64,000 nt of DNA, from positions 14,006 through 78,005 of the forward strand of contig CAMJCK010000009.1 of NCBI GenBank assembly GCA_946404125.1. Reading direction: 5' to 3'. Below are positions 1 to 64,000 of the stretch, piece by piece (the first letter of the stretch is position 1; every line of letters starts with the position of its first letter). The DNA is from an uncultured Bacteroidota bacterium. GTDB taxonomy: Bacteria; Bacteroidota; Bacteroidia; Bacteroidales; SZUA-534. The translations under genes were made by a program, and so were the position numbers. A model generated the notes under the pieces. That model saw nothing but the letters and a program-made list of their open reading frames with translations, was not told the origin of the DNA and searched no databases.

Positions 1-7222: not shown

Positions 7223-9971
7223 CGGCTGCGGTGTTGTTTAAATTGTAGGCTTTCTCAAGTTTCCGCATATTCTCGTCAACACTCTGTGTTCCACGCAGAT
7301 ACTCAAACAAAAGTCCTTTTAGGTGACAATCCCAAAGTTGGCCGAAATCGCCATTGTAGTTTTTCAGTTTCAGGAAATAACTTGCGCCAATGTGGTATGC
7401 CGACGAAAGGCCTTCGATTTCTTCAATGGCGGCGTTCAGACTATCCATCCGCTTGACAGCATCGTCTTTCCACTCAAAATCATCAAGCATTGCTTTCGAA
7501 TCATCGGCAGTCACTTCCTTAAACGCGAACCTGCGGCGGAAAGCGAAATCCATACTCTCAACGCTGCGGTCGATATCGTTCATTGTACCAATGATATAGA
7601 CGTTTTCGGGAACGAAGAAGCCTTTTTTGAAAGCATCGCCATCTTCAACCATATTCTGGTACTGCGTCTGCACTCGGCCCTTCTCGCCGCGATAGCCTGG
7701 GTCAATTGAGAAGAACAACTCGCCGAAGATTTTGTTGATTTCGCCGCGGTTGATTTCGTCGATAATGAAGACAAAATTCTTTTTGGGTATCAGCGAAACT
7801 GTTTCAACTTTAGTCTTTGATTCTAAACTCTTTAACTTCTCGTAAAGAACATAAGTGTACGAGTCTTGCTGCGTGCGATATTTGCGTTGAAAATACAATT
7901 GAATGTCTTTGCTGCCCGAAATGTCAACTTTGTTTTCAAGTAGCGTTATCAAATCAGATTTTGGCAAGGCGATAACTCTCGTTTTTTCGTTTTTAGGAAT
8001 GTCAATGGTAATATGCTTCGCCTTATTTTCAATAATATGAAACACATTTTTGGTGCCTTGAGTCTCCAATTTTAAGTCGGAATCAATTGCATCTTGAACG
8101 AAATCATCTATCAAATCGCGCACAGAAGTTTCTTGTTGCAAGGTTTGTAAACTCTTTTGAGAATCAGTCAAATTTTCAAGTGCCTTTGCGCAAAACTCTT
8201 TGAAAACACCGTCTTTGCGTTCGAAGCCGACATTTCCGTTACCATCATCCAATGGCCGCAAGCCTTCGACAAAATCGGTGTAGTCGTACGACGGGTGGAA
8301 TTGGACAAAGCCGATTTCATTGTCAGTGCAACCCATTGCCTGGGCTATCTGCTTTGCCAAATAGGTTTTGCCTGTGCCTGGGGCGCCTGTCAGAATTAGG
8401 TTGTGGTTGGATTTGAGAAGCGATACGTATTTGTCAGCATTTTTCATTTTTGTTCCTCCAATTGTTTCATTCCATAATTTTAGCAACTGTTCAATATTTT
8501 CTTTTATCTCTATTCCTGAACTTTGCGGGCTCCAATCTTGTTTTGGAAGATTGTCTTTCAATGTTTTAATATCAAGAATAGGTTCTGTTTTATAATTTAA
8601 TATGCAGTCATAACTAGCATCAATATACGCTTTCGTTACGCCTTGTTCTGCTTTATCACTATCGTAATGTGGTGCAGTGTATGATTCTTTAACAACAGTT
8701 CCGTGAGCAATGATTCCTTTAGGTTCTTTTTTCCCTGTTTTCATTAAAAAAACTTCATCACCAATACGCGGTTTTGTGCTATGGCAAGTATGTGGTTCTA
8801 TGTGTGTTCCGCCACTTTTGGTCTTGCGACAAAAATCATCATAATTTTTCCATTCCCAATTTTCTGGATTCCAAGATAATAGCCAATAGTTCGTATCTGT
8901 CTCTTTTTTAATTATTTCAAGTAGTTTCGGAAAACTCTCAAAAAGTTCCCAACACACATCTTGTGCAAGCAAAAGGTTGCTTTGCAAAAGACCGTGAATA
9001 CTGCTGTTTTCAATTATTTCGTGCAATTCACTATCGTTTTCAATCAAATGAACCAATGGTTCAAGCAATTGCAAGTAATGCCCGTATTTCTTTCCCACAC
9101 TTTCTGTTGCTACGCCCAAATACTGACAGAATTTTCTATAAAAACCATCTTTGTATATAGTGTAACGCTGTGGATTACTGCACGTTAGAATTGTTGCCGC
9201 CATTCGTTCATCGTTGGCTTTACTATTATAGTTTGTATCAGACACCAAATCAGCCATTTGGGTTTTGAAAGCAGCCAACCTGTCTGTCAACGACAAAGAC
9301 TCGTCAACCAATTGGGTTAAAACAGTCTCGAATTGCGACAATTTATTGTTAACCAAATATTTCAAGACATTGTTGTCTCTAACAACATCATATAAATTAC
9401 AGAAACCACCTTGTGTGGCATTGTTAGGGTGCTTAATATGATTCTGCACTATTTCAATTGGCTTTTTCCCCTGCGTTGCTGTAATAAGTTGCCATTTGTA
9501 TATTTCGTACGCGCCTTCAGTATTGAAATCAACTTCTCTGCGGTGCGCTTTATAGGTTTCAAGCATCCGCCAATAAAGCCAATCTTTCACTGCTTCAGCC
9601 AATTCGGGGCGCAACTGCCATTCGAAAGAACCATCATCTGCACCTTTCAACGGTTTGCCTTGCCCCATAGCCACTGGCCAAAATGTGCTTTTTCCATCAG
9701 TTCCTATGAGTTCAAACCGATTCAGCCGATTTTGAACGTAACGTCCAAACTGCCAAATACTTGCATTGAGCGACGCTGGCTTTTTGCCAAACGGTTTGCC
9801 TGCCGAAACGCAACTTCCCTTATGGTCGGGCAAATAGTAAAAGCAAGCCACGGCTTCTTTGTAATTATCGCTAACTGCCTTGTCTTTAAGGAATCCCAAC
9901 CATTCGTCTTTGCTAATATCAACATCAGAACGGTAAACATCGCCGTCTTTATACTCTTGTATGGTTTCCAT
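7200..9971 (-). CDS. mcrB: McrB-family AAA+ GTPase with a long N-terminal extension including a PUA/EVE-like module
   Basis: Walker A LILTGAPGTGKTYL, Walker B FVFIIDEINRG, and McrB-specific GTMNDIDRS...FAFRRRF. Residues approx 361-500 (DNA 8472-8891) begin NYWLLSWNPENWEW, resembling EVE/PUA-like reader domains. Residues 1-350 have no assigned fold. Confidence 0.85.
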   Translation of the reverse strand: METIQEYKDGDVYRSDVDISKDEWLGFLKDKAVSDNYKEAVACFYYLPDHKGSCVSAGKPFGKKPASLNASIWQFGRYVQNRLNRFELIGTDGKSTFWPVAMGQGKPLKGADDGSFEWQLRPELAEAVKDWLYWRMLETYKAHRREVDFNTEGAYEIYKWQLITATQGKKPIEIVQNHIKHPNNATQGGFCNLYDVVRDNNVLKYLVNNKLSQFETVLTQLVDESLSLTDRLAAFKTQMADLVSDTNYNSKANDERMAATILTCSNPQRYTIYKDGFYRKFCQYLGVATESVGKKYGHYLQLLEPLVHLIENDSELHEIIENSSIHGLLQSNLLLAQDVCWELFESFPKLLEIIKKETDTNYWLLSWNPENWEWKNYDDFCRKTKSGGTHIEPHTCHSTKPRIGDEVFLMKTGKKEPKGIIAHGTVVKESYTAPHYDSDKAEQGVTKAYIDASYDCILNYKTEPILDIKTLKDNLPKQDWSPQSSGIEIKENIEQLLKLWNETIGGTKMKNADKYVSLLKSNHNLILTGAPGTGKTYLAKQIAQAMGCTDNEIGFVQFHPSYDYTDFVEGLRPLDDGNGNVGFERKDGVFKEFCAKALENLTDSQKSLQTLQQETSVRDLIDDFVQDAIDSDLKLETQGTKNVFHIIENKAKHITIDIPKNEKTRVIALPKSDLITLLENKVDISGSKDIQLYFQRKYRTQQDSYTYVLYEKLKSLESKTKVETVSLIPKKNFVFIIDEINRGEINKIFGELFFSIDPGYRGEKGRVQTQYQNMVEDGDAFKKGFFVPENVYIIGTMNDIDRSVESMDFAFRRRFAFKEVTADDSKAMLDDFEWKDDAVKRMDSLNAAIEEIEGLSSAYHIGASYFLKLKNYNGDFGQLWDCHLKGLLFEYLRGTQSVDENMRKLEKAYNLNNTAADDSDTDN

Positions 9972-9990
9972 TTTTATGTTTTTTCATTTC

Positions 9991-9998
9991 CAAATCTA
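9991..9998 (-). promoter_or_regulatory. Candidate -7 promoter box for the mcrB operon
   Basis: The minus strand reads TAGATTTG (TAnnTTTG), 20 nt upstream of the mcrB ATG (9971) and just downstream of the HIRAN-gene terminator. Confidence 0.4.
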
Positions 9999-10031
9999 AC
10001 AATAATATCTATCCCTTTCAAACTCACCCCC

Positions 10032-10062
10032 AAAAAAGCAAACGGGCTCAACGCCCGTCTGC
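10032..10062 (-). terminator. Rho-independent terminator after the HIRAN gene
   Basis: The minus strand reads GCAGACGGGC-GTTGA-GCCCGTTTGC followed by TTTTTT, 27 nt after the HIRAN stop. Confidence 0.65.
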
Positions 10063-10088
10063 AAGTTCGGCACTCAACTTTTTCGGCC

Positions 10089-10442
10089 TTATTTGGCTTC
10101 GGGGTTGCGCGCGACGGTGATTGAGAGATACACCTGATTTTCGGGGTGCGTGTCGGGCACAAGCTGGCTGATTCGGCAAGTGAACAAACTGTTCCAACCT
10201 GCTTCAAGCAAATGGGCCAAAGGCGTGTTTTCGGCACGCGGAATGTAGCCAAGCATATACGGCTCTTCATCGCCTGGTTTGTTGTACAGCACTGACACTG
10301 CGTTCGGGTCGTGGCGATTGTCGGGGTCGAGTTCCAACTGCAACTCGGTTCCAACCTTCAGTTCGTTCCAAACCAAGTCGGCATCGTAATACCTACGTCC
10401 TGCCAAGTGGCAATCCATAAAAAACTGTCTTCTTGCTCTCAT
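10089..10442 (-). CDS. Standalone HIRAN domain protein
   Basis: CHLAGRRYYDADLVW...LQLELDPDNRHDPNAVSVLY...LGYIPRAENTPLAHLLEAG matches the HIRAN pattern (VAG..YY, EPDNPYDPNAI, LGY.PR). ATG at 10442; the ORF track begins at a TTG at 10448. Confidence 0.75.
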   Translation of the reverse strand: MRARRQFFMDCHLAGRRYYDADLVWNELKVGTELQLELDPDNRHDPNAVSVLYNKPGDEEPYMLGYIPRAENTPLAHLLEAGWNSLFTCRISQLVPDTHPENQVYLSITVARNPEAK

Positions 10443-10577
10443 AATCAATACTTTTTAAAGTTAGACAATCAATTTTGAGGGCAAATAAAACAGCAACCTG
10501 TGCGAGATTGAAGCAGAGGTTTGAAAAATTTTTGAAAAAAGTGAAGATTTTTCGCAAGAATACGTTTTTACACAAAA

Positions 10578-10770
10578 CAGTCCGAAGGACTGAATTTGCA
10601 TAACCGGCCGCAAGCGTAGCGCAGCCGCCGGTTGCCAAAGCAAAAAAAGAAACACTCTGAAAGAGTGAACAATACAAAGGTTCAGTCTTTCAGACTGCAG
10701 AACTTGAGTGTACAATACCACGGGTTACGCTTCGCTTACCCGCGGTTATGAAAATATTGTCTTTCAGACA
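10578..10770. repeat. Cluster of short tri-loop hairpins / palindromes in a divergent intergenic region
   Basis: cagtcc-gaa-ggactg (10578-10592). aaccggc..gccggtt (10602-10633). cactct-gaa-agagtg (10653-10667). cagtct-ttc-agactg (10683-10697). cgggt..acccg around cgcttcgc (10721-10742). tgtct-ttc-agaca (10758-10770). The set is bracketed by the 8-bp inverted repeat cataaccg (10599-10606) / cggttatg (10743-10750). Confidence 0.6.
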
Positions 10771-10906
10771 ATTATTCTTCTCATACAAAATACAATTATG
10801 CGTTGAAATATAGTTTCTCTGTTAAATTTACAACCTACTTGCCTATGTTTTGAGCCGAATTTTCCCCAACTTTGCCATATCATTTAAAAGCGAAAACAAT
10901 CAGACT

Positions 10907-11683
10907 ATGCCGATAATAGAGAATCCGCAAACAACTAATTGCCAATGCTTTGCGCTAACGGGGCGCAACATTGTGCTGAAAGCCGACGGCAGCGCCCTTA
11001 CGCTGGCCGACCTGACTGAAATAAAAACTTTAGATAGCAATGCCGATTTGTTTGAAGAACAAGAGTTTGGCATTTGTGTTTTGAACTTCGAGACTGCCGA
11101 GCCACTGCCCGACCGTTTCGTCACAAAAACCATCCGTCAGTTCTTCAACGAGAGCGACGAGCCGACCGTTTTCCGCACATCGCGGGCAAAGGCGGTGGCC
11201 AACTGGCGGCAGAGCACGAAATTTTGCTGCACGTGTGGTGCAAAACTCATTGAGAGCAAGCAGTTTACAGCGCGCGAGTGTCCGCAGTGCGGCAAGATTC
11301 ATTTTCCGCGCATCGAGCCGTGCGTGATTGTGCTTGTGAGCCGCGGCGACAAGATTCTGCTTGCCCGCCACGTTCAGCGCAATCAGGACATCTACGCCTG
11401 CATTGCGGGATTCATTGAAGGCGGCGAGACGCCCGAGCACGCCGTTGAGCGCGAGTTGCAGGAAGAAATCGGCATCCGCGTGAAGAACATCCGCTACCGC
11501 GGCAGTCAGAGTTGGCCCTTTCCCGACCAACTAATGCTCGGATACACAGCCGATTACGAGAGCGGCGAAATCCGCCTGCAGAAAGACGAGATTGCCGACG
11601 CTGACTGGTTCAGCCGCGACAACTGCCCCGCAAGCCCGCAGCCTGGCTCGATTGCTTATAGGCTGATTCATACCATTTATTGA
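10907..11683 (+). CDS. nudC: NAD(+) diphosphatase (NADH pyrophosphatase), Nudix family
   Basis: Zinc ribbon CCTCGAKLIESKQFTARECPQCG followed by Nudix box GFIEGGETPEHAVERELQEEIGI. ATG at 10907 lies within ORF 10850-11683. Confidence 0.85.
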   Translation: MPIIENPQTTNCQCFALTGRNIVLKADGSALTLADLTEIKTLDSNADLFEEQEFGICVLNFETAEPLPDRFVTKTIRQFFNESDEPTVFRTSRAKAVANWRQSTKFCCTCGAKLIESKQFTARECPQCGKIHFPRIEPCVIVLVSRGDKILLARHVQRNQDIYACIAGFIEGGETPEHAVERELQEEIGIRVKNIRYRGSQSWPFPDQLMLGYTADYESGEIRLQKDEIADADWFSRDNCPASPQPGSIAYRLIHTIY

Positions 11684-11711
11684 AGGACTGAAGGATTGAA
11701 GGATTGAATCC
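11681..11711 (+). repeat. Tandem octamer array (tgaagga[c/t]) carrying stop triplets
   Basis: TGA at 11681 (the nudC stop itself), 11689, 11697 and 11705. Period 8, so all three frames are closed. Confidence 0.7.
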
Positions 11712-11834
11712 AATATTAATCTGTGTAAATCAGTTCAATCTGCGTCATCTGCGTTCCCGGCAAAAGCAATTCTGTGCGAGTTTGAGCATTTTTCGGCATA
11801 AAATTTGCTATTGGCTTGGCAAATTCTAAAAACA

Positions 11835-12569
11835 ATGGCTGACAAATTCAAAACCACTTTTCAGGTTTATACCAACAACGCCGACTCGCGCAAATTGGCC
11901 AAACCGGGCGCGCTGTTCGCCTATTTCATTGAAGCGGCCAGTATGCACGCCGAACGGCTCGGCATCGGGCACAAGAGCCTGCAGGACAATCACAACGCAT
12001 TTTGGGCGCTGTCGAAAGTGCATTTCGATATTTACCAAACACCGGTATGGCATCAGAAAGTAACCGTAACCACTTGGCCGTCAGGCTATAACCGATTGTT
12101 CGCTCGCCGCTATTTTCAGATTGCCGACGAAACCGGAACATTGCTTGCCGAAGGTGCATCTGATTGGGTGATAATGAGTTTCGAGAACCGCAGCCTGTGC
12201 AATGTGCAGTCGATTGTTGAGAGCATCGCACAGTTCAACCTTGAGCAGGAACACCTGAACGTGAACACCGCAAAAGTGCCGGCCGCCAACGCCGAAACGG
12301 CCGCCCAAACCACTCGCCGCGTAATGTTCAGCGACCTTGATATGAACAAGCACCTGACCAGTATGCGCTATCTCGATTGGACAATGGACTGCATCAACAT
12401 CGATTATCTTAACACGCACACGGCAAAATCTGTCGATATAAATTTTCAGCACGAAATGCCTGAAGGCGAAATTGTTACGCTCTTGTGCCAGCAAACGGGC
12501 GACAATTATGTTGTTTCGGGCGAACTTGCCAACGGAAAGACATCGTTCTCGGCAAAAATCGGATTCTGA
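11835..12569 (+). CDS. Acyl-ACP thioesterase
   Basis: MADKFKTTFQVYTNNADSRKLAKPGALFAYFIEAASMHAERLGIG plus a double hot-dog layout typical of PF01643. ATG at 11835. Confidence 0.85.
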   Translation: MADKFKTTFQVYTNNADSRKLAKPGALFAYFIEAASMHAERLGIGHKSLQDNHNAFWALSKVHFDIYQTPVWHQKVTVTTWPSGYNRLFARRYFQIADETGTLLAEGASDWVIMSFENRSLCNVQSIVESIAQFNLEQEHLNVNTAKVPAANAETAAQTTRRVMFSDLDMNKHLTSMRYLDWTMDCINIDYLNTHTAKSVDINFQHEMPEGEIVTLLCQQTGDNYVVSGELANGKTSFSAKIGF

Positions 12570-12588
12570 ACAACCGCATCAGCATAAA

Positions 12589-12616
12589 AAAAGCGCGACC
12601 AAACAGCCGCGCTTTT
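12589..12616. terminator. Bidirectional terminator hairpin between convergent genes
   Basis: aaaagcgcg (12589-12597) pairs with cgcgctttt (12608-12616). An A-run lies on one side and a T-run on the other. Confidence 0.7.
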
Positions 12617-12636
12617 ATATTTTAAACTACTGAAAA

Positions 12637-13395
12637 TCAGTTTTTCCCGACAATCATATTGTACTGAACTTTGATATAACCGTCGTTCGGGAAAATCTTG
12701 TTAGCCAGCGTGATAACCGCCTCCGCATCCTTCTTGCGCTTCTCGTTCAGAAGGTCCTGGGTGTATTTCATAATGCCGTCAACAATCAGACTTTTCACAA
12801 TCGGGTCCGGCTTGATGGTCTCATTGTTCACAATCTGCTCCGAAAGTTTGGTGCGGGCCTCGTCCATCTCGTGAGCGCCCTGTGTCTCGTTGTTCGACAT
12901 ACATTTTAGCATTCCCGAGAAGTACATAAACAGATAATCGGGAGTGCGATAGAGTTTTTCGTAGTTTTTGGCGGAAGAAGCGGCCTTGGAGTAGTTGCCC
13001 TTGTCAAAATTGGTTTTCATCTCGGCCTTCACGTGTTTCTTAATCTGGTCGATGAAATCGGTGTTTTGTGCATACAGCTCGCCTTCAACATCCTTACGGA
13101 CAAACTTTTGCGTGTACTTGACAGCCTGGCGCATACCGTCTTTGTAATCGGCGGCAATCTCCGGGTCCGACGACTCGTACAGCTTAACGTAGCACATTGC
13201 CGCATACAAGTGCGGTTCAGCTTCGCGACCAGCGGCCGGGTCCTCGCAAAGGTCTTCCGCCTTGAACAGACAGACCTCGTATTTACCTGATGTATAGAGT
13301 TTTGAGAGTTTTGCGTTATGGCCGCCTTTCACTTGGGCAAACGTGCCTACACAAACAAACAAGCACAATGATGCGCAAAGAAGTTTTAATTTCAT
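12637..13395 (-). CDS. Hypothetical secreted helical-repeat protein
   Basis: Signal peptide MKLKLLCASLCLFVCVGTFAQ, then helix-rich sequence. No family recognised. ATG at 13395 chosen because it begins the signal peptide. Confidence 0.6.
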   Translation of the reverse strand: MKLKLLCASLCLFVCVGTFAQVKGGHNAKLSKLYTSGKYEVCLFKAEDLCEDPAAGREAEPHLYAAMCYVKLYESSDPEIAADYKDGMRQAVKYTQKFVRKDVEGELYAQNTDFIDQIKKHVKAEMKTNFDKGNYSKAASSAKNYEKLYRTPDYLFMYFSGMLKCMSNNETQGAHEMDEARTKLSEQIVNNETIKPDPIVKSLIVDGIMKYTQDLLNEKRKKDAEAVITLANKIFPNDGYIKVQYNMIVGKN

Positions 13396-13537
13396 TTTTC
13401 TGAGAATTTTCTTTTGACAAAAAAAAAAAATTGAAGTCAAATTCGCAATTTTTTTATACCGATGTTATTAACAAAAAATGAATGTCGATGTGGTGACAGA
13501 TTTTGCGATTGTAAGTGGAAAAGGCGAACGGAAAACC

Positions 13538-13545
13538 TATATTTG
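13538..13545 (+). promoter_or_regulatory. Candidate -7 promoter box (TAnnTTTG)
   Basis: TATATTTG lies 20 nt upstream of the ATG at 13565. Confidence 0.45.
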
Positions 13546-13564
13546 CAATCAAATTTTCAAAATT

Positions 13565-14599
13565 ATGAGAGCAATTTTCGCATCAATGCTTGTTGTGGCC
13601 TGTATGGCCGCAAACGCGCAACCCGACAAATGGTCGTCGAAGAAATACTTTACAGTGATGAGCTACAACGTTGAGAATCTGTTTGATACGCTCAACACCA
13701 ACGGCAAGAACGATGAGGAGTTCACTCCTGCCGGCAAAAAAGAATGGACATCGGAACGCTACCAGACAAAGCTTTCACACCTGGCCGAGGTTATTGCTGC
13801 TTTGAATCCCGAAAAAGGCCAATATCCTGACATTGTGGCGATTGAAGAGGCCGAAAACATTTCGGTTCTGCGCGATTTGGCCGCACAGAAAGCCATCAGC
13901 GAGGTTGGCTACCAATGCATTCTTGAAGAAGGTCCCGACCCGCGCGGAATTGACTGCGGACTGCTATACAACTCAAAGACATTCAAATACATATCGCACC
14001 GCGCCATTCAAGTCAAACTGCGCCCTTCGGGACAGACAACGCGCGACATTCTGTATGTGAAGGGAATGGTTGACAAAGAGACTCTGCACATTTTTGTGAA
14101 CCACTGGCCGTCGCGCGTCAGCGGAAAAGAGAAAACCGAGAACAAGCGCGCACAATGCGCCGACCGCCTGAAGGAAATCACCGACTCGATTATCAAGGCC
14201 GAGCCGCAATGCAACATCCTGATTATGGGCGATATGAACGACGAACCCGACGATGAGAGCGTTCTCAACATTCTGCAAGCGAAAAGCACCACGCAATACA
14301 GCAAGCTCAATAATATAATGTATCTGCTGCTGCAGAAGAACAAAGGCAAGTTCGGCAACGGAACTTATTACTACAAAGGCGAATACTCAATGCTCGACAA
14401 CTTGATTGTGAGCAATCCGCTGCTCACCCGCACTAGCGGTTTCCGCCTTTATGAGCCAACAGGTTACATCTTCGCGCCCGACTTCATCAGCTTTAAGGAA
14501 AGCAACGGCGACATCGCTCCTTCCCGCTCATATTCAGGCAAATACTACGGCGGATATAGCGACCATTATCCTGTTTATATGATTTTTTATAAGAAGTAG
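13565..14599 (+). CDS. Endonuclease/exonuclease/phosphatase (EEP) family protein, secreted
   Basis: Signal peptide MRAIFASMLVVACMAANAQ. Has YNVENLFD, IVAIEEAEN, NHWPSR and GDMNDEPD..SDHYPV, the canonical EEP catalytic motifs. Confidence 0.8.
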   Translation: MRAIFASMLVVACMAANAQPDKWSSKKYFTVMSYNVENLFDTLNTNGKNDEEFTPAGKKEWTSERYQTKLSHLAEVIAALNPEKGQYPDIVAIEEAENISVLRDLAAQKAISEVGYQCILEEGPDPRGIDCGLLYNSKTFKYISHRAIQVKLRPSGQTTRDILYVKGMVDKETLHIFVNHWPSRVSGKEKTENKRAQCADRLKEITDSIIKAEPQCNILIMGDMNDEPDDESVLNILQAKSTTQYSKLNNIMYLLLQKNKGKFGNGTYYYKGEYSMLDNLIVSNPLLTRTSGFRLYEPTGYIFAPDFISFKESNGDIAPSRSYSGKYYGGYSDHYPVYMIFYKK

Positions 14600-14666
14600 T
14601 GAAGGTTGAGAAAGTTTAGTTTTTGACATCAGACTACAGACATCAGACATTTATATTTTCAATAAG

Positions 14667-14695
14667 TCAATCCTTCAATCCTTCAATCCTTCAAT
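14667..14695. repeat. Tandem octamer array tcaatcct x3.6 abutting the uvrB start
   Basis: tcaatcct repeated with period 8. Its reverse complement carries TGA in all three minus-strand frames. TAA at 14695-14697 directly precedes the uvrB ATG. Confidence 0.7.
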
Positions 14696-14697
14696 AA

Positions 14698-16713
14698 ATG
14701 CCCTTCGAGATTAACTCGCCATTCAAGCCTACGGGCGACCAGCCGCAAGCCATCAGGCAACTTGTGGACGGCCTGAACAGCGGCCAGCAGTATCAGACGC
14801 TGCTTGGCGTGACGGGTTCGGGCAAGACGTTCACCATTGCCAATATGCTTGAGCAGGCGCAGCGTCCAGCGCTCATCTTGAGCCACAACAAGACGCTCGC
14901 GGCGCAACTCTACAGCGAGTTCAAAGAGTTTTTCCCGAACAATGCGGTTGAGTATTTCGTCTCGTACTATGACTACTATCAGCCCGAAGCCTACATCCCC
15001 GTAACGGACACCTACATTGAGAAGGATTTGAGCATCAACGACGAGATTGAGAAATTGCGTCTGCACACCACATCGTCGCTGCTGTCGGGCCGCCGCGACG
15101 TGATTGTGGTCTCGTCGGTGTCGTGCCTTTACGGCATTGGCAACCCCGACGATTTCTACAGCAACAGCATCAGCGTGAAGGTGGGCGAAAACGTTGGCCG
15201 AAACCAACTGCTGCGCCGCCTTGTCGACGCGCTCTACTCGCGCAACGAAGTGGATTTCAGCCGCGGCACGTTCCGCGTGAAGGGCGACACGGTTGACGTC
15301 TATCTTGCCTACGGCGACTCGGCCTACCGCCTAATGTTTTGGGGCGACGAGATTGACCAAATCGAAGTCTTTGACCCGCTGAACGGCAGCGTCATCGACC
15401 GCCCCGAGCAGGTTTCCATCTACCCCGCAAACATCTTCGTGACAACGCAAAGCCGCATCCAGCAGGCCATCCGTATGATTCAGGACGACCTTGTGGCGCA
15501 GGTTGAATATTTCAAGAGCATCGGCAAGCACCTTGAAGCCAAACGGCTCGACGAGCGCGTGAACTACGACCTTGAAATGATACGCGAATTGGGGCACTGC
15601 CCAGGAATTGAGAACTATTCGCGCTATTTCGACGGGCGCGCGGCGGGCACTCGGCCGTTCTGTCTGCTCGATTATTTCCCGAAAGATTTCATCACGGTCA
15701 TCGACGAAAGTCACGTCACCGTGCCGCAGATTCACGCAATGTTCGGCGGCGACCGCTCGCGCAAGGAAAACCTTGTGGAATATGGATTCCGCCTGCCTGC
15801 CGCGCTCGACAACCGTCCGCTCAAGTTCGACGAGTTTGAAGCGCTGACGGGCCAGACCGTGTATGTGAGTGCCACGCCCGCCGATTACGAACTAATGAAA
15901 TGCGGCGGCGTGATTGTTGACCAGGTGATTCGCCCGACGGGCCTTCTCGACCCGCCGATTGACGTGCGTCCGAGCCTGAATCAGATTGATGACCTTGTGG
16001 GCGAAATCAACCGCCGAGCCGCCAAGGACGAGCGTGTGCTTGTGACGACGCTCACCAAACGTATGGCCGAAGAGTTGCAGAAATATCTGACCCGTATGGG
16101 AATACGGTCGAATTACATTCACAGCGATGTGGACACGCTCGAGCGCGTGAAGATATTGGACGACCTGCGCAACGGTCTGTTCGACGTGCTTGTGGGCGTC
16201 AATCTGCTGCGTGAGGGCTTGGACCTGCCCGAAGTGTCGCTGGTGGCCATTTTGGACGCCGACAAGGAAGGATTCCTGCGCAACGAGCGCTCGCTGACGC
16301 AGACCGCAGGCCGTGCCGCCCGCAACGTGAACGGCCTTGTGATTATGTACGCCGACCAAATCACCGACTCAATGCAGCGCACCATCGACGAAACCAACCG
16401 CCGCCGCGAGAAGCAACTGCGCTACAACGAAGAGCACGGCATCACCCCGACGCAAATTGTCAAGGCAAAACGCCGCACCGTGGGCACCGACGAGACCGCC
16501 ACCGCACAGTATTACGTCGAGCCCGAGAAGGTGAACCTTGCCGCCGAGCCTGTTGTGGCCTATATGAGCCGCGAAGCCCTGCAGAAGGCCATCGACAAGA
16601 CCAAGAAGCAAATGGAACGCGCCGCCGACAAACTCGACTTTATGGAAGCCGCCCGCATGCGCGACGAAATGTTTGAGTTGCAGAAGGTGTTGGCGGAAAA
16701 GTTTAAAAGTTGA
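14698..16713 (+). CDS. uvrB: Excinuclease ABC subunit B
   Basis: PTGDQPQAI, Walker [11 protein letters not shown], helicase motifs ([19 protein letters not shown]) and the C-terminal UVR motif [14 protein letters not shown]. Confidence 0.97.
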
Positions 16714-16768
16714 GATGCGAGCTTCCAACTTTCTTACTATTTTTATGCGTTTGGAAACGGGAAAACTG

Positions 16769-19700
16769 ATGAAACGATTTCTGACATACACCGCAGCATT
16801 GCTGCTGACCGCTGCAAGTTTGACTTGCCAGGGTGCGGAACCTGAGTTTTTCAGCGTCAACAATCTGTATAACATATCGATACGCGAGACAAACTCGGTT
16901 TGCAAAGACGCCGATGGCTTTGTATGGGCGTCGTCGAAGATGGGCATTCTGCGGTTTGCCAGCCACAACTACCGCATCTATAACCTACCCTACGCCGAAC
17001 ATAACGCACTGACAGTCAGACTTGAATGTCGCGACAAAATGCTGGTTGCCTATAGCAATTTAGGTCAGGTTTTCATTTATAACCCAGTTGCCGACAAGTT
17101 TGAGCCGCTCATCAACCTGATACAATATATTAATCGCCGGAGCCTGATTATCTACAAAATAGCTATTGATACAAAGCAAGACCTTTGGGTAGCCTCATCG
17201 AAAGGTTTTTTCAAGTATGCCGATGGGCAGATTACAGCCATTGATGAGGAAGGCGTTTTCTTCAACTTGGAATGGCTGTCGGAAAAAGAACTGATTGTGG
17301 CCGGGCGAACGAAAGTGCAAATTATTGACACTGAGTCAGCTGACGCTCGGCCGCGCGACATCGGAGCAAGCCTGCCCCCAAGCATCAAGACCAGCCTTTT
17401 CTGCGACACCGCCCACAACAGGCTCTGGATTGGAACCAAAACCGACGGTTTGATGATTTTCGATTTTGCAAGCCACTCTGTGAACAAGGTGAAAGGCATA
17501 CCAACACTGCCGGTTCTGGCACTCGAGCAGTTCAACGACAGCACTTTGCTTGCAGGTGTTGACGGACATGGAATCAGTGCTATTGACATTGGCAGCGGCC
17601 GCATCAGGAAAACCTACCAAAGCGACCGCAACAACCCGCAAACCCTTGCCAGCAACGGCGTTTACGACATTCTGTGCGACCCAGGAAAGCGCGTGTGGGT
17701 GTGCACCTACGATGACGGCGTGCTCTTTGCCAACGTCGAAACCAAGAACGTCACACAATTCCTGCATCAGCCAAACAACGACAACTCAATAAAAGACAAC
17801 CACGTGAACGACGTGTGCGAAGACCCCGACGGCAATCTCTGGTTTGCCACCAACAACGGTGTCAGCCGATACAATCCACTGACCGACAAATGGTTACATA
17901 TGCAAGCCGATGCACGCGACCGCTCACACGTATTCCTATCAATATGCGCCGACGCTGAAGGGCAAATATGGGCCGGCACCTACTCGTCAGGACTCTATGT
18001 TTTTGACCGAAACGGCCGCACCCTGGCCCACTACACAAGCGGCAACCGCAGCGACTACAACAACGATTTCGTTTTCAGCCTGATAGAAGACCGATACCAC
18101 GACATCTGGATTGGCGGCACCAACAACGAAATTTTCCGCTACAACCGCAACAACCACAGCTTCAGCCGCTTTGACTACTCGCCGGTGAACAAAATTGCCG
18201 AACTCGACAGCGCAAATCTGCTTTTAGGCTGCACCAGCGGACTAAAAAAGCTCGACAAAACAACTGGCCAGAGAAGCACTCTTATTGACAGTTGTATTGT
18301 GAACGACATTCTGGTGCGAGGCGACACCGTATGGGTGGCAACCCACGGCAACGGACTGATTAGAATGAGCATAAACGGCGAAATAACAGCGCGTTATGAC
18401 TCCCGGAACGGACTCCCGTCGGATTTTGTAACAAGCCTGCTATTCGCTGCCGGACATCTTTGGATTGGCACCGAAACAGGGCTTTGCAAATTTGAGCCGC
18501 AGAGCGAAAAAGCGTTCATATTTCCATCAACATCGCAGCTGTCGGCGTCGTTCAACCGCCACGCAGCTTTAGTTCTGAGCAACGGCAATCTGATTTGGGG
18601 CACCAGTAATGGCGCGGTGTGCCTGAACCCTGATTTTGAACCCGAGGCCCAGTCGAGCGGCAAAATCTTCATTCAAGACATCAGCGTGGCGGGCAGCTCA
18701 ATCCGCAATCAGGCCGACATAACAGGCAATATGCCTGTAAACCAGCTTAACAGCTTGAAACTCAACTATACGCAAAATACTATCAAAGTTGAGTTGGAAG
18801 CGCTTGGAAGAGTTGTAGGGCCACGGTTTGCGTGGAAAATGGACGGTATCGACGCTGATTGGAACCAGCCTGCCGCACAAAACATAATCTCGTACCCTAA
18901 CCTGCCGTCGAGCGATTTCGACTTGATTATCAGACTGTACGACAACACTTTATCGCACATCATCGATGAGCGCGAGCTGCACATCGAAATCACACCGCCG
19001 CTTTGGCATCGCTGGTGGTTTGTTATTATCTGCTATCTCGCTGTGTGTCTGTTAGTTTATATAGTTATATCACAATATATCCAAAACATAAAACGGCAAC
19101 ACGCCGAGGATAAAATCCGATTCTTCACCAACACTGCTCACGAGATTCGCACGTCGCTGACGCTGATAAAGGCGCCGATTGAGGAACTCCACAAAGAGAA
19201 AAAACTGACAGCTACAGGCCAGCACAATCTTGAACTGGCATCGGCTCAAGCGCAGCAGCTGTCGGCGGTGGTGACGCAACTGATGGACTTCCAGAAATCG
19301 GACATCGGTAAGGAAATACTACAGTTGGCGATGGTCGATATTATTGATTTTGTGGGGAATAGGATTCAAATGTTTGAATCGATGGCCGCAAAGAGCGAAA
19401 TCGGACTGAAATACACACACAACACCAACAGCTACAGCTCCGCCATCGACACCAATATGATGGCAAAAGTTGTTGATAATCTGATATCTAACGCCATAAA
19501 ATACTCACCCCAAGGCGGCATTGTCAGCATTGGCCTTGAGTGCGATGAAAATATGTGGCGACTATCGGTTACCGACCACGGAATTGGCATCAGCCGACAG
19601 GCGCAAAAGCATTTATTTACAGAGTTTTATCGAAGCGAAAACGCCATTAACTCAAGCATTATCGGCTCCGGCATCGGACTGATGCTGGTGAAAAATTACG

Positions 19701-20626
19701 TTGAGTTGCACAACGGAAAGGTAACCTGCGAGAGCCAGGAAGGCAAAGGCTCGGTGTTCACCATTGAGATTCCGGCAGCCGTGACTGACCGCCACCAATC
19801 CGTCAGCAATGAGATTGCAGCCAAACCCGCATTGCAAACAGCTGATAACAAGACTGTTGACAACAAAGATTCTGACACCAGTCTGCTGATAGTGGAAGAC
19901 AACGAGAACCTGTTGCGGTTCATGCGCGACACGCTGGCCGACGAGTTCGGCATCGCCACCGCAGCCAACGGCCGCGAAGCCTGGCAAAGCATCGCCAATC
20001 AGCAGCCCGACATTGTGGTTTCCGACATTATGATGCCCGAAATGGACGGTTTTGAGCTGTGCCGCCTGATGAAATCGACATTTGAGACAGCGCACATTCC
20101 AATCATTCTGCTCACCGCTCTGTCGGGCCGCGCCGAGCAGCTGCAGGGCCTTGGTCTTGGCGCCGACGACTATCTGACCAAGCCGTTCGATATGGATATT
20201 CTGCGGCTTCGACTTAAAACAATTGTGCGCAACCGCCAGCTGACCAAATCGAAGATTATCAACAGCTTGTCGCACGGCACGCCCGTCGAACTCGGCAACA
20301 AGCAGAACGACGAGTTTGTTCAGAAACTGCACCTTACCGTAAAAGAGAATATGGGCAACAGCGATTTCGACAAGGAGCAGTTTGCCGCCGCAATGAACGT
20401 CAGTTCGTCGCTGTTATATAAGAAGATAAAGGCACTGACAGACCTCTCGCCCACCGACTTCATAAAAACGGCGCGACTGGAGTACGCACAGCAACTGCTC
20501 AAATCGCAGCGGTATAACATAACGGAAATCAGCGAGATGTGCGGATTTGCAAGCGCCGCATACTTCAGCACGGTGTTTAAAAAGCAGTATGGAGTTGCGC
20601 CGTCGGAATTTAATGGCACTGAATAG
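16769..20626 (+). CDS. Hybrid two-component system (HTCS) sensor kinase / response regulator with AraC-type HTH
   Basis: Signal peptide, periplasmic beta-propeller/Y_Y_Y region and a TM helix. Then HisKA (FFTNTAHEIRTSLTLI), HATPase (GSGIGL), REC (LLIVEDNENL...DIMMPEMDG) and AraC HTH (GFASAAYFSTVFKKQYG). ATG at 16769. Confidence 0.9.
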   Translation: MKRFLTYTAALLLTAASLTCQGAEPEFFSVNNLYNISIRETNSVCKDADGFVWASSKMGILRFASHNYRIYNLPYAEHNALTVRLECRDKMLVAYSNLGQVFIYNPVADKFEPLINLIQYINRRSLIIYKIAIDTKQDLWVASSKGFFKYADGQITAIDEEGVFFNLEWLSEKELIVAGRTKVQIIDTESADARPRDIGASLPPSIKTSLFCDTAHNRLWIGTKTDGLMIFDFASHSVNKVKGIPTLPVLALEQFNDSTLLAGVDGHGISAIDIGSGRIRKTYQSDRNNPQTLASNGVYDILCDPGKRVWVCTYDDGVLFANVETKNVTQFLHQPNNDNSIKDNHVNDVCEDPDGNLWFATNNGVSRYNPLTDKWLHMQADARDRSHVFLSICADAEGQIWAGTYSSGLYVFDRNGRTLAHYTSGNRSDYNNDFVFSLIEDRYHDIWIGGTNNEIFRYNRNNHSFSRFDYSPVNKIAELDSANLLLGCTSGLKKLDKTTGQRSTLIDSCIVNDILVRGDTVWVATHGNGLIRMSINGEITARYDSRNGLPSDFVTSLLFAAGHLWIGTETGLCKFEPQSEKAFIFPSTSQLSASFNRHAALVLSNGNLIWGTSNGAVCLNPDFEPEAQSSGKIFIQDISVAGSSIRNQADITGNMPVNQLNSLKLNYTQNTIKVELEALGRVVGPRFAWKMDGIDADWNQPAAQNIISYPNLPSSDFDLIIRLYDNTLSHIIDERELHIEITPPLWHRWWFVIICYLAVCLLVYIVISQYIQNIKRQHAEDKIRFFTNTAHEIRTSLTLIKAPIEELHKEKKLTATGQHNLELASAQAQQLSAVVTQLMDFQKSDIGKEILQLAMVDIIDFVGNRIQMFESMAAKSEIGLKYTHNTNSYSSAIDTNMMAKVVDNLISNAIKYSPQGGIVSIGLECDENMWRLSVTDHGIGISRQAQKHLFTEFYRSENAINSSIIGSGIGLMLVKNYVELHNGKVTCESQEGKGSVFTIEIPAAVTDRHQSVSNEIAAKPALQTADNKTVDNKDSDTSLLIVEDNENLLRFMRDTLADEFGIATAANGREAWQSIANQQPDIVVSDIMMPEMDGFELCRLMKSTFETAHIPIILLTALSGRAEQLQGLGLGADDYLTKPFDMDILRLRLKTIVRNRQLTKSKIINSLSHGTPVELGNKQNDEFVQKLHLTVKENMGNSDFDKEQFAAAMNVSSSLLYKKIKALTDLSPTDFIKTARLEYAQQLLKSQRYNITEISEMCGFASAAYFSTVFKKQYGVAPSEFNGTE

Positions 20627-20655
20627 TGCACTGAGAGCGCAGAGCAATACATTCC

Positions 20656-20686
20656 AACTCCTAACTCCTAATTCCTAACTCCTAAA
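20656..20686 (+). repeat. Tandem heptamer array (aactcct) carrying stop triplets
   Basis: TAA at 20662, 20669, 20676 and 20683 (period 7) closes all three frames 36 nt after the HTCS stop. Confidence 0.7.
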
Positions 20687-20808
20687 CACCAAAATGCAAC
20701 CGATTGTTATTTTTGTTGCATTTTGTTCCGAGTGTCGATTTTTTGCATATTTTACAACCGAAAGCATTTTAACTAAACACATATAGTAACACACTAAAAA
20801 TCAAGACT

Positions 20809-22023
20809 ATGAGACGTTTAAACAAAATCAGAAACTATTGTTTGATGGCTTGCGCGATGATAGTTGCGGGATGCTCGCAACAGACTGCGCAACAAGACAA
20901 TCAGCGCTGGGTTGGAACCTGGGGCACAGCCGTGCAACTCACCGAGCCGCACAACTGCCCACCCGAGCCGGGAATCAGCGGCAACACCATCCGCCAGAAA
21001 ATCCGCGTGTCAATCGGCGGCGAGACCGTGCGCCTGAAACTCTCGAACGAGTTCGGCAACGACGTGCTGAAGATTGCCGCCGTGAGCCTCGCCCCCGCCC
21101 TCGAAGGCAGCAAGATTGACGCCGCAAAGGCTGTGAACGTGCTGTTCGGTGGAAAGCAGGCCATTGATATCGAGAAGGGCAAATCGGTTATTTCCGATGC
21201 GCTGCAGTTCGCGCTGACACCGCGTATGGACGTGGCCGTGACCATTGCCTACACCTTTGTGCCGAGCGACATTACTGGCCACCCAGGCTCACGCACCACT
21301 TCGTACATTCTGACAGGTAACGAACTGAATAACACCGATTTTGCCGATGCTGTCACCACCGACCATTGGTACACCATTGAGCGCCTCGACGTGGTGGCCG
21401 ACGAACCCACTGCAGCCATTGCCATTGTGGGCAACTCAATCACCGACGGCCGCGGCTCGACGACCAATCAGGTCAACCGCTGGACCGACGTCTTCTCTGA
21501 GCGCCTGCTAGCCAATCCCGCCACAAGCAATCTGGCCGTGCTCAATATGGGCATTGGCGGCAACTGCGTCATTCGCGGCGGACTGGGCCCCAACGCTTCG
21601 GTGCGCTTCAACCGCGATGTGATTGAGCAACCCGGCGTCAAGTATGTTATTGTGTTTGAAGGCGTTAACGATATGGGCTACTCGCCAAATCCATCGGCAA
21701 CTGAGAAAGAACTGATTGACGCCTACTCGAAGATGATTGACACGGCGCACGCCCACGGACTGAAGATTTACGGCGCAACCGTAACTCCGTTCAAAGAGTG
21801 CTTCTACGGCTCACCCGAGAAGGAAGAGTGCCGTTTGGCCGTGAACAACTGGATTCGCACCTGCGGCAAGTTCGATGCCGTAATCGACTTTGAGAAAGCC
21901 ATTTGCAGCGATTCGGACACCACCGTAATGAACCCCAATCTGCACGACAACGACAACCTGCACCCCAACGCCAACGGTCACAAGGCTCTGGGCGAGTATG
22001 TTGATTTGGGGCTGTTTGAATAG
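20809..22023 (+). CDS. SGNH/GDSL hydrolase family lipoprotein (probable carbohydrate esterase)
   Basis: Lipobox MIVAGCSQQ. SGNH blocks GNSITDG, GIGGN, GVNDM and DNLHPNANGH. Confidence 0.8.
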   Translation: MRRLNKIRNYCLMACAMIVAGCSQQTAQQDNQRWVGTWGTAVQLTEPHNCPPEPGISGNTIRQKIRVSIGGETVRLKLSNEFGNDVLKIAAVSLAPALEGSKIDAAKAVNVLFGGKQAIDIEKGKSVISDALQFALTPRMDVAVTIAYTFVPSDITGHPGSRTTSYILTGNELNNTDFADAVTTDHWYTIERLDVVADEPTAAIAIVGNSITDGRGSTTNQVNRWTDVFSERLLANPATSNLAVLNMGIGGNCVIRGGLGPNASVRFNRDVIEQPGVKYVIVFEGVNDMGYSPNPSATEKELIDAYSKMIDTAHAHGLKIYGATVTPFKECFYGSPEKEECRLAVNNWIRTCGKFDAVIDFEKAICSDSDTTVMNPNLHDNDNLHPNANGHKALGEYVDLGLFE

Positions 22024-22200
22024 AGAGTATTAAGGAACGCAGATGACACAGATTTAACGGATTTTACAGATTATTTTGAATTGAATTACGAATTACGAAT
22101 TTTGATTCAACTTGTTAAACCTGTTAAACATTAAACTCAACGTTCTAAACAGCGAAGCGTTTCAACTCTTTAAACTTATAACTTATAAACTTTCAACTCA

Positions 22201-23823
22201 ATGAAACACCTATCAATCACCCTGTTAGCCGCTGCCGCGATAATGTGCGGATGCAACGGCCAGAAGAGTGCGAGCACCGAAACGGGCTTCACCAACCCGA
22301 TGATTTGGGCCGATGTGCCCGATATGTCGATGATGCGCGTAGGCGACACCTATTATATGAGCAGCACCACAATGCATATGAACCCAGGTGTGCCCATTAT
22401 GAAGTCGAAAGACCTGAGCAACTGGCAGATAGCGAGCTACGCTTACGAGACCTTGGGCGACCAGGACGAGACGATGCTCTTGAACGGCAAAAACACCTAC
22501 GGCAAGGGCTCGTGGGCAAGTTGCATTCGCTACGTGAACGGCAAATTCTTTGTCAGCACCTTCGACCAGGTGACAGGCAAAACCTACTTTTTCACCACCG
22601 ATAACATTGAGAATGGCAAGTGGGAGCGCCACGAGTTCCGTCCTTCGCACCACGACCATACCATTGTGTTTGAAGAAGATGGACACATTTATATGATAAA
22701 CGGCGGCGGAAAAATCTTCATTCGCGAAGTTGAGCCCGATTTCAGCGGAATCAAGCCAGAATCAGAGAAGGTTCTGATTGAGAACGCTGGTCTGCCTGCT
22801 GGCGAAAACCTGATGCTTGGCGCCGAAGGCTCGCAGATGTTCAAAATCAACGGCAAATACTATCTGTTCAACATTTGCTGGCCGCGCGGCGGTGTGCGCA
22901 CCGTTATCTGCCACCGCGCCGACAGTTTGTTCGGCCCGTACGAAGGCCGCGTTGTGCTACAGGACAAGGGCGTGGCTCAGGGCGGACTCATTGACACGCC
23001 CGACGGCCGCTGGTTCGCCTACCTATTCGGCGACCGTGGCGCTGTGGGCCGTATCCCCTACCTTGTTCCCGTTGTATGGGAAGATGGATGGCCAGTTCTG
23101 GGCGTCGATGGCAAAGTGCCCGAAACACTCGACCTGCCCGCAAACGGCAGTCTGATTCCAGGCATTGTCGATAGCGATGAGTTCGACGGCGACCAGCCGA
23201 AAATTGTCTGGCAGTGGAACCACAATCCAGTCAATTCTTTATGGACGATGACCGAACGCAAAGACTTTATCCGCTTCCGCACCGACCGCACCGACACTCT
23301 GTTCACCCAGAGCCGCAATATGCTCACACAGCGCACCATTGGTCCGAAATGCTCTGGCAGCGCTTGTCTCGATGCCTCGAACCTGAAAGATGGCGATGTT
23401 GCGGGACTTGCCCTGCTGGCTGGAAAATTCGGCTTTGTGGCCATTCAGAACGATGGCGACAAAAAATCGATTGTGATGGTTAACAACCAGCCCGAAGCCA
23501 ACGGCGGCGGTGCACCCTGGCCGCCACGCCGCGGCGTTCAGCACGTTGTGGCAAGCGTTCCTGTCGATGCCACCACCGTCTATTTCAAAGCCGACTGCGA
23601 CTTCAGCCGCATTGCCGACGAAAGCGCCATTGGCAGCCACGGCGTTGACAAGGCCGTCTTCCACTACTCGCTCGACGGCAAGCAGTGGAACCAAATCGGC
23701 GACACCCAGCCAATGTCGTACAGCCTCGACCACTTTATGGGCCAGCGCTACGCACTCTTCTTCTACTCTACCAAAGAGCCAGGCGGCTATGCCGATTTCG
23801 ACTGGTTCAGGATTAGTGAGTAG
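22201..23823 (+). CDS. Glycoside hydrolase family 43 protein (beta-xylosidase / alpha-L-arabinofuranosidase type) with C-terminal beta-sandwich
   Basis: Lipobox AAIMCGC. NPMIWADVPDMSMMRVGDTYYMSSTT, then EGSQMFKINGKYYLF and a GH43 five-bladed propeller pattern, followed by a approx 200-aa C-terminal domain. Confidence 0.85.
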   Translation: MKHLSITLLAAAAIMCGCNGQKSASTETGFTNPMIWADVPDMSMMRVGDTYYMSSTTMHMNPGVPIMKSKDLSNWQIASYAYETLGDQDETMLLNGKNTYGKGSWASCIRYVNGKFFVSTFDQVTGKTYFFTTDNIENGKWERHEFRPSHHDHTIVFEEDGHIYMINGGGKIFIREVEPDFSGIKPESEKVLIENAGLPAGENLMLGAEGSQMFKINGKYYLFNICWPRGGVRTVICHRADSLFGPYEGRVVLQDKGVAQGGLIDTPDGRWFAYLFGDRGAVGRIPYLVPVVWEDGWPVLGVDGKVPETLDLPANGSLIPGIVDSDEFDGDQPKIVWQWNHNPVNSLWTMTERKDFIRFRTDRTDTLFTQSRNMLTQRTIGPKCSGSACLDASNLKDGDVAGLALLAGKFGFVAIQNDGDKKSIVMVNNQPEANGGGAPWPPRRGVQHVVASVPVDATTVYFKADCDFSRIADESAIGSHGVDKAVFHYSLDGKQWNQIGDTQPMSYSLDHFMGQRYALFFYSTKEPGGYADFDWFRISE

Positions 23824-23848
23824 TTAACATCTATTACGACAGAATATA

Positions 23849-23880
23849 ACGGCTCTCGCCTTCGGGTGAGGGCCGTTTTT
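23849..23880 (+). terminator. Rho-independent terminator after GH43
   Basis: 12-bp stem (23849-23860 with 23865-23876, including two G-T pairs), TTCG loop, then TTTTT. Confidence 0.8.
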
Positions 23881-24165
23881 GGTTTTCAAAACGAGTTTTC
23901 CGCACAAACAACACCATTCCGCAGATACAGATTCGGTTATTTATACGCCATTTGAAAGAAAACCAATGACGTTTCTTTCGTTTAGTAGCCCCAAAGCCAT
24001 TTACCACATTTAGCATTGTGTTTATCCCTCTTTAGTTCTCAGATAAGCATTTGCCAGAAAACATATCTATTTACAAAACTCCAAATGCATATTTAGCGGG
24101 ATTCCGAATCACAACAGCTGAAAAATATCTGTTCCCGAAAGACGTGTGGCAGACTGTAATAAATA

Positions 24166-24247
24166 CAACCGATTGCAAAAATATTTTCATTGCCAAACCC
24201 TTAATTACCAACTTATTACACATACGTTGCAACCGATTGCAAAATAT
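24166..24247 (+). promoter_or_regulatory. Direct repeat pair upstream of susC-like gene (candidate operator)
   Basis: caaccgattgcaaaaatat (24166-24184) and caaccgattgcaaaatat (24230-24247), 64 bp apart. A TATGTTTG -7-like box follows at 24351-24358. Confidence 0.3.
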
Positions 24248-24619
24248 GTTGCTACTCGGTTTTTTATTGAAATATCTAATATTAAAAACGAAATATCTGC
24301 ATTTGAAAGTCCGATTCTGGCTTGCAAATAATTTTACTACCAGCAAAAAATATGTTTGCAACTGTTATATGGGGAACACGCAAAACACACGTCATTATTC
24401 TTGGAAAAAACCAAGTACCGAGTTTCTGGTAAAGATTCTTTGTGCGTTGTGCATAGCCACAATGGTCATCCTTATAATAATAAGTTGCGCCTGCGGTATA
24501 AGGGTTGGCTTGGCCAGCGACAGCCGCACGAAGACAGAATTTCGGACGAATGCCTCGCCTCTTTGCCAGTGGCAGGCTGATTTCGGAACTAAATACTATT
24601 TAATAACTAAAAAACATTT

Positions 24620-27600
24620 ATGATGAAACTTCAATTATGGAGAAAGGCGGCCACGATGCTGCCAACATTGTTGATTTCATTCTGCACGATGGCGCAGCAG
24701 CACAGCGTGACCGGCACCATCACAGATGAATCGCAGCTCCCCATACCGGGAGCGAACATTGTAGTCAAAGGGACTACATCAGGAACAGTTACCGACGGCA
24801 CCGGAAAATTCTCGATGCAGGCTTCGGATGGCGATGTTCTTGTAGTGTCGTACATTGGCTACACATCGGAAGAGGTTACTGTTAACGGTAACGGTCCGTA
24901 CGACATCAACCTGACACCAGACCTTATTGGTTTGGATGAGGTTGTGGTTATTGGTTACGGTACGCAACGCAAAGAGTCTGTTACCGGTTCTGTGGCTTCT
25001 GTCAAGGGCGATGTTGTCCGCGAGATGCCAGGTGCAAACATCTCACAATCTCTGCAAGGACGTATTGCCGGTGTCAACATGCAACAGACATCGACGAAAC
25101 CGGGTTCTGAGATGCAAATCCGCATTCGTGGCCAACGCTCACTGAGGGCAGATAACGACCCGTTGATTATTTTGGATGGTATTCCGTTTACTGGCGGTTC
25201 GCTTAACGATATCGACCCGAGCTCAATCAAGAGCATCGATATTTTGAAAGACGCCTCGGCAACCGCAATCTATGGTTCGCGTGGTGCCAACGGTGTTATT
25301 CTGGTTACCACAACCAAAGGCAGCATTGGCCAGGACGCAACTATTGTTTATAGCGGATATTACGGACTTAAGACAGTGTTCTCGAAATACCCGATGATGA
25401 ACGCCGAGCAACTGAAAACCCTGCGTGAATACAAAGGAACATTCAAAAGCAGCAAAATGGAAGAGCAGGGAATTGCAGAAGGCGTTGATACCGATTGGCA
25501 AGACCTTATGTATGACAAAGGTATGGTTACAAGCCACGACATTGCAGTAACCGGTGGTACCAAAACGTCAGCCTACAGCTTTGGCGGTGGTTACTATCGT
25601 GAGCAGGCTGTTTTGCCATTGCAGAACTACACCCGTTTCTCAATGCGTGCGGCTGCCGACCAGAAAGTAGGCAACTACATTAAAATCGGCTTCACTAGCA
25701 ACAACAACTACACTATCACCAATGGCAACCGCATCGGCATCTACGATGTGCTGGCTGCATCTCCAATGATAAGCCCCACTGATTCTGTCGGCAACACCCG
25801 TCGCACCATCGACAACAACACTGTTGATGCGGGAGTTTGGATGCGTACCCGCGAAACTTTAGAGGCTATTGATGAAAACGGCGACTATGAAGACAAAAAA
25901 ATCACCTCGGGAACGTTCAACAGCGTATATGCCGAGTTGTCTATCCCCCGTGTAGAGGGTTTGAAATTCCGCACAAACGTTGGTTTGAACCTGAAGTACA
26001 CACAAAATGGTTACTATCAAGGTGTAGGCGTTTTTGCCACTGCCCCAACATCAGCTTCTTCAGCATCGCTTTCAAAGCAGCTTTATTTGAACTGGGCTGT
26101 TGAAAACTTGCTCACATACGACAGAACTTTCGGCAAACATAACATTAATGCTGTCGGCTTGCTGTCGTTTGAGCGCACACAAGACCACTCATCATCTGTT
26201 TCAGGTTCGGGCATAGCATCGAAGAAATTCCTGTACTACAACGTTGCCCGCATAAACGACGAAGGTAAAACCACAGCGAGTCCTGATAATCAGAACTACA
26301 GCGAGTCTGGTCTGAAATCGGCTATGGCACGTTTGATATACTCATACGACGACCGATATATGATAAGTGTTGCTGTACGTAACGACCAATCGTCGCGTCT
26401 GGCGAAAAGCAAGAACTCACACACCTACCCCGCTGTTTCGGTTGGTTGGAACCTTGGCCGTGAATCGTTTATGGAGGATTTCGAATGGCTCAACCAATTC
26501 AAACTCCGCTTCGGCTACGGACAGACATCAAACCAGGCCGTTGCTCCGTTCAAGACTCTTGGCTTGCTTGGCACCAGTCCGTACAACTTTGGCAACGATG
26601 TTATGAGCACCGGCTACTATATACAGGAGCTTGCTAACGACAAACTTGGCTGGGAATACTCAAAGACATTCAACTATGGTGTTGATTTCAGCTTCCTGAA
26701 CCGCATCAGTGGTAGCTTTGAATATTATGTTCAGAAAACAAATGATGTATTGCTGTGGGTAACTCTGCCAAAAACCGCAGGTGTTTCTGGCTACTATGAC
26801 AACATCGGCAAAACTCAGAACAAAGGTTGGGAGTTCAACTTGAACGCAACCATTCTTGATGACTACAACGGATTCACTTGGGACGCTGGCATCAATATGT
26901 ACAGCAACAAGAATGAATTGGTTGAATTGTTGTCGGGTGTAGAAAAAGATGAAGGCAACAAATGGTTTGTCGGACATCCTATCAACTGTATCTATGATTA
27001 TGAGAAAATTGGTTTGTGGATGCCGGAAGACTTCTACTATCAACCAGACGGGTACGACAAATCTTATGGTAAGATTCTGGAGCCTGGTGGCGACGCTGGT
27101 ATGATTCGCGTGAAATACACCGGCGAATATGACGAGAACGGCATGCCAACACGTGCTATTGGTCCTGAAGACCGCCAGATTATGCACATCGACCCGAAAA
27201 TGCAAGGTGGTTTCAACACCCGCTTGGAGTGGAAGGGCGTTGACCTGACTGTTATTGGCGCATTCCAGGTTGGCGGCAAACTCATCAGCACATTGCACTC
27301 AGCCAATGGTTATCTAAACCTGCTGAGCGGCCGCCGCGGCAATGTTGATGTTGACTACTTTATGGCAGAAAGAGAAGGCCGTGGTTCAAATGCGAAAATT
27401 AAACAGGATGCAAGCGGCAACTATATGGTTCAAAACAGAAACGCCAAATATCCTGACCCGAACGCACGCCGCGACGGTGACAATGCCGCTTATGCCTCAA
27501 CACTTGGATACTTCAACGCATCGTTCTGCAAGATTCGCACAATCACCTTGGGCTACAACTTCAAGAACAATGGTAACACAGTGTTAGACGAGATTGGCAT

Positions 27601-27814
27601 CAAGAAGATTCGTGTTTACGGAACCATCCAGAATCCGTGGGTTATTGCTTCGAAATTCAAGAAAGAGACCGGTCTTGACCCGGAGACAAACTCATTTGGC
27701 AATGAAAACGTAGCCTCTAGTACAGATGCTTATAAAGCAGGCAGTATACTTACAGTTGGTACCAACACACCATCGACACGTACCTTCTTAGTTGGATTAA
27801 ACATAACTTTCTAA
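24620..27814 (+). CDS. SusC/RagA family TonB-linked outer membrane protein
   Basis: 1064 aa. CarboxypepD_reg domain (VTGTITDESQLPIPGANIVVKGT), plug (DEVVVIGYGTQRKES...ILVTTKKG), a long barrel and the terminal aromatic LNITF. Confidence 0.95.
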   Translation: MMKLQLWRKAATMLPTLLISFCTMAQQHSVTGTITDESQLPIPGANIVVKGTTSGTVTDGTGKFSMQASDGDVLVVSYIGYTSEEVTVNGNGPYDINLTPDLIGLDEVVVIGYGTQRKESVTGSVASVKGDVVREMPGANISQSLQGRIAGVNMQQTSTKPGSEMQIRIRGQRSLRADNDPLIILDGIPFTGGSLNDIDPSSIKSIDILKDASATAIYGSRGANGVILVTTTKGSIGQDATIVYSGYYGLKTVFSKYPMMNAEQLKTLREYKGTFKSSKMEEQGIAEGVDTDWQDLMYDKGMVTSHDIAVTGGTKTSAYSFGGGYYREQAVLPLQNYTRFSMRAAADQKVGNYIKIGFTSNNNYTITNGNRIGIYDVLAASPMISPTDSVGNTRRTIDNNTVDAGVWMRTRETLEAIDENGDYEDKKITSGTFNSVYAELSIPRVEGLKFRTNVGLNLKYTQNGYYQGVGVFATAPTSASSASLSKQLYLNWAVENLLTYDRTFGKHNINAVGLLSFERTQDHSSSVSGSGIASKKFLYYNVARINDEGKTTASPDNQNYSESGLKSAMARLIYSYDDRYMISVAVRNDQSSRLAKSKNSHTYPAVSVGWNLGRESFMEDFEWLNQFKLRFGYGQTSNQAVAPFKTLGLLGTSPYNFGNDVMSTGYYIQELANDKLGWEYSKTFNYGVDFSFLNRISGSFEYYVQKTNDVLLWVTLPKTAGVSGYYDNIGKTQNKGWEFNLNATILDDYNGFTWDAGINMYSNKNELVELLSGVEKDEGNKWFVGHPINCIYDYEKIGLWMPEDFYYQPDGYDKSYGKILEPGGDAGMIRVKYTGEYDENGMPTRAIGPEDRQIMHIDPKMQGGFNTRLEWKGVDLTVIGAFQVGGKLISTLHSANGYLNLLSGRRGNVDVDYFMAEREGRGSNAKIKQDASGNYMVQNRNAKYPDPNARRDGDNAAYASTLGYFNASFCKIRTITLGYNFKNNGNTVLDEIGIKKIRVYGTIQNPWVIASKFKKETGLDPETNSFGNENVASSTDAYKAGSILTVGTNTPSTRTFLVGLNITF

Positions 27815-27826
27815 TCGATTACTACA

Positions 27827-29788
27827 ATGAAAAAGAATAATAAAATAACATTGCTTGGTGCATCGGCATTGGCATTGCTTGCTTTCGGCAGCTGCTCCGA
27901 TGTGCTGGATGAGACACCTCGTTCAACCTTTACCCTCGACTACTTCACTACCGACGAAGGCATTAAGGGTGGTCTTACCCAAATGTACGCCCACTTGCGT
28001 AACTTCTATGGCGGCTACTATCTGGCTGCCTGCGAGTGCGGTACCGACGAGTACACCTGGGGACAATCAGGCGACAACAACAACAAAGACAACGACTTCT
28101 CGGGTGTTGGCAATATCACGTCATCTACAGCCCGTACTGACGCTCTTTGGGATTGGGCATTCATCAACATCAACACTGCAAGTGCACTTATTGAGCAAGG
28201 AACAGCCAGCGGACTCGACGCTTCGCTTGTTGCTGAAGCCTACTTCTTCCGCGCATTCGACTACTTCCTGCTTGTTCAACACTTTGGCGGTATGCCATTG
28301 GATTTGGGTTCTGGCGAGCTGAAATCGAACAGTTCTCCTTCACGCATATCAGTGCGCAACACCGTGCCTGAGGTTTATACCCGCTGCATCTTCCCCGACT
28401 TGATTACAGCAGTGAACGATTTGCCGGAAAATCCACGTTTGGTTGGAACTGTTACAAAAACTGTTGCCCGCCTTTACCTGGCAAAGGCTTATCTGACCTA
28501 CGCTTGGTGGCTCGAGAACCCGAAAAACATCCCGACCTACCCAGCTTGCGACCGTGTTGACCCCGATGGAAAAACTGCCGCTCAGTATTTCCAATTAGCA
28601 TACAACAAGGCAATGGAAGGCATCAACAATCCTGGTCCTTACGGATTGCAAGAGACATTCTATGACATGTGCGCTGCTAAAAACGAACGCAACAAAGAAA
28701 TGCTTCTGTGGGCTGATCACACCGCAACAAACTGGTTGTATAGCGGTGCAGAAAACGAAAGCAAAGCCAACAACTATGGCGATGACCCAGGTTCCCACGG
28801 TTCAAACAACAACTTCTGGTTTGAAAACTGGAACTACACAGAATTGCAGATGGCCGATGGAACCCCTACAAAACGTATCGACCGCCAAGGCTACGGCCGT
28901 CCGTGGACACGTATGGCTCCCACCTACAATGTGTTTAGCGAGACTTTCGCCGATGAGAAAGACTCTCGCCGTGACGCCACATTCCAGACTACCATTCACG
29001 CCAACTGGCATGTTGCCGATACTGCAGGTATTAAAATCCTAACTCGCAAAAACGCCAATAATATGGATGTTGAGCAAGGCGGAATCATTCTGACATTTGT
29101 TCCGAAAGCTATCGAAGGAACTGTATATAACAAAGATAATGGCGCACTTGGCTTAGGTGAGGCTCCCGGCCGTGCAGACTGGGTTGTTGACCCGGAGCAC
29201 ATCAGCCGCAAGATTTACCCAGGACCGTTCAAATTCAGCGGTTTCAGCCAGGAGTCTGACGATGTTGCCATGACTCGCCCGATAGGCTCTTTAGGTGTTC
29301 CAAACGCCAACAATATCCGTCCATACTACATTGCCAAGTTCTCTGAACTTTACCTGGTAGCAGCCGAGGCTGCCGTTAAAGGCGCAACTGGTGAGAAATC
29401 GGCCAAAGACCTTGTGAATGTACTTCGTAAGCGTGCTGGCAAATGGACCTTCAGTGTTGCAGAAGACAAAGCTGTCAGCTTCGACTACAGTGCAGACCTT
29501 GTTGCCGCAACTCCCGAAACTATTGATATGAAATTCATTATGCTTGAGCGTTCGCGTGAGTTCTTTGGCGAAGGTTATCGCCGTCTCGACCTCATCCGCA
29601 CTCAAATGTGGGAAGAGTTGGCCGGAAGCTACAAAATCTGCGGTTCAAATGTTGGTGATTGGGAGCTCGAAGAATTCCAACGCGAAATTAAACCGGAATA
29701 CTATCTGTCACCAATCCCTCAACCTCAGATTGATGGTTTAGAAATGAGCGACGAGGAAAAAGCCGCATATCAGAACCCGGGATATTAA
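27827..29788 (+). CDS. SusD/RagB family nutrient-binding lipoprotein
   Basis: Lipobox LAFGSCSDVLDE. TPR-like SusD core (EAYFFRAFDYFLLVQHFGGMPL; RSREFFGEGYRRLDLIR). Lies 12 nt after the SusC-like gene. Confidence 0.9.
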   Translation: MKKNNKITLLGASALALLAFGSCSDVLDETPRSTFTLDYFTTDEGIKGGLTQMYAHLRNFYGGYYLAACECGTDEYTWGQSGDNNNKDNDFSGVGNITSSTARTDALWDWAFININTASALIEQGTASGLDASLVAEAYFFRAFDYFLLVQHFGGMPLDLGSGELKSNSSPSRISVRNTVPEVYTRCIFPDLITAVNDLPENPRLVGTVTKTVARLYLAKAYLTYAWWLENPKNIPTYPACDRVDPDGKTAAQYFQLAYNKAMEGINNPGPYGLQETFYDMCAAKNERNKEMLLWADHTATNWLYSGAENESKANNYGDDPGSHGSNNNFWFENWNYTELQMADGTPTKRIDRQGYGRPWTRMAPTYNVFSETFADEKDSRRDATFQTTIHANWHVADTAGIKILTRKNANNMDVEQGGIILTFVPKAIEGTVYNKDNGALGLGEAPGRADWVVDPEHISRKIYPGPFKFSGFSQESDDVAMTRPIGSLGVPNANNIRPYYIAKFSELYLVAAEAAVKGATGEKSAKDLVNVLRKRAGKWTFSVAEDKAVSFDYSADLVAATPETIDMKFIMLERSREFFGEGYRRLDLIRTQMWEELAGSYKICGSNVGDWELEEFQREIKPEYYLSPIPQPQIDGLEMSDEEKAAYQNPGY

Positions 29789-29864
29789 TCGAAACATTTC
29801 ATCATTTATAAAAGTTTTCCCGATTAGAGTTGTTCGTAGTTCCTGCCGAAAGGCAGTAACGAAG

Positions 29865-29899
29865 GGAGGCCGCCACCAAGCGGCCTCCTGTTTTTTTTT
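29865..29899 (+). terminator. Rho-independent terminator after SusD-like gene
   Basis: ggaggccg (29865-29872) pairs with cggcctcc (29881-29888), followed by a 9-T run. Confidence 0.85.
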
Positions 29900-29958
29900 G
29901 TACATACGCGAACTCAAGCCACGCGTGTGCTAATTGTTCCCACGGCAACCATACCAAC

Positions 29959-29988
29959 AAAAAAAGCCCGCGACAATAATCGCAGGCT
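29959..29988 (-). terminator. Rho-independent terminator after the SIS/DUF4954 operon
   Basis: The minus strand reads AGCCTGCGA-TTATTG-TCGCGGGCT followed by TTTTTTT, 24 nt after the SIS gene stop. Confidence 0.7.
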
Positions 29989-30011
29989 TTACTGACGGAT
30001 ATAAACTATTA

Positions 30012-31028
30012 TCAAAGAATCAACTCATTACCCACCTTGCGGGCGCGCTCGGGTTTGTCGAGATTGATGTCTGTGGCAAGACCAATCTCAACCAGCAGAT
30101 TCCAACCGGCGCAAAGCATTACGTATGGTTTGAACTCACCTGCGGCCGGAACTTTGATTGTCTCAAACGGAGTGTCGTGGTCAGCAATTGCAACGATTTT
30201 CAAGCCAACACCTTTCTCCAAAACCTCCTGGAACTTTTCAATCTCCTCTTCAATCGGGTCAATAACAAACACTACATCTTTCGGGCTCATCACCTCCTCT
30301 ATTCCGTGAACAGCGTATGTTCCCTCAAGGAAATCCGATTTGCGGCGGGTTATCTCGTTGGTTTTCAAAGTCAATTCCTCGGCAACACCATCGTTGTAGC
30401 CTGAGAAGTAGATAGTTTCGGCTTGTTTCACATAGTTAACCACGCTCGCCGGTATCGGCAGTGTGAGAGCCTTCTCCAACAATTCGGGCAGTTTTTTCAG
30501 TTCTGCCGATTTGTCAACGCCTTGCAGATTCCAAAGTATTGACTCATAATACAATGCTTGCTCAACAACGCTCTTTGTGGCGGCCACGGCCTGCTCCCAT
30601 CCGCAGTTAAGAATGTGGGTGCTGGCGCAAGCTTTTGCAATCATTGTGTCGGCGCAAGCTGTAAGGCCGAAAACGTCTTTTTTGCCCGATTCTGTGAGCT
30701 TTTTGGCCAAGAGAATCACCTCTTTTGTGCGGCCTGAGTTCGATGCGCAGCAAACGGTGTATTTTGACAAGTCGTACTCATACGATTGGCGCGAGCCGTC
30801 GGTCTGCACGTTGATGTCCAAGCCCCAGCGTTTGGCCTTGCGCATAGCGTTTTTGGCCGGGAAAATGCGGCTCGAACCCTCGCCTGTCAAGTAAAGGCGC
30901 TGCGATTTTTTAACCTCATCGGCCAGTTTTTTTGTTACTGTCGGGTCGAATTTCCGAACAGTGTCAATGGTGCCCATCATTTCCTGCACCAACGCATAAT
31001 CAGCGTATTTTTTATCAGTAAGATTCAT
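30012..31028 (-). CDS. SIS (sugar isomerase) domain protein
   Basis: LTGEGSSRIFPAKNA and CCASNSGRTKEVILLAKKL phosphosugar-binding motifs. Two SIS-like halves. Confidence 0.8.
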   Translation of the reverse strand: MNLTDKKYADYALVQEMMGTIDTVRKFDPTVTKKLADEVKKSQRLYLTGEGSSRIFPAKNAMRKAKRWGLDINVQTDGSRQSYEYDLSKYTVCCASNSGRTKEVILLAKKLTESGKKDVFGLTACADTMIAKACASTHILNCGWEQAVAATKSVVEQALYYESILWNLQGVDKSAELKKLPELLEKALTLPIPASVVNYVKQAETIYFSGYNDGVAEELTLKTNEITRRKSDFLEGTYAVHGIEEVMSPKDVVFVIDPIEEEIEKFQEVLEKGVGLKIVAIADHDTPFETIKVPAAGEFKPYVMLCAGWNLLVEIGLATDINLDKPERARKVGNELIL

Positions 31029-31036
31029 AATCAGTA

Positions 31037-33250
31037 TTATAAAAGTTTAGTTAACTGTTCAATTTTATTGTTAAAATCATCGGTCTCGCCGCGCACCTGC
31101 TTGATGAAGCTGTTCTCCTCGAGCGGCCCGATGGCGGCAATCATCTCCTCATCGTTGCGGTATGTCTGTTTGCGATAGATGTTGTCGTAGTCTTTTTTGC
31201 GCGTTTGGTAAACCTGGTCGCAAATGTACTGCTGAATGCCGATGGCGCGTTTCAGTACATCGCTCCACATTTCGTTGGTTATGGTTTCTGTCTCAAGCAG
31301 ATAGCATAGCGATTGGTATGCGTGACGCAGTTTGTCGGTGCCGTAGCGTTCCCAAATGTCATCGTAGCGGTTGTGGATGGCCTCCCACGAGTCAAGTTTT
31401 CCGTTGCGGATGTCGGCGCGAAGTTGGTCAAGGTCAGATGTTTGCATCAGCTGCCCGCCTAGGTTCGACCACTCTTTCTGACGGCGGCCCTGAATCATCG
31501 CGGCAAGCGACTCAAACGTGGCCTGCGGATTGTCGAGCAGATATTTCATTACGTTCTTAACTGCGTAATACACAATCATATCGGCGTATGAATTGTAAGC
31601 GTCGTACACTTTCAAAATCCGCACGCGGCGTTTGCCTTTTTCCATATTCTCACCGAAAACCTGCAGATTGTCAACCACTTTGCGGTCACCGCGAAGCAAC
31701 TCTTTGCCTACTTCGCGCAAAGCTTTCTCGCTCTGTCCCTCAACATTCTTGTTTTGCGTGCGCAGCCAGGCTTTGGCAGTCCATATTTCGAGCAGCTTAC
31801 GGCCGGTTATCACTTCCTCCATACTGTCGGGCGCGTATGCGTCGAACTCAATATGCTGGAATTTGCGCTTGCGAAGGTCACGCTTCTGATATTTCCAAGC
31901 GTTGCGGGCCAGCGCATACATATTATACATCCACCAGAAAGCCGGCATCACTTCCAACTCATTGTGACTCACATTGTTATTGACAAGCGAGAACGGCAGC
32001 GGGATATTCATTTCGGTTGGATAATCGGCTTTGCTCAGCAGCGTGAACGACGCGAACTTGCACGAGTGCTTGACGCTCGAGCACAAGCCCGGCCAGAATC
32101 CGCGGCCAGCTTCTATCTCGTTGTCGTTGGTGCGGCTGTTGTGGTTTGAGCCCATTGTGGCACCGGCGGCAATATTCGTCTGTCCTTTAAGCACGGCGGC
32201 CACAAGGAACGAGTTGTTGTGGTGCTGCTCGTGAGCAGGGAAAATCAGGTTGTTCAGCACCTCGCAGCACGATATTGTGCTGTTATCGCCCAAGAATGAG
32301 TGAATCAGGCGCGCACCGTACTTCAGGTTCGAGTTGTTGCCCAGCACAAAACGCACGGCAATGCACGAGTAGAAAATGTGGCATCCGTAGCCCACAATTC
32401 CGTTCACCAGCACTACGCCCTCACCTATCTGCGACGGTTCCTCGACCGACGAGTTGATGGTGACGTTTTTCAGTTTGCTAGCGCCCTTGATGTAGCAGCA
32501 ATCGCCCACCTTCACATCTTTGATGATGGCTGAATTCTTTATCACACAATTAGTTCCGATGGTGCCATAATATCCGCGGCGCGAGTCGAAACGGTTCTGC
32601 GTCAGATAAGAGAGTTTGGCCTGCAACGGCTTGTCATCAATGAATTTGGCACTCAGATAGGCGTCGGCGGCAATCATACCGTCGAACGGATAAACCTTGC
32701 GGCAGCCCGTCTCGTTCATCAGGTCGAGACAGATTCTAACATCTTCCGGCTCACCGTCTTTGACTATGCCGTTGCCGAATTTTGCGTGATTGGTGCAGCA
32801 CATCTCCTGAATGTTGAAGATGATGCAGTTGTCACCTATAATATAATGCGACAGGTAGTGCACATCGTGGATGGCCACGTTGTTGCCAATATCGCAAGAT
32901 GTTATAACACTGTTGGTTATACCTACGCGCAAACGCAAATCGTGGTATTGGAGCATAGCGTCGCGAACTTCGCCAATGCGCACCAGTCCGTAGAATTTGT
33001 TGTTTTTTATCTGTTTGGGATTAAACTCATCGGTAACCAGGAAATTGTCCCAATTCTCGCAGCTGTTGTTGTTTTTAACAAGGCGCTCAATCTCGTCGGA
33101 ACGCAAATGACGCCATCCGCCAATAGGCTTGGTTGTTTGTTGGTTACGGAGGTAGTATTCATCCTGGCCTTCGGGAAGGAACTCTTTTTCAACGAAATGC
33201 TCCTCCATTTCTGGCCCCCATAGGATTTTTACGGTATTTTCTGCATCCAT
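31037..33250 (-). CDS. DUF4954-like protein with left-handed beta-helix (hexapeptide) core
   Basis: 737 aa. N-terminus LRSDEIERLVKNNNSCENWDNFLVTDEFNP, a long run of hexapeptide-like turns in the middle and a helical C-terminus. Assignment to DUF4954 is from memory. Lies 8 nt upstream of the SIS gene. Confidence 0.65.
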   Translation of the reverse strand: MDAENTVKILWGPEMEEHFVEKEFLPEGQDEYYLRNQQTTKPIGGWRHLRSDEIERLVKNNNSCENWDNFLVTDEFNPKQIKNNKFYGLVRIGEVRDAMLQYHDLRLRVGITNSVITSCDIGNNVAIHDVHYLSHYIIGDNCIIFNIQEMCCTNHAKFGNGIVKDGEPEDVRICLDLMNETGCRKVYPFDGMIAADAYLSAKFIDDKPLQAKLSYLTQNRFDSRRGYYGTIGTNCVIKNSAIIKDVKVGDCCYIKGASKLKNVTINSSVEEPSQIGEGVVLVNGIVGYGCHIFYSCIAVRFVLGNNSNLKYGARLIHSFLGDNSTISCCEVLNNLIFPAHEQHHNNSFLVAAVLKGQTNIAAGATMGSNHNSRTNDNEIEAGRGFWPGLCSSVKHSCKFASFTLLSKADYPTEMNIPLPFSLVNNNVSHNELEVMPAFWWMYNMYALARNAWKYQKRDLRKRKFQHIEFDAYAPDSMEEVITGRKLLEIWTAKAWLRTQNKNVEGQSEKALREVGKELLRGDRKVVDNLQVFGENMEKGKRRVRILKVYDAYNSYADMIVYYAVKNVMKYLLDNPQATFESLAAMIQGRRQKEWSNLGGQLMQTSDLDQLRADIRNGKLDSWEAIHNRYDDIWERYGTDKLRHAYQSLCYLLETETITNEMWSDVLKRAIGIQQYICDQVYQTRKKDYDNIYRKQTYRNDEEMIAAIGPLEENSFIKQVRGETDDFNNKIEQLTKLL

Positions 33251-33272
33251 ATATTGTCAATATTTCATTTTT

Positions 33273-33280
33273 CAAATATA
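33273..33280 (-). promoter_or_regulatory. Candidate -7 promoter box flanked by a 9-bp inverted repeat
   Basis: The minus strand reads TATATTTG, 23 nt upstream of the ATG at 33250. It is bracketed by ttgtcaata (33254-33262) and tattgacaa (33283-33291). Confidence 0.4.
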
Positions 33281-33360
33281 CCTATTGACAAAAAAAATGC
33301 GAGCTACCCTACCGTTTTTTTTCAACAAATTTGAAAGTAAGTGTATCACTTAGAATCGCC

Positions 33361-34260
33361 TTAACGTTTCAAGGCCGACTTGCCAACTTTCTCAACCTGG
33401 TACATTCCAATCAGAATCATTGCCGAGCCGAGCATCGCAAACGGTGTTATACGCTCGCCAATGACTATTGAGGCCGTGATGATTGCCACTACCGGATTGA
33501 AATATATGTAGTTAGACGCTTTTACGACTCCGATGCGTTTCATAACAATGTTCCACAGCACATAGCACACCAGCGAGGCCACAATGCCCAAAAAGAGCAG
33601 ATTCAGCCAAACCTGCGGCTGCCGGTAAACTGCCATATCGATTTTGAGACCTGTGAGAAAAAGCACAGGAACCAGTGTGAGCAGTCCGTAGAAAAACACT
33701 TTGCGTATGATAAACAGATTGTTGTATTTTGGTGCTAACAATTTGGTAATGAGCGAATAGAATGCCCACGCCCACGCAGCCGCAAACGCAAGCATATCGC
33801 CCACGGGCGAGAGTTTGAGCGCAAATTTGCCGTTCAGCACCACCAGCACCATTCCGGCAAAAGCCAGCACCGACCCGATTTTCTGCCGACGGTTCATACG
33901 CTCGTCGCGATTGCCGATGCTCAACAGCAGTGCCGTCAGCAACGGGGTTGTGCACACCAGCAACGAAACGTTTGTCACGGTTGAAATCTGCAATGCCGTA
34001 TTCTCGGCCAGAAAATAGGCCGAACCGCCGGTAACGCCCAAAGCGACAGCCAAAAGTTCATCTTTAACGCTGTCGCACAATAGTTTGCGTGGCGCGACAA
34101 ACCAAATGAAGATGTAGGCTAACAAAAAACGGCAGAAGAATACGTCTATCGGTCGTAATCCATTATTAATGAGAACTTTGCTCGACACAAACGTTGTGCC
34201 CCAAACGCAGACAATGGCAAAGGCGAGCAGATTGAACAGTAATGTCCGGTTTTTATCCAT
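33361..34260 (-). CDS. DMT superfamily (EamA) transporter
   Basis: 299 aa, about 10 TM helices and two EamA-like halves. Confidence 0.85.
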   Translation of the reverse strand: MDKNRTLLFNLLAFAIVCVWGTTFVSSKVLINNGLRPIDVFFCRFLLAYIFIWFVAPRKLLCDSVKDELLAVALGVTGGSAYFLAENTALQISTVTNVSLLVCTTPLLTALLLSIGNRDERMNRRQKIGSVLAFAGMVLVVLNGKFALKLSPVGDMLAFAAAWAWAFYSLITKLLAPKYNNLFIIRKVFFYGLLTLVPVLFLTGLKIDMAVYRQPQVWLNLLFLGIVASLVCYVLWNIVMKRIGVVKASNYIYFNPVVAIITASIVIGERITPFAMLGSAMILIGMYQVEKVGKSALKR

Positions 34261-34287
34261 CGGCAGTTTTTTTGCTGAACGACAAAA

Positions 34288-34554
34288 TTATTCGGCAGCA
34301 TTCCGCTTGGCCATCACCTTTTTGAGCGCCGTAGCCAACTGGTCGGGGCACGATGTGCTTTTCATTCCGCACTGAACGCCTTCAAGCTTACTTATCACAT
34401 CGGAAACCTGCATTCCATCAACCAGCCTGCCAATGCCTTTCAGGTTGCCGTTGCAGCCGCCATAGAACTGAACGTTGCTCAAAATGTTGTTATCATCAAT
34501 CTCAAAATCAATTTGTTGACTGCAAGTGCCAACTGTTTGGTATCGGTACTTCAT
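34288..34554 (-). CDS. TSCPD-domain small protein (TIGR03905-like)
   Basis: 88 aa. GTCSQQIDFEI...FYGGCNGNLKGI...CGMKSTSCPDQLA four-cysteine pattern. Confidence 0.7.
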   Translation of the reverse strand: MKYRYQTVGTCSQQIDFEIDDNNILSNVQFYGGCNGNLKGIGRLVDGMQVSDVISKLEGVQCGMKSTSCPDQLATALKKVMAKRNAAE

Positions 34555-34731
34555 TTTCTTAGTATAGTGTTAAAATCTGGGGGCGAAATTATGAAAATGC
34601 AAGAAAGCTCCGATGCTGTCAGCAAACTTTTCCGGAATAATCATAAATATCAAAACTTAACAACAATGTTGGCTGACAAGTGATTATTATGCTTTCTACC
34701 AGATACTTGCCTTATGTGGTCAGCTTCTTCC

Positions 34732-35370
34732 CTACTCACAACTCTCCCTCAGCACCTGGAGCGCCTCCGGTCCGCAGTTCATTACAAGGTCGATAATCGA
34801 CAGGTTTGGAATGAAGCCGAATCGCTCGCCGAAAACCTGCGTGTAAGGCTGCGGCGCAAAGTGCGTGTCAGCCGATTGGTGCGACTGTTTCGGGTGGATT
34901 GTGTTGCGATAGTCGGGACAATCGGGGGTGTGAACGTAATCGGTGGTCAGGGCCGTGTTATCGGGCGTTTTCAGCCATTTCTGGCACACTTCGAGTATTG
35001 CGCGGTTATAGTCAAGCAGAAAATCGAAACGGCGCTCGTAGAACGGCAGAATGTCGTCGGCATAATAGTCGAAAAACGGCGACGACTTGTAGAGCGACCG
35101 AATGGTGTTGAAATGATTCTTCTGCCACGGCGTTTGGTAGGCAATGCGAATGTCGCGCGTCATTGGGTTGTGCGTATCGCTCTTAAGAATAGGCACTTGC
35201 AGCGTCTGAACGCAGTTGGGGCCGTAGAGCGCGCAGCGGTTGCGGTAGCTCTGTTTGGGAAATGTTTCAAACTGCTCTATCAGCACCTGCCGATGGCTGA
35301 CAATCTTTGTAAACCATTGAACTGGCGGCCAATAGGCGGTGCTTAATAGACAAGTGCTGGTAGCGGACAT
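34732..35370 (-). CDS. WbqC family protein
   Basis: LSTAYWPPVQWF...IEQFETFPKQSYRNRC... matches the WbqC-like (PF08889) N-terminal signature. Confidence 0.75.
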   Translation of the reverse strand: MSATSTCLLSTAYWPPVQWFTKIVSHRQVLIEQFETFPKQSYRNRCALYGPNCVQTLQVPILKSDTHNPMTRDIRIAYQTPWQKNHFNTIRSLYKSSPFFDYYADDILPFYERRFDFLLDYNRAILEVCQKWLKTPDNTALTTDYVHTPDCPDYRNTIHPKQSHQSADTHFAPQPYTQVFGERFGFIPNLSIIDLVMNCGPEALQVLRESCE

Positions 35371-35630
35371 AGTTTTTATTTTGGTGAATTGTTTAATTGG
35401 TGAACTGGTGAATTGGTGAATCGAAAGGTTTAGTCGCTTCGCTGATTTGAGTAATGTTTAATGTGTAAAGTGTAATGAATCGTAATTTTTAATTCAAAAA
35501 TACTAAATACTAAATAACTAATGCCTAATGCCTAAAACCTTGTTTTAAGTGTAAAGTGTAATGAATCGTAACTCGTAATTCATAATTCGTAATTCACTAG
35601 TGCCTAATCCCTAACCCCTAACACCATATT
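35371..35630. repeat. 260-bp spacer built entirely of tandem 7/8-nt word arrays and longer direct repeats
   Basis: ggtgaatt-type octamers (TGA at 35385, 35401, 35409, 35417). 23-bp direct repeat gtgtaaagtgtaatgaatcgtaa at 35463-35485 and 35549-35571. atactaa/aatgcct heptamers. On the minus strand, gttaggg-type heptamers give TAG (as cta) at 35597, 35604, 35611 and 35618 just after the ROK stop. Confidence 0.8.
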
Positions 35631-36578
35631 TTACAAATTAGCCAAGACAAGAGCGCTAGCGCCGAGAATTGCCGCATTGTCGCCCAACTGCGACGGCAGC
35701 ACCTGCGTTTTGTTCTTGAAGATATTCAGCATATTGGCTTCCATTGCGCGGCGTGTGGGCTCGAAGAGAATCTCGCCTGCCTTTGCCAAACCGCCAAACA
35801 AGAATATGGCTTGCGGGCTTGTAATTGCCACAAAATCAGCCAAGGCACGGCCCAACATTTCGCCTGTGAACTCAAAAACTTCTCGTGCAATGGCGTCGCC
35901 CCGAGCGGCCACCTGCGACACTTTCAAAGCCGTCAGTTCGCTGTTTGGAATTGAGCGTAACTCACTGTCAATATTGCGTTTAGCCAACAGTTCGGTTGCT
36001 GTGCGCACCACGCCCGTTGCCGACACGTAGGTCTCAAGGCAGCCCTTGCGCCCGCAGCCGCAGTCGCGCCCATCACGCTCAACAATCACGTGGCCACACT
36101 CGCCTGCAAATCCGTCGTGGCCGTAGAGCATCTTGCCGCCAGTCACAATGCCGCTGCCAAGGCCCGTTCCAAGGGTAATCTCAATGAAATCGGTCATTCC
36201 CTTTGCACCGCCGTACACCATCTCGCCAATGGCGGCTGCGTTGGCGTCGTTGGTCAGGAATACGGGCACACCGAATTGATTCTTAAAGGCTTCAACAATC
36301 TTCACAAGGCCCTTCCACGGCAGGTTGGCGGCATTCTCAATGCAGCCGCTGAAGTAGTTGCCGTTGGCCGCGCCAATGCCAATGCCCACAAGTTTGCAAG
36401 GCTGCTCAATCGTGCCAAGCAATTGCCTTATGCCTTCGGAAACAGCATCAGCAAACGCCTGAAAAACAACGTGCCCGCTAGTGGGTATGCTGCTTTGGGC
36501 GAGTATCTCGCCATTGTCGGTCACAAGGCCGAAAGCGGTGTTTGTGCCGCCAATATCGATTCCAACTGAAAGATTCAT
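35631..36578 (-). CDS. ROK family sugar kinase (glucokinase-like)
   Basis: GIDIGGTNTAFG, ATPase fold, and the zinc motif GHVIVERDGRDCGCGRKGCLE. Confidence 0.9.
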   Translation of the reverse strand: MNLSVGIDIGGTNTAFGLVTDNGEILAQSSIPTSGHVVFQAFADAVSEGIRQLLGTIEQPCKLVGIGIGAANGNYFSGCIENAANLPWKGLVKIVEAFKNQFGVPVFLTNDANAAAIGEMVYGGAKGMTDFIEITLGTGLGSGIVTGGKMLYGHDGFAGECGHVIVERDGRDCGCGRKGCLETYVSATGVVRTATELLAKRNIDSELRSIPNSELTALKVSQVAARGDAIAREVFEFTGEMLGRALADFVAITSPQAIFLFGGLAKAGEILFEPTRRAMEANMLNIFKNKTQVLPSQLGDNAAILGASALVLANL

Positions 36579-36677
36579 ATTTTTAAAAGTTTAGAGTTGA
36601 GAAGTTTAGTCGCTTCGCTGTTGAGAAAGTTGAGTGATTCTCTATTTAATCCAACATTAAACTGTTGAGTTTTAAGA

Positions 36678-37097
36678 TTATACGATTAAATCATTTGTGC
36701 TTATTTCTTCATCAAATTCGTTAATTAACTCTGGCAAAAATGATTGGTCTATTTCATAATTGATAATCAATGATGAATGGCACATTGTATTATCCATTTC
36801 AAAATGATTTGACTGTATTTTACAAATCATTTGTTCGTTTTCTTTATAAAAGTAAATTTCTAATTCTCTTTCAATTAAAGTGAGATTTGCGGAACATCTT
36901 TTACCATTATAGAAATCAGACAATTCATTCTTAAATGTTTCAAATGAGCCACATAAATCCCCAACAGTTAAAGATGCACTGAAATATTTATACGCAATTT
37001 TAATATCGAACTCCCAAATAGGTACAACATCTTGTTTTATCTGTGTCCTTTCAAGAGTCATTACCAATGTTCTGTGTTTATCATAAAAGTGTATCAT
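36678..37097 (-). CDS. Hypothetical protein (AT-rich orphan)
   Basis: 139-aa ORF with clean ATG, visibly AT-rich relative to its neighbours. No signal peptide and no recognised motif. Confidence 0.55.
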   Translation of the reverse strand: MIHFYDKHRTLVMTLERTQIKQDVVPIWEFDIKIAYKYFSASLTVGDLCGSFETFKNELSDFYNGKRCSANLTLIERELEIYFYKENEQMICKIQSNHFEMDNTMCHSSLIINYEIDQSFLPELINEFDEEISTNDLIV

Positions 37098-37114
37098 ATT
37101 ACATCATTGAAATC

Positions 37115-38389
37115 CTAACTCCTTACGTGCTTGTATTTGAATATGATAGCAAACGAAATTGCCACGGCCAATGCGAACGCTGCAAAAATGTACCAAGCAA
37201 CTGACCAACCCTGCATCATATCGAACGACGGGTCGCCTAATCGGTTGTAAACGAAGCGATTGACCACCATCTGCGAAAGCAGCGAGCCTACCGTTGCGCC
37301 AAGGCCGTTGGTCATCATCATAAACACGCCCTGCGCGCTTGAGCGAATGTCGTCGGTGGTGTTCAGGTCGACAAAAAGCGAGCCGCTGATATTGAAAAAG
37401 TCGAATGCCACGCCGTAAACAATCATCGAAAGGACGAAAAGCCAAACGCCGCCTTCGGGGTCACCCAAACCGAAGAATCCGAAGCGGCAAACCCACGCCA
37501 GCATCGAAATCAGCATCACTTTCTTAATACCTAACCGCTTCAGAAAGAATGGGATAAGAAGGATACAGAGCGTCTCGGAAACCTGCGAGAGCGAACTCAG
37601 CATTATGTTGTGGCGCACTGCGAAGGCGTCCGCATAGTCGGGATTTTGGCCGAAGTCGCTCATAAAAGTGCCCGCAAAACCGAACGTCACCTGAAGGCAC
37701 ATTCCGAGCATAAACGAGAAAATGAAGAACTGCCGCATCTGGCGGTTGCCGAAGAGCGTGAACGCCCGCAGCCCAAGCGCTTCAACTATCGACGCCGAGC
37801 GTTTGCCGCCGCTTGTGGGGCAGTTGGGTAGCGTGAAGGCATAAACGGCCAACACAAGCGACCACGCCGCCGAAATGAACAACTGGCGGTAATCTTCCTT
37901 AAAATCAGTCAAATCGACAATCCACATCGACACAATGAAACCTATGGTGCCGAAAACGCGAATGGGCGGATAGGCGCTCATCGTGTCCATCCCCGCGCGC
38001 TCTAACGCATTGTACGACACCGAGATTCCCAGCGCTACTGTCGGCATAAAGAATGCCACGCTGGCGGCATAGAACGGGAAAATCTGCGCGAAAGTGACAT
38101 CGGCGCCGTATCGCATCCCCATCAATCCCGCCAAAGCCATAAAGACGGCGGCCAATCCCTGGCACATTCCGAGCAGCCGCTGGGCGGGAATCCATTTGTC
38201 GGCCACAATGCCCATCAAGGCTGGCATAAAAAGCGACACTATGCCCTGCACGGCGAAAAACGCTCCAATGCTTGTGCCCATCCCGATATTGCCCAAATAG
38301 ATACCGAGCGAACTCAGATATGCACCCCACACGGCGTATATCATCAGGTTCATTGCAATAAGGCGGATTTTCAATGCTAAATTGTTCAT
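37115..38389 (-). CDS. MFS transporter, nucleoside:H+ symporter (NupG-like) family
   Basis: 12-TM MFS layout. N-terminus KIRLIAMNLMIYAVWGAYLSSLG resembles the NupG/XapB family. ATG at 38389 is preferred over the TTG at 38395. Confidence 0.7.
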   Translation of the reverse strand: MNNLALKIRLIAMNLMIYAVWGAYLSSLGIYLGNIGMGTSIGAFFAVQGIVSLFMPALMGIVADKWIPAQRLLGMCQGLAAVFMALAGLMGMRYGADVTFAQIFPFYAASVAFFMPTVALGISVSYNALERAGMDTMSAYPPIRVFGTIGFIVSMWIVDLTDFKEDYRQLFISAAWSLVLAVYAFTLPNCPTSGGKRSASIVEALGLRAFTLFGNRQMRQFFIFSFMLGMCLQVTFGFAGTFMSDFGQNPDYADAFAVRHNIMLSSLSQVSETLCILLIPFFLKRLGIKKVMLISMLAWVCRFGFFGLGDPEGGVWLFVLSMIVYGVAFDFFNISGSLFVDLNTTDDIRSSAQGVFMMMTNGLGATVGSLLSQMVVNRFVYNRLGDPSFDMMQGWSVAWYIFAAFALAVAISFAIIFKYKHVRS

Positions 38390-38407
38390 TGTCAAATAAA
38401 TTATTCT

Positions 38408-38572
38408 GATTACTGATTGGATTGAGCAGAGGCGCTGCTATTGTTTTGGGGTTTTGCCGATGCCGGTTTGGCAGTCAGCTTTGGGCGGATTTTGCCCAAC
38501 CGCTTCGCCTTCTCCCAAGCGGCCTTTTTGGCTTCATACTCCTCGTAGTGGCGCTCCAAATAATTATCAGCC
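38408..38572 (-). CDS. Small hypothetical protein (54 aa), below the ORF-track cutoff
   Basis: My manual translation: MADNYLERHYEEYEAKKAAWEKAKRLGKIRPKLTAKPASAKPQNNSSASAQSNQ, with ATG at 38572 and TAA at 38408-38410. It lies 18 nt upstream of the transporter. A TAATTTTG box is on the minus strand at 38612-38619. Confidence 0.4.
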
Positions 38573-38680
38573 ATAGTGTTAACTGTGATTTCTATTTGTT
38601 TATTACGAAAGCAAAATTAAACGATTGAAGATGTTGTAGCAAACACACAGGCATCAACTTTTAAACTTTATAAAGCACTC

Positions 38681-39307
38681 CTAAACCATCAACTCAAACA
38701 CCTTCACTCCGCCATCGCACGACACCTCACTGAAACCCACGCGCTTCAGATAGCGGGTATGGTAATTACTACCCGAAATGGCGGTTATCTTATTGATTTT
38801 ACGTTTTTTAAACTCATCGCGATTCTCGTTGAAAAGGAAGTTGCCGACCTTAAAGTCGCGGTATGTGGGAATCACATAATCGAGCTCCACAAGCAAGCGG
38901 CCGGGTTCCATCTCGTTGGCCAGAAAAATACCGGCAATGTTCATATTCCGCACAATCATATAGGCGCACGAATATGGCGCGTCGTTCAGCGAAAATTCAG
39001 GAAAATGCCGCTGAATATCAGCCTTATAATGATTGATAAACGGCACAACAAGACTGTCCTCGCTATTGATTTCCATCAGTTTGAAGACGTGCTTCATAAA
39101 TCGGTTGCGGACAATGTAGACAATGTTGACGCAGGCAATGGCAGTATTCATCAGAGCCACAGGATAGGAACCGATGCACAAACCATACACAATGTAAAGA
39201 ATACAGCCCATTGTGTTGATAATGCGCAACCGGATGACCGAAGTCATCATCATCGCCAGCAGCAGCAGCGCCGACGCCACATATCCAATTATCTCAACAT
39301 TGCTCAT
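38681..39307 (-). CDS. Hypothetical membrane protein: YgjV-like N-terminal TM region plus GNAT-like C-terminal domain
   Basis: Three predicted TM helices in the first approx 70 aa, resembling YgjV. The soluble C-terminus has an acetyltransferase-like beta/alpha pattern. Function not established. Confidence 0.6.
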   Translation of the reverse strand: MSNVEIIGYVASALLLLAMMMTSVIRLRIINTMGCILYIVYGLCIGSYPVALMNTAIACVNIVYIVRNRFMKHVFKLMEINSEDSLVVPFINHYKADIQRHFPEFSLNDAPYSCAYMIVRNMNIAGIFLANEMEPGRLLVELDYVIPTYRDFKVGNFLFNENRDEFKKRKINKITAISGSNYHTRYLKRVGFSEVSCDGGVKVFELMV

Positions 39308-40611
39308 AACTCACCTTCCTTATTTTCGATAATCGATTCAGAATCAACTTTATCCGCCTTGCACTTGGCAATCGAAATAGCATCGAGTTTTGGTATCGGC
39401 CTGAAGAAAACACGATAGAACCGGCTGATGAACCGTGTGCGGATAAGCGGTATCAAAACCGATGTGGTCAGAATGCTGACAAACACCACGTTATACACAA
39501 TTATCTGAATCTCAGAGCCTTCGGGAATGCCATACTGAAGCGGCAATCCTGCCAGGACGGCGGCGGCCAAGCCTTTGGGCACCATTGCCGACATAACCGA
39601 CTTGTCTTCCCAGGTGATGTCGGTGTCGCGCACCAGAAACCGCGTTGAAACGAGCCTTGCAAGGTAGATGGCCCCTACCAGCGCCGCCGCAATGATGAAG
39701 AAGTACGACGACTCGAACGGAATGGCCATTCCCAGATAGACAAAGAAGTAGATTTTCAGAAGGAAGACGATTTCGCTGTACAGCTTGCGCTCCAGCTCGG
39801 TGATGATGCCGTCGGGCAGCTTGCTTTTAATCTTTTCAGGCAGATGAATCTTGCTGTAGTTGCCCAGCACAATGCCGAAAGCAAGCGCTGTGATGGCGCC
39901 GCTGAACCCGAAATATTCGGCCATACCATATACAATGAACATAAACGCGAATGTGGTAAACTGCGTGTTGGGGAATGTCTTAATCCAGTTCATCAGCCGC
40001 AGCCAGACATAAGCCGCGCCAACGCCCAATGCCGATGCCAGCACCAGCGACGAAATAAGCGAGCCGGCAATCTTGCCCAATTCAACAACGCCCGTCGAAT
40101 AACTACCTAAAAAGCTGATTGCAAACACGATACACAACACATCGGTCAAAGCCGATTCCAAAACCAGAACGGTGCTTGGCTTGTCGCTCATACGCAGCAA
40201 ACGAACCATTGGCAGCACCACCGCCGACGATGTGCCGCCCAAAATGAAACCGGTGATGAACGACAGCAGCCACGAGTAGTGAAGCATATAGTGCAGCAGC
40301 ACCCCGACAATAATGGCGGTTATGAAGAAGAAACTGACCGTCAGTTTCGATGCCGTGCGCATTGAGCCGCCAATGCTCGATAGTTCCATATTCAGGCCGC
40401 CTTCAAAAAGAATGATGATAAGGGCGACACTTGTGAGCACCTGCCCCAACATTCCAAGGCTGTCAATCGAAGCCAGATGAAAAACCGGCCCGATGAGTAT
40501 GCCGACAAAAATCAAAATGAGCACATCGGGAATGCGCGTCTTTTGGTAGAGTATTGTCAGATAGTGCGAAAAAAAGTAAAGCAGGCCGATACAGATAATG
40601 GTTATTTCCAT
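39304..40611 (-). CDS. Cation:proton antiporter (Na+/H+ exchanger family)
   Basis: 435 aa with about 12 TM helices and a Na_H_Exchanger-like pattern. Its stop overlaps the downstream start (ATGA at 39304-39307). Confidence 0.85.
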   Translation of the reverse strand: MEITIICIGLLYFFSHYLTILYQKTRIPDVLILIFVGILIGPVFHLASIDSLGMLGQVLTSVALIIILFEGGLNMELSSIGGSMRTASKLTVSFFFITAIIVGVLLHYMLHYSWLLSFITGFILGGTSSAVVLPMVRLLRMSDKPSTVLVLESALTDVLCIVFAISFLGSYSTGVVELGKIAGSLISSLVLASALGVGAAYVWLRLMNWIKTFPNTQFTTFAFMFIVYGMAEYFGFSGAITALAFGIVLGNYSKIHLPEKIKSKLPDGIITELERKLYSEIVFLLKIYFFVYLGMAIPFESSYFFIIAAALVGAIYLARLVSTRFLVRDTDITWEDKSVMSAMVPKGLAAAVLAGLPLQYGIPEGSEIQIIVYNVVFVSILTTSVLIPLIRTRFISRFYRVFFRPIPKLDAISIAKCKADKVDSESIIENKEGEL

Positions 40612-40744
40612 AATAATCAGTTTTTTACATTTACATCAGATGCCGAACAACCTTGCGGTCATTCTCGGCGCCAAAAGTTTCAATAAAATTACAAATTCTA
40701 CGAATAATCAAAACTTTTCGCACATTTTTTCGCTTCGCACCAAT

Positions 40745-40769
40745 AAAAGAAAAGGCGCCCGAAAGCGCC
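40745..40769 (-). terminator. Rho-independent terminator after galM
   Basis: The minus strand reads GGCGC-TTTCGG-GCGCC followed by TTTTCTTTT. Confidence 0.7.
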
Positions 40770-40807
40770 AATTCAATTATAGTTTTCCCGAATTTTCGTG
40801 ATTGGTA

Positions 40808-41830
40808 TTACCATCCAAACTTATAAACCAGCGTCTGGCGGTAGGTCTCGCCCGGGCGCAGAACCGCCGACGGGAACATCGGTTTGTTGGGCGCGTCAGG
40901 GATGCCTTGCGGTTCGAGAGCCACGGCGCAGTATGAGCAGAACGGCTTGCCGCCCTTGCCTATCTGTGAGCTGTTGAAGTGCATTGCGGTGTAAACCTGC
41001 AAGCCAGGCTGCGTTGAGTAAACTTCAACAAAACGGCCCGATTCGGGGTCGGTTACGCGGCCGCAGAAGCCCATTTCGCCAGCGGGCTTGTCGATAATCC
41101 AGTTGTGGTCGAAGCCTTTGAAGAGTTGAATCTGCTCGTAGGGCGTGTTGATGGCGTCGCCGATTGCAACAGGCTTGCGAAGGTCCATTGGGGTGCCTTC
41201 AACGTTGCGAATCTCGCCCGAAGGAACGCCGTCGGCAATGGGTGTGAACTGCTTGGCATTCACTTCAATCTGATGGCTGAACACAGGGCCGCTGCCCGCA
41301 CCGCGCATATTCAGGTACGGGTGGCTCGTCAAGTTGATGACGGTCGGTTTGTCGGTTGTGGCTTCAAAATCGATGATGAACTCGTTGTCGTCAGTCAGCG
41401 AATATATGGCCTTAACGTTCAGATTGCCAGGATAATTCTCATCGCCATCGGGACTGAAAAGTGTCAGTTCGTAGGCTGCGGTGCGGCCTGCTATTTTGGT
41501 TTCTTTCACGTCCCAATCGCGGCTGTTGAAGCCTGTCGGGCCGCCGTGCAGGTGGTTTTGACCATCGTTCAGCGCAAGTTGGTACTCCTTGCCATCAAGC
41601 ACAAAGTGGCCTTTGGCAATGCGGTTGGCAAAGCGTCCGCAGATGGCGCCAATGTAGGCGTCGCCGTCGATGGCTTCCTGAACGGTGTCGTAGCCAATCA
41701 TCACGTCAACCTTCTTACCTGGATTTTGAGTATCAGGCAGTTGCACCGAAATTACTTTTGCGCCGCGCGGCATAAATTCAATTGTCAAACCGTTTTTGTT
41801 CGACAACTGGTATGTTTTTGTCTCACTCAT
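40808..41830 (-). CDS. galM: Aldose 1-epimerase (galactose mutarotase)
   Basis: GQNHLHGGPTGF, the FCGR...VYSTQPGLQVYT and ALEPQ motifs of the aldose epimerase family. Confidence 0.9.
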   Translation of the reverse strand: MSETKTYQLSNKNGLTIEFMPRGAKVISVQLPDTQNPGKKVDVMIGYDTVQEAIDGDAYIGAICGRFANRIAKGHFVLDGKEYQLALNDGQNHLHGGPTGFNSRDWDVKETKIAGRTAAYELTLFSPDGDENYPGNLNVKAIYSLTDDNEFIIDFEATTDKPTVINLTSHPYLNMRGAGSGPVFSHQIEVNAKQFTPIADGVPSGEIRNVEGTPMDLRKPVAIGDAINTPYEQIQLFKGFDHNWIIDKPAGEMGFCGRVTDPESGRFVEVYSTQPGLQVYTAMHFNSSQIGKGGKPFCSYCAVALEPQGIPDAPNKPMFPSAVLRPGETYRQTLVYKFGW

Positions 41831-41965
41831 TTTTTGTGTTGTTTTAGAAAATTTTCGTTGGCTAAGATACTATGGTTTCGCATATTTCCATAGCCGCTCA
41901 AAAACAAAAAATCGCCATAAGGTTGAATTTCTCGAAATTCTCAGTTCAAAACGTTTAAAAAGCCG

Positions 41966-41973
41966 TATTTTTG
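41966..41973 (+). promoter_or_regulatory. Candidate -7 promoter box
   Basis: TATTTTTG lies 17 nt upstream of the ATG at 41990. Confidence 0.4.
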
Positions 41974-41989
41974 AAGCAAACTATCAATT

Positions 41990-42673
41990 ATGAAAAACGC
42001 AATTCTCTGTATATCGCTAATGATAATTAGTGTGGCGGCATCAGCGCAGCAGTATCCTTTGAAAAACATTTATAATGTTGAAGTCAGACACTGTTGGGGC
42101 TATAGAAAAGATTCTGTTTTATATTATACCATAACAAGCATTGACTCAATTGTACCGCACGGAGACACGATTTTTAAAAAGGATTTTTTTGCTGAAGGTT
42201 GGCAATTCCGACACGACACTTTATACGAGCATCGTCAAGATAAATACCAAAATGGCGGTTATGTAATGAATGGGAAAAAAGAGGGTTTGTGGAATATATC
42301 TTATCCGCCAAAACTGTTTGATGAAGGAACAATCAGACACGAACTCGCATACTATTATAGAAACGAATTCATCGCACACTGGTACGATGACCCTATTCAT
42401 CCGTTTAACTATTACTATTTTCTTGACGACACTATATGTTTCAGTGTTGACGGATACCATAAAGATTATGTTTTGAAAATGTATTCGGCTGACACTATGT
42501 ATTTTAAAATCACTACTGACGATTGCTTTTTCTATATTGATGATGTGCTTGTTGACACGATGAAACTTCGTGACTTGAATTCAATATTGAGGGTTGATAT
42601 ATATGGTGGTTGGAATACTCGTAAATACAAAATGATTCGCGACAGCGTAAAAAACACAAAGAACTACAAATGA
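41990..42673 (+). CDS. Hypothetical secreted protein, paralog 1 (MORN/YwqK-like GxxxGxW element)
   Basis: Signal peptide MKNAILCISLMIISVAASAQ. GKKEGLWNISYP motif. AT-rich. The C-terminus ...KYKMIRDSVKNTKNYK parallels the next gene. Confidence 0.65.
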   Translation: MKNAILCISLMIISVAASAQQYPLKNIYNVEVRHCWGYRKDSVLYYTITSIDSIVPHGDTIFKKDFFAEGWQFRHDTLYEHRQDKYQNGGYVMNGKKEGLWNISYPPKLFDEGTIRHELAYYYRNEFIAHWYDDPIHPFNYYYFLDDTICFSVDGYHKDYVLKMYSADTMYFKITTDDCFFYIDDVLVDTMKLRDLNSILRVDIYGGWNTRKYKMIRDSVKNTKNYK

Positions 42674-43347
42674 AATATTTATCACTATTATCGATTGTGT
42701 TGGCATTAGTTGCAACACCCGAACTGGCATCTTCTCAAATTATTAAAACTGATGTTTGGATTCGGCAGAATGGAGAAAAAGACTCTGTAATTGTTTACAA
42801 GGAATACACAATCGATACCATTGTTGGAAATGACACCGTTTTCTTCGTTCAATATTGGCACAAAGAGTGGCTTTTCGATTCAAAAGGGGAAATAATAGAC
42901 CAATGTCTTGAAAAAGAGTGGACAAGTGGCAAAGTATACAAAGGATTAAGGAACGGACTTTGGGAAATATCAGATTTAAGAAGCAGTTGTTTTTCTTGTT
43001 TAAGTGGCAGTAGTTTTTCTTGTGGTGCTTTTGCGACCACCTCTATGTTGTATTATCGAGGGAATAACATACAAACATTTTCCAACAAATTAGACGAATA
43101 TTTCTTTTTGAAAGACACACTGAAATTCAGCAATTGTCCCGGTGATAGAAATTATATCGATTATTTCTATCCCGATACAATCAATATCATTGTGACTAAA
43201 GATTCTTTTTTGGTAAAAATCAACGACATACCATTACTTAAAGAAGAAACGAGATTCATAAACGAAGTTTGGGCTGATATTGAACAAGGATTTATATTTA
43301 ACCGCAAGTACAAAATTCTGCTCGACAGTATAAAAAATTGTAAATAA
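42670..43347 (+). CDS. Hypothetical secreted protein, paralog 2
   Basis: Signal peptide. KGLRNGLWEISD motif. The C-terminus ...KYKILLDSIKNCK parallels the previous gene. Its start overlaps the previous stop (ATGA). Confidence 0.65.
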   Translation: MKYLSLLSIVLALVATPELASSQIIKTDVWIRQNGEKDSVIVYKEYTIDTIVGNDTVFFVQYWHKEWLFDSKGEIIDQCLEKEWTSGKVYKGLRNGLWEISDLRSSCFSCLSGSSFSCGAFATTSMLYYRGNNIQTFSNKLDEYFFLKDTLKFSNCPGDRNYIDYFYPDTINIIVTKDSFLVKINDIPLLKEETRFINEVWADIEQGFIFNRKYKILLDSIKNCK

Positions 43348-43499
43348 AATATTTGTTCTCATTATTAGCGTTCAATGAAAGAATGCCGGTTCTACAATAA
43401 AATGGCGTTTTAACAAAGATTTTATCGATTAAATCAGCCACAACTTGTGTCAGAATAGGCGAAACATCGATATATAAACCGACATTGCGGGCAGCACGT

Positions 43500-46262
43500 A
43501 TGGCTCAGGCTATGTTTTCTTCAGCCGAAAACATACTTTTACGGCGTTTAAACATCAGCATTTTGAAAAAACTTCTTCTGACACTGACTGTTCTTCTGTT
43601 TCTGACAGCCGCCGCCAATGCGCAAAAACTAAACGCCAAGGCCGACTTTGAGTGTCAGGGGCGTCCGCTGACCGAATTTCTCGACAAGGCCGAACCCGTT
43701 GCGGGCGTGCAATTCTTCTATAAAGACAATTGGGTGAACAGCATCACCATTCCGACAGCAACATCGGGAAAGGAAATCAAATGGGTGATTGACAATGCGA
43801 TAGCGGCCTATGGACTTACTTACATTGTTTTTCAGGAACGCAACATTATTTTCATCCCGCAAGGCTTCACCGTCGATAACGACAAGCTGATTGAGGGAAT
43901 GGTCGGCTACGTGAAAGTGATTGGCAATCTGATGGAAAAAGGCCGATACAAGCTCAACAAGGTCGAGGGCACCGTGCACGAAGGCAAGACTGGCGAACCG
44001 ATTGTGGGAGCCGTTGTCAACAACCGTGCTAACCGACTGGCCACCACCACCGACGTGAACGGCCACTACGAGCTGATGCTACCCGCCGGACAAACCGAAA
44101 TTGAGGTGTCGTTTGTGGGGCTTGAAACCGAGGTGATTAAGATTGATGTTTTGAGCCCCGGCAAGCTCGATGTTGACCTGATGGAGGCCTCAATTGCGCT
44201 TGACGGTGTGACAGTTACGGCTGCCGGCGGACGAAACCAAGTGAACCGCACGCAGATGGGCACCGAAATGATGGATATGCAGACAATCAAGAAGTTGCCC
44301 GTGCTGATGGGCGAAGCCGACATTATTCGCAGTATGACGCTGGCACCAGGCGTACAGACTCAAGGCGAGATGTCAACCGGATTCAACGTTCGCGGCGGCA
44401 ATGTTGACCAGAACCTTGTGCTGCTTAACGAAGCGCCGGTTTACAACACATCACACCTGTTCGGTCTGTTCTCAACGTTCATTCCGTCGGCAATCAGCGG
44501 TGTGGAGCTGTACAAAGGCTCGCAACCGGCAAGTTACGGTGGCCGTGTGGCCTCTGTAATGGACATCAGTCTGAAAAACGCCGACACAACCAAATTCCAC
44601 GGCAACGCCGGCATTGGAGTATTGAATAGTCAGGTTTTTATTGAAGCGCCGGTTGGTAAAAAATGCAGTTTCTACGCCGGTGGCCGCACAACTTACTCCA
44701 ATTGGATAATGCACAAAATCAAGAATGCGAACATCAAAAATAGCGAGGCCAATTTTTACGACCTCATTGCAAAAATTGATTTCAGACCCGGACGCAAACA
44801 CAGGCTCGAAGTGTTCGGCTACCGCAGTAACGATTTCTTCAACTATAACAATATCAGCCAGTTCGATTACACATCGCAGATAGCGGGGCTGAACTACCGC
44901 TGGAGCATTATGCCTCAGATGCAGATGAAGCTGTCGGCCGCTTATTCCGACTATAAATCAACACTTTCCGATTTAAGTCAAGAGTCGCTTGCCAGCGATG
45001 TGTCAACCGGCATCACCCACATTCGCGGCAAGGCCGAACTGATGGCCGACATCCTCCCCCACAACCTGAGTGTGGGTGTCGAGGCAAACCGACTGAAAAT
45101 CAACCCTGGAGAAAAAACTCCATACAACAACAAATCGTCGGTGCTTCCTGATGCTGTTGACAATGAATTGGGGCTCGAAATTGCTGCATTTATAGCTGAC
45201 AATTACTCGATTTCCGACAAACTGAGTCTGCTTGCCGGCTTGCGCTACTCCTGGTTCAGCAAATTGGGCGAATGCACTGAGGCTGTGTATTCTGACACGT
45301 TGCCTCGCAGCAACGTTTCTATTTGCGGCACAAACACTTACGCTAAGGGCAAGACCGTTAAACCATATCAGGGTTTGGAACCGCGCATCGGCTTGCGATA
45401 CAAAATAAGCAACACCAAAGCACTAAAGTTTGGATACAGTTATACACGTCAGTATCAGCAACTTGTGAGCAGCAACACATCTGCAATGCCGTCGGACTAT
45501 TGGAAAATGGCCGACAACCACATTAAGCCGATGACCTGCCAGCAGTTATCGGCAGGCTACTTCACAACACTGCTTGAGGACATTCTTGAATTATCGGCCG
45601 AAGTTTATTACAAAGTAGTTGAAAATCAGTTCGATTACAAGAATGGCGCGGTGCTAAGTATGAACAAGCACGTTGAGCAGGACATTCTGTCGGGCAAGGC
45701 GCGTTCGTATGGTGTTGAGTTGATGCTGAAAAAGAACGTCGGCAACTTTACGGGATGGATAAGTTACACATTATCAGATACTCGTATGAAAGTTGACGGA
45801 CAGTTCGATGAGGAGAAAATCAACGGCGGGCGCAGCTATCTCGCTAACACGCACCGCCGCCACGACCTAAGCGTAACTTCGAGCTATCAGATAACGCGCA
45901 GATGGATTGCATCGGCCAATTTTGTGCTGACCAGCGGGCGGCCGGCCACCTACCCCGAGTACAGCTACGTGATGGATGATATGACGATTGTCAACTACTC
46001 CGACCGCAACAAATACCAGCTGCCGGGCTATCACCGCCTCGACCTTTCGGCCACCTACGACGGATTCCTCAACAAGAAGAAGAAAGTTCACCCCTCGCTG
46101 ACGTTCGCTGTGTATAACGCCTACGGACACAAAAACATCTATTCGGTTTTCTATAAGAAAGATAAGCCGACAGCGCAGAACAATTACAACAGCTATGGTC
46201 TTTACAAACTATCGATAATCGGCGTGCCGATTCCATCGGTGACACTTAATCTTAAATTCTGA
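43500..46262 (+). CDS. TonB-dependent receptor with N-terminal STN-like and CarboxypepD_reg domains
   Basis: Signal peptide, then DFECQGRPLTEFLDKAEPVAGVQFFYKDNWV (STN-like). VEGTVHEGKTGEPIVGAVV (CarboxypepD_reg). Plug (MGEADIIRSMTLAPGVQ). Barrel ending LNLKF. ATG at 43500; the ORF-track start at 43485 is TTG. Confidence 0.85.
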   Translation: MAQAMFSSAENILLRRLNISILKKLLLTLTVLLFLTAAANAQKLNAKADFECQGRPLTEFLDKAEPVAGVQFFYKDNWVNSITIPTATSGKEIKWVIDNAIAAYGLTYIVFQERNIIFIPQGFTVDNDKLIEGMVGYVKVIGNLMEKGRYKLNKVEGTVHEGKTGEPIVGAVVNNRANRLATTTDVNGHYELMLPAGQTEIEVSFVGLETEVIKIDVLSPGKLDVDLMEASIALDGVTVTAAGGRNQVNRTQMGTEMMDMQTIKKLPVLMGEADIIRSMTLAPGVQTQGEMSTGFNVRGGNVDQNLVLLNEAPVYNTSHLFGLFSTFIPSAISGVELYKGSQPASYGGRVASVMDISLKNADTTKFHGNAGIGVLNSQVFIEAPVGKKCSFYAGGRTTYSNWIMHKIKNANIKNSEANFYDLIAKIDFRPGRKHRLEVFGYRSNDFFNYNNISQFDYTSQIAGLNYRWSIMPQMQMKLSAAYSDYKSTLSDLSQESLASDVSTGITHIRGKAELMADILPHNLSVGVEANRLKINPGEKTPYNNKSSVLPDAVDNELGLEIAAFIADNYSISDKLSLLAGLRYSWFSKLGECTEAVYSDTLPRSNVSICGTNTYAKGKTVKPYQGLEPRIGLRYKISNTKALKFGYSYTRQYQQLVSSNTSAMPSDYWKMADNHIKPMTCQQLSAGYFTTLLEDILELSAEVYYKVVENQFDYKNGAVLSMNKHVEQDILSGKARSYGVELMLKKNVGNFTGWISYTLSDTRMKVDGQFDEEKINGGRSYLANTHRRHDLSVTSSYQITRRWIASANFVLTSGRPATYPEYSYVMDDMTIVNYSDRNKYQLPGYHRLDLSATYDGFLNKKKKVHPSLTFAVYNAYGHKNIYSVFYKKDKPTAQNNYNSYGLYKLSIIGVPIPSVTLNLKF

Positions 46263-46264
46263 TT

Positions 46265-47332
46265 ATGAGAAGTTTGAAAATAATATTGTTTGCGATTTTG
46301 CTTGTGAGTTGTGAGGAGTATTTCAACCCCGATACCGATGCCACCGAACCCATCTATGTGTTTGAAGGCTTAGTTACCGACCAGCCAGGACCATACAAGG
46401 TGAAAGTATCAAAAAGTTACGGCTACAACGGCAAAATTGAAACCGTTACCGACGCTGATGTGCAAATAAAATGCAGCAACAAACCCTTGTACATTCTAAA
46501 ATGCGATTCGACAGGCTGTTACGTTTCCGATTCTGCCGCGTTCTTAGGCAAGGTCGGCATTTCGTACAAACTTATAGTCAACACATCAGACGGCAAACAC
46601 TTTGAATCTCCATTCGAAGAGATGCTTCCCTGCCCTGACATTGATGAGGTTGGCGGCATCTACTACGAAGAGAAAACTTTAACATACAATGGTAATGAAT
46701 ACTTCGACGAAGTTGAAACCGGAATCTGCGCTACCAACAAAACCAACGCTCTCGGATTCACGCCATACTACCGTTACGAATGCAAAATCATTTTACAGAC
46801 CCAGCAACATTATAACGCCACAGGTTTCACTGCCGACCGTTTCATTTACCACCCCTTGCTTTCAACCGGGCATTTGTTTATTGCCGACGCGAACAGCTAC
46901 ATCAACAATCAAATAATTGATAATCATACATATAAAACGGCTAACAGAACATTTTTCGTGGGAATTGATTCGTTAGTTGAAGGCGTAGAGGAATATGAAA
47001 TAATAAACCGTGGTGAGTTTGTACGCGTCAAACAATTATCAATGGACGAAAAGCAATATAAATTCTGGAAAGCTGTGAAAGACCAGCAGGAAAACACAAA
47101 TTACCTTTTCGGGCAAGTCGAAAACCGTCCTGTAGGGAATATTAGCGGGAAAAACGGAGAAAAAGCATTAGGATACTTCTGCGTTTCGTCTGTAAAACAA
47201 AATTTCTGCGCTTTGAGTCTGAACGAATCAAAGAAAATTGTCAAAAGGTATGACATCGACTATTTTCCTGATACAGACACTGTTGCTATTTACAGTCGTT
47301 GGCAAAGATTCACCAAAGCGTTCGAAAACTAA
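46265..47332 (+). CDS. DUF4249-like lipoprotein
   Basis: Lipobox LLVSCEEYFNPD and the LVVEG..TD-like beginning (YVFEGLVTDQPGPY) typical of DUF4249 partners of TonB receptors. Lies 2 nt after the receptor gene. Confidence 0.7.
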   Translation: MRSLKIILFAILLVSCEEYFNPDTDATEPIYVFEGLVTDQPGPYKVKVSKSYGYNGKIETVTDADVQIKCSNKPLYILKCDSTGCYVSDSAAFLGKVGISYKLIVNTSDGKHFESPFEEMLPCPDIDEVGGIYYEEKTLTYNGNEYFDEVETGICATNKTNALGFTPYYRYECKIILQTQQHYNATGFTADRFIYHPLLSTGHLFIADANSYINNQIIDNHTYKTANRTFFVGIDSLVEGVEEYEIINRGEFVRVKQLSMDEKQYKFWKAVKDQQENTNYLFGQVENRPVGNISGKNGEKALGYFCVSSVKQNFCALSLNESKKIVKRYDIDYFPDTDTVAIYSRWQRFTKAFEN

Positions 47333-47336
47333 AAAA

Positions 47337-48974
47337 ATGATTATCAGATTTATATCGATATTATTCTTACTGACGGCAACCATCGGGGCCTCCGCTCAAC
47401 GCCTTATACGGGAACACCCTATTGTGCTGAAAACCGACCGCAGCAACTACATTTCGGGCGACAACGCGCTATTCAGCCTGTTTTTGTACGATGGCCTTGT
47501 AACTGATTCCGAACCAGGAACTGACATCTATGTTGACCTTACCGACATCAAAAACAATTGGATAACTGGCACAGTTGTAAAAGTTGAAAATGGCCGCGCA
47601 TCGGGAATGCTCGAAATACCAGACGACCTTTTAACGGCTTATTACAAATTACGCGCATACACAAACTATCCCAATATGGATAATTATTTGTGTATTAGCG
47701 AGATTTATATCGCCAACAGGTTTGGAAACAGTTCCGAGACGATTTTACGAAGCCGTCTTTCAAAAGCTGAAAATGAATCTACCGGCCCGATTATCGGGAT
47801 AGGAAAAACTGAATTCCACACAAAAGAGAAATTCGATATTGCCTTTGATTGCCCCGATTCGGTTTCGGCAATGGTGCGAATTGTTAGCAAAAAACAATGG
47901 GACAGTGAGTTGAAACACAATTATGCCAAGATTGAGCCATTCAAACAAAACGAAGGCTTTTCGGCGCTCACACCTTACGACGGCATTCTGGTGGCCGGCA
48001 CCGTCACTGATTCTGTTTCGGGTGCGCCAATTGATAATGCCATTGTGCTTATATCGCTGCAAGACAGCATTGTTCGCTTGATGTACGATGTGACTGACAG
48101 TGAAGGCTCGTTCTGCGTTCTGCTGCACAACTACTATGGTCAGCAGGAAGTGTTTGTGAGTGCGTTCAACCTTCAGATGGAACCGTTACGCAACACACAA
48201 ATCACTCTGTGCGAACAGTTTAAATACACCATTGCCGACTTGTCTGATTTTGAAACCGTGTTGCCCGAAACCGATAGTACTGAACTTAATAAGGCGCTGA
48301 TTGCCAAAGCATTTGAGATGCAGCAGTTTGCACCGTTAGGCATCGAAAACAGGCCTGCCGCTTTGTTCGACCATTTTGTGGTAGGCGAACCGCGACAATC
48401 AGTTCATACCGAAGATTTTATCGAACTTAATGACTTCCGTGAGATTACGCGTGAGATAACCCCGTTTATCCGCATACGCAAAGACAAAAACGGCCAACCC
48501 GAGCTGAGAGTGGTCTCCGACAAGGGTCTTGTTACTCCCAACCCGCTGCTGCTTGTCGACGGCGTGCCACTGACTGACCTTAATCTGCTGATGGACAAGG
48601 GTAGCACAACCATAAAACGCGTTGACACGCAAAACAAACCACGAAACTTTGGCAACATCAGTTTCAACAATGGCATTGTGGCCGTCTGGACGCACAAACT
48701 CGATTTCTGGGAAAATCTTCACGTGCCTGGCACTTATCGATTTGTGGTTCAAGGATTTCAGCCGCCAGTAACAGAGTCTGTACCCGCGCCTTCTAAAGAC
48801 CGTCTGCCCGATTTGCGGCAAACCATCTATTGGAATCCGCAGGTGAACACCACAGAGCAGAAAAGCATCAGCGCCACACTGTCTGACGAGACCGGCGAAT
48901 TTGTGATTGAATTCTTCGGCATCGACCGCAACGGCAAAATCGTCAGCGACTACAAACTGATTAACGTAAGATAG
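47337..48974 (+). CDS. Hypothetical secreted protein with MG2-like, CarboxypepD_reg-like and Plug-like segments but no beta-barrel
   Basis: Signal peptide MIIRFISILFLLTATIGASAQ. YISGDNALFSLFLYDG (MG2-like). ILVAGTVTDSVSGAPIDNAIVLISL (CarboxypepD_reg-like). PLLLVDGVPLTDLNLLMDKGSTTIKRVDT (plug-like). Only 545 aa. Confidence 0.65.
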   Translation: MIIRFISILFLLTATIGASAQRLIREHPIVLKTDRSNYISGDNALFSLFLYDGLVTDSEPGTDIYVDLTDIKNNWITGTVVKVENGRASGMLEIPDDLLTAYYKLRAYTNYPNMDNYLCISEIYIANRFGNSSETILRSRLSKAENESTGPIIGIGKTEFHTKEKFDIAFDCPDSVSAMVRIVSKKQWDSELKHNYAKIEPFKQNEGFSALTPYDGILVAGTVTDSVSGAPIDNAIVLISLQDSIVRLMYDVTDSEGSFCVLLHNYYGQQEVFVSAFNLQMEPLRNTQITLCEQFKYTIADLSDFETVLPETDSTELNKALIAKAFEMQQFAPLGIENRPAALFDHFVVGEPRQSVHTEDFIELNDFREITREITPFIRIRKDKNGQPELRVVSDKGLVTPNPLLLVDGVPLTDLNLLMDKGSTTIKRVDTQNKPRNFGNISFNNGIVAVWTHKLDFWENLHVPGTYRFVVQGFQPPVTESVPAPSKDRLPDLRQTIYWNPQVNTTEQKSISATLSDETGEFVIEFFGIDRNGKIVSDYKLINVR

Positions 48975-48976
48975 CA

Positions 48977-49672
48977 ATGGCATCGATAAAATACATATTA
49001 ACAATAATTTGCATCGCGGCAACGCTAATAGCCGACGCCCAAGGCTCACTAACACGAAAATCGGCCATCCAGCACATCACGGGCGAACCGTTTGTGCACT
49101 ACTACGCATCTTTCGACGGCGTGCCGTTCTACCGCGGCGACTGGCTGACGGGCAGCGTGACTATGAAAAGCGGCGAGACGTACAACGGCCTCCAACTGCG
49201 CTACGACGACTACAAAGACGACCTGATTTACCAGAACGACATCACCAACAATGTCATCATAATCGACAAAAACTCGATTGCGCAGTTCTGCCTCACATTG
49301 CCAAACGGCAAAATTGAGACATTCAAACTTATTGAGCATCAAAATCTTAAAGATTTCAGCGGCAGCTATTTCGCCATCATTCTCGAAGACAGCCTTTCGG
49401 TGATAAAAAAATATCAGGCCAAAGAAGAGCGGTACAGCAACGTGAATATGACGCTGAAAAAAACTGGCGCGTTTGTGCAGAAAGAGAGCCGCTACACGTG
49501 GGACGGCAACGAGCTGAAGGGCGTCCCCCGCTTCCGCCGTATGATTCTGCGCCAATATCCGCAATACAAGGATGAGTTGCGTAAATTCCTATTCCACAAC
49601 CACATCCGTATGAAAAACGATGACGATGTGAGGTTGCTGTATGAGGAGATTAACCGGCTGGAGAGAAAATAG
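48977..49672 (+). CDS. Hypothetical secreted protein
   Basis: Signal peptide MASIKYILTIICIAATLIADAQ. Lies 2 nt after the previous gene. No family recognised. Confidence 0.6.
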   Translation: MASIKYILTIICIAATLIADAQGSLTRKSAIQHITGEPFVHYYASFDGVPFYRGDWLTGSVTMKSGETYNGLQLRYDDYKDDLIYQNDITNNVIIIDKNSIAQFCLTLPNGKIETFKLIEHQNLKDFSGSYFAIILEDSLSVIKKYQAKEERYSNVNMTLKKTGAFVQKESRYTWDGNELKGVPRFRRMILRQYPQYKDELRKFLFHNHIRMKNDDDVRLLYEEINRLERK

Positions 49673-49787
49673 CCGTCAGTTTTTGCCGACCCATCGACTC
49701 AAATTGCGATGCCATAAACATCTGCAAAAAACTCTTTCGTTTCTCTAAAGAATAGCGCAAATTTGCAGCCGCAAAAAAAATATTGAA

Positions 49788-50564
49788 ATGGGTATCATAA
49801 TCAAGAACGCAGAGCAGATTGACGGCATCCGCAAGAGCGCGAAACTGGCGGCTGCTTCGCTCGATTTCATCGGAGAATACATTAAGCCGGGCGTTGACAC
49901 CGAGCGCCTCGACAACCTCATCAACGAGTTCATCTGCGACCACGGCGCCATATCGGCGTGCAAGGGTTACGGCGACTTCCCGAAATACTGCTGCATATCG
50001 CCCAACAACGTGGTGTGCCACGGGATTCCATCGCCCGACACCATCCTCAAAGAAGGCGACATTGTCAACATCGATGTCACCACCATTCTCAACGGCTACT
50101 ATGGCGACACAAGCCGGATGTTCACCGTTGGCGAAATCTCGCAACAGGCTCAGGACCTGATAGATGCAACCAAGCATTGCCTCGATTTGGGCATTGAGCA
50201 GGTACGTCCGAAAAACACTTTCGGCAACATCGGGTTTTTCATTGCCCGATACGCGCAGATGAAAGGTTACAGCGTTGTTTGGGAGTTCTGCGGACACGGC
50301 GTGGGCATTGAATTCCACGAGGAGCCGCAGGTTGACCACATCGCCCGCCGCAACTCGGGGGCCATTATGCGTCCGGGAATGATTTTCACCATCGAGCCGA
50401 TGATTAACCAAGGCAAGGCCCGAGTTGATATTGACAAGAACGACGGCTGGACGGCACGCACCATCGACGGCAAGCTGTCGGCGCAGTTTGAGCACACTGT
50501 GCTGGTTACCGAAACCGGAGTGGAGGTGCTGTCAGACATTCACGACGAATATCCAATCAGATAG
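49788..50564 (+). CDS. map: Type I methionine aminopeptidase
   Basis: VVCHGIP, NIDVT, GHGVG, FTIEP and FEHTV metal-ligand motifs. Confidence 0.95.
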   Translation: MGIIIKNAEQIDGIRKSAKLAAASLDFIGEYIKPGVDTERLDNLINEFICDHGAISACKGYGDFPKYCCISPNNVVCHGIPSPDTILKEGDIVNIDVTTILNGYYGDTSRMFTVGEISQQAQDLIDATKHCLDLGIEQVRPKNTFGNIGFFIARYAQMKGYSVVWEFCGHGVGIEFHEEPQVDHIARRNSGAIMRPGMIFTIEPMINQGKARVDIDKNDGWTARTIDGKLSAQFEHTVLVTETGVEVLSDIHDEYPIR

Positions 50565-50585
50565 GATTCTACAAAGTTGTATAAC

Positions 50586-50614
50586 AAAAACGGCTGCCCT
50601 TTGAGCAGCCGTTT
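50586..50614. terminator. Bidirectional terminator between map and hisS
   Basis: aaaacggctgc (50586-50596) pairs with gcagccgtttt (50604-50614). Confidence 0.8.
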
Positions 50615-50653
50615 TCTATTTTACCAATTCGGTAACAATCGTTTACAACGAGT

Positions 50654-52027
50654 CTATTTGTTTTTCAGCAAGTCAACAACTTCGTCGGGCGAAAGTTGTT
50701 GCTGCTCACCGGTTGCCATATTCTTCAGCATCACCTTGCCCTCGTTCACCTCGTTCTCGCCCACCACAGCCACAAACGGGATGTTGCGCCCGTTGGCGTA
50801 CGACATCTGTTTCTTCATCTTGGCTGGCTCGGGATAGAGTTCGGTGCTGATGCCAGCAGCACGCATTTTAGCAACCACGGGTAGGCACCACTGCTGCTCG
50901 GTTTCGCCAAACGTAACAAACAGCAGTTGAGTTGATTGCGTTGCCGACTGCGGGTAAAGATTGAGTTGGTCGAGCACGTCGTAGATGCGGTCGGCACCAA
51001 ACGAGATGCCAACGCCCGAAACGCCAGGCATTCCAAAAATTCCTGTCAGGTCGTCGTAGCGGCCGCCGCCTGTGATTGAGCCAATCTGCACATCGAGCGC
51101 CTTAACCTCGAAGATGGCGCCCGTGTAGTAGTTCAGGCCACGGGCCAGCGTCAGGTCAAGGTCGATTTGCGTTTGCAGGCCAAGCGGCTCAATGGCATCG
51201 AAAATGGCTGTCAGTTCGGCAATGCCCTTCTGTCCCACTTCGCTGTCTTTCAGCACGTTTGCGATTTGTGCAAGTTTTTGGCGATTATCGCCGCTCAAGG
51301 CCAGAATCGGCTGCAAGCGGGCAATTGAATCGCTGCTCAAACCCTTGTCGGCCAACTCTTTGTTGACGTTCTCAATTCCAATTTTGTCAAGTTTGTCGAT
51401 GGCAACGGTGATGTCCATCATCTTGTCGGGTGCGCCGATGGCCTCGGCAATTCCCGCCAGAATCTTGCGGTTGTTGATTTTCAGCGCCACGCGGATGCCT
51501 AAACGCTGATAGACATCGTTAACTATCTGAATCAGTTCAACTTCGTTCATCAGCGAGTCGCTGCCAACAATGTCAACATCGCACTGGTAGAACTCGCGGT
51601 AACGGCCCTTCTGGGGCTTGTCGGCACGCCAAACGGGCTGAATCTGATAACGCTTGAACGGGAACTGAAGGTCGTTGCGGTGCTGCACCACAAAGCGCGC
51701 AAACGGCACGGTGAGGTCGTAGCGCAGACCTTTTTCCGAAATCTTGTTGGTAACCTTCACAGAATCTTTCGATTGCAGAAGTTCGGCATCAACATTGCCA
51801 AGATAATCGCCCGAGTTCAGAATTTTGAAGAGCAGTTTGTCGCCCTCCTCGCCGTACTTGCCCATCAGGGTTGAGAGGTTCTCGGTTGCGGGTGTCTCAA
51901 TCTGTTGAAAACCATAGAGTTTGAACACACTTTTGATGGTATCGAAAATGTAGTTGCGCTTAATCATCTCGGCCGGACCGAAATCGCGCGTGCCTTTTGG
52001 TATCGAAGGTGTCTGAACTTGTGCCAT
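50654..52027 (-). CDS. hisS: Histidine--tRNA ligase
   Basis: PKGTRDF, class II motif 2 ([21 protein letters not shown]), motif 3 (GGGRYDDL) and an anticodon-binding C-terminus. ATG at 52027 (MAQVQ) is preferred over 52051. Confidence 0.95.
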
Positions 52028-52112
52028 AATTTTGTCCTTTTTATAATGCAAATGCCAAGACTTGTAGGCCTTGGCTCTGCATAAAGTTATGAATATCGAT
52101 GTTTTACAAAAA

Positions 52113-53540
52113 TCAAATTTTCAGTTTTTTCTCAATCTCCTCAATGTAGCCCTTGAACTGGCGGTCGGTGTCGATGAGGTTGTTCACCGTCTTGCAGGCG
52201 TGCAGAACCGTTGCGTGGTCTTTTCCGCCGATTTGCGAGCCGATGGTTGCCAGCGACAGCTTGGTCATATGTTTTGCGAAATACATTGCAATCTGCCGTG
52301 CCTGAACAATCTCACGTTTGCGCGTCTTCGACGTGATGGCGTCAGACTGCAGGTTGAAATAGTCGCACACAACCTTCTGTATGTAGCTGACACTCAGCTC
52401 ACGAGTGGTGTTCTTCACCAGCTTGTCGATAATCTGGCGGGCCAGGTCAATGGTGATGGTCTCCTTGTTGAGCGTTGAGTGCGCCAAAAGTGAAATCAGG
52501 GCGCCTTCCAGCTCACGTATGTTGTTGGTAATGTGAGCGGCAACGTAATCGAGAATGTCGTCGCCAATCTCAATGCCCTCGTTGTAGGCGAACTGCTTCA
52601 ATATCGCTTTGCGCGAATCGTAGTCGGGATTGGTCAGCTCAGCCGACAAGCCCCATTTGAATCGCGACAGCAGACGCTCCTCAATGCCATCCATATCGGC
52701 CGGAGCCGTATCCGAAGTGATAATGAGCTGTTTGCCGTTCTGGTGCAGATTATTGAAAATCTCGAAGAAGATGTCTTGCGTTTTCGGTTTGCCGGCAAAC
52801 TCGTGAATATCATCAACAATCAGCAAATCAATCATTTGATAGAAATGCAGGAAATCGGTGCGGGTGTTGTTCTGCGTTGCGTAGGCGAACTGTGTGTGGA
52901 ATTCGTGCCCCGACACATACAGCACCACCTTGTCCTGGAAACGGTCTTTGGTCTCGTTGCCGATGGCCTGCGCCAGATGAGTCTTGCCAAGTCCCGAGCC
53001 GCCGTAGATAAACAGTGGGTTGAAAGTTGTCTTGCCCGGATTGGTGGCGATGGCATAGCCCGCCGAACGCGCCAAGCGGTTGAACTCACCTTCCACCAGA
53101 CGGTTGAAAGTGTTGCGGTTGTTGAGTTTCGGATCAATCTGCACGCGAGGAATTCCCGGAATCACAAACGGATTCTTTATCGATGAGTGGTCCTCGTTGG
53201 GAAGAGTAACCGGCTTATTATAACGTTCTTTCTTGTCAAAAGTAGGCAGCTTGGTGATGGTCGGTCGGTCGTCCGGACGGATGTTGTTCTGCATCACAAC
53301 ATAATACTCAAGACCGGCGCCCTCACCCAACTCAATCTGCAACGCCTTGCGAAGCAAATCAATATAGGCTTCCTCGATGTACTCGTAGTAGAACTGGCTC
53401 GGTACCTGAATCGTCAGCAACTTACCATCAAGCTTGATTGGAACTATGGTCTCAAACCAGGTTCTGTACTCAGCGGCTTTTACATTGTCCTTAATAAAGC
53501 GCAAGCAGTTATCCCATACTTGCTTGTAATCCTTACTCAT
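52113..53540 (-). CDS. dnaA: Chromosomal replication initiator protein DnaA
   Basis: Walker [19 protein letters not shown] box, sensor motifs and the C-terminal DNA-binding helix [20 protein letters not shown] at 53540 (MSKDYKQVW) is preferred. Confidence 0.95.
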
Positions 53541-53873
53541 CTGATAATTAATGATTTGTTTTTTGTCGTTTTCGACGTACAAACATTGTTAAAAAATCGG
53601 AGAAAAAAAACTGTTTTGGGTGTTGCAAAATTCACTTTTCCGTTATTGTTCTAAATATCAAACGAAAAAAAATTTCACTTTTTTAAAAATTTTTATAAAA
53701 TATTGATTACCAATAAACTACAAGTAAGTTTCATAACTTGTTGAAAACTAAATCGGTAATATTTTCGGGCAACTTTAAGTGGATTTTCCGACCATTTTTT
53801 TGACAAAAATCGACGAAAAAAACGCTTTTTTTCCGCCCTCAAAAACCAACCCAAATCCAGTGTGTTGAAAAAC

Positions 53874-53895
53874 AAAAAATGCCGGATTCGGGCAT
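53874..53895 (-). terminator. Terminator-like hairpin after the amidase gene
   Basis: The minus strand reads ATGCC-CGAATCC-GGCAT followed by TTTTTT. Confidence 0.6.
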
Positions 53896-53962
53896 CGATT
53901 TTCCCAAAATCCGGCGGGATTTTTCTCATATTATTATATGGTATCGGAAGAAATTTCGGCTT

Positions 53963-55063
53963 CTACTTCTTTTCCAACTTCTTGGCGTCGCTCATCGATA
54001 TTTTCTTGCCGTTGTTGAACGGAACAATGAACGCGTCGGGGTATTCGGCGCTGATGGTCTTCTTGTAAGCCGACGCCTCGTCTAATGTGGCGAAACGGCC
54101 AATCATATACTTGTATTTGTTGCCGTCTTTGTACTCGAAAACGTCGGGCTTGCCCGCGAATTTCTCAATCGGGTTGGCCACGGGCGCCGAAGTGGTGGCC
54201 ACCTGCAGGCGGTAGCACAACGTGCTTTGTGCGGCTTCGGTGTCATCCTGAGCCGCAGTGGTGGCCTTCTTCACCTCCTGCTCCTCGGCGTCGAGCGATG
54301 CCAGATAGTCGCGGATGGCGCGGAAGATGGCCGATGCCAGATAATCCTGGCCGCTCTCCGACATCAGGTACTTCTCCTCTTCTTCGTTCGAGATGAAGCC
54401 GGTCTCAATCAGGATGCTCGGCATTTTGGTGTGCCAGAGAACAAGGAATCCTGCTTGCTTAACGCCGCGGTCGGCGCGCTTGGCCTTCTCGCGGAACTCG
54501 TCCTGCACCATCGACGCAAGCTTCAGGCTTTTGTCCAGATAGACGTTCTGCATCAGCGAGAAGATGATGTACGACTCGGCCGACGAGGGGTCAAATCCCT
54601 CATACTTAGTGTTATAGTCTTGCTCCATCACAATAACGGAGTTCTCTTTCTGAGCCACTTCAAGGTTGCCCTGCGATTTGTGCAGACCCATTGCAAACGT
54701 CTCAGTACCAAACGGTTTTGTGTTTTTATTTGAGTTGGCGTGAACCGAGACGAAAAGGTCGGCGTTGTTTTTGTTGGCTATTGCGGCGCGCTCGTCGAGC
54801 GGAACAAAGAAATCGGCGTCACGGGTAAAGATAACTCGGGTGTCGGGCGTGTTTTTCTTTAGATATTCGCCGACTTTGAGCGCGATTGAGAGCACAACAT
54901 CTTTTTCCTTGCCCTTCTTGCCGATGGCGCCCGTATCGTGGCCGCCGTGGCCGGCATCGAGCACCACGGTGTGTTTATACGACTGTTTTTTCTGAGCATC
55001 GGCGGTGCCGAATCCCAAGCATATTGTCAAGACCAGTGTCGCGATTGCAAGTTTTTTTCCCAT
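53963..55063 (-). CDS. N-acetylmuramoyl-L-alanine amidase (Amidase_3) with C-terminal SPOR domain
   Basis: VVLDAGHGGHDTGA, VSVHANS and ETGFISN motifs. C-terminus YRLQVATTSAPV...GRFATLDEASAYKK is SPOR-like. Confidence 0.9.
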   Translation of the reverse strand: MGKKLAIATLVLTICLGFGTADAQKKQSYKHTVVLDAGHGGHDTGAIGKKGKEKDVVLSIALKVGEYLKKNTPDTRVIFTRDADFFVPLDERAAIANKNNADLFVSVHANSNKNTKPFGTETFAMGLHKSQGNLEVAQKENSVIVMEQDYNTKYEGFDPSSAESYIIFSLMQNVYLDKSLKLASMVQDEFREKAKRADRGVKQAGFLVLWHTKMPSILIETGFISNEEEEKYLMSESGQDYLASAIFRAIRDYLASLDAEEQEVKKATTAAQDDTEAAQSTLCYRLQVATTSAPVANPIEKFAGKPDVFEYKDGNKYKYMIGRFATLDEASAYKKTISAEYPDAFIVPFNNGKKISMSDAKKLEKK

Positions 55064-55176
55064 CTGAAAATTATAAAACGGCGAACTTTCGATTGCACCT
55101 TATTTTTGTTTAGTTTTGGCACGCAATAAAAATATGTATTGCTGCGTAACAAAAATAGTATATTTTTCTATTTGAT

Positions 55177-57798
55177 TTGAAAACAAAAAGCCTTCTTGCG
55201 ACATTGTTGATATGCTTAATCATCAATTTAACAGTTGGGGCTCAAACCACTGATAATGATTCTGTTAACGCTGTCGCGAATATAGATACAACAGTAATGA
55301 CCAGCGCGGCTGACACGCTTGCGACGGCGGCTGATTCGTTATCGGTGGCCGACTCGTCGGCGACAAAAAAGCCGAAAGCGAAGAAGAATCTGCTGACCAC
55401 CGACGTGAAAACCAGCGCCAAGGATTCCACCATTTTCTCGCTCGACGGCAAGAAAGTGTTCCTTTTCGGCGATGCCAAAATCGAATATGAGGACATTGTT
55501 CTTACCGCCGCCTACATTGAGGCCGATATGGACCAGGGCATCATCTACGCCGAGGGTGTGGCCGACTCGACTGGCAACATCGATGGCCGGCCGGTGTTCA
55601 CTCAAGGCGACGAAGAGATGAAGGCCATCAACATCACCTACAACGTGAACACCAAGCGCGGCTACATTGAAAAACTCTACACCGAGCAGGAAGACGGCTA
55701 TCTGCATAGCGAACTGACTAAAAAAGAAGTGGATAACTCGATTAATATGCTTCACGGCAAGTACACCACCTGCGAGCTTGAGGACCCGCACTTCTACCTT
55801 GAGCTGACCAAAGGCAAGTACATTCCTGACAAGGCCATTATTGCCGGACCGTCGTATATGGTGATGGCCGACATTCCGCTGCCGCTGGTGATTCCGTTCG
55901 GCTACTTCCCCATCACCAAAAAGAAAACTTCGGGTTTTCTGATGCCACGCGTGGGCGAAGAGAACAACCGCGGTTTCTTCCTGTCGGACGGCGGCTACTA
56001 CTTTGCCGGCAACGATTATGTTGATTTCACGCTTCGCGGAAGCATCTACTCGAAAGGCTCGTGGTCGCTCAACGGCTCGTCGCGATACACGCTGCGATAC
56101 AAATTCTCGGGCGACGTGAACGTGACCTACGCCAAGAATGTATTCGGCGATAAAGGGTTGAAAGGCTACAGTGAACCGCAAGAATACCGCATCGGTTGGT
56201 CGCACAGGCAGGATCCCAAGGCCCGGCCGAACAGCACCTTCTCGGCCAGCGTCAACTTCTCGTCGAGCGGCTACAACAAGTACCAGACCAGATCGTCGCA
56301 AGACTATCTGACCAACACCACATCGTCGAGCATATCGTACCAGATGAACCGGATTATGAACTCGCCGTTCAGCCTGTCGATTAACATCCGGCACACGCAA
56401 AACACGTGCGACTCAAGCCTGAGCCTTACATTGCCGAATTTTTCCCTGACAATGAGCCGCATACAACCGTTCAAACGCCGTAAGGCCGTTGGTCCGATGC
56501 GGTGGTACGAAGACATCGACATAAGCTATAAGGGAGTTTTCCAAAACGAGGTTAAAACCCACATTGACAGCCTTTTCACACACGGAACGCTTGAAAAATT
56601 CGAATATAGCGTAAAGCACAGCCCAACGCTAACCAAATCATTTAAAGTGTTGAAATACTTCAGTTTGTCGCCAGGTGCATCGTACGGCGAGCGGTGGTTC
56701 TTCAAACGCCACTACATTGAGGCGATTAACGACACCACCCCCATCGACTCAAAGCACTATCGCGAACGCGAGGAACGAGGCTTCTACCGCGTTTACGACT
56801 ATAGTTTCAGCTTGAGGCTGAACACCACGCTCTACGGTATGTACAGCTACCGCCGCGGACCGGTGAAGGCTCTGCGCCACGTTATCACACCAACCGTGAG
56901 CTACAGTTGGCGCCCCGATTTCGGTCAGGAAAAATTCGGGTACTACGAGACCGACCCGCGCGACCCCAAAGGCACGAGACTATATTCGCCCTATGGCAAT
57001 AAGGACATACCCGGCAGCGGACGAAGCAGCTCGTTCAGTTTCTCACTCAACAACAAGCTGGAAATGAAGGTGAAAGACGAATCGGACACCGTGAAACAGG
57101 AACGCAAGGTTCCTATATTTGAAGCGCTGAACTTCAGCACATCGTACAATATGCTGGCCGAAGAGTTCAAATGGGACAACCTGCGCATTACCGCCAAAAC
57201 AACGATTTTCAAAACTTTCCCGATACAAATAAGCGCCACTGGCTGTTTCTACGCAACCGACTCGTTGGGCAAGAAAATCGATGAATTCGAATATAACCAC
57301 ACCGGCAAGCCGTTCCGAATCACAAACGCCTCAACATCATATAGTTACACACTGAGTTCCGACAAGCTGTATGGCAAGAACAAGAAGAAAGACAGCGATG
57401 AGAAAACGCCGGTTGTGGATGCCGAGCACTCAATGTACGACGACAGCGATCTTGAGGAATACGATTATTTTGACATTCCGTGGAGTCTGCATTTCGATTA
57501 TAGTCTCACCTACTCGAAGCCCGGCCGCGTTGGCAAACTGTCGCAATCGCTCAGTTTCAGCGGCGATTTCAGCCTGACGCCCAAATGGAAAGTTGGCTTT
57601 TCGTCTGGCTACGATTTCGACTCCAAACAGTTCACCCACACACGGTTCAGCCTTTCGCGCGACCTGCACTGCTGGGCGGCTTCGCTCAACCTTATTCCGT
57701 TTGGACCGCGGCAGAGCTACACATTCAACATCGCCGTCAAATCGGCAATTCTGCAGGACTTGAAGTACAACAAGACTAAGAGCTGGTACGACAATTAA
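55177..57798 (+). CDS. lptD: LptD-like LPS-assembly outer membrane protein
   Basis: Signal peptide. OstA-like N-domain (VFLFGDAKIEYEDIVLTAAYIEADMDQGIIYAEG) and a long beta-barrel region. TTG is the only start that retains the signal peptide (in-frame stop at 55156). Confidence 0.75.
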   Translation: MKTKSLLATLLICLIINLTVGAQTTDNDSVNAVANIDTTVMTSAADTLATAADSLSVADSSATKKPKAKKNLLTTDVKTSAKDSTIFSLDGKKVFLFGDAKIEYEDIVLTAAYIEADMDQGIIYAEGVADSTGNIDGRPVFTQGDEEMKAINITYNVNTKRGYIEKLYTEQEDGYLHSELTKKEVDNSINMLHGKYTTCELEDPHFYLELTKGKYIPDKAIIAGPSYMVMADIPLPLVIPFGYFPITKKKTSGFLMPRVGEENNRGFFLSDGGYYFAGNDYVDFTLRGSIYSKGSWSLNGSSRYTLRYKFSGDVNVTYAKNVFGDKGLKGYSEPQEYRIGWSHRQDPKARPNSTFSASVNFSSSGYNKYQTRSSQDYLTNTTSSSISYQMNRIMNSPFSLSINIRHTQNTCDSSLSLTLPNFSLTMSRIQPFKRRKAVGPMRWYEDIDISYKGVFQNEVKTHIDSLFTHGTLEKFEYSVKHSPTLTKSFKVLKYFSLSPGASYGERWFFKRHYIEAINDTTPIDSKHYREREERGFYRVYDYSFSLRLNTTLYGMYSYRRGPVKALRHVITPTVSYSWRPDFGQEKFGYYETDPRDPKGTRLYSPYGNKDIPGSGRSSSFSFSLNNKLEMKVKDESDTVKQERKVPIFEALNFSTSYNMLAEEFKWDNLRITAKTTIFKTFPIQISATGCFYATDSLGKKIDEFEYNHTGKPFRITNASTSYSYTLSSDKLYGKNKKKDSDEKTPVVDAEHSMYDDSDLEEYDYFDIPWSLHFDYSLTYSKPGRVGKLSQSLSFSGDFSLTPKWKVGFSSGYDFDSKQFTHTRFSLSRDLHCWAASLNLIPFGPRQSYTFNIAVKSAILQDLKYNKTKSWYDN

Positions 57799-57804
57799 TT
57801 GAAG

Positions 57805-57822
57805 TCCCGATAGCTATCGGGA
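57805..57822. terminator. Perfect 18-bp palindrome between convergent genes
   Basis: tcccgatagctatcggga lies 7 nt after the lptD-like stop. No T-run, so termination function is uncertain. Confidence 0.55.
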
Positions 57823-57910
57823 TGAAGGATTGAAGGACTGAAGGATTGAATTACGAATTACGAATTACGATTAAACAGTTAACCGATTCAACAATTCACC
57901 GATTCACCAA
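57823..57910. repeat. Back-to-back tandem 8-nt and 7-nt word arrays carrying stops on both strands
   Basis: Plus strand: TGA at 57823, 57831, 57839 and 57847 (period 8). Minus strand: TAA (as tta) at 57851, 57858 and 57865 (period 7), and TGA (as tca) at 57888, 57896 and 57904 (period 8). Confidence 0.8.
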
Positions 57911-57919
57911 TACAGGCTT

Positions 57920-58618
57920 CTACCCTTTCACTCCCAAAATATACCCTGTTCCGTGAACGTTGGTAATCTCAATGTTCGGGTCCGACTTCAGGTATTTGCG
58001 CAGTTTGGTGATAAAAACATCCATACTGCGGGCGGTGAAATAGCCCGTCTCGCCCCAGATTTTCTCGAGCGTCAGATTGCGGTCAACAACGTTGTTAACG
58101 TTCTGATTCAGAAAGCATAGCAGTTCCGCTTCTTTGGGCGAGAGTTTGGTTTGCGAGCCGTCTTCAAACGTCAGTGTGCGGTTTTTCACGTTGAACACAT
58201 AGCGGCCAATCGTCAGTTCCTCGACAGAATTATCGGGCTGCTGACTTGCGGGCGTGCGTTTCAGAATGGCTTTTATCTTATAGATAAGCAGTTCAGAATC
58301 AAATGGTTTGGTGATATAATCGTCGGCACCAATCTTGTAGCCTTTAATCATATCTTCCTTCATATTCTTGGCAGTCAGGTAGATAATCGGCGTGGCGGGC
58401 TTCAACTGCTTGATTTCGGCACCAATGGTGAAGCCGTCGACGTGGGGCAGCATCACATCAAGAATGCAAAGGTCGAACTGACCAGCCTTGAAGGTGGACA
58501 CCGCGTTCAGGCCGTCATCGACGAGCGTAACGTCCAAATCGTTCATTTCCAGGAACGAACGCAGCACCGAGCCGAAATTCACATCGTCCTCAACCAAAAG
58601 AATCTGTTGCTTTGACAT
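57920..58618 (-). CDS. OmpR/PhoB-type response regulator
   Basis: REC (ILLVEDDVNF...DVMLPHVDGF...ITKPF) plus a winged-helix output domain (LSPKEAELLCFL...GTGYIL). Confidence 0.9.
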   Translation of the reverse strand: MSKQQILLVEDDVNFGSVLRSFLEMNDLDVTLVDDGLNAVSTFKAGQFDLCILDVMLPHVDGFTIGAEIKQLKPATPIIYLTAKNMKEDMIKGYKIGADDYITKPFDSELLIYKIKAILKRTPASQQPDNSVEELTIGRYVFNVKNRTLTFEDGSQTKLSPKEAELLCFLNQNVNNVVDRNLTLEKIWGETGYFTARSMDVFITKLRKYLKSDPNIEITNVHGTGYILGVKG

Positions 58619-58630
58619 ATCTGTAAGTAT

Positions 58631-60184
58631 TTATGATTCAACGTTTTCATCGATTGTCGGCAGCCAGATTTCGAAGGTGCTCCCCTCGCCTTTCTGACTC
58701 GACACTTTGATTTCGCCCTTGCACGAGAGCACAATGGCCTTCACGTAACTCAATCCGAGCCCGAAACCTTTGACTGTGTGCACGTTACCCGTCGGGTGGC
58801 GGTAGAACTTCTCGAACACCTTCTCCTGCGTCTCCTTGTCCATACCTATTCCCTTGTCGCTCACCGAGATAAGCAGGTCGGTGCCAATGTTGCGGGTGGT
58901 GACGGTTATGTCGGGCGGCGTATCGATTGAGTATTTGTTGGCATTGTCCAACAAGTTGTAAATCACATTGATAAAGTGCGATTGGTCAACGCGGGCAAAA
59001 TCGTTTTTGGCATTGTTGACAAGTTTGATTGTGCCGCCGCGGTGCTCAACCTGAAGGCTGATATTGCTCACCGCCTTCTCAATAAACGGCTGAACGTGAG
59101 TCGGTTGCAAGTTCAGATTAAAATCTTTCTTGTCGAGCATCGACATTTGCAGCACCGTCTCCACCTGACGGTTCATTCGGCGGTTCTCCTCCTTGATAAT
59201 GCTTGTGAAACGCTGAATTTTCTCGGGGTCGCCAATCACTGACGGCGACGTGATTGAGTCGGCGGCCAGTTGGATTGTGGCCAGCGGCGTCTTGAACTCG
59301 TGCGTCATATTGTTCACAAAATCGGTCTTCACCTCCGACGTGCGCTTTTGGTCGACCATTGTGCGGATTGTCACCCAAAATGTTATCAATATGATAGTTG
59401 TGAACAGCACCGAGCCCCAAATGGGCAGCATCACCGAACTGTAAATCACGTTGCGGCGGTCGGGAAAATAGACCGAGAGCTTCTCGTCGTGCTGCGCGAA
59501 ATCGTTGGGAAACAAGCTTGTTTTGAAGGTCCGCTTCTGACTTTTGTAGCCCTTCGATTTCAGATTCTCGTACGGCACGCCCTTGCTGTCGGTGACTGCA
59601 AACTCAAACGGAAGGTCTATGCCCGCGTTGCGGAACTCAAAGGCCAGCGTGGGCTTGATGGTTGTGAAATCGACGCGCTCACTGATTGGGCGGTCCTTGA
59701 TGTTGAACTCGAAAAGCATCTGCTCCATCAGTTGCTCCATACCCGCGCGCCCCCAGCCGCCAGGGCCGTCGGGCTGCGTGACTGACGAGTAAGCCTGAAA
59801 CGACACATTGCCTCCATCGACCACAGTATCAATCTGATAACTATAGGTTTCGGTATTGCCGTTTCTCTCCTTCTTCATTTTCGAAAGGTCGATGACGTGC
59901 TCCTTGCTGCGGTTGCCGAAATCGCTCAGCGTCATAATGAGCGACTCCTCCTGACGGTTGCGCGCCTTGCCCGCCATTCCCGACATAAAGTTCGAAATGA
60001 AAAAGGCGTTCTGATTGCGCTCGATGCGGAAAGCCGCATTCTGCAAAGCAAAGTTGACGTGCTGCGCAAACTGCTCGTCGCGCACCGAGATGGCCTTGCG
60101 CACCCAGAAAATCTGCACGGCGATGATGCCGAAAAGCGATATTATCATCAGCGCCAGAATGCCCGAAAAACGTTGTCGTTTCAC
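58631..60184 (-). CDS. Sensor histidine kinase (HisKA + HATPase_c)
   Basis: Two TM helices, H box FVNNMTHEFKTPLATI and G boxes DKGIGM / GFGLGLSYV. GTG at 60184 is preferred because a TAAATTTG box at 60242-60249 lies inside the longer 60316 (GTG) ORF. The start remains uncertain. Confidence 0.8.
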   Translation of the reverse strand: MKRQRFSGILALMIISLFGIIAVQIFWVRKAISVRDEQFAQHVNFALQNAAFRIERNQNAFFISNFMSGMAGKARNRQEESLIMTLSDFGNRSKEHVIDLSKMKKERNGNTETYSYQIDTVVDGGNVSFQAYSSVTQPDGPGGWGRAGMEQLMEQMLFEFNIKDRPISERVDFTTIKPTLAFEFRNAGIDLPFEFAVTDSKGVPYENLKSKGYKSQKRTFKTSLFPNDFAQHDEKLSVYFPDRRNVIYSSVMLPIWGSVLFTTIILITFWVTIRTMVDQKRTSEVKTDFVNNMTHEFKTPLATIQLAADSITSPSVIGDPEKIQRFTSIIKEENRRMNRQVETVLQMSMLDKKDFNLNLQPTHVQPFIEKAVSNISLQVEHRGGTIKLVNNAKNDFARVDQSHFINVIYNLLDNANKYSIDTPPDITVTTRNIGTDLLISVSDKGIGMDKETQEKVFEKFYRHPTGNVHTVKGFGLGLSYVKAIVLSCKGEIKVSSQKGEGSTFEIWLPTIDENVES

Positions 60185-60241
60185 TGCTTTAGAATTTTTG
60201 TCAAAATTAGTCAAAAGCCGATTTTTTCGGAACCGGCGATG

Positions 60242-60249
60242 CAAATTTA
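60242..60249 (-). promoter_or_regulatory. Candidate -7 promoter box for the kinase/regulator operon
   Basis: The minus strand reads TAAATTTG. Two TTTGAC repeats 10 bp apart follow in the leader (as gtcaaa at 60200-60205 and 60210-60215). Confidence 0.4.
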
Positions 60250-60349
60250 TCGTTCCTGCGTCACTTTCCGCACGGTTTAACGTTTCGTTAACTCTTTTTA
60301 ACCAGGCCTTAACCACCGCGCGCCGTTTGCCGGCCTACATTTGCATCGT

Positions 60350-60455
60350 TTAAAAAACAGAACATTCTTTTCATAATTGGTTTTTATTAGTTGCTAAACG
60401 CGGACTCCCAATCCGCTACCGAAACGGCCTCCGACTCCCAATCCGAGGCCGTTTT
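60350..60455 (+). ncRNA. Candidate small RNA: TAnnTTTG box, two hairpins with the same C-rich loop core, terminator-like end
   Basis: TACATTTG at 60336-60343. Hairpin gcgga-ctcccaa-tccgc (60400-60416). Hairpin aaacggcctc-cgactcccaatcc-gaggccgttt plus T (60422-60455). No gene on either strand runs into this terminator-like structure. The 5' end is a guess. Confidence 0.25.
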
Positions 60456-60605
60456 CAGTTTGAGATTGACAGTCGGCCGTCAGCATTTGACAACATCGCC
60501 CGCCGCTTTGACGACCGACCGCCGACGCCTCGCAAAAAAACTCTATAATTACTTGTTATTGATGCGCTTTCGAGCCATCGGTGTTTGAACAAAATTTATA
60601 ATGAT

Positions 60606-61505
60606 ATGACAAGAGGATTTGTTGCAATTGCACTGACTTTTTTATCGCTTGGCGCGATGGCGCAGCAGGAAATCAGACTTTACGACGGCGCGGCTCCGGG
60701 CAGCGAGAACGCCGAGAACAAAGAACGCGCCCTGCGTGACGCCAACGGCCAGATTCAGACCATCTACGGCGTTGTGGACCCGTCGATAACCGTCTATCTG
60801 CCCGACGCCGACAAGGCACGCGGCACGGCTGTAATCCTCTGCTCGGGCGGCGGACTGGCCGCTCACTCGTGGGGCGACAACGTCATCAATATGGCCGAAT
60901 GGCTCAACAAACGCGGCATTGCGGCCATCGGGCTTAAATACCGCACCCGCAACACCGACGGCCCCCGGCCCAAACCCGACCCGAACAAAACTCTCGACGT
61001 GACTATCACCGAGTTCGACAAGCTTGAGAAATCGAACGCCAACCCCGACCTGACCGGTGAAGGCATAGCTTGCATCGACAACGCCATCAACGATGTGCTG
61101 CGAGCGATGGAGATTGTCCGCCAGCACGCCGCCGAATGGAAGATTGACACGGCCCGCATCGGCTACCTTGGATTCTCAGCTGGCGGCGGAGTGGCTCTCG
61201 GGGCTACCATCCGCGCCGACAGCCGTCACCGTCCGGCGTTTGTGGCCACCATCTTCGGCCCGTCGCTCATTGATGTTGATGTGCCGGCCAACGCACCCCA
61301 TCTGTTCATCGCCACCCGCAGCGACCACCGCAACGTGGCCGCCGGCCTGCTCTCGCTCTACCTCGATTGGAAAAAAGCCGGAGCCAACGCCGAGCTTCAC
61401 CTCTACGACGACGGCTACGGTCCGTTCGGCACCGCCGACACCGGCAACACCAGCGGCACCTGGCGCGAGAGTTTCTACCGGTGGATACTGTTCAACAAGT
61501 TTTGA
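60606..61505 (+). CDS. Alpha/beta hydrolase (esterase), secreted
   Basis: Signal peptide ending GAMAQ. Nucleophile elbow GFSAGG and an HSWGD oxyanion region. ATG at 60606; the ORF-track start at 60585 is TTG. Confidence 0.8.
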   Translation: MTRGFVAIALTFLSLGAMAQQEIRLYDGAAPGSENAENKERALRDANGQIQTIYGVVDPSITVYLPDADKARGTAVILCSGGGLAAHSWGDNVINMAEWLNKRGIAAIGLKYRTRNTDGPRPKPDPNKTLDVTITEFDKLEKSNANPDLTGEGIACIDNAINDVLRAMEIVRQHAAEWKIDTARIGYLGFSAGGGVALGATIRADSRHRPAFVATIFGPSLIDVDVPANAPHLFIATRSDHRNVAAGLLSLYLDWKKAGANAELHLYDDGYGPFGTADTGNTSGTWRESFYRWILFNKF

Positions 61506-61639
61506 ATCAGGCTGATATGGCAAAACACCCAGTTGCCTCAACATCTGTTTTTTTGCTATAATTGTCTGGTGACAAAAAATCTGCACGAAGAACAATCACA
61601 CTGGCAACTATGTTGAAAAATAACGAAGACTGAAGCCTC

Positions 61640-61665
61640 GGTGGAATCGCGAAATCCACCTTTTT
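61640..61665 (+). terminator. Weak terminator-like hairpin
   Basis: ggtgga-atcgcgaaa-tccacc followed by TTTTT. A TACTTTTG box follows at 61670-61677. Confidence 0.5.
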
Positions 61666-61681
61666 GGAATACTTTTGCGGA

Positions 61682-64000: not shown

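Follow-up and report, generated by a model that had tools for sequence, protein, structure and literature searches.

Polar short-unit tandem arrays in the intergenic spacers of a rumen Bacteroidales genome and their relation to stop codons and PF05635 genes

Results

Repeat arrays in the spacer between the lptD and response regulator genes

The spacer at positions 57799-57919 separates two convergent genes, namely that of an LptD_2 protein on the + strand (55177-57798, TAA stop at 57796-57798) and that of an OmpR-type response regulator on the - strand (57920-58618, TAG stop at 57920-57922, reading cta on the + strand). Positions refer to the window, i.e. the whole stretch of 64 kb which was analysed and in which TRF returned 53 rows of short-period arrays. 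The genome containing it (3.46 Mb, 48.6% GC, 102 contigs) has as its near relatives rumen MAGs labelled Salinivirgaceae or Bacteroidales. Read along the + strand, the TAA of lptD is followed by the perfect 18-bp palindrome TCCCGATAGCTATCGGGA, an array of TGAAGGAT/TGAAGGAC units, an array of GAATTAC units and five 8-mers of the CGATTCAC type. The palindrome (57806-57823, no strand assigned) is inserted in the TGAAGGAT array with TGAAG on each side. The 3.5 copies of TGAAGGAT/TGAAGGAC found by TRF on the + strand at 57823-57850 form a G-block behind the lptD stop, and the TGA triplets at 57823, 57831, 57839 and 57847 shut all three frames within this array. Next come 3.3 perfect copies of GAATTAC (57848-57870, + strand, TRF), which carry no stop triplet on the + strand and TAA on the minus strand. 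The last array (57868-57911, - strand, TRF, units of 8/16 nt) reads CGATTAAA CAGTTAAC CGATTCAA CAATTCAC CGATTCAC on the + strand, where it constitutes a C-block; on the - strand it consists of TGAATCGG-type 8-mers and thus represents the G-block behind the stop of the response regulator gene. An intrinsic terminator was sought in this spacer and none was found. The spacer folds into a long imperfect hairpin of moderate stability (z -2.8 and -2.1).

In the relative G003 the lptD spacer measures 67 nt instead of 121 nt, harbours neither arrays nor the palindrome, and the stop is shifted. The L003 spacer contains five copies of TGAAGGAY and three of CGATTCAA and, like that of G003, lacks the TCCCGATAGCTATCGGGA palindrome at the orthologous site. 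The shifted stop is visible when window positions 57790-57800 are compared with L001/G003: the TAA has become CAA in G003, and the protein is seven codons longer and ends at a TGA. Protein C-termini thus differ between strains at array-bearing gene ends.

Further arrays in the window

Comparable arrays occur at other gene borders of the window, and the genes ending at two of the sites named in the sequence-only reading of this DNA encode a NUDIX protein and a hybrid two-component system. At 11679-11708 (+ strand, TRF) 3.8 copies of ATTGAAGG are present, the first of which provides the TGA stop of the NUDIX gene. The G-block at 1637-1670 (ATTTAGG, 4.7 copies, + strand, TRF) begins at the stop of the preceding gene. 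C-blocks are found at 20656-20685 (AACTCCT/AATTCCT, 4.3 copies), at 1704-1751, where arrays of CATTCAAT / TCAATTAA reach the ATG at 1750, and at 14625-14695, where 3.7 copies of GACATCA are succeeded by 3.6 copies of TCAATCCT which end 3 nt short of the ATG at 14698 (all + strand, TRF). TCAATCCT is the reverse complement of the TGAAGGAT word. More complex mosaics occupy, on the + strand, 22083-22198 (2.7 copies of GAATTAC, 2.3 of AACCTGTTA, and CTTTAAA-type units stopping 3 nt short of the ATG at 22201) and 35381-35633, the latter being composed of seven arrays (TTGGTGAA in 5 copies, GTAATGT, AAATACT, CTAATGC, AAGTGTA, TCGTAAT and CCTAACC). The GAATTAC copies of the former are missing in G003, whose counterpart of the latter is shorter by approximately 140 nt. 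No Rfam matches were obtained when the window was searched for known RNA families.

Several further features of these regions were recorded. The segment 34555-37130, whose spacers are the most array-rich in the window, is a rearrangement hot spot compared to G003: the latter contains approximately 19 kb of extra sequence at window 34600-34719, the gene at 36678-37097 is replaced, and the ROK gene is only 86% identical between the two genomes, versus 92-96% elsewhere. Upstream of the gene at 20809 (window 20700-20810) the promoter-proximal TGCAACCGATTGTTATTTTTGTTGCATTTTGTTCCGAGTG is conserved across the genus, including genomes with another upstream neighbour gene (G002, G014), and the AACTCCT array accompanies it. 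The mini-hairpin sequence GCGAAGC is part of a dispersed motif, AACAGCGAAGC(G), of which 80 copies are present genome-wide, 74 of them in spacers. In the window the motif is located at 22145-22165, 35405-35425 and 36605-36625; it often lies within arrays of TAAAC-type words, and in some cases the 18-bp palindrome interrupts it.

Abundance, periods and vocabulary of the arrays

For genome-wide counts genes were called with a simple hexamer model and TRF was run on the resulting 2335 spacers as well as on dinucleotide shuffles thereof; arrays of at least 2.8 copies were counted in 337 kb of spacer DNA versus 3.1 Mb of coding DNA. The period spectrum shows one maximum, at 7, and a tail. We counted 274 spacer arrays of period 7 (3.1 in the shuffles), 120 of period 8 (3.3), 62 of period 9 (2.0, corresponding to an approximately 30-fold enrichment), 17 of period 10 (1.5) and 17 of period 11 (0.3), compared to 11 of period 6 (3.3) and 4 of period 12. 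The proposal that the arrays represent a slippage-type repeat class is in line with the predominance of periods 7 and 8 over 6 and 12. The further expectation that periods divisible by three are avoided was borne out only insofar as periods 7 and 8 dominate, and fails for the strongly enriched period 9. A "not divisible by three" pattern was accordingly rejected as arrays of period 9 outnumber those of 10 or 11. The coding DNA contains 20 arrays of period 7, 13 of period 8 and 52 of period 9, so that the density of period-7 arrays amounts to 0.81 per kb in spacers versus 0.006 per kb in CDS. Spacers between divergent genes are array-poor (0.57 per kb versus 1.4-2.1 per kb in the others). With a looser cut, arrays affect 7.5% of all spacer bases and 516 of the 2335 spacers (approximately 22%).

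The vocabulary is small: the period-7 arrays are made from 61 distinct 7-mers and the period-8 arrays from 36 distinct 8-mers, the leading words being AGGATTT (29 arrays), TGAAGGAT (27), AAGTTTT (22), CACCGATT (18) and GGGTGTT (17). The last is the only one among the frequent words with GGG. In 74% of the units one strand is devoid of G or C. Variable columns number one or two per word and recur across loci, and copy number declines smoothly from approximately 2.5 without any step at 3. The 40 commonest 7-mers of the genome do not include TAACTGA.

Stop triplets within the arrays

The sequence-only reading had claimed that arrays of this type close all three frames with stop triplets, usually on the strand of the gene which has just ended, and had suggested a frame-independent translational backstop. 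All 33 stop positions which it gave, for the lptD spacer and six further sites, are correct in the sequence. Within 30 nt of a gene's stop codon the claimed strand preference is evident, 54 arrays having their stops exclusively on the sense strand and 6 exclusively on the antisense strand, as a backstop would predict. For arrays generally it does not hold, the corresponding counts in co-directional spacers being 64 and 60, and farther than 30 nt from the gene stop 23 sense-only arrays face 50 antisense-only ones. Likewise, orientation relative to the preceding gene is non-random up to 30 nt after the stop and random over all co-directional spacers. Furthermore, 125 of the 188 arrays within 30 nt of a stop shut all three sense frames, and genes with an array 4-30 nt downstream somewhat favour TGA or TAG as their own stop (65% versus 51%, p = 0.018), an effect which we regard as weak.

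Stop triplets are indeed more frequent than composition predicts, as they occur in 70.6% of the unit-strands versus 56.1 ± 1.4% of letter-permuted units and 41.5% of random spacer k-mers. This enrichment is, however, present on both strands. When the columns of each array were permuted with letters and period kept, 92 after-stop arrays showed three-frame closure on the sense strand versus 78.8 ± 5.3 expected (2.5 sd), while on the antisense strand 60 did so versus 30.7 ± 4.7 expected. A sense-specific stop excess beyond composition, which a fail-safe device should display, was therefore not found; the antisense excess is the larger one. An apparent conservation of stop columns within arrays (7.3% versus 14.8% mismatches) was dismissed as pseudo-replication of few words. 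Counted per word, the variable columns lie outside the stop triplet in 6 of 8 words, which is not significant.

Strand polarity of the arrays

Arrays located no more than 30 nt after a stop codon carry more G than C on the sense strand in a ratio of 110:23. Up to 30 nt before a start codon this preference is mirrored, with 7 arrays having more G and 96 having more C on the sense strand. In convergent spacers the ratios are 15:1 and 1:19. The ordering becomes most obvious in spacers with more than one array. On the top strand, adjacent arrays follow each other as G then C in 81 cases versus C then G in 7, and the first and last arrays of such spacers are of the G...C type in 74 cases versus C...G in 1, independent of gene orientation. 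The rule is followed by 111 arrays from single-array spacers and broken by 28; arrays filling a short spacer reveal no preference (3:3), and pooling of all co-directional spacers yields 156:163 for the G-rich strand. In G031, a member of another Bacteroidales family which uses different words, the after-stop rule holds as well (10:2, stops sense-only in 9:1). Hence, either strand read in 5' to 3' direction presents G/T-rich word versions first and C/A-rich ones second, and each spacer is a G-block/C-block module under this polarity rule. The rule needs neither G-quadruplexes nor stop codons and holds for about a hundred words.

Two conceivable causes of the orientation were discarded. Local composition has the right sign, as the background from which arrays had been masked shows a skew of the same sign (±0.02-0.12; G of 0.13-0.15 at -1 to -20 and a GC skew of +0.04 to +0.12 after stops), yet it is far too weak. 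A directional growth of arrays towards the gene was rejected since no gradient of unit degeneracy is present within arrays or flanks.

Turnover among relatives

Synteny with G003 (RUG13583) extends over 48 kb at 92-96% nucleotide identity. Array-free spacers of this region have the same length in both genomes and are 97-99% identical, the indels being located in the array spacers. At the site orthologous to the AACTCCT/AATTCCT array, the 4.3 copies of the window compare to approximately 24 in G003, 11 in G014, 9 in G012 and 5 in G002, and the array is absent from G007, G015 and G004. A metagenome scan using a conserved flank matched one contig, from which the array is absent. A retention of arrays with at least three units at orthologous gene ends, as expected of a fail-safe device, was not observed among relatives of 92-96% nucleotide identity. 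The array density per 100 kb sampled ranges from 8 to 28 in the genus and from 0 to 2.5 in the other genera of the family, and reaches 21.7 in one other family (G031).

PF05635 genes inside inverted arrays

PF05635 denotes the 23S rRNA intervening-sequence protein, an Avd-like four-helix bundle, and the genome contains one clear gene of this family (G000 C1:125770-126084). It is located between AAGGTTGAG-type and CTCAACCTT-type 9-mer arrays, the CTCAACCTT-type arm being the reverse complement of the AAGGTTGAG-type one. In other genomes of the genus word arrays flank 10 of 11 and, in a second set, 18 of 20 PF05635 loci, with a G-block before and a C-block behind the gene in approximately 13 of the 17 informative loci of the second set. 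Polar word blocks of the kind seen in ordinary spacers thus form inverted arms around PF05635 genes in this genus, and many arms employ words which belong to the vocabulary of the genome (GGTGAATC with 18 arrays, CTAAACTT with 11, AACACCT with 8, GAGTAAA with 8 and AAGGTTGAG with 5). As the C-rich version follows directly upon the PF05635 genes' own stops, a rule centred on genes is broken at these loci while a G-block/C-block module fits. The PF05635 loci (C1:125650-126200, designated L088, and L091-L120 from sister species) lie between ordinary genes, inside inverted word arrays. The arms have periods of 6 to 16 nt, one of them being made up of 14 copies of AACGCA.

Irrespective of array density, 37 of 41 relatives possess PF05635 genes, and the copy number of these genes does not predict that density, so that most arrays are not traceable to such elements. 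A complementary partner in the same spacer exists for only about 8-12% of the arrays, and an inverted partner with a score of at least 14 for 36 of 448 arrays versus 12 in the control. Arms which share a spacer do not pair better than those taken from different spacers, nor do array-bearing spacers fold better than array-free ones (z -1.72 versus -1.46). We therefore rejected the idea that arrays in general are hairpin arms, given the few cognate partners and the missing advantage in pairing or folding.

The PF05635 family resembles the DGR accessory protein Avd (PMC10053308). The intervening sequences (IVS) of 23S rRNA which harbour an S23p/IVP ORF (PF05635) are alike in that a small four-helix-bundle gene lies within inverted arms, which in the present genus are tandem arrays drawn from the vocabulary of the spacer arrays. 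They differ from the loci described here, whose PF05635 copies lie between protein genes rather than in rRNA; moreover, most arrays of the present genome have neither a gene nor a complementary partner.

The 18-bp palindrome

The palindrome TCCCGATAGCTATCGGGA exists in 84-93 copies in the genome, almost exclusively in spacers (e.g. C9:4330, C6:23321, C33:15373 and 15404). It usually lies within a word array, the portions to its left and right having the same skew, and an exact direct repeat of 4-6 nt (mode 5 nt) flanks 43% of the copies versus 1.9% of random spacer positions. Within the genus, each of the 16 genomes contains it (7-81 copies), and its presence in other families is patchy (34 copies in G033). 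The palindrome looks like a miniature insertion element which targets arrays. An assignment to REP/BIME elements with a RAYT was rejected because the HUH gene (4720-5886) is absent from G002, G014, G013, G009 and G033, which hold 25-41 palindrome copies.

Discussion

Heptameric repeats of the STRR type were reportedly described in cyanobacteria by Mazel et al. in 1990. According to the account of Mrazek, Guo and Shah 2007 given in PMC4679880, LSSR(5-11) repeats are over-represented, with heptanucleotides the commonest, reside in non-coding DNA and occur sporadically across taxa, and polymerase slippage was proposed as their mechanism. To the extent covered by that account, the likeness with LSSR(5-11)/STRR repeats comprises units of 5-11 nt, the prevalence of heptamers, the non-coding location and the sporadic taxonomic distribution, and the surveys mention neither a polarity rule nor multi-word mosaics nor a link to a gene family. 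Rehm 2015 (PMC4692102) found GGGAATC in Xanthomonas and GGGGA(C/T)T in Nostoc on the sense strand within 50 bp after stop codons, overlaps with the stop included, and on the antisense strand within 50 bp before ORFs. These heptamers are seldom encountered where ORFs diverge, and their length differs among close relatives (PMC4692102). The arrays studied here have in common with them the placement rule, the few units per array and the extensive length variation among close relatives. They differ in comprising approximately 94 words instead of one, in the frequent periods 8 and 9 and in words which are G-poor, without G-quadruplex potential and without a four-unit preference, and which contain stop triplets; neither GGGAATC nor GGGGAYT includes a stop triplet on either strand. 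Four or more GGG tracts and a preference for four units, which characterise the G-quadruplex class, were looked for in our arrays and not found. Further differences from the Rehm heptamers concern the host, here a rumen Bacteroidales genus, the link to PF05635 genes and the invasion by an 18-bp palindrome. Finally, MacGregor 2015 reported TAACTGA direct repeats from Beggiatoaceae, Cyanobacteria and five Bacteroidetes which yield stops in all three frames, and noted other heptamer repeats in Bacteroidetes spacers (PMC4679880). The TAACTGA repeats are likewise intergenic heptamers (2-6 copies, up to 43) which abut starts or overlap stops, but that system employs a single word, mostly in forward orientation just upstream of starts, whereas placement here follows the G/C skew (PMC4679880). 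The statement of the sequence-only reading that no description of such arrays was known is thus superseded by Mrazek 2007 (cited in PMC4679880), Rehm 2015 and MacGregor 2015. In period abundance, confinement to non-coding DNA, depletion between divergent genes, conformity to the Rehm placement rule and copy variation, our arrays agree with the LSSR(5-11) class.

We consider it probable that the arrays are a multi-word Bacteroidales variant of the known heptameric/LSSR(5-11) repeat class, polar and resized by slippage, that their stop codons are a by-product and that many of the arrays without a gene are parts of PF05635-type elements. They would be local copies of a genome-wide, hypervariable, STRR-like family of short-unit repeats (7 more frequent than 8, and 8 than 9 nt), with words drawn from a limited, lineage-specific vocabulary, and the pattern of variation suggests that strand slippage makes copy number grow and shrink. 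Because of the polarity, the sense strand beside a stop codon displays the G/T-rich version, and the one beside a start codon displays the G-poor version. The G/T-rich version lacks C and places T before purines where units join, which makes TGA, TAG and TAA frequent in it; as most periods are not divisible by three, consecutive units shut all three frames. We infer that all-frame closure results from word composition, period and polarity, rather than from a selected translational backstop. Many gene-less arrays are probably arms, half-elements or relics of small palindromic PF05635-type elements, which would explain why the same words recur at many loci. As candidates for the origin of the polarity we consider a property of the PF05635-type elements, a selective filter imposed by translation signals, and a function at the RNA level.

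Selection for a backstop which halts read-through and frameshifted ribosomes in every frame behind genes appears highly improbable to us. It would account for the sense-only stops near gene ends, for the frequent closure of all three sense frames, for the slight sense excess over letter-permuted units and for the choice of TGA or TAG in the preceding gene. It does not account for a polarity which is mirrored, and even stronger, before start codons, nor for a stop excess which is larger on the antisense strand. Copy numbers extend from 2 to beyond 20 and show no jump at 3, arrays of period 9 are enriched and arms of period 6 exist. Orthologous gene ends of close relatives have no arrays or different ones, and the seeming protection of stop columns comes down to 6 of 8 words in a per-word count. 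In addition, stop-free words such as GGGAATC and GGGGAYT show the same geometry (PMC4692102), and PF05635 genes have the C-rich, stop-poor version right after their own stops. An alternative which dispenses with mobile elements, and which we deem unlikely, lets arrays arise anywhere and in either orientation by slippage in situ and subjects them to a filter from neighbouring expression signals: SD-independent Bacteroidota leaders would tolerate only G-poor, A-rich versions free of start codons, and near 3' ends only stop-bearing versions, which fix the C-terminus at any copy number, would be tolerated. In accordance with such a filter, only 15 of 107 before-start arrays have a start codon on the sense strand, compared to 69 with one on the antisense strand; of 444 arrays, 87 touch or overlap a stop codon, which they often supply, and copy numbers are distributed as in a birth-death process. 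The array-masked background has a skew of the same sign, but one far too weak to produce an orientation of 83% and 93%. Moreover, the filter explains neither why the same few words with the same variable column occur at many unrelated loci, nor the lack of preference in arrays filling a short spacer (3:3), nor the breach of both gene-centred rules by PF05635 genes.

Similarly improbable is a role of the arrays as functional RNA or DNA signals, be it as RNase III-type stems formed by G-block and C-block, as sites of RNA- or DNA-binding proteins or as directional Rho-loading pads of C-rich, G-poor RNA. The spacer between lptD and the response regulator gene, which folds into a long imperfect hairpin and has no intrinsic terminator, would suit such a role, as would the rarity of arrays between divergent genes (0.57 versus 1.4-2.1 per kb) and the fact that any transcript running from a spacer into a gene would read C-rich, G-poor words. 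A general folding advantage and a pairing of cognate arms are, however, missing, a single sequence-specific binder is hard to reconcile with approximately 94 different words, arrays turn over rapidly at orthologous sites, and no Rfam matches exist. The same geometry is encountered in Nostoc, a cyanobacterium, and cyanobacteria are not known to possess Rho. Somewhat less doubtful, though still tentative, is the proposal that the polar blocks are arms or remnants of small mobile elements which occur across phyla and whose full form contains an Avd-like PF05635 gene, the elements or their protein seeding, orienting and spreading the arrays. The inverted, polar arms around PF05635 genes speak in its favour, and the independence of array density from PF05635 copy number speaks against it. 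We retain the polar, slippage-resized, multi-word variant of the LSSR(5-11) class as the preferred explanation; the mirrored polarity, the larger antisense stop excess, the lack of a copy threshold and the turnover speak against the backstop suggested by the sequence-only reading.

Repeats of the heptamer type have been noticed since 1990 in cyanobacteria, Xanthomonas, Beggiatoaceae and others. The present analysis adds two leads, namely their tie to PF05635 genes and an 18-bp palindrome which appears to insert into them with a 5-bp duplication. If the mobile-element proposal were true, the placement rule of heptamers would be a property of the element and not the result of selection on neighbouring genes. 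For genome annotation it is relevant that about a fifth of the spacers and many gene ends are shaped by these arrays, which supply stop codons.
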